Part shown: one piece after another, positions 1 to 64,000 of the stretch
Layout of the letters: every line of letters starts with the position of its first letter
How positions within the stretch are numbered: position 1 is the first letter of the stretch
Source: Adineta vaga
Lineage: Eukaryota > Animalia > Rotifera
Direction of reading: 5' to 3'
DNA: 64,000 nt
NCBI GenBank assembly: GCA_021613535.1
Contig: CP075493.1
Location: 4,030,001 to 4,094,000, forward strand
Notes under the pieces: generated by a model
Databases searched by the model: none
The model's input: only the letters and a program-made list of their open reading frames with translations
Told to the model about the DNA's origin: nothing
Translations under genes and position numbers: made by a program

Positions 1-543
1 CATATTCTTCAGTGTTAATGAATTTTTGTGATTGAATAGACGTTAACGTTGGCAAACCACTTTTTACTAAACCATTCGAATGACAAAGAAAACCATCGTT
101 AGTTTCCTTCGGATGTGTCATTATATCTTTCTTATCACCGATGATGAAAATGTCGTTGTTTTTTTCTTCGCTTCTTAACTATTTATTTGTCTACAGAATA
201 AACCAGTCGCACGTGTTTCATACACGATACTGATGTGTCAGTAGTTTTCGATTGTTGTTTTTATTCTGATTCGATTTACGACAGAGAGAGACACAACACG
301 ATCTTTATCAAACTATATTTCATAAGTGAAACCAAATTCCATTGTGTTTAATGTATAATTTGCTTCTTAATTTCTGTCAACTATTGACAATCGAAAATTA
401 AAAAATGTAGATTTTACTTCACAACGATTGTTCATTCGTTGTTCCTTTCCGTTCTCTTACGTCAACAATAAAACGAATTAGAAAAGTACGATTTCACTCT
501 ATTAGAACTTCTTCTTCTTCTTCTTTACATTTACAACGAACTT

Positions 544-1616
544 ATGATGACAACATTAACTACACCATGTACAATATGTGCTAATAAAAGTATTGGAATC
601 TTTAAATGTGAAGGATGTACAAAAGTATTCTGTCGCAAACATGTCAATGAACATCGTGATGATCTTCGTCAACAATTAGATGAAATCATTCATGAACATG
701 ATCAACTTCATCAATTAATTAATCAAACAGAAAATGAATATCATTCATTATTCGATCAAATCACTCAATGGAAAGAAAAAGCTATTGAAAAAATTCATCA
801 AGTTACTGAAAAAATTCGTGCTGATATTATTGAACAGATCCAAGCACAAAAAGGTAATAAGCATTTATTCGATTAGAATTTATGTAACCTTTTTGAACTT
901 TTCTTTTAGAAAGCAATTTACAAACATTAAAATATCTTTCTCGACGTCTTCGAAAAGCTTGTGAAGATGATGATTATATAGAAAATGATCTTCATACTTG
1001 GACAACAACATTACAAGATTTAAAAAGAGATTTACCAACAAATAATTCCTCATTGACTCTTAATGAAGATTCCAATGTAACTTTGATTTCAAACATCAAT
1101 CTCATTTCGACGAAACATCTTACATTTTCAAATGAATATTTTTTACGTTTCATAGGTGATATTGATATCGAAGATAATGGTCTTGTTGCTATTCATGATA
1201 TTCGTAAAAGTAGTGATGCATTTGTATATGGTAAACAATCATATCATCAAGGAAAACATACGATACGTTTTCTCATTACAAAAACAAATGCGAACTATAT
1301 AACAACATTTGGTATTGCATCCGTACAAGCTCAATTATGTGTTTATGGTTGGAATAGTGATGATCAAATAGTTGGCCGTCATCATTCTCATTCAGAATAT
1401 TTATATAATCAATATGACATGAAAGGAGAGACAATTCTAGAAATTGAATTATATATTGATTGTGAACAGAGAAAACTTTCGTATTTAAATCAACGAACAC
1501 AATGTGTAAAAGAAATTCATGTTGATTTAAATTTATGTCCATTTCCATGGCAATTGTACTTCTATTTGTATGATATTGGCGATCGTGTACGTTTGTTAAC
1601 GTCTAATCGAATATAG
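544..1616 (+). CDS. B-box-like zinc finger + coiled coil + SPRY-like domain protein (RING-less TRIM-like), 2 exons
   Basis: CxxC...CxGC...FCxxHxxEH N-terminus followed by helical heptads; intron 854-909 (GTAATA...TTTTAG) joins in frame (KESNLQTLK...) into ORF 1053-1616 with a beta-rich SPRY-like end (YGWNS, IELYIDCEQRKLSY, PFPWQLYFYL). Confidence 0.75.
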
Positions 1617-1874
1617 ACAGACTTCTTTTTACAATTTATACGAAATAAACAAATAACTAGTTAAGATATTAGCGAGTAAATTCTTATAAGAATAATCTTT
1701 TCATACTAGTTATCTCGATTCATAGACTTGTAATTAATTATTTTTAATTTCCGATATATTTCGTAACGGTACAGGCAGATGTTTATCAATAGAACCGATG
1801 TATATATATATATAAGTGCTCGCTAGATTATTTTCATAAAATTTTCGAACTGTATCAAATGAACTCATGAGAAA

Positions 1875-2500
1875 ATGGCATGATTGCATTATTATATGAT
1901 ATTTTAATAAATCTCAATAGTTATTTTGGTGTATTTTGTTTTACTGGTAATATACTAAATATTCTTGTTCTGTATTAACGAAATCTTCTTTATAATTCTT
2001 GTGAATTGTTTTTTTCTATTCTATTTAGATTAACTACTTGAATATTATCGAGTTGGGATTTAGATCAAACACCCTAGCTATTGATTAGTTATGTAAATTA
2101 CGATCATTTGTCGTTTTTTCATCTCGAACAATTACGTTTTAGTCAATTACATTTGCTATTATCGATCGATGGCGTCGAACTCAACGACATATACACAGAA
2201 TAAGTCATACTATTGAATTGAAAATAAGACAAAGAGACAAATTAATGCAAAGAAAGATTGATCATCATCTTTTAAAAATGCTTTTAGTAGAAATTCTTCT
2301 TCTAATTCTATTATTATTTCCTCAAGCAATACAAAAACTATACACAACAATATCTTTTACAGCAAATAAATCGATCGATAATCAAATCTTCAATAATTTC
2401 GCTTTATTATTAGCATGTGTTGCCAATGGAATACTATTTTATATTTTGTACACTATTTGGTAGAAAGATCTTCCGAGAAATATTAATTAAACTTTTTATT
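1875..2500 (+). pseudogene. decayed rhodopsin-like GPCR, paralogue of 3625-4599
   Basis: Fragments GNILNILVL, LCKLRSFVVFSSRT, IDRW, KIDHHLLKMLLVEILLLILLLFPQAIQKLY match the neighbouring intact GPCR but are broken by stops, frameshifts and deletions. Confidence 0.7.
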
Positions 2501-3624
2501 AAATATAATCCAAAGAAAATTGTCTGCGATAAATCGTTACAACTGACAGAACATGTTGAATAGGCATATAAAGTGTAAGGGATTAAATTTGAAGAGCCTC
2601 ATATATATATATATATATAAGAGATATAATGAGGATATGGTTGGAGCTGCTCAATTTCGAAATTAATCAGTGCAGACAGCACGTGTCTTTGAACCTACAA
2701 TGTGCGATTATGTTTAGAATAAGGCCAAAAAAAAGATTCATTTATATAATAGAAATTCTGTTTTGATTGTATTCACATAGCAGAAATACATTGAAAGCAT
2801 TTGTTTGGCATTGGTGCTATCAATAGTGAATTGAATGAAAATGAACGTGATATTTTTTAGAGTTCATACGGTTTGTTCTATTATTTTATATAAAATCTAC
2901 TTCTAACTTTTGATAAAATGATTCTGCATGTTAATTTCTATATTTTTCCATTCTCAAATTTAAATCTTACAAAAACCAGTAGATGTTTTCTAGTCGGATT
3001 CATCTCATTGATCTTGAACAATATGTTGATACACATGAAAATAGAAACGAGTTATTAAAAAACCATCATTTCAATTAAATATCAATTCAATGTCTTGTTA
3101 AACATGTTTCAAACAATTAACGATATTATTTGTTATTTGAGTGCGTTATGTCAAAGAAATTCTTTTCTCTAATACAGATTTTTTTTCACAGGGGTTTGTT
3201 TCCGCATAAGATTATATTGACAAACGTCATTATTATTCTTTCTTCATTGAGTGCAATGGATCTTTGACTATGGGTATCGATCGATCAATTATGATGACAT
3301 GAATAAGATTTATTCGAATTGATTAGTTTGATATTATGTGATGTTAGAAAAAAGTAAGTCTATTTTTAAATTCATTTATTTAAAGTCGATAGATAATCAA
3401 AATAAAGGTCAAAGTCGACCTCTTAGAAGACTTTTCTATAACTCATCCTTTTGTCTAAGTGTTTGTTTCCTCTTTCTTTCTTTCTTTCTTTCTATATTTA
3501 CATTAATGCACAACATATTTACATTTCTTTTGTTACTTTTCATCTTATTTGATTTCTTGCCGTCGAGAAGATGAATCTCCGAAGAAGTTCGTCAAGTTAA
3601 TTATTATTTTTCTTTTAGAAAATC

Positions 3625-4599
3625 ATGCTTTCATCGAACATAACTTCAATTACTTTTATTCTAAATGATACAATATTAAAAATCAATTGTTATTTTTCCA
3701 TATTTTTATTAGTATTTGGTGTTATAGGAAATCTTTTGAATACATTTGTTTTATCTCAACGATCATTACGTTCAAATACATGTGCCTGGTTATTTTTCAT
3801 TTCATCAATATTTAATCTTATTTCAATTCTTTCTGGTTTACCAACACGAGTTTTATCAACTTGGACAATTGTTCTTACTGATCGAATTGAATGGTTATGT
3901 AAAATTCGAGTCTTTCTTGTTCTTACATCTCGAACAGTTGCAGCATGGTTAATTATGTTTGCAACATTCGATCGATGGTTATTATCTTGTCGACATATCC
4001 GCTATCGACGTTTGAGTAAATTAAAAAATGCTAAACGTGGAATGTTATTGATTTTAATTCTTTCATGTTGTCTTTATTCATCGATATTTTACTGTTATGA
4101 AGTTAATCTTCAAAATACACCATTGATATGTTACAGTCAAACGTTAACATGTCGAATTCTATCCGATCAAATTTATCTTTGTTTTACAGTTTTAATTCCA
4201 ACAATTCTCATGATTTTCTTTGGATTTTTAACATTATCAAATATTCGACGAATGCATCATCGAATTCAAATACCTATTCTATGTGATTTCAATAAACCAA
4301 TGATTAAAACTCAACAACGATTTAAATTAATTGATCGTCATCTCTTCATAATGCTTCTTGTTCAAATTGGCTTTTTTATTCTATTTACTTTTCCACAAGG
4401 TATTGAAATGATCTATTTAACAATAACAAGAAATGATTTCAAATCCTCCATACAACTTACAATTGAAAATTCGATTTTTACATTAACTCTTTCTTTAACT
4501 TATTTAGCAAGTGGAATGCCATTTTATATTTATACAATCAGTGGTGGACGTAGTTTTCAACAAGCATTTTTTCAATTCATCGCACGTTGTTTTGTTTAA
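3625..4599 (+). CDS. class A (rhodopsin-like) GPCR, intronless
   Basis: 324 aa, seven hydrophobic segments, GN in TM1, C at the start of TM3, FDRW (DRY variant), PFYIY in TM7. Confidence 0.9.
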   Translation: MLSSNITSITFILNDTILKINCYFSIFLLVFGVIGNLLNTFVLSQRSLRSNTCAWLFFISSIFNLISILSGLPTRVLSTWTIVLTDRIEWLCKIRVFLVLTSRTVAAWLIMFATFDRWLLSCRHIRYRRLSKLKNAKRGMLLILILSCCLYSSIFYCYEVNLQNTPLICYSQTLTCRILSDQIYLCFTVLIPTILMIFFGFLTLSNIRRMHHRIQIPILCDFNKPMIKTQQRFKLIDRHLFIMLLVQIGFFILFTFPQGIEMIYLTITRNDFKSSIQLTIENSIFTLTLSLTYLASGMPFYIYTISGGRSFQQAFFQFIARCFV

Positions 4600-4768
4600 T
4601 TAATTTAGGCAATTTATTATGTCGTTTTTTTTGTATTTAATCAATAGGTAATGAAATTTATCTCGGTGTTTTTGAGAAAAACATAGGTGTGACAATACTT
4701 TCAGTAATCATTTTATTCTTGCGTAAAAGAAAAATAAAAAGAATAGGATCATTTCGATCTTTATACAA

Positions 4769-5338
4769 TCATAATTTAGATTTCAAATTTGGCAAAGTTA
4801 GTTTATAATTATCTGAAAAATTTTGCATATAGAATGAAAATTTCGGTGATTGAATTGATCCTCGTTTAAGATCATCAATTAACATTTGTGGTGTTAAATG
4901 ACGTGGAGTTAATGCCATTCGAACTAATAAGGAGAAAACTTTTTCTTGATTCTTGTCAAGAATAATGAATTGTTCGAAATAAAAAGCATGATCATCCCAT
5001 CCATGAAGACGTGTTCCTATCTGAAATTTATCACCTAATTCAATACTTTGACGATATTGAACTTGAAATGCACTAACAAGAAGATTTGCATCTTTCATAT
5101 TCGTATTTCTTCGTGCAAGTAAAACTTTCCATAGACCAGTTTCAATTAAAAACGTTGTTCGACCAAAATCACATTCTCGTAAGTATCGAGAATTATTCAT
5201 ATGCCAATTAATATCAAGATCACTTAACCAACATTGACCATCAATAACATAATCATCGAATAAATCTCCATCCTTTTTCGTTCCTTTATATCGTTTCAAT
5301 AGAAATATTGTACGAAGAAAATATCCAATATCTAACAT
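4769..5338 (-). CDS. THEM6: THEM6-like thioesterase (hotdog fold)
   Basis: SDLDINWHMNNSRYLRECDFGR motif, QYRQSI and GWDDHAFYFEQ typical of THEM6. Confidence 0.8.
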   Translation of the reverse strand: MLDIGYFLRTIFLLKRYKGTKKDGDLFDDYVIDGQCWLSDLDINWHMNNSRYLRECDFGRTTFLIETGLWKVLLARRNTNMKDANLLVSAFQVQYRQSIELGDKFQIGTRLHGWDDHAFYFEQFIILDKNQEKVFSLLVRMALTPRHLTPQMLIDDLKRGSIQSPKFSFYMQNFSDNYKLTLPNLKSKL

Positions 5339-5622
5339 GATGATCTCTTATCATCCAAAAATCAAATGAACTGAACTTAGTTAGTAGTTCGTTTCGTTCG
5401 TACTCTTTTTTTTTATCTGAATGAAAACGGTTTATATATCTATTGACTATTTAACATCACCAATGAATAATAAGAGGTCGCACTTAGACGACAGACTTTC
5501 ATCTTTCGAGTATAATGTTGAGTCGTAAATTTAATCAACGCATTTTCATTAAATAATATTATTACTCAAATGGCGCATAGATGGTCATTGTTCAATTGAT
5601 TTTTTTTTCGTTTATTAAATAA

Positions 5623-6429
5623 ATGTTTATCCTTCGATGTTTTTTCTTCTTTTCATTACTAATTCATAACACTATGCAAAACAATATTTCTGATATAATG
5701 AATAACTTCGATTTACGAATGAAACGAGCTAATGTTAGAAAAACTTATCAAGCCAATAGGAAAATAAAATCATCAATGAAAAACAATCAACAAAAGAGTA
5801 GTTTAGTTATTGAAAGTATTATATTTCAGAAAAATCATAGTAAGCATAATTACAAATTATTCTGAAATTCGTATTGTTGCTTTAAAAAAAGTCTTCAGTG
5901 TACGCGATGCTACAGAAGCAATACTGTTCGTAGACGAACTAGAGAATGTTTTGAACGATATGAGTGCAACTTGATTTTAAGATGATTTCAGTTCCATTCA
6001 ATCATTTCTATCATAGATAGTTATTCATTCACAACAACGAACACACCATTCGTGACTAACATACTCGATTTTAAGCAATTTCATAGAACATTATCCACTA
6101 TTAGTATTGGAACAGTGACTACTACAATGATAGACTCGTAGGTAGAAAATGATATTGCTTTTTGTATCAATCATCAATGTTTATTTATGTTTAGTCTTCC
6201 GAAACAAAATACTTTATCTCTTGATAAATGTATTTATCTTCTATTCGGCTTGATTATATTCATATTTGGAATTGTAATTCTCATTAAATATCTAAAACAA
6301 CGACAAAAATCTTCGACTGTATCAGCAAATGAAACGATTTTCTACGAACAAAATAATTATGACAGTCCAGAAACGATACATGAGGGTAGATTTATGATAA
6401 ATACTGAAAGTGAGTCATCGATCGTTTAA
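5623..6429 (+). CDS. putative small single-pass type I membrane protein, multi-exon
   Basis: Signal-like MFILRCFFFFSLLI, Cys-containing segment ~5899-5980 (CTRCYRSNTVRRRTRECFERYEC), Thr-rich stalk, TM (CIYLLFGLIIFIFGIVILI) followed by KYLKQRQK; exon joins uncertain. Confidence 0.4.
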
Positions 6430-6958
6430 TGGTAATAATACCAATGTAAACTAGGTACTTTTTTCTACATTAATTTGTACCTAAAGGTAAATATGCATCC
6501 GATTTATTTAAAAAACATTTCTTATTTCCTTTTCATACACAGGGCGTGTTGTGTTGTTAAAATGCATAATTTCTATTAGAAAAGATTGAAAATAGAGAAA
6601 AAAACGTTCATCTTTACATTGACGCAGTTTTTTCAGTAATGAATAAAGCTAAAATTTTATTTATACTATTTATTAGTTGGCCATTTCGAAATCATTCTTA
6701 TTCCAAAAATAAATTTGTACATTTTCTTATTTCTTTGTAACCGAATATTACCTGACAAAAAATATCATTTCTTGCTCGTTCTATCTAAATTCATAAGGCC
6801 AGTCGCGACATGGATAATATCGACACATTATATTTCCACGCTTGAATAAAAGGACAGAAAAGAAAAGTTTACATTTTTTCTTGCCAGCTTTTTATTCATT
6901 CTCTATCTATATCTTCCGTGATATTTTTCATATTGATATTCTGTGCATTAGAATCGTT

Positions 6959-8140
6959 ATGTTCAGTTCGTTGTTTTTTATCACTGGTGGAATGATTTTG
7001 ATGTTAGTGGTGACGATGCCAATGATCGATAATAATCTTTCACCATTGTCACGTTCATCGCGTATAAAATTAATACATCGATTAAGTACAATAAGGAATC
7101 TAATAGCTCCATTTTCAAATCCTCGAGTAGCAGGAATGGATGCTGATTCTAAAGCATTAGAAGAACTGTTGGAAATATTTTATCCTCAACTTCGTTTGAG
7201 TAATAATGCTTCTTCTCATGAAATACAAATATTTCGGCAGCGAGCAAAACAAATGTTTTCGAGTTTATATCCAACTCCATCACCAACATGTGTTGTACAA
7301 GCTCATATTTTTAAATATGATAATGTTCCAATTAATATGTATCTTATTCAACATCATCGAATTGATGATTGGAAAAATTCGAATAAACCGTTGATCTTAT
7401 ATTTTCATGGAGGTGGTTTCATTTTTGGTGGTATTAATATCTATTCCGGACTTGAATGTCATCTCTCTGAACAAATGAATATGCTTATTCTCCATGTAGA
7501 ATTCGATCTTGTACCAGAAAATAATCTTGAAGATATATTGATTGATGCTATTGATGTTTATAAAGTTTTACTTAGTGTTGATCCAAATATTCACAAACGA
7601 TTGATTGGAATGGGTGATTCATCGGGTGGTATGCTTTGGATTCATCTTTTACAATGGATAGTTTCGAATAAACTTCCTGTTCCACAAGGTGTTGTTTTAC
7701 ATTCACCATGGCCAAGTTTAAATTTTAATAACATTGATTATTCAGATGATGCAGCTGTTTATTTAAAAATAGATATGATGTTAAGTTTTAGACAAATAGC
7801 TATTGGTAAAAATAATATTTGGACAAATTTAACCGAAGAAGAAAAACGAAAATTTAGTCCAAAGGATGGATCATATGAAGGATTTCCTCCTCTTTTTATA
7901 ACGTCCGGTTCAGACGATATCTTCATTTATGAAATTAATTCTATGATCACAAATGCACAAAAAGCTAATGTACAAGTAACTTTTGAAGAAGCTGAAGGAA
8001 TGATGCATGCATATCCATTATATCATTTATGGTCAGCAAAAGCTCTATGTATTCAAAAACAAATGCGACAATGGATTAATGAACGATTGTCTTTATCAAT
8101 TTCCATCACAAAAAAACAGTTAGAAGATTTTTGTGAATGA
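6959..8140 (+). CDS. hormone-sensitive-lipase family alpha/beta hydrolase (esterase), intronless
   Basis: HGGG oxyanion motif (YFHGGGF), nucleophile elbow GDSSGG, Asp (GSDD) and His (GMMH) positions; hydrophobic N-terminus from ATG 6959. Confidence 0.88.
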   Translation: MFSSLFFITGGMILMLVVTMPMIDNNLSPLSRSSRIKLIHRLSTIRNLIAPFSNPRVAGMDADSKALEELLEIFYPQLRLSNNASSHEIQIFRQRAKQMFSSLYPTPSPTCVVQAHIFKYDNVPINMYLIQHHRIDDWKNSNKPLILYFHGGGFIFGGINIYSGLECHLSEQMNMLILHVEFDLVPENNLEDILIDAIDVYKVLLSVDPNIHKRLIGMGDSSGGMLWIHLLQWIVSNKLPVPQGVVLHSPWPSLNFNNIDYSDDAAVYLKIDMMLSFRQIAIGKNNIWTNLTEEEKRKFSPKDGSYEGFPPLFITSGSDDIFIYEINSMITNAQKANVQVTFEEAEGMMHAYPLYHLWSAKALCIQKQMRQWINERLSLSISITKKQLEDFCE

Positions 8141-8278
8141 ACTATTGTTAAGAAAGTATCGAATTTTTACTTAAAAACAATGAATAAATTGAAAAAAAAA
8201 ATAATTTCGTACATATTTCATTCGATTTTCTTCGTTGTTCATAGAAAAGAAAAGAGATACAAAATGTATTTATCAGTT

Positions 8279-10789
8279 TTAGCATTTGACGACAAGTGAT
8301 GGCTCATTAACTAATGTTCTACCTTGAACAACTGCTTTTGCTGCTAAATTATTGTGTAATGATGTGTGTCGAGTTGGATTCTGTCCGACGTGTTCTTTGG
8401 CACGTTCCAAACTAGAAAAAAAGAGATTCAATTTGATTCGAAGATTTTCAACGGTCGCATGGCCCAATGGTTAAGGCACCCGCCTACGGAGCGGGGGATT
8501 CCAGGTTCGAATCCTGGTGTGATCGGTTTCTTTTTTTCTTCAATTTATTTCAATTATCCTATTCTTATATATATATATATACGAATTAGTAATGAATGAA
8601 AAGATTGCCTGAGAGTTCTCTTGCTTTTCTTCAAATAACTGATTATTTTTTGGACTAATTAAGCTTAACTAATAAGTATAAGAAATGATTCGATTTCTCC
8701 TGTTGGATTGAGAGATATGTAAAATAGAATTCCTATGATTTTCTTAAGATTAAATCGTACTAATATTCGTAGAACCTCGTCATTTCATTACTTCCCTATT
8801 CTTTCGATAGTATAGGCATCAATATGATCAGTGATTGCGATATGTACTTAGATTGTTTGATAAACGTGAGAGTTCCTTCGTTCCTTTCAGAGCTGGGTAA
8901 CTTAATTCAATTCATTTTTTCAGTGGATGAATTCCGTTGAATTGAATTAAATTGAGCTGCTTTTTAGTTGAGCTGTCCTGCTCTGGTTATTTCACAACGG
9001 TCGCATGGCCCAATGGTTAAGGCACCCGCCTACGGAGCGGGGGATTCCAGGTTCGAATCCTGGTGTGATCGGTTTCTTTTTTTGTCTTTTTTACTTCGAT
9101 TTATTTCTTTTTAGAAAAAGCGTTTCACTGACTAAGCGAAATTTTAATTATCCTATTCATACGTATACAGATCAGTAGGGAATGAAATGATTTCCTGAAA
9201 ACTCTTATTTTTTTCTCCTATTGTACTGAGAGATGTTTCAAATAGAACTCTTACGGCTTTCCTAACCCTTATCTAACACGGTATTCTGATAACTTTTCTT
9301 CATTTTATTCTTTTTTTCTGATTTCCATCAAAAGATTCAAAAGAAGAATTAAGAAATGATCTTGTATGATGATCTAGGCAGGAAGAAAAATATGAATCAA
9401 AACAATGCTTAGCAACTTTTCTATCACGGAATGCAATGTCGGAGTAAAAATACTTTCATGCATACTTCTAGTTATTTTATCATATGAGTGACATTGAAAT
9501 GCATATCTAGGAGACGAGGAATTGATCTATTATTATTCGAGAAAAGCTATATATAAAACTATATCTGGAGTACGAACGAACCATTGGAGTGAAACGAAGG
9601 GTTAAGATGAAATCTTATGCTATTATTCTTTCAATCTCATCATTACCTCACTTGTCTTTTCTTTCGATAGTATAGACATCTATATGGTCAGTGAATACGA
9701 TGTTTACTTTAGTTGTCTGATAAATGTGAGAATTCTTTCGTTCTTTCACAACGGTCGCATGGCCCAATGGTTAAGGCACCCGCCTACGGAGCGGGGGATT
9801 CCAGGTTCGAATCCTGGTGTGATCGAGTTTATCTTTTATTAGTTTTTTTTTGCTGTCGTTCAATACATACTCTGTCTTTTTACTTCGATCAACTGCTGTT
9901 CGAAGTACGAACTGATCGCCATATTCAGATATATGTGGCCATTTTCCTTTTGCCGTTCGATATTGATCTTGTTGTTGAGCATATTGTTGGTCATATTCAG
10001 CAGTTGTTTTTAACTGTATTGAATCAAGTATATGACGACGATTTAATGGCATTTCTGAACCAAACCATGTCGTATCATCTTGAATATAATATTAAAGAAA
10101 ATATTTATTGATTTTCGTAATTTCTTATATTGTTAACTTACATCCATTTCGTTGAAGAAAATATCCATCATTAGGTCTTCCATGATCAAAAATGATTTGA
10201 CCAGCACGTGCTGTTGGTGCTCGACGATACATATCAATAGAAACATATCTTTCAACTGGTACAGTATCACGTAATTGTTTTAAAGTTCGATCACCAGCAC
10301 GATTTGGATACCATTTTGGAAAGGCATCTGCTGTACAACCATTATATTGTTCAGGTAATTTCCATGTATGAGCTTGTGGAGTTATAAATGTGTAGTCTGT
10401 ACCACCGCCAACAGTACCACCTGTACGAAGATGACTCATCGGAACTGAATCTGTTTGACGTTGACGATAACAACGAAATGCTCCAGTTGCTGTTGAATTA
10501 CGAGCTTTATTGAAAAATAATGGACTATCAGTACTTTCAATGCTTGATTCTTGTTCTTTCGATAAACAAGTATAAGGATCATTAGGTGTTCGTGGACGAA
10601 GACCTTCTTGAGTATACTATACAAGAATGCATACATGAGAAAAACATTTTTTTACAACAAAATTTTGTTGTTTACTTTAGAATATGGTTTGATCAACGTT
10701 GTTTTTGCTCGTAATATAGCTTGACCGTACTGATTGATCTCATTTTGAGTATTTGTATTTCCTTTTTCATTAGAAGTCATATTCGTCAT
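8279..10789 (-). CDS. uncharacterised 4-exon protein; last intron hosts three tRNAs
   Basis: ATG 10789; exons join in frame (exon 2 ends 10142, exon 3 10078-9871, exon 4 8411-8279 giving ...KKT-D-LERAKEHVGQ...VVKC*); donor GTATGT at 9870 and acceptor TTTTTTCTAG at 8412. Confidence 0.7.
8453..8525 (+). tRNA. tRNA-Arg(ACG) copy 1
   Basis: Acceptor stem GGTCGCA/TGTGATC, anticodon arm CCCGC-CTACGGA-GCGGG, T-arm CCAGG-TTCGAAT-CCTGG, downstream T-run. Confidence 0.95.
8888..8985. mobile_element. ~98 bp MITE-like insertion
   Basis: Ends CAGAGCTGG.../...CCTGCTCTG, perfect internal 13-bp inverted repeat TTAATTCAATTCA/TGAATTGAATTAA; absent from the homologous flank of tRNA copy 3 (9661-9752). Confidence 0.55.
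8999..9071 (+). tRNA. tRNA-Arg(ACG) copy 2
   Basis: Identical to copy 1. Confidence 0.95.
9753..9825 (+). tRNA. tRNA-Arg(ACG) copy 3
   Basis: Identical to copy 1. Confidence 0.95.
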
Positions 10790-11281
10790 TGATGTTACTA
10801 AAACTGATTGACAAAAAATAGACGATTTACTTTATCATATAAAAACGAATTTATAGAAACCATTTGCAATTACATTGCTTGGTAATATCCTTTAGTACAT
10901 GAATGATCAAATTGGTGTAAAGAAAATCACTTGTGAGATAAAAAATATCAGTAAATCTATCGTGAAGATTTTTCTTTAAATACTAGAAAATTTCATTCAT
11001 TCTTTAATAGATGGCACTAGTTGTTATGATAATTTCTTTCAAAAGTTCTATATTTTCAAACAATAATCATCTGATTACAATAAACTAACTAAAATATAAG
11101 TTTTTCGTACTTCTGGTGAGCGAAGTTTTTCAATTATACAATGATTCTAGTTTTCGATGAATAATATCGATTATTCATGCGACCTTCTCGCTTTACTCTA
11201 TCGAAAAAAACAATATTGATAACTATATCACCATTTAGGTAATATCATACATATATTATTATTCATTTTTTTTCTCTGATC

Positions 11282-12493
11282 ATGACACTCGGTGGTTTAC
11301 TTATCAATCGTCGGACTAATCGACAATATCGTTTGGATGGCTGTCGTCGATCTCGTACTAAGCCATTATTATTAAATCTAGCTCGACCATTTTTATCCTT
11401 GATTACTCGACAACAATTACCCAATGTTGTCGATTTACGTTCTTATTTAAGTCCAATTGAAGAACAGTCTGTACTTGGATCTTGTGTTGGAAATGCTTTA
11501 GCATCAATCTTAGAATATTTCTATTTCTATACAACTGGTCATGTGAAAATATTTAGTCGATTATTTATTTATTATAATGCTCGAATGATGGAAGATGAAG
11601 TAACAAAACGAAATGCAACGGAAAATGATTCTGGAGCAGATTTACAATATGCTATTGTAAGTTTAATTAAATATGGTTGTTGTGAAGATCAACTATGGCC
11701 ATTCTATGAACCTTTAATCAATAAACAACCATCAGATCAAGCTTATGAAAATGGACAATTGTATCGTTTAAATGAATTTAGTCGTCTTTCAAATAATGTT
11801 AATCAATTACGTCAATGTCTTGCTCAAGGTTATCCATTTGTTATGGCAATTAAAATCTTTCCTTCATTTGCATCAAATCATCAAGGATTTATTCCAATGC
11901 CGAAACGTTATGAAAAACCGTCTCAATATCGACATGCTGTTGTTTGTGTTGGTTATATTCATTCTGAGAAAGTTTTTATTATACGTAATTCACATGGACT
12001 TTATTGGGGTGATCATGGATATGGTTATTTACCATATGATTATGTAACAGATAAAGTTTTAACTAAAGATCTTTGGGCAATAAAATCAATTCGAAATATG
12101 ATGGAAATACCTGTTGAACAACATATTGCATGGAGAAATTCGCCAATATTAGCCAAATCAGCAAGTCAAACTGATCTAAATGATGATCAAGCAACATGTG
12201 ATATTGTATATTCTAATGAAAATCATAATAATCAAGAAGAAGAAGAATCTGACGAAAGGAATTCACATGAACAATATCATCGTGCTCATTCACATGAAAG
12301 TCTTGATGAATATCCAATGGCGCCATCTCAACAGCAACTACAACCAGATCATTCCATTCCAGCAGCATTTATGTCTTATTTTCCTATTGTTCAAGCTCCT
12401 CCACCAACAGCCTACACAACTGTACCAATCATGACAACATATCCTTATTATTCAACAATGTATCCTTCTGTACCTTATTTTAAACCATACTGA
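11282..12493 (+). CDS. papain-family (C1A) cysteine peptidase of bacterial/xylellain-like type, intronless
   Basis: VDLR...EQSVLGSCVGNA (Gln, Cys), SRLFIYYNAR, RHAVVCVGY (His), IRNSHG (Asn), WGDHGYGYLPY; no signal peptide or I29 prodomain; low-complexity C-terminal tail. Confidence 0.88.
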   Translation: MTLGGLLINRRTNRQYRLDGCRRSRTKPLLLNLARPFLSLITRQQLPNVVDLRSYLSPIEEQSVLGSCVGNALASILEYFYFYTTGHVKIFSRLFIYYNARMMEDEVTKRNATENDSGADLQYAIVSLIKYGCCEDQLWPFYEPLINKQPSDQAYENGQLYRLNEFSRLSNNVNQLRQCLAQGYPFVMAIKIFPSFASNHQGFIPMPKRYEKPSQYRHAVVCVGYIHSEKVFIIRNSHGLYWGDHGYGYLPYDYVTDKVLTKDLWAIKSIRNMMEIPVEQHIAWRNSPILAKSASQTDLNDDQATCDIVYSNENHNNQEEEESDERNSHEQYHRAHSHESLDEYPMAPSQQQLQPDHSIPAAFMSYFPIVQAPPPTAYTTVPIMTTYPYYSTMYPSVPYFKPY

Positions 12494-12699
12494 ATAAAAA
12501 TATTTCAAATAAGGTCTTTCTCCTATGATCTACCGAAGTATTCTATCAATAGCTCATGTTTTTTCGTCTTATTCTTCGTTCTATTCAAGTACAAACTCCA
12601 CACTAAAGTCATGCACATAGAAGAAATTGATTCATTCTTCATTCTGTTCCGATAACGAACAACACAAAAATAGTTTACATCGCTTGTAAAAGAAACAAT

Positions 12700-13431
12700 A
12701 TGTTGTTCTTTATACTTTTACTATCAGTTTTATTCACTATTAAATGTCAAACATTGAAAAATCAGACTCTTATTATTTCCTTCGGTATTACTAATGCTCA
12801 AACAGTAATTGTATGTGGATCATCAATTGATATCTATATATCATTTGATCTAGAACAAATTATTAACTGTTCATATGCTGTTATTGACGATCAATTTATG
12901 TGTTTAAATATAAGTATGTTGTAGAAGTTTGAAGAAGAGAAAGAATATTATGTATCTATTTATACAGCTATTCGAAATGACGAAGAAATCAATATTCAAC
13001 TTTCTGATCATTTCACAACACTACCAAAACTTTACATGAAACTCGATAATAACTCGTTTAGTCATGTATCAAATTACAGTTTCATTGATATTTATTATTT
13101 ATCATTTTCATCTGAACTTACTTGTCGATACTCATCATCAAAACAGACCACTACTTGTTTTTATTATCCTACGTCCATAGAATTTGTTCAATTAGAACGA
13201 CAATTTGATACCATGACAAATATCGATTTTATATCAAATAATCATAAGCGTCGTTATTTTAATATTATTTTTATTATCATTGGTGTTCTTATTCTACTTC
13301 TATGTGCTTGTGTTTTATATATTCTATGTAAAAGTCAATTTCCTCTTCATCATATGATTCAATTAGATTATATTATCGATCCACAATTAGCACGTCAAGC
13401 AGCATTAAAATTGGCACCAGAACCGGTGTAA
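12700..13431 (+). CDS. uncharacterised single-pass membrane protein, 2 exons
   Basis: Signal peptide; intron 12914-12967 joins in frame to ORF 13036-13431; TM FNIIFIIIGVLILLLCACVLYIL. Confidence 0.65.
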
Positions 13432-13598
13432 CATCAAAAGAAAACTATTTAGGATAGTTCGAATATTTTTATCGTGTTGTTGCTTTTATATGAAATTTCA
13501 AAATTTTTAGTTCTATAATTAAAAGATAAAGAAAGAACGAATGTTTATTAATGGCGCCATTGTCATTCATTTCTCTTGTTTAAATTCTATTGAATTCT

Positions 13599-14740
13599 AT
13601 GTTCTTCATTATATTACTTCTTTTCATTTCTCAATACTTTCCTTCAAATTCATTACAATGTATGAGGAAGAAAGATAACAATAAAGTATTTTCCCCATGT
13701 ACATTCATGCTGACAATAGGTGAATCTATTCCTGATGATGCTAACTTGACTGAAGCAACGAACAATTGTGCAATTAAAGAAGCAGATTCAAAGGGTTTTG
13801 GTCTTACTGCTGAAGGTTCAGGCTCATGCTTTGTCGAGATTATTACTGATTACACTAAAAACAAAATGATCGTTACCGCCACTAGTGTTGGGATCGTAGC
13901 TTCATTTATAGATCCATATGATGATATGTTTGGGTTTGCAAAGGGAATAAAAAGTGTTATTCAATATAAAATCTATATGAATCTCGAAATCAAAGAACTT
14001 GTTATGGCTACTCGTATTCAATGCAAGACTTATGATAACTGCGCATTAGATAAACTTCGAAAACTTCTCCCAAATTTGCAAATTACTAAAGAACGATTCT
14101 TGATGCTTGACGAAGTAGACAAATTACTCAATGCCGATAGTCCTGCGGAGAGCAAACCTACATCGTATGAACCAATCGTATTTCTAATGAAAATATTTTG
14201 ATTTTGTTTCGAAGATGTGTAAGCAACACCGATAAGGGTAAACATAGTGGTATGTGTACAGATGATCAAGATCGATGCGTTTATAGGCGTAATAAAAAGG
14301 GTGCAGTTGATCAACAGTGCACTGGCAAAAATCCTTTTGAATATGAAATAGAATATCGATTCAATGTCATTGAAGAAATCGACGCATCTAAATATGATAA
14401 TAGTGCCCAAACTCTAAAAGGTTCCTTTGTATGTAGAGAAACCGATTGTAATAATGAAGGAAATTTTCAAAGCGTAAGTTTAATATCTCATTTAAAATCA
14501 AATAATTGCTAACGAATAGAAATTCAACAGGTAACGAATATGCTTGCTTCACTTGCTATTGATGCAACAGCGCCTAATTCGAATTCAATTGAAGAGGTAA
14601 CTTTTGACTCCGAAGTCGTACCAAATCCTGCAGTAAAATCAGTAGTAAAATCAAAATCAAGTGGTATACTCCACGCAGTATCCATATCCGATCAATCAAT
14701 GATAATTATTTCTATTCTTTTTCGACAATTATTAAATTAA
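13599..14740 (+). CDS. secreted Cys-rich protein, possibly GPI-anchored, 3 exons
   Basis: Signal peptide then LQC, several Cys including C...CN motif, hydrophobic C-terminus; short introns at ~14166-14214 and ~14474-14530. Confidence 0.6.
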
Positions 14741-14858
14741 AACTTTACGAGTTTAGTTATTTGTTTTTTTAACAAAAGGCAAATGCAATTTTTTTTTCAT
14801 TATTACAATCGAATATTGTTATTTGCTTAGCTTTAAAAAGACAATCAAACTACTAAGT

Positions 14859-15579
14859 TCACGAAAACAAAGAGAAAAAAAACAGAACAAAAGATGTTTC
14901 GAATAAATAAATAAAGAGAAATAGACCGGTTGAATATAGATATTCTAGGAATTGATCCATAAGATTCAATTGTTCATCATTATCTTCCGGATTCCATGAA
15001 TGTTCATCATCAATTTTTAACATGGAATCGGACATACTACTACTATGTCCATCTTCGCTTATTGAACGTTTATGTTTTGTTCGACGATTTTGATACCAAA
15101 CTTTAACCTAAATAATTTCAAATCTCTACCTTTTCCTACTACATTATACTTGACTTACTCGAGCTTCAGGTAAATTTAAATGCTTTGCTAAATCTTTTCG
15201 TTCTTGTCCAACAATATAATGATTTTTTTCAAATGCATTTTCTAATTTAAGTAACTGAGATGGTGTAAATGCCGTTCGATTTCGTTTTGGTTTACGGTAC
15301 GAATTTAAAAGCAATGCCGTTGCCATTCCAGAATCTACAAAATTAGATTTGACTTTGTTTTTCTTCGAAATAAAACAAACTTGTCAATTGATTCATATGT
15401 CGAAGATATTGAAGCATATATTCACGTTGAAATTGTTGAGTATTTGTTAACGTTGATAACCATGATGTTGAAGGTAAAGATAATTGATCGGATATTTTCG
15501 ATCGTTCATCAGTTTTAATAATATCATCAATAGAAAATCCATGTGTTTTACGTGTTGATGTATGATAATATACAGGCAT
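14859..15579 (-). CDS. Emx: Emx/empty spiracles homeobox transcription factor, 3 exons
   Basis: eh1 motif GFSIDDII; homeodomain [60 protein letters not shown]; 3' end uncertain. Confidence 0.88.
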
Positions 15580-17087
15580 GATAAATGAAATTGAAAGTAA
15601 AGAGTATATCGTCTCTTAAAGATAACGATAGAATGAATAAATTTCTATTGATTTTACCTATTCTTTTTCTCTCTTTCTTTCCCTTTCTCTCTTTCTCTAT
15701 CTCTATATATCTCCACTCTCATTCGCTTTCGATCAATGATTGGATACGAAAGCAGAAAAAAGAAAGAAATCATTCATCAATTGGATACTCAACTTATAAT
15801 AAGAACCAATCAATGAGATAACAAAAGAAATCATGTCTTGTTTTGATCATGACGATAGAAATAACGATGTTGTATTTCCTTTATTGAAAAATCTCGACAA
15901 CTGTTATTTAGCCTGAAGCTAAAATTAAATGAAACGTCGATTTGATTTGATTAATTTTAATTAGAGAAAGGTGTTGATTTCGTAATCTCTTAAAATATGA
16001 AAAAAATAAAATAGAAGTCATAAAATCATAAGTTTGTCAATGTTTCTATATTCGAAGAACAATTTCGAATATTTTTCAATCAATGAAAAGGATTATTTTT
16101 TGTTTCTTTCTTTTCTAAATATCAATTTATTTCTCGAAAGTGTCATCTGTGTGAAAAAGATATTTGTACATGATTGATTGTGTATATATTTGTTTAAAGC
16201 TTCTGTATTGTGTCACTCTCACTTCATCAACACTCATCGTTTGTCCAGACATTGAAGATATTCATTCATTTATTCAATCAATTGCTTCTTCCTACTTTAC
16301 TTGAGGGCTAATTCCAATTAAAATAAGAAAAGAGAAGAAAAATGTCTCAATTGTACATCATGTTCATTTGATTGATGTGACCAGAAGAAGAAGAAGAAGA
16401 AGAAAAAAGAAAATCAACATGTACTTATAATGATTAGCTTTGAATAATCAAACTTCTGTTTGTTCTGAAGTATTATCGATATAGCTATACCTTGATCTTT
16501 CTTTTTTACGATAAGTTACGTTTGCCGTAATAAAATTTTATTTGAAAGACTTGTTAATCTAAACGAAGAAACGTGACTTTCTAATCTTCAAACGAACACC
16601 AAAGAGATAGAATATCTTTGATCGACCGATATACGAAGATTTTGTTTAAAGAAAGATCATCAACTATTATCATTTATCGATGTACAATAGTAAGAAGGAA
16701 AAAAAAAGAAGTCTAACATAATAGTTGATTACTGAATTAACACCTCGTCACAGATTCGATTTTCCAATGAAAAATGTAGATTAAACACACGTGTGAATTT
16801 ATCGTTCGAAAATTGGAAAAGAAATTAATCGAAGAGGATTAACAAAATTTCATTTTTGAGAATGCTACTAAGATTAAATCTTATTAATGACTATAATGAA
16901 TTAAATAACATCGATGGTATTAAATCTGAATCTTCATCATCAAATTATGTTTACTATCATTTCAAATAAGTAATGACGATCACCTTTGCATTGCATGAAT
17001 AATTTATTCGTACTCTTAAGAAAGAAATATTTTTGTTCAACAAATTTCTCTCCGAATGATTTTTTTCAGATGAGAGAAAACAATCTT

Positions 17088-18835
17088 TTATTTATTAATT
17101 CTTTTCTTTTTTTTCAAATGTTTTTTCACACCAAAACCATTTTCTGAATCATTCGATTCATGTTTACGTTTTTTATTCGATGATTTTGATTCTTCGAAAT
17201 CATCTTTTTGTTTATCATTTTTCTTTCGTTTTTGTCGATGATCTTTTCTGTCATCTTCAATTTCTTTGATTTGCATTCGAGCTTGTCGATCAGCTTCATT
17301 AACACGTTCCAACAAAAGCATAACTTCATCTTCATGTGTCACATATTGAGGTAATTGTTTACCAATAAGAAATTCAATACGTTGATATAATTCAATATCA
17401 TATTGAGTGACAAATGTCACTGATTTTCCACTACGACCAGCACGAGCAGTTCGACCAACACGATGAATATAATCTTTTGAATGTGTAGGAATATCATAAT
17501 TGATAACAAGATCCACATGTGGAATATCTAAACCTCTAGAAAAAATGAAGAAAAACGCTCGATGTCAATTTAATAGAAGAATGAAAATATTACCTGCTAG
17601 CAACATCAGTTGCGATCAGAATAGATCGTGCTTTGCCTTTGAATTTATTCAATGCACCAAGACGCTTTGTCTAAAAGTAAGAAAGAAAGAAGATATATCA
17701 TCATTCAAATAGAAGTTTTTCTTACTTGACTCATTTGCCCATGTAATGGAACAGTTGTAAAACCTAAATTTCTTGTTAATAATGCTAATCTTAATGTTGT
17801 TGTACAAGTAGAAGAAAAGACAATAATAGATTTTCCACTCATATCATTTAGAATCGATACTAAATAAACATCTTTGTATTTCGATGGTATAAATAAATAA
17901 CTTTGTTGTAATTTTTCAACTGTGGAATACTTTTCCGAGACTTCCACTTTCACAGGATCACGAAGAGATGCACGTTGTAATTTCGCAACTTTTTTCGTCA
18001 TTGTTGCCGAATATAAATATGTTGAACGCGTTGATGATGGTGGAAGAATTTTAAGAATTTTATCAATATCAACTTCAAAATCCATATTTAATATACGATC
18101 GGCTTCATCCATAACTAAATAACGTATGGAACGAAGTGAAAAACCTTTTGTATTTTCTAAATGATCAACAAGTCGACCAGGTGTGGCAATAACAATATGT
18201 GGCTTTTTTGCTAATGCAATCGATTGAGACATCATATCCATACCACCAACAATCACCGCTAAATAAAAACAAAACATAAAATACAAAGAATCAATGGTAC
18301 TTTACGATTCACTTACCACATTTAACACCAATACTTGAACCTAAGGCTTCAAATTGTTCACTTATTTGATAAGCTAATTCACGTGTTGGTGTTAGAACAA
18401 GTGCAAAAAGACGTTGAGGTGTTGCTAATAATGCTTGAAGTATAGGTAAACCAAATGCACCAGTTTTACCCGAACCCGTTTCAGCAAGACCAATAATATC
18501 GCGATCTAGAATTTGGAAAAAAACGATCGAAAAACGAGAGAAATAAAAGTAGATAGAAGTACTTTGAAATGCAATTGGTAATGCTTCAGTTTGAATTTTA
18601 GTTGGTCCTTTCCATCCAAGTCTTTCACATGCTTCACATAATGCATCATTCAAACCCTGAAAAAAGAAAATATTTGTTTTTTGAAATTCAATTTACAACA
18701 CATTTCAATCGTTTCCATCGATCAACGAGATTAAAAGAAACTAGAATGACTTACTAATGATTTGAAGGTAACTGGTTCTTGTGTTTCATGAGCCTTGTCT
18801 TCATTTTCTTCTTCTAAATGATTTTCATGATCCAT
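17088..18835 (-). CDS. DDX47: DEAD-box RNA helicase DDX47/Rrp3, multi-exon
   Basis: [43 protein letters not shown]; [16 protein letters not shown]-type DDX47 signature. Confidence 0.95.
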
Positions 18836-18884
18836 TTTTCTTTTTAATCTAAAACAAAGATTTATTGTAAATTCAAATTCATAA

Positions 18885-19834
18885 TTATTGTTTTAATTTT
18901 TGTTCTATATCAGAACATATTTGATCAAGTTTATTTGTTGAAACAAATAAAATTCGACGTTTTTGTATCCAATCATTTGAGTTCGATTGAACAGGTTGAT
19001 AATCAATCGATACAATTGAATGTTGATCAAATATTTCTTCTTCACCATTGATATAATAAATTGTATTTGAATCATTTTTATCCAGACGTAATTTAACATG
19101 AATGATCCAATAGTCGATTTGATCAGAAATTTCTTCACGTAATGTTCGAATAGCGGGTAAACTAATGTCAGCTGGAATATTCATATAACGTTCGTTTATA
19201 AATAATCCACAAGTTGAGGCTAAAAACAAACAAACGAACGAACTAAAACGAATTTATTAGTAAATGAAAGTCAAGGGCGTGTAACTCAGGGGTAGAGTGT
19301 TCGCTTTGCATGCGAAAAGTCCTGGGTTCAAATCCCAGCTCGTCCAATTCATTTTTTTGAACAAAAATAAATCTACTTACATTGAAGAATTGTTTTTGCT
19401 TGATTCTTTTCTGAACATTTGTCCATTAACCATGTATAGATTTGTTTATTTTGTTGTTGATTAAAACGAAGAAATGAACATATGCCTAATACTAAACTTT
19501 CATCATCATCATCATCATCATCCTCTTCGTTTTCGTCTAATGGTTGATAAAAAACACTTCCACAAGATTGTTGTGTAATAAGTTGATTGGCAAGAAGATT
19601 CAAATCAAGTACAGATTTTTTTATTGAATTTCCGAATGATTGTTCGAGAAAATAAAGTATGGCAGACTGATCCGTTTCGTTCGGTGAACGAGCTTCTAAA
19701 TCTATCTGAATATTTTCTGATGAATTAATTTCATCTTCAGAATTATTATCATTATCATTATCTGATGATGATGATGATGAACTCGACGGTTCAGGTTCAG
19801 GATTAGGTTTGCGTTTTTTTGATGAACGAGGCAT
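18885..19834 (-). CDS. BCCIP: BCCIP/Bcp1 homologue, 2 exons
   Basis: Acidic N-terminus, IQIDLEARSP, GLFINERYMNIP, YYINGEEEIF motifs; intron 19220-19380. Confidence 0.85.
19275..19346 (+). tRNA. tRNA-Ala(TGC), antisense in the BCCIP intron
   Basis: Cloverleaf with G3:U70 pair, anticodon arm TTCGC-TTTGCAT-GCGAA, T-loop TTCAAAT, T7 terminator; one T-T mismatch in the acceptor stem. Confidence 0.9.
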
Positions 19835-20067
19835 AAGATATGAATTTAATTCGACGAGTGCACGTTATTTCGAAAATGTTGTCTTTTTCAATGATTTTCA
19901 TAGGTTGATCTTTACTCTATTATAATTTCATTCATAGAACACTTAATAGATGTCGCTAGTTCTCAAGAAACCATTTCTCCAACTTATTCACATCGAACAA
20001 AAACTTTAATTAGTTCAAACGTCTTGAATATTGAATTTATTACAAAATATATTTATTTTAAAAGACA

Positions 20068-21042
20068 TCAAACATTTTCTTCTGTATTAACAACATTTTG
20101 TGTGACAGAATTCAAATTCTGTTCGATAATAACAGCAAATGTACTTCTTTCGATTGAATTCTTTCGTTGCTGTTGTTGTTGTTGTCGAAACTCATTCCAT
20201 TGTTCAATAAACAATAACGTATGTTTACGTTCAATAACTATACAAGTAATTGATAGTATAATACACAATATTGTAATTGAACTAAGTATAATATGTGCAT
20301 AAATAACAATCTTATTAACAGGTAAATGTAAAAGGATAAGAGATAATCGAGCAATGAATTCAAAGAAAAAGCCTATTGCCCAAATACTTGTTAGTGTATA
20401 ACATGCCCAACGAAATGATGGACAATTTTTATGCATCCATTCATAGACTTTCTTCACTTCTTCTTTTTCGGATAATTTTGGTAGAGAATTTTCTTCTTTT
20501 AATTGTGCATATTGATCATCATTTTGATCGATTTCATTACTAAAGGCATCGTCCGGTAGACCCACTTGTGCTCGATTTGTTGGAACTAAATCTTGATAGA
20601 AATAATAACCAAGTGGACGTAAACGACATCGATGATGACAACAATGTAAGGGAATTAATGTTATTGTGAAAATGACTGAAAGAATACCGGTTACAAGAGA
20701 TTTTTCTAATAATAATATAATTGGATTTCGTGTAATTATAGCAACAATAGCTGACAGTGTAAAGGAAAGGAATACAAGAAAACCAAGTGCATCAAATGTT
20801 CGAAATAGAATAGCTTTAAAAATAACCATAAATAAAGGTGGACTGCTAGCCACTAGAAGTGCATAAACAGGTTTAATATGTCGTTGAAGAGCAAAATAGA
20901 TAATCAATGGAAGAACAATATCAACGAGTACAGTAAGAATAAAACGTGGAATATGATGTTTAAATGTTTGCCAAAGGGAAAATTGAATCTTTCGTAAATT
21001 TTGATTGGTCGTCGGCGTTGGATCTTCTTCGACAGTCAACAT
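20068..21042 (-). CDS. VC0807/IspA-like multipass membrane protein (bacterial/fungal type), copy 1
   Basis: Intronless; LVDIVLPLIIY...YALL...D.LG....I..NP.ILLLEKSLVTG...RPLGYYF...FR....LT.IW.IG pattern recalled from the VC0807 family. Confidence 0.65.
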   Translation of the reverse strand: MLTVEEDPTPTTNQNLRKIQFSLWQTFKHHIPRFILTVLVDIVLPLIIYFALQRHIKPVYALLVASSPPLFMVIFKAILFRTFDALGFLVFLSFTLSAIVAIITRNPIILLLEKSLVTGILSVIFTITLIPLHCCHHRCRLRPLGYYFYQDLVPTNRAQVGLPDDAFSNEIDQNDDQYAQLKEENSLPKLSEKEEVKKVYEWMHKNCPSFRWACYTLTSIWAIGFFFEFIARLSLILLHLPVNKIVIYAHIILSSITILCIILSITCIVIERKHTLLFIEQWNEFRQQQQQQRKNSIERSTFAVIIEQNLNSVTQNVVNTEENV

Positions 21043-22520
21043 AATTATAATTTCGTTTGTAAGACAGTATACGTTATGTATTCAATGATTTACTTGGCAT
21101 GTGGGTTATTCATTGCGATTACCTATAAGGAAATGAAAAGGAAAAAAAGTTTTCTTTTTCTATAATTTATTGACAAAAATCATATTCACTTGACTAATAA
21201 CCGTGACGATCATCAAATGACAGACATTAAGGAGAAAGAAAAGGCGTTAGTGTAGGATGTTTTTATATAACGCAGCTATTTCAAAATCATTTATCTTCGA
21301 ACAAAAATTATCATGCACAATTATACAAAGAATATTCTATCTATAAATATCAGCGCGCTACTCCAGTACATTATTTTGCGATAAATAAATCAATATTTCT
21401 GTAAATAAATGATTTATCTAAAGGTCTCGTCATTTGTCACAATGAAGGTTACTTGATCTCAGTCGTTTTATAAAAAAAAGAAAAAAAGTACGATATGTTC
21501 TCTCATTTTTTTTACTTCATCGATAGTACAAGCTGTGCACATAAGTTTGGCAGCAAAAGAACGACAATATTGACGGCAGTAACGAATAAGTTTTGTATTA
21601 GAAATGGTCGATTAATTTTATTTTTTTTCTCTCTCCTTTTTTTTCTTTCTTGTCTCTATTTAAAATTCCGAAAAAATAAAATGTCAATAGAATCGAAAAT
21701 ACGCACTTCGAATCCACTCGACAATTCCTTTCGCTTCAGACATGAACTAAAATGAATGTCTTCACCAATCGATCAAGTAACGTTGACCTCTGATCGCAAA
21801 ACAATATGTATAGTTGTTCTATTCTTTTCACTAACCTACACTACACAAACAAAGTCTGTACTCGTTCATGCAACAAGTTTTCGCTAAAGATTATATTAGA
21901 GAATAACGATGGAAAAGGAACTATCTATTGATATTGATGAATATCAATCATTATCTAAGACAGCTGAAACTTCTATTACGATATTCAAGAAGATAATCTA
22001 TTTTCATAGATCGTAAGAAAGTTTTGAGCTTACTTGTTAACCATTCGAAAGATCACTTTTTGTTATGTACATGTATGTATTCAAATGAATCTTGATGAGG
22101 ATGAAAAAAGCAGCTTTATACGATCAAACATTCGACTGATGGTGCACAGTAGACTGTTCTTCACCGAGAGTAGGTATATATATATTACATCAAGAGTGGG
22201 ACTTTTTTTTTTTCATCGACATTGAACATGAGTCATGTGTATGTCTTGGTGGTCGTGTATTGGCCAATTGCATACATTTTCATCGTTCTATTTTTTTTCT
22301 TCTTCGTTGACATTTATACATACAGAAGAGAGGAAAAAAGAGAATAGAACGAGAAAGAAATGAACTATTCAATATATATATATATATTTACAAATCATTA
22401 CATCGTGAATTTTTGTATTTGAATCCGTATTGATCGTATTGTATCTATTCGTTTATTTTATACAGTATTTTAAGAATAGTTCACTTAAACTAGTTTTATT
22501 CTCTATACAACAAAAGTATT

Positions 22521-23435
22521 TTAATCTATCTGGTCATTAAAATGTTCATTTTTCCATTGTTCAATAAATAACATTGTTTGTTTTCTTTCTTTTGTTACAC
22601 AAATAATTGTCAATAAAGTACATATCACTGTGATTGTTGTTAGTACTATATTGGCATAGATGACAATTTTATTCACAGGTAGATGAATTAGTATGAGAAT
22701 TAAACGACCGAGAAATTCACAAAGAAAACCAAATGACCAAAGACTTGTTATTATATAACATGAAATACGAAATGATGAACACTTGTCGTAAAGCCAATCG
22801 TATATTTTAGTTATTTCTTCTCGATCGGATAATTTTGGAATGAGAACATCCTGTTCAAAATATTCTTCTTGAATAAATATATTTTCTGGTAGACCAACTT
22901 CTGCTCGATTTGTTGGAACTAAATCTCGATAGAAATAATAACCAAGTGGACGTAAACGACATCGATGATGACAACAATGTAAAGGAATTAATGTTAAAGC
23001 AAATATAATGGAAAGAATACCTGTTACAAGAGATTTTTCTAATAATAATATAATTGGATTTCGTGTGATAATTGCAACTACACCGGAGATTATAAAACCA
23101 GTTGCAATAAGAAAACCAAGTGCATCAAATGTTCGAAATAGAATAGCTTTAAAAATAACCATAAATAAAGGTGGACTGCTAGCCACTAGAAGTGCATAAA
23201 CAGGTTTAATATGTCGTTGAAGAGCAAAATAGATAATCAATGGAAGAACAATATCAACGAGTACAGTAAGAATAAAACGTGGAATATGATGTTTAAATGT
23301 TTGCCAGAACGAGAATTGAATATTGATAACAATTTGTGGTTCGACAACAGATGAAGATGGGGGATGATGAGAAAACATATTTCGATCGATGAGTTTGTTA
23401 TTATAAATGTACCTAAAAGATGCAAAGGCAGACAT
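22521..23435 (-). CDS. VC0807/IspA-like multipass membrane protein, copy 2
   Basis: Tandem paralogue of 20068-21042 with an identical core; start could be the later Met (MFSHHPP). Confidence 0.65.
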   Translation of the reverse strand: MSAFASFRYIYNNKLIDRNMFSHHPPSSSVVEPQIVINIQFSFWQTFKHHIPRFILTVLVDIVLPLIIYFALQRHIKPVYALLVASSPPLFMVIFKAILFRTFDALGFLIATGFIISGVVAIITRNPIILLLEKSLVTGILSIIFALTLIPLHCCHHRCRLRPLGYYFYRDLVPTNRAEVGLPENIFIQEEYFEQDVLIPKLSDREEITKIYDWLYDKCSSFRISCYIITSLWSFGFLCEFLGRLILILIHLPVNKIVIYANIVLTTITVICTLLTIICVTKERKQTMLFIEQWKNEHFNDQID

Positions 23436-23960
23436 ATATATTTATTTATTGTTGCTTTCATATGTCCTTCTTAAGAAAAAAACATCGCTGATCGTATTTA
23501 CTTCTACAAACCTAACTATATTACATTTTTGTCTTTCTATTCTTCAGATGTATTTATTTTTTGCTCGCCTAAACATTACATTGCATGAGTCATATGTGTT
23601 TAGATATGTTGCAGAACAAGGTTTTTTTGTAACGTGTTCGATGATTGGTGTGATATTGTATATAGTAAATAACTTCTTATCTTCGACTGTTCTTTCTATT
23701 TCATTCGGTGATATGAATTAGTTTTGAACATATTATATATATTCTTCGTATGTGCATTTTATCTTTAGAATAAATTTTAATTTCATATAAATGACCTTCA
23801 GTGATGAAAAGATAAATGACAGTTGGCCTTGTTCTAAGTCTGTGTTTGTGCATGAAATAATAAACGAAAGATATGAGGATGAGTGATCTTGAGTTTCTCT
23901 ATCGAACGAAATGATACAAAATTTCTTACGTTAATTGATGTCTCAGAATATTGAAACATA

Positions 23961-26220
23961 ATGCCAATTACTACGACCATTTTTTTTCATCTTTTGCTCG
24001 TTTTTCTGACATTTTCATTGTCACATGAATCTAATAGATAATTGTCGTTTTAAAGAAATATCAAGTGCTTGATTTTTATTCACAACTACTGGTACCAATT
24101 CTGACATTTCCGAGCCTATTCAACCCTCATCAGATGTTACTTCTGTCTGTAAGAATTTACAATGGAAAATGATCATACAATGATTCAATAGGAGACTGGT
24201 TTCTATATTTCTGTCGACGTTATTCGGATCGTAAGTGTACATGTCCAACTGATGTTGGAATTAGTTATTGTATTACCGGCAGGTTTTCGCAAATATTTTC
24301 TCCATTGTAACTAATATGTATTGCATTAGAAAAGTATGTGTATCTCAGAAGTACAGGTACATTTAATCATACTTATGTCATTAATATTCGAACCAAATCA
24401 AACACTTTATATTATCTTGACTTTTATTTCTATCTTACAAAAACAAATATTAATATTTCAATAAGCTTTGTTTGGAGTATAGATACAGAAAGGAAAATCA
24501 TTGTTGAAATAATACCGCAACTACATAATGGATGGCAGCATTGTAGAACTAGTTATAGCAGTCTATTGTTTGAAAACTATCGGGTATGCTATTTATGCAT
24601 TGCTTACTGTTTGAGATTAGAATTTTACATAGATTTCACTATGACAACAACTGATTTAGAAGTTATCTACTGATTCCGCCATGTATTGAAGATTGATACT
24701 GTTAACAGATTTTCTTCTGTTTAGACAATAACTGCAACGGTGCATTCCACTCGAACATGTTCCCTATCAACAGATTTCACCAGTGTTGCGACAAATGAGT
24801 GAGAAAAGTTCGGTTCTAAAAACTTAATACTGTTTCGTGGGTGTAGACGATTAGAATTCAGCGAGAAATCAGATAGATGGACTTTTATAGAAGTCATGAC
24901 AATGACAAGTGATTCTAAATCAACAACTGAAGTATCGTCGTAAGTATTATTGTGTAACATCTCTAGATCGAATTGCATGTGATTTTTTCCTATTTTACTG
25001 ATAGAACAACGACAGTTCTCACCAGTAATTCTCCATTTATGGATACCACGCAAACGATTGACGAGATCGAAATCTCAAAAGTTGAGCCTGTTCATCAAAC
25101 ATTTTATTGTCACTTTACCACCACCCTATGTTTTCAGAATACTGATATCATCCTTACCAATGGTACTGAACTACCTCTCCTAGACATTTCAGAACCTCCA
25201 CGAGCACCTCTTTCCGATGCCACTTCTGTCAGTAAGTATTCATCTTCTTCTCTTTCACTCTCGACACTAACATCACTAACATCTCTTACAGATCGACCAA
25301 CAATCAACAACTACAAATGTAATCTACCCTATCAACTCTCCATCGAAAACAGTACCAACACAACTGATTGGAATATATGGTTTTGTTACAACAATCAATG
25401 TCCAACAGATATAGATCCATCTGAATCAAACAAAACTATTAGTACTTCAATCAGTCCAACTGGAGTGATGCGCAGTTTGAATGGAGAACATTGTATTCGA
25501 TATTATTTTTATTTGACTGTCTATGATGTTATTGATTGGGATCAACAAATATCAATATGAGCGACGTCTGACGAAATGACAGAAAATCGATGGTATGAAC
25601 GAAACAAAATATTTATTTCACCATCCACAAACTATACGGTGAGATCTTTTGAAGGTTAGAAATTACAAGTTTATGGATTGAATTTTTGCATAGTTGTGAT
25701 TTTTATTTGAAGTTGTGAATATGAGTGAAATACAAGAGTCTGTACGAGGCAAAGTTTTATCTATTTTAGCTTAGATAATACTGAGCTTTATAGATGTAAT
25801 TCTTCATGTAAATAAATTTTGACCAATAGAGGGTTGCTGTTTGAAATTTTTCAGATTCTATCCATTTGTCAACTATCTTAACAATCACAAATTCGACGCA
25901 GTCAACAACAACAGTAATTTAATTAAAATTAACCGAAAAACTTAATGTTTCATGTGAGAGAAAATATGCTCGATAAATATCTTGAAATACATTTTCTAAA
26001 ATATTTAGTTGAAAACAATGATTTTAGTATGATTTTGAGTCCTTCAATTGGATGCAGTGCTACAGTTTTCCTACTGATAATCGGTATGGTAGTATTTTAT
26101 CGGAGAAAAGTCAAACGTTCTCGTCATCATGAAAAGATTAGAGATCATTTCGATATATCAATGGAATTATTCGATACGAATTCAGACACCAATACTTATC
26201 AGAATACAAATGGATTCTAG
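23961..26220 (+). pseudogene. decayed third copy of the MAM-like/mucin membrane protein
   Basis: Same exon order as 27172-30479 (PIQPSSDVTS, LDFYFY, WQHCRT, FCxFTTTLCFQNTD..., TM and tail) but with stops (e.g. TGG>TGA at 25558-25560) and internal deletions. Confidence 0.75.
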
Positions 26221-27171
26221 ATTAATTCGAACTTTTAAAACACGACAGACACTATGCTTGTTTAACATCGCGATGTTGTGCTCTATAATTATGTATAAGA
26301 CTGATGTAATAAACGAGAATGATCAACTGACAACAATCAAATTTCATCAGACAAAGCACATATACATTGTTTATTTTCATAACAGTGAAGATAACAGCTC
26401 TTGCACTAACAGTACGATTCGAAAACTGATGTGTTCTATAAAGAATACGGAATTTTAGAGATGCCTAGAAACTTTTTACCCTGGAGAAACTTGTATAAAC
26501 TCGAATCAAATGAAAAAATTTCTTTTTTAATGTTGAAACATACAACTGTTAAAAAATGGCGTAGGTCCCGAAAATATTGCACAACAATATCGTTTCAATA
26601 ACAAATAACAAGATAGATAACAAAATAAACCGATGATTCATCTTGGTACTCATAAAGTTGAATATTTAAGCTGCTTTCGAAACAAAAAGTCTTCTAAAAC
26701 TAATAGATGACGTCAAACAACTGATAGCTGTTTCTAAAAGAATTCAGAAAGAACATCTTCTCTTAGATTCATGAAATAACGTAAATAAATCTCACATTTA
26801 TAAATACTACATAAATAAAGATTGTTTCATCTGTGCGATTCTTTCGACAACAGTTCTTATGTTACGATGTCATCACACGTATTTGAAGCTTATCTGAATG
26901 AAATGAATCATATTATCTTCCAACACTCAGTGTTTTTCTTGTTCTTCCAAATTGTAGAAAATGATAAGCAAAGATCTACTTCACTCTTTCGATATGTACG
27001 TAACAAAAACTAGATAAGCCATGTAATGTCAGTGTTTATCAAATGAAAATGACACAAGAGAAAATATAATATTTTATTATTCTTTCGAACAAATATTTCT
27101 TGCGTGCTTTATTTCAAATTTATTTTCACTAACCTCTTCTTTTTTTCAGAAAAACGACATATCTGTTCATC

Positions 27172-30100
27172 ATGCATCGTCTTCAATACATTATCACTGG
27201 TTTGTACATTCACCAAAAACCTTTATTTTCATCTTTTCTATCTCTTACAGTTCTTTTTCACCTATGCATATTTTGTCGATCTCAAACAATCAACTTTCAG
27301 TGCGACTTTGATACCAATCTGCTTGGAGACTGTCTGTTCGCAAAAACAACCGGTGGTCCTACAATGCTTGCAGATCCAGGCGCCTTTCCCTCCAGTTCAA
27401 ATCCAAAACAACCTATTTCAGATGTCAAAGCGACTCGTCAGTAGACCTCTCTTCACCATAGCAAACAATAAGTCTCTTCGATTATCGATTTTTTAGGATC
27501 GCTGACTATGCCCGACAACGAACCTTGCCAGCTTCCATATCTATATACACCTGGTAATTGGGATATGTACTTCTGTCGTCGTTTCCTTAACAATACATTT
27601 ACTTGTCCAACTCAATCTGGTACTGGTAGATGTGATGCAGGTGAGTTAAACTCATCACATTCATCATCTAACTCAAATATCGACTATCATCGATCTCTTG
27701 TCAATAGGGAAATATGGTCTAATACGAATACCAACTTCTGGTAAAGTTGATCACACATACACAGCTACTGTTCTACAAAGCTCAAGCACTGCTCAATGTT
27801 TTGATTTCTATTACTATGTCACTGACACATCAGAAAATGCTAAGATAGAAATGGCATGGGAAACAGATGAGAACTTAGATGAAATTGTCGTGGTACAAGC
27901 AGTTCCATCACAGAACAAGTGGCAACACAGTAGAACAACTTTCACACTTCCACCATCAACATCTTCATATAAAGTAAGAACAATGCTTATTGTTTCATGT
28001 TATGCATTACTGTTATTTCTTACTTCTGATGTTCTTCTAGATCAGTTTGAGAATCATGCGTGATACAGGAATGACAAATTTCTTTTTTGCCTTCGATGAG
28101 ATCAAGATTTCTGATGGAGCTTGCGGTAACGTTGATTGCATATAATGAATACATTGTTGTAGCTTTGTGATTGTTTTCTGGAACAGGCGACACGATCACG
28201 ACAACAACAACCACCACCACAGAGGAAACAACTACGACGACAACAACCACCACCACCACTGAGGAAACAACCACGACGACAACGACCATACCTGTCGAAC
28301 CAGACACAACAACAACGACAACAACAACCACCACCACCACAGAGGAAACAACTACGACGACAACGACCATACCTATCGAACCAGACACAACAACAACGAC
28401 AACAACAACCACCACCACAGAGGAAACAACTACGACGACAACAACAACCACCACCACTGAGGAAACAACCACGACGACAACGACCATACCTGTCGAACCA
28501 GACACAACAACAACGACAACAACAACCACCACCACCACAGAGGAAACAACTACGACGACAACGACCATACCTATCGAACCAGACACAACAACAACGACAA
28601 CAACAACCACCACCACAGAGGAAACAACTACGACGACAACAACCACTACCACCACCACCACAGAGGAAACAACTACGACGACAACGACCATACCTATCGA
28701 ACCAGACACAACAACCACTACCACCACCACCACAGAGGAAACAACTACGACGACAACGACCATACCTATCGAACCAGACACAACAACAACGACAACAACA
28801 ACCACCACCACAGAGGAAACAACTACGACGACAACAACCACTACCACCACCACCACAGAGGAAACAACCACGACGACAACGACCGTACCTGTAGACCCAG
28901 ACACAACAACTACGACGACAACGACCATACCTGTCGAACCAGACACAACAACAACGACGACAACAACCACCACCACAGAGGAAACAACTACGACGACAAC
29001 GACCATACCTGTAGACCCCGACACAACAACAACAACAACAACGACAACAACGACCATACCTGTCGAACCAGACACAACAACAACAACTACAACGACCATA
29101 CCTGTAGACCCCGACACAACAACAACAACAACAACGACAACAACGACCATACCTGTCGAACCAGACACAACAACAACAACTACAACAACCACCACAGAGG
29201 AAACAACAACGACAACCACAACAACAACAACAATCGAACCGCTTAGTCGACTTTTTTTCTGTGATTTTACCACAACTCTATGTTTTCAGAATACTGATAT
29301 CATCCTTACCAATGGTACTGAACTACCTCTCCTAGACATCTCAGAACCTCCACGAGCACCTCTTTCCGATGCCACTTCTGTCAGTAAGTATTCATCTTCT
29401 TCTCTTTCACTCTCGACACTAACATACACTAACATACACTAACATACACTAACATCTCTTACAGATCGACCAACAATCAACAATTACAAATGTAATCTAC
29501 CCTATCAACTCTCCATCGAAAACAGTACCAACACAACTGATTGGAATATGTGGTTTTGTTACAACAATCAATGTCCAACAGATATAGATCCATCATCTGA
29601 TTGTATGTCGGGTAACTATGGCTTAATGTTTCTTGATCCATCCGAATCAAACAAAAATATCAGTACTTCAATCAGTTCAAGTGGAATGATGCGGAGTTTG
29701 AGTGGAGAACATTGTGTTCGATATTATTATTATTTGACTGTCTATGATGGTATGGATTGGGGTCAACAAATATCAGTATGGGTGAAATCTGACGAAATGG
29801 CCAATGATGAAATGGAGATCGATCGAATCAGTGTTGATGAAATGACAGAAAATCGATGGTATGAACGAAACAAAACATTTACTTCACCATCAACAAACTA
29901 TACGGTGAGATCATTCGAATATTAGTAAAAACAATATATAATGAGTATTTGTTTGTATAGTTGATATATTCATTTGAAGTGATCAACAGTAGTAGTAATA
30001 ATAGTGAGTCAATACGAACAAAGACAATTTATTTTGCATTGGATGACATCGAGTTGTATAATCGAAAGTGTGATGGTGAGTATAGTCGAATGAAGGAAAA

Positions 30101-30479
30101 AAGCTATGATCTATTGATGAAATGTTTTAGACGCATTGGAATCAACTACAACGACGACCACCAGTTCAGTAACTACTTCAACTACTACAACATTAGGCGG
30201 TACTGACCCTCCATGTAAGTTGATTGTCTTGTTTTTACCATGTACGTAAATATTTTATTAATTTGTTCAGCAAAACCTGATAATTTGGGTCTTATTCTTG
30301 GTTTGTCTTTTGGTCTCGGCATTCCTGCTTTATTGATTTTAGTAATTGGCGGATACTGTTATTTGAAAAAAGACAGACATAGTCGATATGAGATGGACGG
30401 AGACGAAAGGAATCATATTCAATTGAAAACGACACGCTCTTCGGGTGCTAGTGACAATTTAACAAGATATATCTACTAA
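27172..30479 (+). CDS. type I membrane protein: signal peptide, MAM-like domain, long Thr-rich mucin stalk, second MAM-like domain, TM, short tail (copy A)
   Basis: FQCDFD, CFDFYYY, WQHSRTTF, FAFDEIKISDGAC and FCDF, CVRYYYY, FALDDIELYNRKC resemble MAM motifs; multiple short GT-AG introns; TM LGLILGLSFGLGIPALLILVIGGYCYL. Confidence 0.75.
28190..29235 (+). repeat. coding tandem repeat encoding a mucin stalk (TnEE / TnIP[VI][ED]PD modules)
   Basis: ACA/ACC/ACG arrays punctuated by GAGGAA and ATACCT(G/A)TCGAACCAGAC. Confidence 0.95.
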
Positions 30480-30923
30480 ATACTTTATTTTGCATATTAC
30501 AAGTGAATTGTTTATTTTTTCAATAATAAAATGTATCGTCACTATTTGATATAAACTTCTAAATAATTGATTATTTTTAGACAATATTGCACAGGCATAA
30601 TAGTTTGTATCAGAGAAAAGAATAGGATCAGTGAACCTTAGTAATATAATGTAGAAGTAACATTCTTTGATTCAACAAAGAGGAGAATTTTCTATTGTAA
30701 AATACGTCTCGAACGACAAGTGCATTGTCCATTGAACTTTAACTAGGTAAAAGCTTAAGTTATGACTTCATCAGTAGATTTGCAGGGAATTAAATCATTT
30801 CAAGGAAAATATGATTCACAATACAACTGAACAAAAATAATAACTTCTGTTTTATTTGCTAATACTTTCATAGGATAAATACAGTTGTATATGAGTTCGT
30901 ATTTGAGTATTTCGTTTTGCAAG

Positions 30924-31154
30924 TTAGTTTGTCGGATTGTTCGATGCTGTTTGTGATTGAGTAGCAGTTGCAACATTAATAGCATTTTTAGTTTTCTCTT
31001 CTACTCCTTGTTTATCTGTTGTCAAAGTCGTATTTTGATTCAAACTAGCCGCTTTCGATGCTTCTTCATTGTTATTGCTATTTGTCGTTTGTGCTGGAAC
31101 CCCATCAAAATTGTCACGGCCTGAGGATGGATGAAGCATATGTACTTTACCCAT
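30924..31154 (-). CDS. small hydrophilic protein (76 aa), MLHPxSGRxNF family member 1
   Basis: Shares MLHP[ST]SGR[DQ]NF..VP and E.KTK.AIN...QSQ with 31483-31674; TATA-like element ~31213-31220 and AATAAA at 30851-30856 on the minus strand. Confidence 0.65.
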   Translation of the reverse strand: MGKVHMLHPSSGRDNFDGVPAQTTNSNNNEEASKAASLNQNTTLTTDKQGVEEKTKNAINVATATQSQTASNNPTN

Positions 31155-31482
31155 TTGTTATCCCGTCAGTAATGTAAAACTATAATATTCAATCGAAATT
31201 AGATGAATTTCAATATATATTTCTTTTCAAATAGTATTTCGTGCAACGCAAGAAACAAAATATTGTTAGTAAATAAGAGTGTTGCATCTTGCACAACGAG
31301 TAAGCAAGAAAATAAATAAAAACAAGAACAATCACATGTTTTTTTTTATAAGAAAGAGAACGTGAAAGAAATCAGTTTTGTTTGCGACGCTGTTCCGTGC
31401 AAAAGAGAATAATGTGTAATTACAACACAATGTTCGATTTAAAAAAAAAAGAAGTCAATGATTTTAGGATAGTTATGTAGAA

Positions 31483-31674
31483 TTAATTTTTCTCTGAAGT
31501 CGTAGTATCACTGATTGATTGAGATTGAGCAACAGTATTAATAGCATCTTTTGTTTTTGTTTCAATTTCCAAAGGATTTAACCCTTGATCGTCTTTCTTC
31601 TCAGTCGTTGGTTTCTCCGGTACTAAGCAAAAGTTTTGACGTCCCGATGTCGGATGTAACATTTTCAACATCAT
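31483..31674 (-). CDS. small hydrophilic protein (63 aa), MLHPxSGRxNF family member 2
   Basis: Paralogous to 30924-31154 with protein-level conservation despite DNA divergence; TATTTATA ~75 nt upstream. Confidence 0.65.
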   Translation of the reverse strand: MMLKMLHPTSGRQNFCLVPEKPTTEKKDDQGLNPLEIETKTKDAINTVAQSQSISDTTTSEKN

Positions 31675-33043
31675 ATGTCTAAATACAGAAACTCGAAACT
31701 AACATTCATATGAACTATCTCCACTAAACATCTTACTTTCTACCTGACATATAAATACAATAAAATAAACTGCTGTAGAAAATTTTCTTTCTCTTGAATA
31801 TACTTCATCTACTTTCATACATCGCTTGATTGTGCAATGAAAATCGTAAGAATAGTAATGCAAAGCAATTTTTACGACACAGAGCACATTGTTGATTTAA
31901 ATCAAGAAATGAATCTATTTAATGAACAACTAAACATACATTATGATGATCAATCATTGATGTACATGAATCAAGTGAAAGTTCATAGGTATGAACGACA
32001 AGTTTCATTGAAAATATTGCCATAAGCACTTTTGAATTGAGGGAATACAGAAACGATCATCATAAAAATTCTGAAATGAGTTGAACTGATGGTTGAGAAG
32101 TAATAAAATGCTTAGAAAGTATTAACAATAGTTCAAAATTCCAAAAAAAAGTTCACTCTGATCATTGCTGTGAACCAAACGTGTAATCCGCAAGTGTAGA
32201 GACAAATTAGGATATAACTAGATAACTACAATTCGTGATAAATGATACTTGATAATACGTATACAAATTTTAGTTCCTGATGAATGATCATATTATAATA
32301 GTATTGTGTTCAGATATTCGCTACGTATTTCACAGAAACAATTTTCTAAATTGGGATATTCTTTAACGTAAATGATGAACATTCATAAAACGAATATGGC
32401 ACACATTTGTTCATTTTCTGACATTCTATAAAGTAACTGGGAAAAAATAATACTTTGCAATTTATTTTATTTAAATTAATACAAAAGTCTTGAACTACTT
32501 CAATGTGATATCATACTTCAATACAGCATATAAAACACCTTTGCATTCTCTTCATATTGGCATAGAACAGTTTTGTTATCTATGCTTATCCAAGACATAA
32601 GTTGTTCTATTTTTCAGATAGATTAGTACTCAAACATTCTCTTCTAGAACATGATTTTGTGTTCAATAATTCTAAGAAATTTAATTTCTCACAATTGGAC
32701 GAGTTTTAGATTGTTATTAGTTAGTTTTAATATAATTTTCACAGATTATGCCTAGCAAACAAAACAACATTAAAATATACACTGAATATTTCTTATTTTT
32801 TGTTATATTTGCATTACGCACGTATTGCATGTGCTGACGTGAGATGAAGATAGGTGATAAAATTTTGACTCTTATCAAAGCAAATCTATACTAAACATAA
32901 TAATTTTCTTTCTTTTGAAAGTAACAAGTGCATTCTATCGACATTATCTTAAAATGTCGTCGAGATATTCTTCGAAATATTCTCTTCAGCTCTAATTTTA
33001 GTGATTTCTACTTTGTTTTAGACAATACACAAATTTAATCATC

Positions 33044-35892
33044 ATGCATTGTCTTCAATACATTATCACTGGTTTGTACATTCACCAAAAACCTTTATTT
33101 TCATCTTTTCTATCTCTTACAGTTCTTTTTCACCTATGCATATTTTGTCGATCTCAAACAATCAACTTTCAGTGCGACTTTGATACCAATCTAAATGGAG
33201 ACTGTCTGTTCACAAAAACAACAGGTGGTCCTACAATAACTGCAGATCCAGGCAACTTTCCCTCCAGTACAGATCCAAAACAACCTATTTCAGATGTCAA
33301 AGCGACTCGTCAGTACACCTCTCTTCACCATAGCAAACAATGAGTCTCTTCGATTATCGATTTTTTAGGATCGCTGACTATGCCCGACAACGAACCTTGC
33401 CAGCTTCCATATCTATATACACCTGGTAATTGGGATATGTACTTCTGTCGTCGTTTCCCTAACAATACATACACTTGTCCAACTCAATCTGGTAGTGGTA
33501 GATGTGATGCAGGTGAGTTAAGCTCATCACATTCATCATCTAACTCAAATATCGACTATCATCGATCTCTTGTCAATAGGGAAATATGGTCTAATACGAA
33601 TACCAACTTCTGGTAAAGTTGATCACACATACACAGCTACTGTTCTACAAAGCTCAAGCACTGCTCAATGTTTTGATTTCTATTACTATGTCACTGACAC
33701 ATCAGAAAATGCTAAGATAGAAATGGCATGGGAAACAGATGAGAACTTAGATGAAATTGTCGTGGTACAAGCAGTTCCATCACAGAACAAGTGGCAACAC
33801 AGTAGAACAACTTTCACACTTCCACCATCAACATCTTCATATAAAGTAAGAACAATGCTTCTTGTTTCATGTTATGTATTCTTGTTATTTCGTACTTCTG
33901 ATGTTCTTTTAGATCAGTTTGAGAATCATGCGTGATACAGGAATGACAAATTTCTTTTTTGCGTTTGATGAAATCAAGATTTCTGATGGAGCTTGCGGTA
34001 ACGTTGATTGCATATAATGAATAGATTGTTGTAGCTTTGTGATTGTTTTCTGAAACAGGTGACACGATCACGACAACAACAACCACCACCACAGAGGAAA
34101 CAACTACGATGACAACAACCACCACCACCACCACTGAGGAAACAACCACGACGACAACGACCATACCTGTAGATCCAGACACAACAACAACGACAACAAC
34201 CACCACCACAGAGGAAACAACCACGACGACAACGACCATACCTGTAGATCCAGACACAACAACGACAGTAACAACCCCCACCACAGAGGAAACAACTACG
34301 ACGACAATGACCATACCTGTAGACCCAGACACAACAACAACGACAACAACCACTACCACAGAGGAAACAACTACGACGACAACCGCCACGACAGAGAAAA
34401 TAACTACGACTCTACCGATAGAACCCGATACGACGGCAACGACCATACCTGTCGAACCAGACACAACCACACAGGAAACAACTACAACCCAACCGGTAGA
34501 ACCTGTCACAACGTCAACACCAAAACAAACTACTAATTCCTTTGTACCAGAAACAACAACAACTGCTCCACCTACAACGACTACAACCACAACAACAACA
34601 ACAACAATCCAACCGCTTAGTCGACTATTTTTCTGTGATTTTACCACAACTCTATGTTTTCAGAATACTGATATCATCCTTACCAATGGTACTGAACTAC
34701 CTCTCCTAGACGTTTCTGAACCTCCACGAGCACCTCTTTCCGATGCCACTTCTGTCAGTAAGTATTCATCTTCTTCTCTTTCACTCTCGACACTAACATA
34801 CACTAACATACACTAACATACACTAACATCTCTTACAGATCGACCAACAATCAACAATTACAAATGTAATCTACCCTATCAGCTCTCCATCGAAAACAGT
34901 ACCAACACAACTGATTGGAATATGTGGTTTTGTTACAACAATCAATGTCCAACAGATATAGATCCATCATCTGATTGTATGTCGGGTAACTATGGCTTAA
35001 TGTTTCTTGATCCATCCGAATCAAACAAAAATATCAGTACTTCAATCAGTTCAAGTGGAATGATGCGCAGTTTGAATGGAGAACATTGTGTTCGATATTA
35101 TTATTATTTGACTGTCTATGATGGTATGGATTGGGGTCAACAAATATCGGTATGGGTGAAATCTGACGAAATGGCCAATGATGAAATGGAGATCGATCGA
35201 ATCAGTGTTGATGAAATGACAGAAAATCGATGGTATGAACGAAACAAAACATTTACTTCACCATCAACAAACTATACGGTGAGATCATTCGAATTTTAGT
35301 AAAAACAATATATAATGAGTATTTGTTTGTATAGTTGATATATTCATTTGAAGTGATCAACAGTAGTAGTAATAATAGTGAGTCAATACGAACAAAGACA
35401 ATTTATTTTGCATTGGATGACATCGAGTTGTATAATCGAAAGTGTGATGGTGAGTATAGTCGAATGAAGGAAAAAAGCTATGATCTATTGATGAAATGTT
35501 TTAGACGCATTGGAATCAACTACAACGACGACCACCAGTTCAGTAACTACTTCAACTACTACAAAAATTATAACATCCACATCCTCTACGTCAAACACAA
35601 CAGAAACCGATCCTGGCTCATCATGTAAGTTATGAAATGTATTGTAGATTAGTATTCAGAGCTTGATATAATTTGTTTAGCAAAACCTACAAATTTAGCT
35701 CTGATTCTGTCTCTTGCTATTGGTATTCCAGTTTTACTTGCTGTTATCGGTGCTGTAGCGTACTATTGCATCAAAATTAGACCTAAACCTAAAGTATTGG
35801 TTAGAAGTGACACTCAACCTACAGACATTCCATTGGTACAAACGAAGAGTTCGACGGATAACAATACAACGGTATCAGCTTTAGTAGCTTAA
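33044..35892 (+). CDS. MAM-like/mucin type I membrane protein (copy B)
   Basis: Near-identical to copy A from the ATG to ~35560 apart from a shorter stalk; different TM/tail exon ending ...NTTVSALVA*. Confidence 0.75.
34060..34610 (+). repeat. coding mucin tandem repeat, shorter and more degenerate than in copy A
   Basis: Same modules as 28190-29235, degenerating towards the 3' end. Confidence 0.9.
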
Positions 35893-36096
35893 GTGTATTG
35901 GAAAATGCTTTTCTTTAATCATAATAAATGAGTGATTGAAATAATCGATGTTATTCTTAATCATGTAATTTCGAATCTGTTTGATAATTGTGTTACAAAC
36001 TTCAGAAATCTTTCGAATAATACGATGATCAATTTTAGATAAAAGGATGCTTTGACTTCAATAAAATCCTTAACAGAATCTTTTATTGTTTACCAT

Positions 36097-36850
36097 CTAG
36101 TTGCTTTTGACTAGAATTTTTCTCACTTCTCCCATAAATGTCTTCGATACCAATAGATTCGTAGAAAAACTCACACAAAACGGTACATGTACACTAATAG
36201 TCGAAACACCCATAATAAAATCTTCAATAATGATCAATCTTCTAGTTTTCATCTGATATTGAGTTAATTGTTTGTAAAGAAGTACACTAGGATGTGTAAA
36301 ATCGAATATAATACAAATAAGAATTTCTGCTAATATCATACGAACAAGTTGTCGGTCTTTTCGATGAAAAAGTTGACAACCGTTTCGTGCTCTTTAACGT
36401 TATATACAATAATAATGGAATCATTCTATTGACTAATAATGTATAATAGCTCACTAGAACCGTATATAAACCCGATTTGAAATAACATCTCGGATAGTTT
36501 AGAGCATATTCTATAATATCTGTATATAATAATGCATGAATATGAAAGATTATCCAAAATAAAGTGATGAAAATAATACATTTCCATGTGAAATATCAAT
36601 TGCTCCAATGGCGTATTCGAACATTTACAGAAGTAATAAAAACGCAATCTATCGATGCTAGAATAAGATACAACCGCTGGCAGTAAAGATAAATAGAGTA
36701 AGAGAAAACTGCTTGTATTAAATGCAATTAAACAGATTGAACATGGATTTTTACGTAAACTTCGTTGATTGAAGATGATTATATTGAATATACATCTAAC
36801 AGTACCAATAAACATTAAGATAGGACCACCATAATAATATAAATTCTTTT
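36097..36850 (-). pseudogene. decayed rhodopsin-like GPCR
   Basis: YGGPILMFIG...LRKNPCSICL, SIDR, RKDRQLVRMILAE, VPFCVSF...LVSKTF fragments in shifting frames; TM2-TM3 region truncated. Confidence 0.7.
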
Positions 36851-37384
36851 TTTCCTTCTTTTTAGTCGATAAATAGATATGATAATAAAGTCGAAGAAGG
36901 GAAAGTATTTGATAATGTTGTCTCTGGTTTTCTAGAAGAAAAGCACAACGAGCCAGAATCATTAACTCTACTAAAATATTATATGTTTTCTATGTCCGAC
37001 AAATACTTTGCACCTGACTATCGTAATAACTTCTGAGCACTCTTATCAATATTGATAATTAATGGAGTATATCTTCTCAAATTTCTTAGCAAACTTCTCT
37101 ATACACTGTCAATTTATTATCTAGTTGAAATAAAATAAAAGAATTGAGCACTATATTTTTTCTCCTACTTATTTTCACAACTGAAAGAATTAATGAAAAT
37201 CATAATTATAATTGAACCATAAAATTAGCTTTCCTCTTTAAAAGAAAGCTCTATGTTTTTTATTACTGGATTGAATGTTGCCGAACGTTGTTCAATACTA
37301 ATATCTCTTTCGCACTATTTTATTCCTTTTTTTATTATAATATAGAATAACATATACAGAAACGATTGAAACAAAATAGTTTAT

Positions 37385-38826
37385 CTAATATTGTTCAGTA
37401 TCCGTTGTTGTTGGTAATGATAGATTGAAACGATTATCATCAACGGGTGCTATAGTTGTCGGTGGTTGCATATATAAAAACGATTTTGTATCAAAATCTG
37501 GATTGCTATTCAATGGATAGTTGAATGATGGCATGAATGAATAATGAGGAACTGCTGATGCCGATGATGGTGATGTTCCATATGGAAAATAATAAGATGA
37601 AGGTGAAGGATAATATGAATTGGAATAATAAGGCGCTGTTTCGGAAAATAAAGTTGTTGTTGATGAACATGGTGTATTCGTCGATGGAATGGGAGCATAA
37701 TATGTTGATGGATCAAATGGAGACGTTGATGAGGATGGATATGGTGAAACTAAAATAAAAGATGTTTCTAGAAGAATAGAATCTACAGAATATTCAACTT
37801 ACCATTCGTTGGTGATGATTTTCGTTGTGATTGTGAGTAGCTATATGGTGATGACCGATAAGGTTCAAGTTTAAGTCGATCTGGACCACCGGATGATGAA
37901 GCTTGTGAATGAAATGTCAAACCATTGTTCGCTTGTTCTTCTCCTATTTCTCTACAAATCCCACAGAAATATGATTTTATTCTCTTTCCGCATGACTTAA
38001 GACTTACCGTTTTACAGTAGATGTTTCTAAAAACGCTTTTGCAAATGGATTGTATCGAATTTTCAATGACTTCACCTATAATTAAAATGATAATATACAA
38101 AATAAATCATAGATTTCAAAGCATACGTCTTCATTTTGATATGCTGTAACAGCAATAAACTCTGTAATATCAAAACTTGTTTCGTAGATTTTCTCTTTTG
38201 ATAGGACATCAATGATTGAAATTCGTGGTCTATATTTATGTAGCGAATTGAGAAGAACCTAAAATGATATTTTCAAAATAGATGAATTTCTTTTCTATAA
38301 TTTCATTTTTCTCGACTTACACCCGTGTTTTCGATTTTATTCGTTAATTTCACTTTAGGAAATGATATTGCATCTCTCATCCATGTTCGACCATAATTTG
38401 GTGAATCAGGATGTTGATAAGCTGGACGATTAATCACTGGTTCAGGTTTCATTCCTGGTTGCCACTGACAGCTAACAAAACGCCATCGATGTGAATCAAT
38501 TTGATCGAATGATAACTCAACGGTATACATTTTCTCTGGATCTAAACCTCGAATACTCGTAGAAATAATTGGAAACATACGGCGACCCGCTTTTGTTACA
38601 CTAAAAACATGTAAAATTAGAATTCAAATTCATTTCAAATTCAAATCTATTTTACATCATTTCATTGATTAATTCATGAAATTGACTCCAAAGATCACGA
38701 TTTTGTAAAGTCACTTGAATGTTTTCTTCATTATAACCATGAACTCGTTCTTGTTCGTACTAGAATACAAAATGTGTGAATATTGAAAGTAAAATCTAAT
38801 CAACTTACCTGTCCAAAATACTGCAT
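37385..38826 (-). CDS. T: Brachyury-like T-box transcription factor, multi-exon
   Basis: NEMIVTKAGRRMFP, RWRFV...KPEP, HPDSPNYG, KVKLTNK, LNSLHKY.PR, FIAVTAYQN, LKIRYNPFAKAFL; KPEP and NPFAKAFL are Brachyury-type; S/P/Y-rich C-terminus. Confidence 0.8.
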
Positions 38827-40051
38827 GTTTTTTTTTTGAGTCACACGAAAGTGAGAGATGAATATTGTTAATTCTGACAATTGTATGCGATATTTATCTC
38901 ACATTTTCTTTTGCACATGAACCAATCAGAATAATTCGTATGAACAGAGAGAGAGCGAGAGAAAAAAAGGAAACCAATTAGTAATTATTGTCTTTAAGAG
39001 AAAGAGAATGAATCGACTGATATTGTTTAATTTGTGTTGTCTATGCGATGAAATGAACAAGTATATAGAAAACGAATAGGAAATCAAACTCAAGTTTACA
39101 ACGAAGTATGTTAGATAAATTTTTCTTTTCGAAATGAAATGGATCTTAAAAATATTGTTTAGATCGATTTTACAAATCAGGTATTTTTTCACATTTCAAT
39201 AACTCGATCAACTCATCTAAAATTTAATTAATATGCATACATACAATCACTAATTTTTCTCTCATTTTACTCAATACAAACAGCATCCTTATCAATTATC
39301 GTTTCTTTTTCTAACACGACCAATTCCATCTACACATACACACGTGTATCATATACAGTGATCGATATTGTTATTCGTCACACATATTAATTGGTCTGCT
39401 ATTGATTTATGATCTTAATTGTAGGTCGAAAAGCAAGCTGAGATTTTTCTTCTTCTTCTTCTTCTTCTCTCGCTCTCTTTCATAAGTATATGTCAATTGG
39501 TCTACTATTTCGCATGATGAATTAGATTTCAATAAGAATGTGAAATTTATACTGAAATAAATTCACATTTATTATTATCATGTTCAGCAAGACATTGCGG
39601 CAGATCATAAATGTTCAAGGCTCAGTTGGAAAAATCTTCTTGTCTTATTGATTTTTCACATCACGGTAATTTTGAAGTTATGGAAACGCAATCTTCATAA
39701 GTCGTACATGGATGAGTAATCAATTCTTTTTGACTAGTCTTCTTTTACTATTAGTTTTGTTAGAGCAAATGAAAATAATCAAAGAAAGGATGATGTTCTA
39801 TTCATTGTTTTTGTAGTTTTATTCATTCGTGATCTATCACAAAGACTTTGAGAGATATCCGTTTATATAATTTCAAATTGTTTTGAATATTTTTTATTTG
39901 TTTATTTCTTCTTATTTATTTAATTTATTCTTGTTGCTATTCTCCTATGTGCTGTAAAAACAACAAGTATATGTAATGTACGTGTGTGTGCATGTTTGAT
40001 GTTGAATAAAAGAAAACAAAACGGAGAAGAAAGTAGATTAATGTTTATCGA

Positions 40052-41891
40052 TTATTTAGATTTTGTTGCAACAGTTGTTTTAGTTGATGTAGTGACTGTT
40101 GTTGTTTTCGTTGTACCTGCACTCTTTTGTGTCTTGGTTTGCTTAACCAAATTAACACCTGATAATCGTTTAGCTTTCACTGATGCATGAGAACGTTCTT
40201 TACGAGCTGCTGCCTAGAATACGAGAAGAAAAGAAGAAGTAGTGATGAAATAAAAAGAAAATCAATATATATATATATATATACTTTAGTTTCAGCTGTT
40301 GTACCAGTACGTCGTCCTTTAAGTTGACGTAAAAGTGTTTGACGTTTTTGTACTGTTGCATATGGATTAAGTCGAGCCATTAAACCAATATTTTTCAATG
40401 GATTCTTCTTGACTTTACGACGAGCTTGACGTTTTCTTAAAAAATTCAAAGCAAAGAAATTATAAATCGTATAAATAAGAATAAGTTTTACATACATTGG
40501 TGGACGAAGTACACTTTGGATTTCGAAAGCTTTGAGTAAACGTCCCAAATCACTATTTGTCATCATTGGTTGTGGAAGACTAAATGAACGTAATTGTTAG
40601 GTATATTTGCAATGCTCAAATGAATTACTAACTTGAAGTCAACCTTTTCTTGAGATTTTTTACTCCATGTACCATAAAGTGCATCGAGTTTTTTGAAGGC
40701 TGATTCAGTCCAGATAACAAATCGACCAACATGACCACCTGGTGCCAAACGAAGTAAATTCAATCGTTCAACACTTAATAGTGAAACACCTAGAAGAAAA
40801 GAAAAGAAAAGAAATGAGAAAAGATCAATTTATTCGTGATTTGTTTGTTCAAAATGAAGAAGAAATACTTTATTCAATATGAAAATATTTCCGAAGACAT
40901 AAACAATCTCTTAGATTTTATTATTCCTCTCAGTTTTTGAAGCAACATTTCATTTTAATACAGATGTCCTTCCAAGATAAGAGGATGTTCAATTCTTCGT
41001 ATTGTTTCCGTTTTTTATCTTACCTGGAATATTACGAAAAGCTTTCTTGACACCATTATCTTTATCATAGATGATAACTGGACCACGTTTCATTACTGTT
41101 CGTCGATTACGCATTTTGCCAACACCAGCACGTGTATGTTTTGATGCATAAACTTTAAGAATATCATTCCATGCACCAACTTTACGTAAAATACCAACGG
41201 CTTCTTTAGTTTTTTTAATATCTTGAATTTTATCCGATAAAACTAATGGAATTTCTGGTACTGTTTCAATGCTATGACCTAAATGAATGAGGAAAAAACC
41301 ACACGATTTTTAAACTTACAAAATTCGAAGATTTCTCAACTAACCTCGAGCTAAAACAAGTGATGGTACACCTGATGCTGCAAGAGCACTAACAAGGGCG
41401 TAACGTCGTTGTTTTAAATTAATTTTTCTATGCCATTTACGCCAAACTTTTAATGGTGCATACATTCGTCCACCACGACACATATTACCGAATGCACCTT
41501 GACCTGATCGATGTGTACCACCACCACGTACACGTGGAATACGAGCAACAGCACGACCAGTACCCCATGATTCTGCTGATGTTTGTTCACCTAAACAAAA
41601 CAGCAACGGTTAATATTCACCAAAGGAAAATCAAGATAAATCGTACCAGCTTTTGTACTAACAGCATGTGCTTGTCGTTTGTTACGTCTCATTTGATCAT
41701 GAACGAAATTGACAATATCAGTACGAATAGGTGCACGAAAAACTGCTGGCAATAAAACTGATTTTCCTGTTGATTGTCCCTTTTCATCATACACACTCAC
41801 AAGAGGTCGCGAAGCGGCCTAAATGAATACAAAAGATAGTTGACATTTATATTAATTAATAAGAAAAAGAAAAAGAAAATAGACGAACCAT
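40052..41891 (-). CDS. RPL4: 60S ribosomal protein L4, multi-exon
   Basis: [38 protein letters not shown] and [18 protein letters not shown]. Confidence 0.97.
40843..40987 (-). ncRNA. candidate H/ACA snoRNA in the RPL4 intron
   Basis: In a 233-nt intron (40791-41023): hairpin TCCTC...GAGGA with inner stem, ANANNA box ATAATA (40924-40919) 14 nt after the inner stem, second hairpin GAAATATTTT/AAAGTATTTC, then ACA (40848-40846). Confidence 0.4.
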
Positions 41892-42593
41892 TTCAGCGAG
41901 TCTTAGTTGATTTTAAGTTAAATTCAAAAGCAAATGGATATGGAAGCTTACTATTGACCCCCACCGAAAACTATGGATTTTCATGGGTAAATATTGGATT
42001 GTATTAAGGTTTGAATATCTATAGAATTGTTCAAAGAAATTCAATTTTTTGAATAGATAATTTATTTTTACAGTCCAATGTACTTAAAGATGATACAAGT
42101 GCATTAATAGGTCAAGTAAGTGAAAATTATATAGTATGGATGAGTCATAGATTTGACCAATCATGTAATGGAAGATTTCCTTGCTAACTACTACAATGTA
42201 TATATGCATATGAAGCTTCAATGTACTATTTTCGGGTGAATACTGAAGAATCGATATTTTGAGATCCATATCTCCAATGAAATATATTTAAATTGTACAA
42301 AATCTAATTTAACTTAGAAATAATTGCCATAGAACCTATTTTCATTCTACCTTTAGCTATTATTATCAGTATAGTCTAATATTTTAAACTGATGTATAAG
42401 CTATATTAAGATAAAACAAGTCAACACATTTCACGACTAATTTATTACCCTAATACTAAACATTGAAAAAGGCAAAGTTGAAACAAATCTTGTTTTATCT
42501 CTTCAGATTTTTATATTATTATCTTTAAAAATATCTATATAAGTAAGTATAACTAACTAATTCTGATTTACATAGAAGAAAAATCTTATTTAG

Positions 42594-43760
42594 ATGCATC
42601 CAATACGTGGTACAGTTCAACCATATGCATGGGGTATGATTGGTTCATCTTCATTAGTTGCTCAACTTGCTTCAAAGTTCTCATCGATTGTTTCCACACA
42701 ACCCTATGCTGAATATTGGATGGGAACTCATCCAAAAGGCGAATCCTATTTACTTGATAATAATAATCAATCAAGTTTAAAATCTTATCTTAATCATGAT
42801 TTACCATTTTTATTTAAAGTTCTCAGTGTTGAAACTGCTCTAAGTATTCAAGCACATCCAAATAAAGAACATGCCAAATTATTACATCAACAAAATCCTA
42901 AAGAGTATCCTGATGATAATCATAAACCTGAAATGGCTATAGCATTGACAAAATTCGAATGTTTATGTGCATTTCGTCCTTATGAAGAAATCAATAAATT
43001 CATTCAAGCATATCAACAATTACAAGTTTTATGTGGGCAAAAGAATTGTGAAGAGTTTTCACAAAGTATTTCTTCACATGCTAATATTTCCATACAAGAA
43101 TCTTTATTAAAAAAACTTTATTCAAATTTAATGCAATCATCACCAACATTAATATCACAATGTGTTGATGAACATTTACAAGCAATTCAAATTGATACAA
43201 CAAATGAACTTTCACATCTTTTTCAGCGATTAAATAAACAATATTCCGGTGGTGATGTTGGTCTTTTTTCAATTTATTTCTTTAATTATATGACATTAAA
43301 TCCTGGTGAAGCAATACTTCTTAAAGCAAATATTCCTCATGCTTATTTACATGGAGAATGTATAGAATGTATGGCATGTTCCGACAATGTTGTACGTGCT
43401 GGTTTAACACCAAAATTTAAAGATATTCCAACATTAATCGATATGCTTGATTATCAACCATTAACAATTGAACAAACGAAATTTCCTGGAAAGAAAATAT
43501 CCGAGAATATTCTTGAATTTGATCCTCGACAAATTTCCTCTATTGATGATTTTATTGTTCAAGAAATTCAAGGTAAAACTGGTGTTATCAATGCAATTGA
43601 TCAACCAAGTTTAGTGATTATCGTTCAAGGACAAGGAGTTATGAATGAAGGAAAAATAAAATTTCAAGAAGCACAAGTTTTTCTTATCGATAAACAAACA
43701 TCGATCGATTTTCAATCGGACAGTAACTTTTTAGCTTATCGTGCTTATTCACCTCTCTAA
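42594..43760 (+). CDS. MPI: mannose-6-phosphate isomerase (type I PMI)
   Basis: YAWG, PYAEYWMGTHP, LPFLFKVLSV..ALSIQAHP, YPDDNHKPEMA, PHAYL.G...ECMACSDNVVRAGLTPK. Confidence 0.96.
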   Translation: MHPIRGTVQPYAWGMIGSSSLVAQLASKFSSIVSTQPYAEYWMGTHPKGESYLLDNNNQSSLKSYLNHDLPFLFKVLSVETALSIQAHPNKEHAKLLHQQNPKEYPDDNHKPEMAIALTKFECLCAFRPYEEINKFIQAYQQLQVLCGQKNCEEFSQSISSHANISIQESLLKKLYSNLMQSSPTLISQCVDEHLQAIQIDTTNELSHLFQRLNKQYSGGDVGLFSIYFFNYMTLNPGEAILLKANIPHAYLHGECIECMACSDNVVRAGLTPKFKDIPTLIDMLDYQPLTIEQTKFPGKKISENILEFDPRQISSIDDFIVQEIQGKTGVINAIDQPSLVIIVQGQGVMNEGKIKFQEAQVFLIDKQTSIDFQSDSNFLAYRAYSPL

Positions 43761-43843
43761 GAAAAAGAAGAAGAAAAAAACCCTACAATAATTTTCGAAC
43801 GATTCTTATCTCGAGATGATAGTTTAGATATTCCTATTTTCAG

Positions 43844-44847
43844 ATGTCTTTAACATTATTATTGATCTGTCGTCGATCGATAGGTCTAACAAGTTTTTCA
43901 CAAATACGATCATCATTGGTACGTTAATTGAGTCTTAGTTTCGTAAAACGAAGAGTTAATTGAACGTTTCATTTAGCTTCGTCCAGTTCATTGTTCTTCG
44001 AATATTCTTATTGCTAAATCATCAACATTGAAATCTAAATATGGTTCATTAAATCCTTCACCACAAAATCCATTTCGTGAACCGACTGACGAAAAATCTC
44101 GTCGTCTTCAATTACAAGCACATATTCGTTTTCGTGAAAGATATCAATTAGATAATGATTATGAATTAATCTTTGCTTTACCACGACAACGTCTATATAG
44201 TTTATTACATTTATTATGTACATGTGCAACAGTTTCGATGATAGTATTTGTTGTAATGCATCTACATCGAGATTTACTTGATATGGAATCATTTGAAGAT
44301 GAAATTCATCGCAATGTTCCACCATGGATTCTTTATGCAGTGGCCACAGTAATTGGTTCAGCTTTTGCATCTAGTAAAAAAAGCAGAAAGTTTCTTTTCA
44401 TCGTTCGTTTTCATTCATTTTTCATCTCTAGTTTTGATTCTTATTACACGAATACCTATTCGATTGTATTATTCATCTGTTCGTCAATCGTATGCTTTAT
44501 TTTATCATCCACTAATCGGTGTATTTCGTCAAAAGAAGATTTTATTTGCAGATCATCAATATAAAATAGTTTCACAGAAATTAGATAGTATTAATGGACC
44601 AGAACGAACAACTAAAATTCGTATTCAACTTGGTACAGGTTTATTCTCAACGAAATATAATTTTTATCTAATCGAAAATTATTTCCGTTCAAAACGTGAT
44701 ATTAATCGATTGAAAAATAAAAATATTGAACAAGATACTAAAACAAATGAGAATGAGAAGTATCAAAGTGAAGAAGAGAGTAATATTTGGCAAACAGTTG
44801 TCGAAAAAAAAGATCAACCACAACGATCAAGAACGTTTTTTAAATAG
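43844..44847 (+). CDS. putative mitochondrial inner-membrane protein (TMEM70/186/223-like), 3 exons
   Basis: Arg/Ser/Leu-rich transit-peptide-like N-terminus from ATG 43844, two TM segments followed by RIPIRLYY; short introns at ~43919-43976 and ~44373-44430. Confidence 0.5.
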
Positions 44848-45112
44848 AAAAAGAAATGTTTTTCTTTACTTTTGATGAAATAAAATTTAGTTCAATATCT
44901 TATCGATCTTTCATTGAAAACAATCGAGATTTATCCTATTGATCAAATACAATTATATCAGGAATTGATTAGATTTTATTTGTGTAAAAGGAAATGTTTT
45001 TAGATAGATGATCTGTGAAATATATTTATATTTATTAGAAGAAGAAGAAAGAATGAGAAAAATCTTCTGAATTGAATAAGACAGGAATTTCATGTACTTG
45101 AGTTTGTTATTT

Positions 45113-46156
45113 TTATTGAGATTGAATTGGAAATATTTGATTATTAACTACTAGTTGTGTTTTTCGGCATTGATTACGATATAAAAGAAATAGAACATAC
45201 AAAAATTGTCGACGAAATCGTTCAGATACACATACATAGATATAAAATGATATCTACAAAAAAAACCAACAAAGGCATAACAAATCTTAAGAAAATAGAT
45301 TATTTGAATCAATCATTCTTACTGCAAAGTATGTATAGAAAAGAATAGTTGCTATTGTGTATACAAATTGTATTCGTTGTAAAACAATTGCATCTATCAC
45401 TCTATTATTTGTTGCAGTCGAAACTGCAGTTAATGTAACAAATGGTATATTAGTAATGATATTGATTAGAACTTGTGTAAAAACCATTGTTGTCAATTGT
45501 TTCTCTGTTTCACGACGAACAAGTGGCATTGTTCGATAAGCTATTTGTTGAATATTTCGATAAGCTAAGATTCCAAATAAAACTGTTATAGTATCAGGTA
45601 AATAACCTGTGATACATAAAACAATAAAATAATATCTATAATTCGCGATATTATGATCAGGAGCAACACATGTAACTTTGCCTGTTATTGATGATATGAT
45701 CTGTTCTGTTGTGATAACATATAAAATCATATGTAGACTCCAAATAATTGTAAATAATACCATTAAATAGTGAGCTATTTTAATATTACTCCATTTTTGC
45801 CAACGTTGACGAGTTGACGTAGCAAAATATTGATCAATCATTGCTAAACATAGACATGTGTACGACATAAGAGAACAGAATACAAAAAGTGTCGATCGAA
45901 ATTTACAAAGTGTTACTGACATTGTACCCCAATCCATATCAAAACCAACCATCATAATACGGAAAAAAAGACCGAAGAGTAATTGACCAATATTTACAAA
46001 TGACATTATTGTTAAATAGAATGCACATGAACTTTCTCGAAATGTTCGAAGACTACAAAATACGATAATATTCAATATTTGACCGATAATACCCATGATG
46101 AGAGTAGGAAAACCTCCATAAATTGTTAGTTTTTGTCCAAGATATATTAGTGACAT
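45113..46156 (-). CDS. class A (rhodopsin-like) GPCR, 2 exons
   Basis: Seven TM, LCKFR, IDQY; intron in TM7 (~45254-45322), last exon ISFYIYVCVSERFRRQ...IQSQ*. Confidence 0.88.
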
Positions 46157-46756
46157 AACTAATAACTACAATGGATGTTTATTTAATACGTTAATATTTC
46201 AAATTCATAACATGTAACTCAATTTTGAAAAACATGAAAGATAAGAACATCGTTCATTTTGATAATTAAAACATTGTAATCATCTACCTTATATATTTAT
46301 AAGCAGATATTGAAGGATATCTGATCTCATTTCTGTATCAAATGTCTTTGTCAGATTAAGAATATCGTATGATCTGAAAGTTTCCTGTTATATCAGGATT
46401 AAGGCAATTTATCATAGTTCTTTTTTTTCCAAAGATAAACTATGATGCACTCATTAGTTTCTCTCTCTCTCGAAGAAGAAGAAGAATAATTAATAAACTT
46501 CAAACAAATTTATCCGATAGTTTCAACTAAATATATCATAGTAGAAAAGAATTTTTCTCGTTCTTCGAACGATGTTTGTATTGATGAAGAATAGTTTTTC
46601 GTTCTTTCTTTCATCACTACTGTTTCTCGATTGTAGAGGAGCATTCGTTGTTAAGAAAACAAAATACACTTGATTATCTTCATATACATGCGTGATTAGA
46701 AAAAATGAATTTTATTGTGATGAATACAAAATTTTCAGTGATTAAAAAGATCAAAA

Positions 46757-46945
46757 TTAGTTCTGAGGTCGGTCTGTCATACTAGCTGTAACAAGACTAT
46801 CGGAAGGTGCTGTTTCATTTTGAGATGATGTAACACCACCAGCGGCTGGTGGACGAGATGATGATTGTTCAATCGCTGCTTCAACTAGTTCACTTGTTTT
46901 AGCAGGTTGACTAATTTTATGTTGTTCCATAGCTGATGAAGACAT
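46757..46945 (-). CDS. small Ser/Ala/Thr-rich hydrophilic protein (62 aa)
   Basis: GC-richer coding-like island, CAAAC-ATG context, TATAAAAA at 47035-47028 and AATAAA at 46716-46711. Confidence 0.55.
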   Translation of the reverse strand: MSSSAMEQHKISQPAKTSELVEAAIEQSSSRPPAAGGVTSSQNETAPSDSLVTASMTDRPQN

Positions 46946-47470
46946 GTTTGTTTGTTGGAAGTAAAAAATGTAAAAATTGGTGTGTTTGAGTAAAATAATA
47001 AAAAGAAAATTCTACGTCTGTTTGTTCTTTTTATAGACGAAGAAGAGAAAGCGAACTCTGTTTTTCTTTCTTCTCTATTGGCGATGAATAACCTTCATCA
47101 TTTCATATTATTCAAATAAAATGAATAATCTTTTTTCTAATAATTAATATACAAATCTAACTATCATAATAAAATCAAATATGTTATTTTCAAATGCAAT
47201 CATTGATATTTCATTACTTTCTTTATTTTACATAAAGCATATAGTAGATTTTTGTCCTTAAGACAGACTTTAAGTTTAATCCATCATCACACTTATTTCT
47301 TTCTTTTTTTTTATTGGAAATCAGTTCATGATCAAGTGTTCTTTCTTTGATTCACTTGTTAATCTTCACAGATGATATATTCAAATTTATCGAACTTAAA
47401 TATCATTTGTCTATGATTGAATGCAAAAAGATATTGTGTAAATCACTTAAGAGAACAGTTGGACTATTGA

Positions 47471-49741
47471 ATGATGTTTTATTCAATTTCATATTTGATT
47501 CTTACTGTCGTAGTAAGTACTAATGCCTTCAGTAATGACACAGTCGATTTATTCGATCGATCCGAAGGTGATAGTAAATCTACAAATATATCTACGATCG
47601 ATCGTTCAGGTGTTTTTGAACAATTGACGAATTATACATTAGGTGTTCTTGATAATTTTCTACCTGGAGGAACGGGTGTAAAAGAAAATATTGGCAATGT
47701 TGTTTTTAATGTTCATCATTTTACACAATTTCTTTTTGATGGACATTATATTTATGTTTATAGTCCAAAAAAGAATGAAGAAAATATTCATGAACCTCGA
47801 AAGTGGACATTCTTCTATGTACCTATCCTACAACCAGTTCAATCATCGTTACTTTCACCTTGGGTATCACTTAATAAACTCGAAGTACGTATTCGATTAG
47901 CTTTGGGCACATCGAAAGTTCAAGAAGCTGCTCGTCAAGCTATTATCAATCAATTTGATGATGAAACAGTACAAAAATATTCTCGATCATGGGTTATTGC
48001 TCCTTTAATGCTTGATTCTCTTTCTGCTTATATTGTTACTGCTGGTTCAATTCCAGTTCCAGGTGTCACACCATTTCGTATTGACAATCCAAATTCGGAT
48101 ACGATTATATTACGTTTTGCCAGTTTAACCAAAGAAGTTTCATTAGTCATTGCTGCTGGTTTACTAATTGGAGATTTTGATATAGAAGTTTCACTTTATT
48201 TCTCTGGTATGCATCGAGTTCGAACCAATATGATGACAATTACAGCGACTCAAATTCAATCCGTTCTAAGTAAAACAATTGCAGATGGTGGTGTAACAAA
48301 TGTGACATATATTCATCGAGAACAAGCAACAAATTTTATTGCAAAATATCTAACAAATGTTAAAAAATTGATCTATATCGAAGATTTCAATGCTAATACA
48401 TCACTAATGACTTATGGTTTACAAGAACAACTTGGCTCGATCTTTCAAGAAAGTATGAGCAATGCGAAAGAGATACATATTAAAGCGAATGCTTTTAATC
48501 AAGTATGGCAATCGATTGATCTTCATCCAGATCGTATAACAAGTGAAATGAATAAGATGTTTACATTTAATCAAACAGAAACAGATAAACGAAATAATAA
48601 AGAAAATTATTATTCAATCAATCAATTAAAAGATTGTCCTTTACCAAGTCATACGACATTACAGACACGTCTTCAAACACTTTTTATTTCTTGTAATAGA
48701 AATCCAGATAATAATCAACAAAATACGAAAAATCAAGAATATGAAAATGCTACTCATGATGTTGTTTCGGAAACAGATATTAAGAATGCTGCATCACAAG
48801 TATCGATTGAAGGCAGTTGGCAAGGTACAAAATTCATTCCAAAATCATTCAAAGTATTTCGATTAATCGATGTAGTAGATCGATTACAAGTTGCGATTAT
48901 TTCCAAACAACTTCTAGCTGAAAAAGCCAATGGAGCTGTTATTCGAAGAATTAGTGCTTCAGCATCATTATCAAATGCATTGAATATCTTTGCTTCGTTA
49001 GACAATGCAACTTTATTTGCATCATTAGAAAATACTACTCTTTTAACATTGTTAAACAATACAAATTTAACACCAATAATTAATATCGATAATCCAAATT
49101 TATCTGTACCTACATCGAGTTTTCTTACTGGTGAAATCAAATTATATGCTGGTTCATCTTCTCCTGAATCTCCATGGTTATTATGCGATGGTTCTATTGT
49201 TTCTCGAACTGAATATTCACGATTATTTTCAGTTATTGGTACAAAATATGGTCAAGGAAATAATTCACAAACATTTCGTTTACCTGATTTACGTGGTCGA
49301 ATACCGATGGGCGTTGATTCTGAACAAATACGTCTTATAAACGCGACAGATATTGGCAGAGAAGGTGGACAAACTAGTCATACATTAACTATTGATCAAT
49401 TACCAACGCATAGACATGATTCAGGCACATTTGAAACATCATCGGATGGACATCATACTCATCATATTCATGATCCTGGTCATAATCATGGTGGTTTTAC
49501 TAATACATACGCTGTTTCATCATCATCAAGAAATAGTTATGGAGAACATAATTCTCAAACTAATGGTTATCGACAATGGCAATCCTTTATTATACCACCA
49601 GCAGTAACAAAAATATCTTTACAGTCGAATGGTAATCATACTCATAAATTAACAGGTCATTCAGGTATAATCGGACAGAATCAATCATTTTCCATTCTAC
49701 CTCCATTTCAAACATTCTATTATATTATCTATGCTAACTGA
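47471..49741 (+). CDS. secreted protein with C-terminal phage tail-collar domain and HxH tail-fibre tip, intronless
   Basis: Signal peptide; from ~49121 TGEIKLYAG...WLLCDGSIVSRTEYSRLFSVIGTKYG.G....TFRLPDLRGRIPMG (tail collar), then GG..SHTLTIDQLPTHRH, HHTHH, HNH, HTH and ILPPFQTFYYIIY end. Confidence 0.88.
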   Translation: MMFYSISYLILTVVVSTNAFSNDTVDLFDRSEGDSKSTNISTIDRSGVFEQLTNYTLGVLDNFLPGGTGVKENIGNVVFNVHHFTQFLFDGHYIYVYSPKKNEENIHEPRKWTFFYVPILQPVQSSLLSPWVSLNKLEVRIRLALGTSKVQEAARQAIINQFDDETVQKYSRSWVIAPLMLDSLSAYIVTAGSIPVPGVTPFRIDNPNSDTIILRFASLTKEVSLVIAAGLLIGDFDIEVSLYFSGMHRVRTNMMTITATQIQSVLSKTIADGGVTNVTYIHREQATNFIAKYLTNVKKLIYIEDFNANTSLMTYGLQEQLGSIFQESMSNAKEIHIKANAFNQVWQSIDLHPDRITSEMNKMFTFNQTETDKRNNKENYYSINQLKDCPLPSHTTLQTRLQTLFISCNRNPDNNQQNTKNQEYENATHDVVSETDIKNAASQVSIEGSWQGTKFIPKSFKVFRLIDVVDRLQVAIISKQLLAEKANGAVIRRISASASLSNALNIFASLDNATLFASLENTTLLTLLNNTNLTPIINIDNPNLSVPTSSFLTGEIKLYAGSSSPESPWLLCDGSIVSRTEYSRLFSVIGTKYGQGNNSQTFRLPDLRGRIPMGVDSEQIRLINATDIGREGGQTSHTLTIDQLPTHRHDSGTFETSSDGHHTHHIHDPGHNHGGFTNTYAVSSSSRNSYGEHNSQTNGYRQWQSFIIPPAVTKISLQSNGNHTHKLTGHSGIIGQNQSFSILPPFQTFYYIIYAN

Positions 49742-49824
49742 TCTCAAATTTTTTTCTTTGTTAAAAAAAAAGTTTTTGATTTATTATTTTTATTATTCTC
49801 ATAAAATACAATATAATTTATTTC

Positions 49825-51038
49825 CTAATTACTAAAACCCCAAAATGCACTAGGTAGATTTTTTACATCTCTTGCACGTTTAACAATCGATGTAAATGAA
49901 GATACACAATTACCAATAAAATAATCAGCATGTGCTAACATCGCTACATCAATAACAGGTAACCATGGATCTAAATGTTTCACATATACACGTTGAGCCG
50001 AAAGATGTTCTTCGATTTCTTTAATCATTGGTCGTCGATCTGTTGCAACATAAATATGATGTATTCGTGTACGAATGACAACATTTTTTAATAAACGAAG
50101 AATATCATCATCAGATGGATAACATAATTTTCGAGTAACGAAAAGATCTGATAAAGCTGAAAGATCTAAACATTGAGGTGCAGCCATATATGAACGAGAT
50201 CGATACGATTCAACGTTAGCACAAGCTCTTTCCCAATCCAGATCATTTCGAAGATGAATTCCTAAAACAAAAAGAAAATCGACGAAATCAATTAAACGAA
50301 GAATTTTATTCTATTTACCTATATAAGATTGATTATTGAATAGATTTTGTTGATGTTGTCGAACTTCATTCATAATAGTGTCAGACCAAGTCATATATTT
50401 TTGTAAATAACGATATTTAGCTTCCATCGGAAATGAAGCAGGTGCTCCTTTTAGAGCTATGACTGGATATTGATCAGGTGGAAATGTTTGCTTCCATTGA
50501 TTAATTGAATAATCATCATAATTAAGATTATATCCAACTGTATCAATAAAATCAACATTTAATTCATCCCAAAATGGTCCAAATGGATTGCCTTCTTTCA
50601 TTTTACAATCTGATTTAGGTTTATCCGGTGTTAACCAACAGAAACCAATACGTGATTCAACTGGCCAAATAATTGGTGCAAGTCCATGCAGGAAATCTTG
50701 AGCATCAATAACACGATGATATGAACGAAGAGATTCGAGTTGAAACCATTCAGAATATGGAATATTCTTATAAGTTCGCCACTGTATTATTTATAAAAAG
50801 ACAAGAATTTAGTATTTTTCTAAAATTATATACTCACAGGTGGAACAATCAATGTTCGATTAAGTAATTTTGCAAATGCTAAGCCGCCAAGAAAATGTTC
50901 CGCTTGATTACCGAATCGGCCCATGCATAAACAAAAAATAATATAACCATTTGGATCAATTTCATTCTGTTCTTTTACTGTTCTAACTCCAAGAATAGAT
51001 AACGACAATATTACAAAACTATATATAAAGAAATTCAT
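49825..51038 (-). CDS. POFUT1: GDP-fucose protein O-fucosyltransferase 1, 3 exons
   Basis: [60 protein letters not shown]. Confidence 0.95.
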
Positions 51039-51593
51039 CTAAAAGTTTATGTGCATACACATCAGAAATGAATTGATACTATTTTTATATAAAACAGAGT
51101 AAATTATAGAGGAGAGGAAGAAAGGAAACACTTTAGTGACAAATGAATAGTGAAGCACATAAATGAGTTCAATTTGTGTGAAGTGACTTGATAGAATCAT
51201 TTACGTCGAGAATTTATTTGAAAATAGACCCGTCAATTCTTGTGTGACACGTTGAACAACAGTTGTTTGATGATAGAAAACAAAGTATTTTTGTATTAAC
51301 TATCAACTATATATAGTGACATCTTTAAAATACAGAGATAAATTTGAAATGAAATTTTCATTCATAACAAATCAAGGAAGAACTACAAGTTTCAATCAAA
51401 TGAATTATTTCAGGAAATTTCATCGATCTACGTATAATTTACAATGGAGATTGTTGTTAGTTACTGAGATGAAAATTATGTGTAGATGGTGACAATAATA
51501 ATGTTTTAAAAGTAAAATCAGATGAATATTTCTTTTTCACGAAGTTTTTAACAATTAGAATAAAGAAAATTGATTTTCTAATTTAGATCAAAG

Positions 51594-54500
51594 ATGTCTG
51601 ATGGTCATCAGACGCCGGATAATACCGGTGCACCAGGTTCTGCAATGCCATCATCGGATGTTGAAACAACGAAAAAACCATCATCAATTCTAAGAACAGC
51701 TTTCGATGATGCTGCTCTTCAATCTATGGAAGAAGATTATCAAGTAAACATTCATTGATTTTCATTCAAATGAATAAATCTTTTGGCAAATATTGTATTC
51801 TAGGCTACTCTTACGGAATTAGTTGGTGGCGATCGAAGTTTAGATAAACTTCGTACAGAATATGAAAAACTCCACAAAGCTTTAGTAAAATCACATGATA
51901 GTGAAAAGCGATTGATGCAAAAATGTCGAGAATTGAATTCTGAACTTATGACCAATTCTGCTAAAGTTCAAGCAGCTATGAAATTAAGTGAAGAAGATAA
52001 AAATACGATTAGTTCTCTACAGAAAGAAATCGATAAAGCTTGGAAAATGGTTGATGCTGCTCATGAAAAAGAACAAAGAGCAAAGGAAACAATACAAAGT
52101 TTAAGAATTGAAATCAATAATTTGAGTAATTTAGTCGAACAAGGAGCAGGTACGAGCAGAAATCGATTGAAATGCAAATCATATTAATACGAGTGTGAAT
52201 TCTACTTATGCATATAGTTTTAAATAATCTTTCACATTGAAATACAAACTTTGATAGAACATTCGAGTATCTGATTGTATCAAAAGGATAACTTCGAAAT
52301 ATCTTGGTTTTGTATATCACATTTCGTTTGCTTTTTAAATTCATGCACATAAATGTACCGAATATTGAAAAACGAAATTCAAAGACATTGATCACTAACA
52401 GTTATAAAATGAAAAAAGAATGTTTGTCATCATTTGTTCTGATCGATTAATATTCTATGAAATTCTTGTATATAGGAATGAGTGTTGGACAAGAACAAGA
52501 TGTGAATGATTTAATGAATGCTCGTGTTGAATTAACACAAGAACGAGATAAATTATTGAATGATTTAACACAAATACGTCGTGAACTTGATTTAAGTTTC
52601 GTAAAACAGAGTGATTTACAAAAAGAAATTCAAATATCCAATGAACAAATTCTTGATTTACAAGAAAAAATCAATCAATTAAAAAATGAAAATACCAAAG
52701 AATCGAAAAAACGAGTGTGATCAATTGTTCTTAATTTTTCCATTGATGAGTTTTTACTTTTGTTTCCTAGGAACAAATTGAATTAGAATTGAAAGCAAAT
52801 AAACAGAATCTAGATGTGAAAAATGCGGAAGCAAGATCTCAAGCAACACAATTCGAAGCTCAGCAACAAGAATTAAAGAAAGCTCAACAACATCTTCGAC
52901 AATTAAAAGATGATAATATTCGTTTAACTAAAGAAAATCAAATCATTCAAGTTCGTTTTGATAATTCTCGTATACAATTTACAGAACTTACAGCCACAAA
53001 TGAAAAATTAGCAAATGATTATGCACGTCGTGCTCTTGATTTGAAAGAGAAAGATGATGAAATTAACTATCTACGTAAAGATCGTGATAGTGAACAAAAG
53101 AAAAAAGATTTTGCTGAAAAACGTTTACGATTAGTCGAAGATCAAATGGGTGACGTTGATCAAAAACGTGAAACATTACGTTCAACTGTGTCATTATTGG
53201 AACAAGAAATTGATCAATTTAAAAAAGCACATGATGACTTTGAAAAACAAATCAATGTTTTAACACGTGACCGTGAACAATTGAATACGACATGTAAAAA
53301 ATTAATTGCTGATAATCAAAAACAAGCTGATCAAGTTAAAAGTGTTGATCAATCGAAACGAACTCTAGAACAAGATATTTCCAATTATAAAGATGAAGCA
53401 GCAAAACGACGAAAGATTATTACGAAACTGGAAAAAGAACGAGATCGGTAAGAATGATTTTACATGAATAAAATTATTGTTTTCTTTTGCTAAATTAGTT
53501 ATATACAGGAAGCCGGTGGATTAACAACACAAGTTCTCGGTTTTATGGAAGAAGTGAAAAAGAAAGATCTGGATATATTTGATCTTAAGAAGAAAATTGC
53601 AGAATTAGATACTCGATTGAAACAACAAAAAAATCTGTATGAAGCTGTTCGATCGGATCGTAATCTTTATTCGAAAAATTTAATTGAATCTCAAGATGAA
53701 GTTGGTGAAATGAGACGTAAATTAAAGATTATGCACCATCAAATTGATCAATTAAAAGAAGAAATTCAAGGAAAAGAACAAGATCTAGTTCGTGCACAAG
53801 TTGATCATGATCGAGTTAAAAAAGAGAAAGAACAATTAACAATCAATGTTGAACAATTGAGAAAAGATGCAGCGAAAAAAGAAGAAGCTTATGCAAGTCA
53901 ACAAGCGGAATTTGAACGATTAAATAAACAGCTATCAGAATCAAATGATGAACGAAAAAAACAAATGAAGCAATTACAACAAGTATGTACTTTTTGACTT
54001 TTGTTTTCCGTTTCGAAAAATTCAAATGATTTCATCTTTAGATTATTGCTGAACGTGATGTTCTCGGTACACAACTTGTTCGTCGAAATGATGAACTTGC
54101 ACTTCTTTATGAAAAAATGAAAATTCAACATTCAACATTAAACAAAGGCGAACTTCAATATAAAGGTCGTCTGGAAGATATTCGTATATTAAAATTAGAA
54201 CTAAAGAAACTTCGTCATGAAAAAGGTACATTACAAGATAAAGTATTTAGTACAAATGATCTTAAACGTGAACTTTTCCATATTCAACGTGAATTAATAC
54301 GTGAACGTACACGTTGTCGAGCATTAGAAGAAGAATTAGAAAATCCATTGAATGTTCATCGATGGAGAAAATTAGAAGCAAGTGATCCATCAACATTTGA
54401 ATTAATACAAAAAATTCAATTACTTCAAAAACGTTTAATACAAAAAACGGAAGAAGTTGTTCAAAAAGAATTATTAATACAAGAAAAAGAAAAATTATAT

Positions 54501-55028
54501 GCAGAACTTAAACGTATCTTAGGTATGATTTCATTATTTGTTTTTCATATTTATAATACAATCGATCTATCTTGTTTTTCTCAGCTCGACAACCCGGTCC
54601 TGAATGTGCTGAGCAATTGTCGATCTATCAAGAAACATTGAAAGCCAAAACTAAACAATTAAAAGCATTAGCAGGTGAAGTAAATATGTATGAAAGTCAA
54701 ATTGATGATTATAAATATGAAATTGATAAACTCAATCGACAATTAACGGAAGTACGACAAAAATATTTTCTTCTCAAGAAAAAACAAGCAATGATTAAAG
54801 AAAAAGAACGTTTAACACAGATGCAACAAGTAACAACAACAATCAATGGTGTTACATTACAACAACCACCTCCAGATCTTATTCAACCACATCGATCACA
54901 GTAAATTGATTTTGCTCTTCGAAATTTCAATCATATGTTCTCTATTCGTTTTTTTTAGTGAACAACCACGTTTTACTGGTGGTGGATTTAATCTTAAATC
55001 AATTCCAAAACCTCCAAGTGATATCTAA
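51594..55028 (+). CDS. CFAP58: cilia- and flagella-associated protein 58 (CCDC147), multi-exon
   Basis: LYEAVRSDRNLYSKNLIESQDE, ERDVLGTQLVRRNDELALLYEK, ENPLNVHRWRKLEASDPS, ARQPGPE, PRFTGGGFNL. Confidence 0.93.
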
Positions 55029-55099
55029 TTAGATTTGTGTATGTTTTTATGAAGATAAACTGAATAGACAAAGTATTTTCAATATTTATATATACTGTT

Positions 55100-56040
55100 T
55101 TAATAAATCATTTTCATACTCTTACTATAATACTTTATTCACTTTTTGGTAGAGATGTCTGGGGTAATTCGGATCAACTGTAACACCTTCCCACTTTTTT
55201 CGCTAATACTTTTTTTTGGTATATGGTATCAAGGAGCTCCTTTCACCAGTAGATAGAACATGTTTGGTCCTAGTTGTGGTAAAAAATCTCTTTTCTATCA
55301 CGTCTCACTACTGAGAACGAAACAAAACATGATCGATGACTCGAATATTGATTCGAATTACCCCAGACGTCTCTATATTGAATATTTATTTACAGAAAAA
55401 ATATGTCCTTTTCTCTTCTATATTCAATCAATATGTCTTTGTGGATGTTCATATTCATTTGTAACATTACCGATTAATCGATTTTTTACAATTTTATAAC
55501 AAAAAAATTTAAGATTATTTGTGTTACAAGTCAATGGATTATTAATATTCTTATTTAATTACCATTTAAATTTGATATTTTATTAGTAAAGAATTTCTAA
55601 CAATATATTAAAGAAAACAAAATTTTTTCATTTTTAGTATTGTTCTATCCCACAATGGTTATCGAAATACACGATAATTATTACTATAATTATTCTATCA
55701 TTGATTACATTTGGTTTAAATCTATTAATATTTAAATTTGTTCATTCATCTTCACGTCGAATTCATCATCAACAAGCGACGATGATTCCAGGATCTTTAA
55801 TTGATCGTCCACAACAACAACAACAATCAACAATTAATCGTAATGATTTATATTTATTATTGGATGGACACCAATATTTTTTCTTCTAGCTATTGATTAT
55901 GATTATCGTGTTAGTTTACTTGTATATGCACTTTTTCAAATTTTAGCTGTTATTAGCTTATTTATTTCTATATGTGATTTGATCTTCTGTAATCAAGCTT
56001 TAAGACGATATTTAAAAGACAAATTTTCATTTAAAAAAAT
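55100..56040 (+). pseudogene. decayed GPCR interrupted by a MITE
   Basis: CPFLFYIQSICLC...INRFFTIL* (TM3) and ITFGLNLLIFKFVHSSSRRI...INRNDLYLL (TM5-ICL3) fragments with stops. Confidence 0.6.
55152..55373. mobile_element. 222-bp MITE with ~26-bp terminal inverted repeats and TA target duplication
   Basis: TA|GAGATGTCTGGGGTAATTCGGATCAA ... TTGATTCGAATTACCCCAGACGTCTC|TA (2 mismatches). Confidence 0.85.
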
Positions 56041-58579
56041 GTTCGAATATTTTTGTTGTTTATTCTTAAAGAAATAAATATATATTCTATACCGGATTTG
56101 TTCACTCTGTTATAAATGAGCAAATCATAAAAGTTGTCTTTTGTAATGATTACCCTCGTTTTATTCATAAAAAAGTATACAGAGAGAATTAATTTTTCAT
56201 ATTACTTAAGATAAGCATATGGATACTGTAATATAATTAGATTAACGAAAATTATTCTAATGACTACAGAAATAAAGTTAATAAGTAGATTTTATCTTCC
56301 TGTCAATTCATGGTTGTTACTATTCGAAATAGGAATATAGTTATTCTATTTTCAATATCTTTCTTATTAAATTTTACTCTTTTACCTATATGATTAAACT
56401 TTATCGTTGAGAGGGACCTTGTGAATATATAAAAACTCTATTGGATATAAATAAATAAAATGAAAAATAATCTTTATTTTGATTATTTTTACTCGAAAAA
56501 TATTTATAAGATTAGTCAAAATAAATATACAAAAGAACTTGAGTATTAAACGAAAAATGTGTGAAAAGATAACAAGAATAAAAATAGTTGACTTTAAATT
56601 GACAAAGAAGAAAGACATATAAAATATATATTTTCATACCTTTTTATCTAATTATGGTTATAAACTTTTTATTAACAGAAGATTTGGAAAATAAATTGAA
56701 CAAATTTAAAAGATAATCCATTATATATTATTGATTTCAACCTCGTCGTATTCATGAGGTCATTTAAAATTAAAAGATATGATCTTTTAGGAAGATTTCA
56801 TTTCATAGACAAATGAAAATTATCTCACATTTATACTAGGTATTGAAAATAATGAAAGTAACATGGATGTTTTGACTGGTAATGAAAACGATGGAATTAT
56901 AACAGTTATTTATACAAGTGTAAAAAATATTTACCAATCAGTTGAAATGATTATTATTGACATACGTTAACAATGAAGTACGATGCTGAGAGTATACTAT
57001 GTAATTCCTTTACATTAAAAGTAAGCAATCCGCCTAATTTATTACGAATAGGGAAGCCCGAATGTTGAGAAGAAAAGAATCTTTTAGCAAATAGAAATGA
57101 AGATCCTTGAAAAGCTGAGCTTTATTTATTCATATTCAATATAAAAAAAAAGATGTCATTTGGAAAACGATCTTTACAAAATCTCATCAAAACAAAATAT
57201 TCAACACGATTAACAAAAAAATCTCGCTCATTTTCGGCGCAACGCATCAACACATAGATCGGGAGTTTTAATAACACTCCAACTATCAAAATTGATTGAC
57301 TTTTATCAAAGAGAACATTGAAAAAAAAACAATTTAATGTTTACAAATCATCCCAATAACTAACTATGGAACCATTGAACCCTCGATTAACCATCGATGG
57401 AAGTTGACGGATGTTATAGGAGAATCGTTATTCATTAATCTGAACCAATTATATAAAAAGGCGAATAGAACATAAACGAATGTCAGTAATATTTCTTTAA
57501 TAAACACGACAAACACGTAGAAAGATCTGTTTTCTAATTCATAAGAACGTAACCGGATATATGGAAGAATGGCACACATCAAAATACGAAAACAAGAAGA
57601 GATCTTTAATAAAACTATAACATCTAACAATAAATTGATGTAGATCAAAGAAAAAATCACATAAAGTAGTGTTGTAACGAACACATGACTCAGTAACGAT
57701 AATCTGGAGTCGGCTAAGCATTGTATTTGTTTGTTCATAATTGTAGAGAATTGTTCTGGTATTAATTCTAATGTTGTATTTGTCAACGACATTGATCAAT
57801 TTATCGACAAAAATAATGGGAAAAAATCGACTTCTACAAAAGACAATCGGTAAATTTCTCAACTATTTTCAATGATTAATGTCGTCGTGCGAAAAAAAAC
57901 AATCTTATATATATCGAACATTTTTTCTTTGTTTTGTGACCGTCGGGAAAGAGATCAACAATAAACAATAATTGTATTCTTCTATCCATTCGACTAAAAG
58001 TGAGCAAATAAAATTCGTCGAGCACAAAAACTGATTCGTTTTTTTTCTCCAAAGAAGTGGTATTTTGAATCAAAATCAATAACATATATCTAATTCGAAT
58101 AATCAGTATATATAAATGACGCATAACAACAGTTTTTAAAAATCTACTTCAAAGAAAAATCAATCACTATAAATCATTTACTCTTGTCTATCCATTTCAG
58201 AAAAACGTTCATCATTCATTTGAAGAATTATCTCATATTTTATTGATTCAAGTACAATAGTTAGTTGAATATAAAAAAGCAAATAAGTAAGGCAATTTTG
58301 ATACAATAAATAAGAATGTAAGTCTAATAGATATTAATATTATGAATAAGTTTAGAAAGCCTTCGACAAATATGAGCAATAGATAAATGTCAATCTCATC
58401 GAAATTTGGATTCAATTGAAGAAAATAATTTGTGAGAAATTTTGAGAACTGATGTATCCGAAAAGATAATGCAAACATTATGGATAATGCATATGGCCAT
58501 GAAAAAAGCAGTTTGATCGAAATCTTGATTGAGATTTGGAAAAGGAATTCGATGGATATCACTAATACGAAATATTTTG

Positions 58580-58822
58580 TATGATGGGCTTGCACATAGC
58601 TTCTAGCCATTATTTCTGATGGTGCTAAGTATTTCACCATAATCCGGCACTTCGGACTATGATCGCCGTTTTCGGCCGTTTCTTGCTGCAAAACGACCAT
58701 CTTTTTACACCGTATTTCTATAGATTTCTGGGTAAACGGATTACGGTGGCGTACTAGTGCCGGTTTTCGCTGTTTTTCCATCGTTTAAGGCAGTTTACGA
58801 CGCCGCTTTCTTTGACCTGGGG
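58580..58822. mobile_element. possible truncated non-autonomous DNA element end
   Basis: GC/CpG-rich island in an AT-rich background ending ...TTTGACCTGGG; no matching left end found. Confidence 0.3.
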
Positions 58823-61566
58823 AATATTTATCCTACATACCATAGAAATCGATCAAATGACGAACTTTAACATTTTCACATAGATAAGAGGAAAACATTT
58901 TCTCTATTAAAGTCACATTGTTTTCTCTTTCATTCTGTTTCCATCGAGAATACAGTATTAGTATATCATCAAAGACCAATGACTCATACGTTTTCTTCCA
59001 TAGAATATAGTCGAACTTATGCATTTTATCTCGATTGGGCCTTTTGATAGCGAGACTATGAGTATAAAAAAAATTAGGAATTGAATGGTAAAACGAACGA
59101 TATCTTTCGCATAACGAAACGATTTCTTGAACATAGTTTGGAAAGTATGAATAATACAAGAAATATCAACATCCGTTCAGTATTAATACTTTTCAAATAC
59201 AATCTTTCTCATTTAGGCATGATACTTTTTATCCTTTCTACAGTATCCAAGATTAACAATTAAAGAACCGATTAGATAATGGCGTTTTGAAGAGAACTAA
59301 TTCCTTTTATGAATGTATTTGTTCTTGTTTGATTCTGTAAGTCGTTTGTAGAATACAATGTTATTTTTATGCTAATAAACTCTATAAATGTTACATGTTT
59401 ATAATGATGTATTCAAAGTTTTGAACATATATTTCAAATTTAGAAATCAAGTTTAGATATTATCGGAGATTCTTTTCTTCTTGTGGTTTATCAGTATTAG
59501 ATAAAAATATATGAAAGATATCGCACTAAAAATTGAAGTTCCTTCTGTATCACTATGATAAAGGAGAAGTTCTAATTATAATCAACTGAATGTCTGGGTA
59601 ATACGTACGTGCAGTATTGGAAAATAAATTATCAAACTGCTTTATTAACATATGTTTACTAATACAAAATACTTCTGTTGAAAATTCTTTCTATGTAATC
59701 TTTTCATTCGAAAAGCAAAATATGCAACTGTTAATTGGAATAACAATTTGCAGTTACCCTCCATTTGAAATCTTATAATAGTTCACTATTTTTTATGCAT
59801 ATAAGAGAAAATTAATCAGATACTTAATTTATTTTTGAAGAAAACTTTTTCTAACAGAAAAATAGAGCTATCTACGAATCGAATCATGCATTCAAGAAAT
59901 TTTTCGTAGACTCTTTTTGATAAAAAACGATTAATCATATCAAACAGTTTCATAGGAATATCTTACAAAACAAACATATTTTAACAAGTATTTGATCTAA
60001 ACATTACAAAATAAAAGTACATTTTATTGCTATAACACAGATATCCGTAAGAAAAGTTTGGCAAACCATTTCGATCTTTTATTTTTCTATTGAAAACAAT
60101 TCTTTTTCTTGTATCATTAAATTAATTTGATTTGAAAGATTTTTTCTTTCAAAATCCATTGAACAGAATACAAATGAGCAGTATGAAGATAATTCTTTCG
60201 ATAATATCGATTTTATTCTACGATAATTATTTTTTATTCAGTTTTCTTGTTTTCTAATATTCTTTTCAGAGATCATGAAAAATTAATTGAATTATTTCGT
60301 TCAAATAAGAATGTTTTATTTCACTTCATTGCTATATTCAAGTAGAACCTCTACTTATGAAATCAATGTCGAAACAGTTTGTCTATCTTAGTAATGCCAT
60401 TACTCATTCACTTTCGAATGAATCTTTTGGTGATTCATCAGACTTGTTCTGCCTATTTATTCATCCATTAAACGACTATTGCAATGTTGTACCTGAGTAA
60501 TACACAATCGGAGAAATACGAAGAAAGCATCGAAATTCAATATAGGTACGTAAGAATAGTTTCTTTCAAAACAATATTCATGGACCTTCCTATGATTCAC
60601 ACAACGGTCACCGAAGAAATTTAATAGAGCTGTCACATCTTATATATCATATGTGTAAATACTTTATATCCTAGAATGCACAATTGTCTGAGAGTTGAAA
60701 AGATTCGACAATTTTATCATAAAATAGCTTTTGAGCGACACGAATCTATGAGGTGAAGTTTATCATGGATTTTGAATGTAATAATAACTCACAGTCATAC
60801 GATGTATTTATTGTAGTTTCAGTGTTTATGATATTTTGATGCTTGACGTACGTACTTCATAAACGAAAGATAAAAAGAAAATAACTAATACAGATAACTA
60901 TGAAACTTTTTAACAAAGACCAATGATTCTATTGTTCGATAATAAAGACTCTAGAGTGTATGTAGATCACGTTCATTTTAGCTAATATAGTTAGTAATCG
61001 ATGTAATTTATGCATAGAAATATTTTATATCATCTATTACATATTTAGTTTTATGGAACTGGTATTCGAATAATGATTTGTTATTCTTTCCACGTATCGC
61101 TGCAAGGTTTTTCTTTTCGTTTGTCATGTAATAAAAAACGCCTGTTGCTTGGGAACACGGTTTTTTCCAACATATAAATTTACTCAGTTGTCACGTATTT
61201 ATAATCGTCGGGAAAATAATTTTTTACAATTTCAGGTTAGTAAAAGTGAAGAACACGTAGATAAAAGTTGACTTTTTCCAGTATTTTGCAATGAAAATTG
61301 CGTAATTACGTCATCAGAGTGAAATATATGAGCATAGATGTGGGAAGAATAATGGATGGGTGAGACGCACGGATAAATAAATACATCACATCTTTAATTT
61401 CTTTGTCATTTATACGTCAATCTTTCAGTCCAGAAGGGTAAAGAGTAAAGAAAAACATAACGAATAAGTGAGCGATAAATAGATGCAGCTGATAAAAGAG
61501 ATGGGTATAAGTCGACTACACTTTAAATATATATAACTATTGTTTTCTTAAGATATTTATCCACAA

Positions 61567-63321
61567 ATGCCGAATAATAACATGGAAATATTGACTGTTC
61601 AAGACAATTTTCATGACACACATCGAAGTTTGAAAAACAAGTACAACTCATTGAAAAGAGATTTACAAGAGAGAATAAAAAAACTATGCGCGCAATCGAC
61701 ATCAAATGGTGTATTTTCATGTATGGCTATGGGTAGAGCTGGATTTCGGTACACAGGCGAAGTTAATACAACTATCTGTGATGATTGCCAGTTAGAAGTG
61801 TCTCAATGGACACAGACTATGATACCATTTGACGTTCATGCAGAACGTAATCCTCAATGTCCATTCGTTCTTTCTCGACTAAATAAATCTTCTGAGAAAT
61901 CAAGTGACTCAGAAAATACACCCAAACGTCATAAAATTGAATCATATACTAATAAATTCAAGCAGGATTTTAAATTGATCGAACTAGAAAAAATGAAACA
62001 AGTAAGACGTCGAACATTTTCACATTGGCAGAAAGATACACAACGATATAGTGAACAAATGATTGCCGCTGGTTTTTTTGCATGTAATGTGAGCGATCGT
62101 GTCATTTGTTTATATTGTGATATCATTTGTCAAGAATGGACAACTGATATTGATGATCCATTGGAGGTGCATAAAACTTTGTCACCTCAATGTCCTTATG
62201 TTCTTGCAATGTTAACACATCCTCAATCGTCGTTAATGACAACAAACCTCAATGATATTCCAATCGATACTATTAATATTAATACTGAACCTGAATTTGA
62301 TCAAACTATTCATACATCTTCATGCCATCCATTCTATAGTGAGATGACAAAACGTCTAGAATCTTTTGACACATGTTTACAAGAACGATCAGTATCTGTT
62401 GAAGAATTCGCTCGAGCCGGTTTCTTCTATTCAGATTCTAATGATATTACAAAATGTTTTAATTGCAATGGTACATTATCAAAATTAAATTCCATTAATG
62501 ATCCACTTATGGAACATATTCGATTGTATCCATTATGTGACTATGCAAAACAAGTGGGCGGAGATGAATATTGTCGAAAAATTCGAGAAGAGCAACGAAC
62601 TAATCGTGGTAGATAATAACCGTTTTACACTTCTTATTTTTCTTTGCTTTTCGTTTCTTTAGAAAACGATAGAACACCTGCAACCTTCAATTTCAGTCTA
62701 ATATCTCGTTATGTTGCAGCTCGAGTCGATTTATTTAGTTCACAGAATCTATTAGATCGATATTTTAAATTATCAGTAATAAAACGTTGTTGGGAAGATC
62801 AATTACAAGTGAAACGTAAAAAACTTTTCATTTATAGGACTCTATTTTTCATATGTTCATTTTTCTGTATTTATTTAGAAGATGATTTTCTCGAATGTGT
62901 TGATCTCTTTACTTCATGTACTATTCTTCAAAGACAGATCGATGTTATTCAAGGTAATAAAGATAACATTATCAATGTTGGTCAACGAATGAAAATGATT
63001 CGCGAGGGAAATCAATCGAATATGTTACCTACAACAAAACGTTCTACAATAAATCAGACGACGCCTGCAGAAACGGAACCAATTACAGCAATATCATCAA
63101 TTGAACCTACGATCACTAAAGAAATTAAGGCGATATCAGAAATAAAACCTGCAAGCAAAAAATCACTAGTAAATCCTTGTGCGATGTGTCGTGCAGAAGA
63201 GAAACAACTTGCTGCCATTCCATGTGGTCATTTTATAACTTGCATTGAATGCAGTCAGACACTTCGAATTTGTCCACAATGTCAGAAGGAAATCGCTGCA
63301 TACGTTCGAATTTATATCTGA
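61567..63321 (+). CDS. inhibitor of apoptosis protein (3 BIR + C-terminal RING), 3 exons
   Basis: Three CxxC-x16-H-x6-C BIR motifs with GF motifs; RING CAMC...PCGHFITCIECSQTLRICPQC; introns 62609-62662 and 62816-62878. Confidence 0.92.
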
Positions 63322-64000
63322 TATCTACGTCCACCTTTTTGAACTATGAAGTTTATTCAAATATTTTCATCATCATTGTAATCTAAATGTGAGATGTAAA
63401 TCGAATGGAATTTCGAAGTATATCTTTTGTTTAAATAAATTTATACAAGAAATCGTAAACTAAGTATATCGCATTGTCATACATATACTTGTACAAATAG
63501 TGTGTCAACAGAAGTAATCTATGCAAGAATTTCAACTAGATAGGAAACTTGAAAACAGATATAAGGTACCATTTAAATTAAGAAGATTACAATAATGGTG
63601 TGATTACTTATTTTCGCTATCGCGCAACTTCAGATGCACATCCGTAATATCTGAAATGAATTTTTCATTTGCTATTTAAAATAGTTTTCAAGTAATTAGT
63701 CAAATAAGTACATCATCAAATCAGATGCTACTATCAACAGATCTAAAATTCAAACAGTAGTTCAAATTTTATCTGACATGATCGTATTTCTGTGCAATAT
63801 ACTAAAAGACAAAGTCTGCCTCGAAAAAATGTCTCTCAAAAATATAGAGGATAGTATCTTGGATAGAGTGAAAGCATCATACAAGCAATTTATTTCTGTA
63901 TAATCATCTTGTGATCTAAAAATTTTCGAATCGTGCTCTTTGTAACCATAATTGATTTTTTTCTAAATTTCAATAGAATCGGTCTCGAGTGCAATTCATT

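Follow-up and report, generated by a model that had tools for sequence, protein, structure and literature searches.

The bdelloid rotifer Adineta vaga carries a gene for a 756-residue protein that joins a large and unnamed N-terminal domain (referred to here as the N-domain) to a Collar domain and a His-rich tip of the type known from phage tail fibers. The gene lies at positions 47471 to 49741, on the plus strand, of the 64,000-nucleotide stretch of genomic DNA that was analyzed, which we refer to here as the window. To judge from its homologues, the gene was probably acquired whole from bacteria, as a two-domain gene consisting of N-domain and Collar, and its product is probably a secreted, trimeric binder of glycans or microbes, a function that we infer. 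In the scenario that we favor, a complete bacterial gene, already encoding a signal peptide, the N-domain, a linker, and the Collar/HxH tip, would have entered the bdelloid lineage in a single ancient horizontal acquisition. After the transfer, it would have gained host composition and a fixed place next to POFUT1 and have come under purifying selection on both of its halves. The family would then have been duplicated in bdelloids, with LamG replacing Collar in some copies and Collar being joined to other N termini in others. We hold this account of origin and architecture with high confidence, and we consider the explanation as a whole, from origin through mechanism, to be likely, if with less assurance.

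The coding region begins with an ATG and contains no internal stop codons. The corresponding NCBI model (I4U23_001257; P0001, 780 aa) has 33 aa of an upstream exon in place of the first ∼14 aa. Since the N termini of orthologues (which share 54 to 77% identity with the protein and come from Adineta, Rotaria, and metagenomic bdelloid contigs) support the open reading frame's own ATG over this upstream exon, the region is best read as an intact, intronless, and complete coding sequence of 756 aa plus stop, as the original prediction had it. The N terminus, MMFYSISYLILTVVVSTNA, reads by eye as a signal peptide (probable extent, aa 1 to 19; positions 47471 to 47527, plus strand). Equivalent hydrophobic N termini are present in P0006, P0018, and P0029 as well as in the LamG paralogues, and a matching hydrophobic start is found in A. 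ricciae at an unannotated, in-frame, upstream ATG. The putative signal peptide that had been proposed at the outset is supported by these matching N termini. Between the N-domain and the Collar domain, the sequence suggests a linker or stalk (aa 479 to 553; positions 48905 to 49129, plus strand) made up of imperfect ∼9-residue repeats rich in Asn, Leu, and Thr and containing six N-x-S/T sequons, including those at aa 512, 521, 529, 532, and 543; this linker is short or missing in subfamily B. Downstream of the stop at 49741, the convergent neighbor is a separate gene, POFUT1, whose last exon (positions 49825 to 50187, minus strand; Pfam O-FucT, E = 2.5e-14) ends at 49825, leaving the gap of 83 bp that had been reported.

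The C-terminal motif that had been recognized as a phage tail collar proved to be a full match to the Pfam Collar model (PF07484; aa 554 to 612, positions 49130 to 49306, plus strand), covering model positions 1 to 57 with 75.5 bits against a cutoff of 24 (E = 3.2e-21). The domain was recovered at the same place by a genome-wide family search and aligns to the collar of T4 gp12; Gp10_C additionally gave a weak Pfam match at aa 609 to 698. PHROG tail and tail-fiber families matched the C-terminal part alone. The Collar is followed by a His-rich fiber tip (aa 613 to 756; positions 49307 to 49738, plus strand), recognized by its conserved HxH motifs and by a profile match to 8KEC, with H-x-H at aa 647, 662, 665, 671, and 723 and the motif P-P-F-Q-T-x-x-Y-I-I-Y at its end. 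Four of the pairs (647/649, 662/664, 671/673, and 723/725, corresponding to positions 98/100, 113/115, 122/124, and 174/176 of the aligned C-terminal piece) are invariant or nearly so across 17 family members, in agreement with the repeated HxH motifs of the original prediction. The C-terminal family profile matched 8KEC over both collar and tip (E = 2.8e-16; positions 22 to 203 of 209), the HxH pairs of the tip aligning with the HxH segments of 8KEC, and it matched T4 gp12 over the collar at ∼2e-5. By these profile comparisons, the best solved relatives of the tip are trimeric phage fibers (8KEC and T4 gp12); the 8KEC fibers, from the Anabaena myophage A-1(L), have been described as trimers (PMC10966104).

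The N-domain (aa 76 to 478; positions 47696 to 48904, plus strand) was delimited by profile search, hhalign, and an AF2 model, and its profile matches identify aa ∼76 to 478 as a real, unnamed domain with bacterial homologues. It is marked by the motifs W-x-F-x-Y-x-P, Y-[IV]-H-R-D-[QD], D-L-x-P-D-x-I-T, and W-x-G-x-K-x-x-x-K-S, and its His-Arg-Asp and Asp motifs hardly vary between bacterial and rotifer members. A profile search of 1.84 billion representatives yielded 168 matches, bacterial proteins among them, and hhalign paired the domain with the bacterial proteins P0262 and P0251 at probabilities of 97% and 97.8%, respectively. Against a joint rotifer and bacterial profile (A5), the protein scored an E value of 6.7e-137 over profile positions 1 to 374, with the defining motifs present. 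No NCBIfam model matched either the whole protein or aa 1 to 545, no family recurred consistently in a Pfam search with all 41 N-domain sequences (E values of up to 1), and a profile search of PDB sequences with the N-domain gave nothing meaningful. It is on this part of the protein, some 500 aa that had been left unassigned, that the earlier reading changes most, since aa ∼76 to 478 have bacterial homologues.

Structure prediction for this part of the protein produced a usable model and a single match. An earlier AF2 model of the N-domain, built from rotifer sequences alone, had a pLDDT of 54.6, and the fold search with it returned generic beta-sandwich entries at Z values of ≤8.1; the model built from 41 sequences reached a pLDDT of 81. 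With the latter, no Foldseek match in the PDB was found at E ≤ 1e-3, the best VIA hit (Z of 6.1) was at background level, Atlas TM scores were ≤0.33, and the value of 0.82 from the Atlas feature search lies within the noise range. The single match in BFVD was to an uncharacterized Medusavirus protein (E = 1.8e-10), a relationship seen by predicted fold alone. A resemblance to the dynamin stalk, tempting in view of the GTPase fusions described below, was at background level (Z of 5.3 to 5.7) and is a lead at most.

Several bacterial proteins have the same build as the rotifer protein. P0262 is encoded on a bacterial contig of 5.4 Mb, where genes for Lon, NrdR, and sigma-70 are its neighbors. 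It carries a signal peptide as well as a Pfam Collar domain, and its alignment with the rotifer protein is collinear across 680 columns (BLASTP, 1e-16); the bacterial proteins P0272, P0245, and P0252 likewise combine N-domain and Collar. The order N-domain, linker, Collar, and C-terminal hydrophobic motif occurs in at least three bacterial lineages of the family, and the N-domain is present in genomes of Acidobacteriota, Nostoc, Anabaena, Phormidium, and Planctomycetaceae. P0262, P0272, and P0252 share with the rotifer protein, to which they are collinear along their entire length, the order of parts, the signal peptide, the N-domain motifs, the Collar, and the C-terminal hydrophobic motif, but they differ in sequence (only ∼17 to 22% identity), in their HxH-poorer tips and shorter linkers, and in being single genes in variable contexts. 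The bacterial N-domain proteins that were sampled have no more than ∼17 to 21% identity to the rotifer N-domain, which speaks against the favored scenario. Since several bacterial homologues are collinear with the rotifer protein, combining N-domain and Collar and carrying signal peptides, the whole two-domain gene was probably a bacterial acquisition. The neighborhoods of the bacterial homologues were chromosomal or island contexts in which phage tail modules were not found, unlike that of the true phage fiber P0038/P0274, which lies in a tail module; some of the homologues have ResIII, HicB, and restriction-modification genes as neighbors within variable islands. The small upstream genes of three bacterial homologues turned out to be unrelated to each other.

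In cyanobacteria, the N-domain has a different partner. Proteins from Nostoc, Anabaena, and Phormidium (L018 to L023) have the same N-domain (∼1e-128 against the joint profile), but they are without a signal peptide, and their C terminus is an MMR_HSR1 dynamin-like GTPase. The next gene encodes a second GTPase, with DUF697. This fusion is rare, being present in 2 of the 201 cyanobacterial genomes sampled. PADLOC, applied to the rotifer and bacterial members, found nothing except that the GTPase parts of the cyanobacterial proteins weakly matched LeoA. Because this form lacks a signal peptide and carries a GTPase, the N-domain is not intrinsically extracellular, which weakens a simple reading of it as a scaffold for a surface binder.

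Within rotifers, the family is both expanded and shuffled. A. vaga has eight N-domain loci and nine Collar loci, and two of the N-domain loci encode LamG (Laminin_G_3) instead of Collar, as do several D. carnosus proteins, with signal peptides in all of the N-domain and LamG proteins; the search for paralogues pairing the same N-terminal domain with another C terminus was therefore successful. Moreover, a gene model of A. steineri combines AIG1 with the N-domain, Collar is joined to other N termini at the Collar-only loci, and the shared N-domain part of D. carnosus P0041 consists of the last ∼48 aa only. All named eukaryotic members come from bdelloid genera, including Didymodactylos, the other placed members being bacterial or phage. 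The N-domain tree (unrooted) separates rotifer from bacterial sequences with a support of 100/100. The collar phylogeny (also unrooted) places all rotifer-type collars in one clade, with an SH-aLRT value of 100, but did not resolve the donor lineage. Since the trees are unrooted, it is the distribution of the family, and not tree topology, that indicates which way the transfer went.

The same observations bear on what the N-domain might do. The protein could be a bacteriocin-like secreted antimicrobial, whose tip would target bacterial surfaces and whose N-domain would kill, either through an action on membranes or enzymatically. The combination of a constant N-domain with a binding domain that can be either Collar or LamG, the near invariance of its His-Arg-Asp and Asp motifs, the island settings of some bacterial homologues, the weak matches of the cyanobacterial fusion GTPases to LeoA of a defense system, and the expansion of the family in the rotifer all speak for such an effector, yet the N-domain matched no toxin, pore-former, or enzyme in Pfam, PADLOC, PDB sequences, or fold libraries, and no conserved immunity-like neighbor of the bacterial homologues was found, and we consider this possibility unlikely. 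We assign a similarly low probability to a more general proposal, namely, that bdelloids possess a modular secreted recognition or attack system of bacterial origin, in which the N-domain, with its hitherto undescribed fold, would be a new effector acting on microbial envelopes or membranes and equipped with interchangeable heads (Collar/HxH or LamG), the N-domain being shared with bacterial island genes, cyanobacterial dynamin-like GTPases, and the Medusavirus protein.

Another explanation concerns the place where the two halves were joined. The original prediction had been that a domesticated phage or bacterial fiber was fused to an effector, and such a fusion could have been made in the rotifer, if a transferred Collar/HxH tip of phage or bacterial origin had there been joined to an N-terminal domain that came from elsewhere. 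The shuffling seen in the family (N-domain with LamG, AIG1 with N-domain, Collar with other N termini, and P0041) is compatible with this, as is the higher score of the rotifer tip against phage fibers: in comparisons with the rotifer C-terminal profile, the collars of bacterial N-domain proteins reached 41 to 49 bits and some phage fibers 73 to 121. However, at least three lineages of the family include bacterial proteins with the same order of parts, the rotifer sequences are monophyletic for either half, and outside bdelloids the N-domain is found by sequence in bacteria only, with Medusavirus being reached by predicted fold alone. We thus regard a fusion within the animal as quite improbable. 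The foreign origin of the gene, its integration, and its Collar and HxH tip were supported, whereas the idea of a fusion made in the animal was not, given that bacterial proteins with N-domain and Collar exist. Under our preferred reading, the acquisition of a whole bacterial gene, the rotifer tip may have been exchanged later for another collar, since the bacterial partner collars score lower than some phage fibers against the rotifer profile.

That the gene belongs to the host genome is evident from its surroundings and its composition. It is flanked by intron-bearing animal genes on a chromosome-scale contig, and the POFUT1 exon anchors it in host DNA. The protein gave a 99% match to the A. 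vaga protein, whose contig measures 18 Mb and contains the window at positions 4030001 to 4094000. The convergent O-FucT neighbor is also found in A. ricciae and in the metagenomic bdelloid contig L029, 37 to 63 bp away, so that the microsynteny of the gene with POFUT1 is kept in three genomes. The GC content is 0.324 for the gene and 0.31 for the window, GC3 is 0.146 compared to 0.107 for the POFUT1 exon, and the paralogue P0029 has two introns. Comparison with A. ricciae gave a dN/dS ratio of 0.145 for the whole gene, with values of 0.11 for the N-domain, 0.32 for the linker, which is the least constrained part, and 0.18 for aa 553 to 756; purifying selection acts on both halves of the protein. 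The claims that the gene is integrated and host-like in composition were upheld by these data, and contamination or a decaying, functionless relic of a recent transfer, a reading prompted by a Collar typical of phages and bacteria and by the JGI label "microcystin-dependent protein," is refuted by the chromosomal setting, the cross-species synteny, the composition, the selection, and the intact open reading frames in ∼20 bdelloid sequences and deserves virtually no credence.

Phage fiber tips of the T4 gp12/gp37 type are homotrimers in which metal ions are held by His residues of the three chains. We propose that the rotifer protein would be secreted and N-glycosylated and that its Collar and HxH segment would trimerize to form a metal-stabilized, phage-fiber-like tip. 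This tip would bind a surface glycan or another ligand, most plausibly on microbes, and would present three copies of the N-domain. The more specific role of a binder of microbial surfaces is one that we suggest tentatively and with some doubt. In having a Collar followed by H-x-H segments, the protein resembles the long tail fiber gp34 of A-1(L) (8KEC) and the short tail fiber gp12 of T4 (1OCY, 1PDI, and 5IV5). Those proteins, however, are parts of virions, their N termini attach to the baseplate, and their genes lie in tail modules, whereas the rotifer protein has an unrelated 400-aa N-terminal domain and a signal peptide and is encoded on an animal chromosome, among animal genes and with phage genes absent nearby, and its aa 1 to 545 had no PHROG match. 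With MdpB-like "microcystin-dependent proteins" and stand-alone bacterial Collar proteins, it has the Pfam Collar in common. The name that JGI assigns to metagenomic members of the rotifer family is automatic and Collar-based and carries no information on the remaining 550 residues.

Horizontally acquired bacterial genes are a known phenomenon in bdelloids, and the gene resembles others of this kind in that its homologues are non-metazoan only, its composition is host-like, its paralogues have gained introns, and it is conserved in different bdelloid genera. It is unlike them in combining a phage-type receptor-binding tip with an undescribed domain and in having then been expanded and shuffled. 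In searches of the literature on bdelloid or rotifer tail collars and under the locus-tag prefix, no discussion of the family was found. Since foreign genes are common in bdelloids, the transfer alone is unsurprising; what stands out is that a phage-type receptor-binding tip was kept and multiplied by an animal, under selection, as part of a predicted secreted protein. What looks like a chimera made by an animal can be a whole bacterial gene, which matters for counts of post-transfer fusion innovations. The unnamed N-domain family extends over several bacterial phyla and rotifers and, if structural similarity is counted, reaches a giant virus, and the domain, for which there is no solved fold, has three partner domains (Collar, LamG, and GTPase) and is a well-defined target for structural and functional work. 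For bdelloids themselves, the protein is a candidate for microbial-surface recognition in an animal that has no adaptive immunity and lives among bacteria and cyanobacteria.

The gene (window positions 47471 to 49741, plus strand) is an uninterrupted ORF of 756 amino acids that matches the NCBI "hypothetical protein I4U23_001257 [Adineta vaga]" with 99% identity over 747 residues. The database model departs from it at the start only, where 33 residues of an upstream exon replace the first ∼14. Since a short hydrophobic leader of the ORF type also starts the orthologues P0006 and P0018, and an unannotated upstream in-frame ATG gives the A. ricciae orthologue a similar leader, we consider the ORF's own ATG the better model, with an intronless coding region and a putative signal peptide. 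The upstream exon, which supplies the first 33 residues of the NCBI model (46722 to 46945), disagrees with the orthologue N termini and thus may be an annotation error or part of a separate small gene. On the strand opposite this exon, an ORF of ∼60 amino acids starts at an ATG near 46945 and ends at a stop near 46760.

The original prediction that the gene is integrated rather than contaminating was borne out by its surroundings. Between the end of the gene and the last exon of the convergent O-FucT/POFUT1 gene lie 83 bp; this neighbor recurs 37 bp from the A. ricciae orthologue in two assemblies, and on a 564-kb metagenomic bdelloid contig O-FucT/POFUT1 lies 63 bp from the gene, with a CFAP58-like gene coming next, which is also the order in the window. 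The GC3 of the gene is 0.146, compared with 0.107 for the adjoining POFUT1 exon. Against A. ricciae, dN/dS was 0.145 overall (dS, about 0.94) and 0.11, 0.32, and 0.18 for the N-domain (a conserved domain at residues 76 to 478), the linker, and the C terminus, respectively (Nei-Gojobori).

The window itself (C1:4030001-4094000 of G000, the 100.8-Mb A. vaga assembly of six contigs) is AT-rich throughout (GC, ∼0.26 to 0.34), except where two segments are rich in coding sequence for threonine repeats. GC and AT skew jump there, which is explained by two Thr-rich tandem-repeat ORFs on the plus strand (28171 to 29442 and 34043 to 34816), composed of poly-Thr, Glu-Glu, and Ile-Pro-Val-Glu-Pro-Asp units. 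By their sequence, these ORFs have the look of exons coding for mucin-like stalks in two paralogous genes. The same Cys-containing tail follows the repeats in both. The strand opposite the gene carries, upstream of it, a 289-amino-acid ORF (45287 to 46156, minus strand) with several hydrophobic segments and a receptor-like look; this ORF had no Pfam match at an E value of ≤0.01.

The C-terminal third of the protein matched PHROG tail and tail-fiber families, and the phage tail-collar noted there was recovered as a Pfam Collar domain at residues 554 to 612 (E value, 3.2e-21; whole model covered). Among solved structures, a profile built from 17 family C termini (A6) matched T4 gp12 (E value, about 2e-5) and, over both collar and tip, PDB 8KEC, the long tail fiber of Anabaena myophage A-1(L) (E value, 2.8e-16). 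By these profile matches, the Collar and HxH segment resembles the corresponding phage fibers. The repeated HxH motifs noted after the collar were likewise present, as four pairs (residues 647/649, 662/664, 671/673, and 723/725) that are invariant or nearly so in both rotifer subfamilies, A and B. In T4 gp12 and gp37, HxH pairs in the trimeric fiber tips bind metal. The paper reporting 8KEC describes its fibers as trimers (PMC10966104).

Residues 1 to 545 alone gave zero PHROG matches; the longer PHROG alignments of the whole protein are carried by its C terminus. The first ∼500 residues, originally called unassignable, contain the N-domain, which has bacterial homologues. When a profile built on the N-terminal region of 14 bdelloid sequences (A2) was searched against 1.84 billion representative proteins, only 168 matches were obtained, the strong ones being bdelloid proteins. 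The weak full-length matches were of three sorts: proteins with an N-domain and Laminin_G_3, bacterial proteins, and an AIG1 and N-domain protein of Adineta steineri. The last (P0134; 706 amino acids) has an AIG1/GIMAP-type GTPase at residues 9 to 225, an N-domain at residues 265 to 697, and no Collar, and may be a gene-model artifact in which annotation merged two genes.

The bacterial protein P0262 (642 amino acids, with a signal peptide and a Pfam Collar at residues 453 to 514) and the rotifer protein are collinear across 680 alignment columns (rotifer residues 83 to 727; BLASTP, 1e-16), and the N-domains of the two match (hhalign, 97%). P0262 is encoded on a 5.4-Mb contig among Lon, NrdR, ECF sigma factor, and peptidase genes. 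Bacterial P0272, P0245, and P0252 likewise combine N-domain and Collar, and P0251 and other bacterial proteins join the N-domain to a diverged collar-like C terminus. That these four bacterial proteins already have both parts argues against a fusion of a phage fiber to an unknown effector having taken place in the animal. When one genome of each prokaryotic species was scanned, N-domains were found in an Acidobacteriota MAG, Nostoc, Anabaena, Phormidium, and a Planctomycetaceae MAG. The cyanobacterial proteins have no signal peptide and are fused C-terminally to MMR_HSR1, a dynamin-like GTPase with a weak match to PADLOC LeoA; a second GTPase gene with DUF697 follows, as in Nostoc sp. C117 (L018:7989-10994) and Anabaena minutissima (L021:8028-10998). 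This uncharacterized, cytoplasmic two-gene cassette is echoed by the layout of P0134. The N-domain is rare in cyanobacteria (2 of 201 sampled genomes). Bacterial and rotifer N-domains have in common the motifs W-x-F-x-Y-x-P, Y-[IV]-H-R-D-[DQ], D-L-x-P-D-x-I-T...N-K-x-F-T, and W/E-G-x-K-x-x-x-K-S.

An AlphaFold2 model of the N-domain from the joint 41-sequence alignment (A5; mean pLDDT, 81; pTM, 0.49) comprises a beta-sandwich with inserted helices (model residues 1 to 175) and a mixed alpha/beta part (180 to 403). The Foldseek check proposed for this region found nothing in the PDB at an E value of ≤1e-3, the best Z of an exhaustive VIA search (6.1) was at background level, and TM against Atlas was at most 0.33. 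Nor did the sequence profile find anything among PDB sequences, or Pfam a consistent family across all 41 members. Since it is conserved across members without a solved-fold or Pfam match, we conclude that the N-domain is a real, conserved but undescribed domain. The sole significant structural match was BFVD A0A7S7YF07, an uncharacterized 417-amino-acid protein of Medusavirus stheno T3 (E value, 1.8e-10; probability, 1.00; 422 alignment columns; 12% identity), matched over its whole length. A giant-virus member, suggested here by structure only, would be unexpected in an otherwise bacterial and rotifer family.

A. vaga has eight N-domain loci, the gene included. Besides those at C5:16646k, C3:170k, C1:12998k, C1:16591k, and C4:807k, the proposed search for N-domains with another C terminus found two, L013:2107-4029 (C2:4003.6k, also given as C2:4004k) and L014:2136-4118 (C3:14314k), in which a Laminin_G_3 (ConA-like lectin) domain follows the N-domain in place of Collar. 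Both appear intronless, and their products are putatively secreted. This architecture also occurs in Didymodactylos carnosus, whose P0190 adds FG-GAP repeats. Collar was found at nine A. vaga loci, five with the N-domain and four elsewhere. Among these Collar loci, the gene is the sole subfamily-A copy and the sole intron-free one. The subfamily-B paralogue P0029 (40% identical) matched its locus in three pieces, that is, with two introns, as placed exon by exon with the database protein and tblastn. The subfamily-B paralogue at C1:16591k (G000:C1:16591487-16592254) has an in-frame TAG in its first N-domain piece and may be a pseudogene or contain an unrecognized intron.

In the N-domain tree, a branch with 100/100 support separated 22 rotifer-type rows from 19 bacterial rows, and LamG-bearing rows formed one clade within the rotifer side. 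In the C-terminal tree, which provided the proposed collar phylogeny, all rotifer-type collars (45 rows labeled rotifer and 23 unnamed rows from the N-domain search) fell into one clade (SH-aLRT, 100) among bacterial and phage collars, its sister group not being resolved. Both trees are unrooted. Among three unnamed rows labeled rotifer, P0037 lies on a contig that is eukaryotic, since it contains a LINE-like reverse transcriptase and a fragmented ABC transporter; P0133 and P0135 are rotifer by label only. Named eukaryotic members are bdelloids only (Adineta, Rotaria, and Didymodactylos). Identity between bacterial and rotifer N-domains is only ∼17 to 21%. The simplest history is a single transfer of a bacterial gene with both domains, predating the bdelloid radiation, after which the family duplicated and exchanged domains. 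It is also possible that the fibre tip was swapped for another collar after transfer, since the rotifer C-terminal profile gives lower scores to the collars of the bacterial N-domain proteins sampled here (41 to 49 bits) than to some true phage fibers (73 to 121 bits). The top-scoring nonrotifer protein (P0038/P0274) is a genuine phage fiber with three collar repeats, encoded in a siphovirus-type tail module.

Because of its putative signal peptide, 16 N-x-S/T sequons, and only three cysteines, we infer that the protein enters the secretory pathway. As in similar phage fibers, the Collar and HxH segment would form a trimeric, metal-stabilized tip binding a surface ligand, with the Asn/Leu/Thr-rich linker as a stalk and three N-domains at the opposite end. 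Since the N-domain stays constant across members and the head that binds the ligand is either Collar or LamG, the N-domain may be the part that is delivered or anchored. The H-R-D and Asp motifs in it, which are near-invariant, would be consistent with an active or binding site. The most economical guess is that the protein binds microbes, for defense, feeding, or adhesion, with bacteriocin-like killing as a serious alternative.
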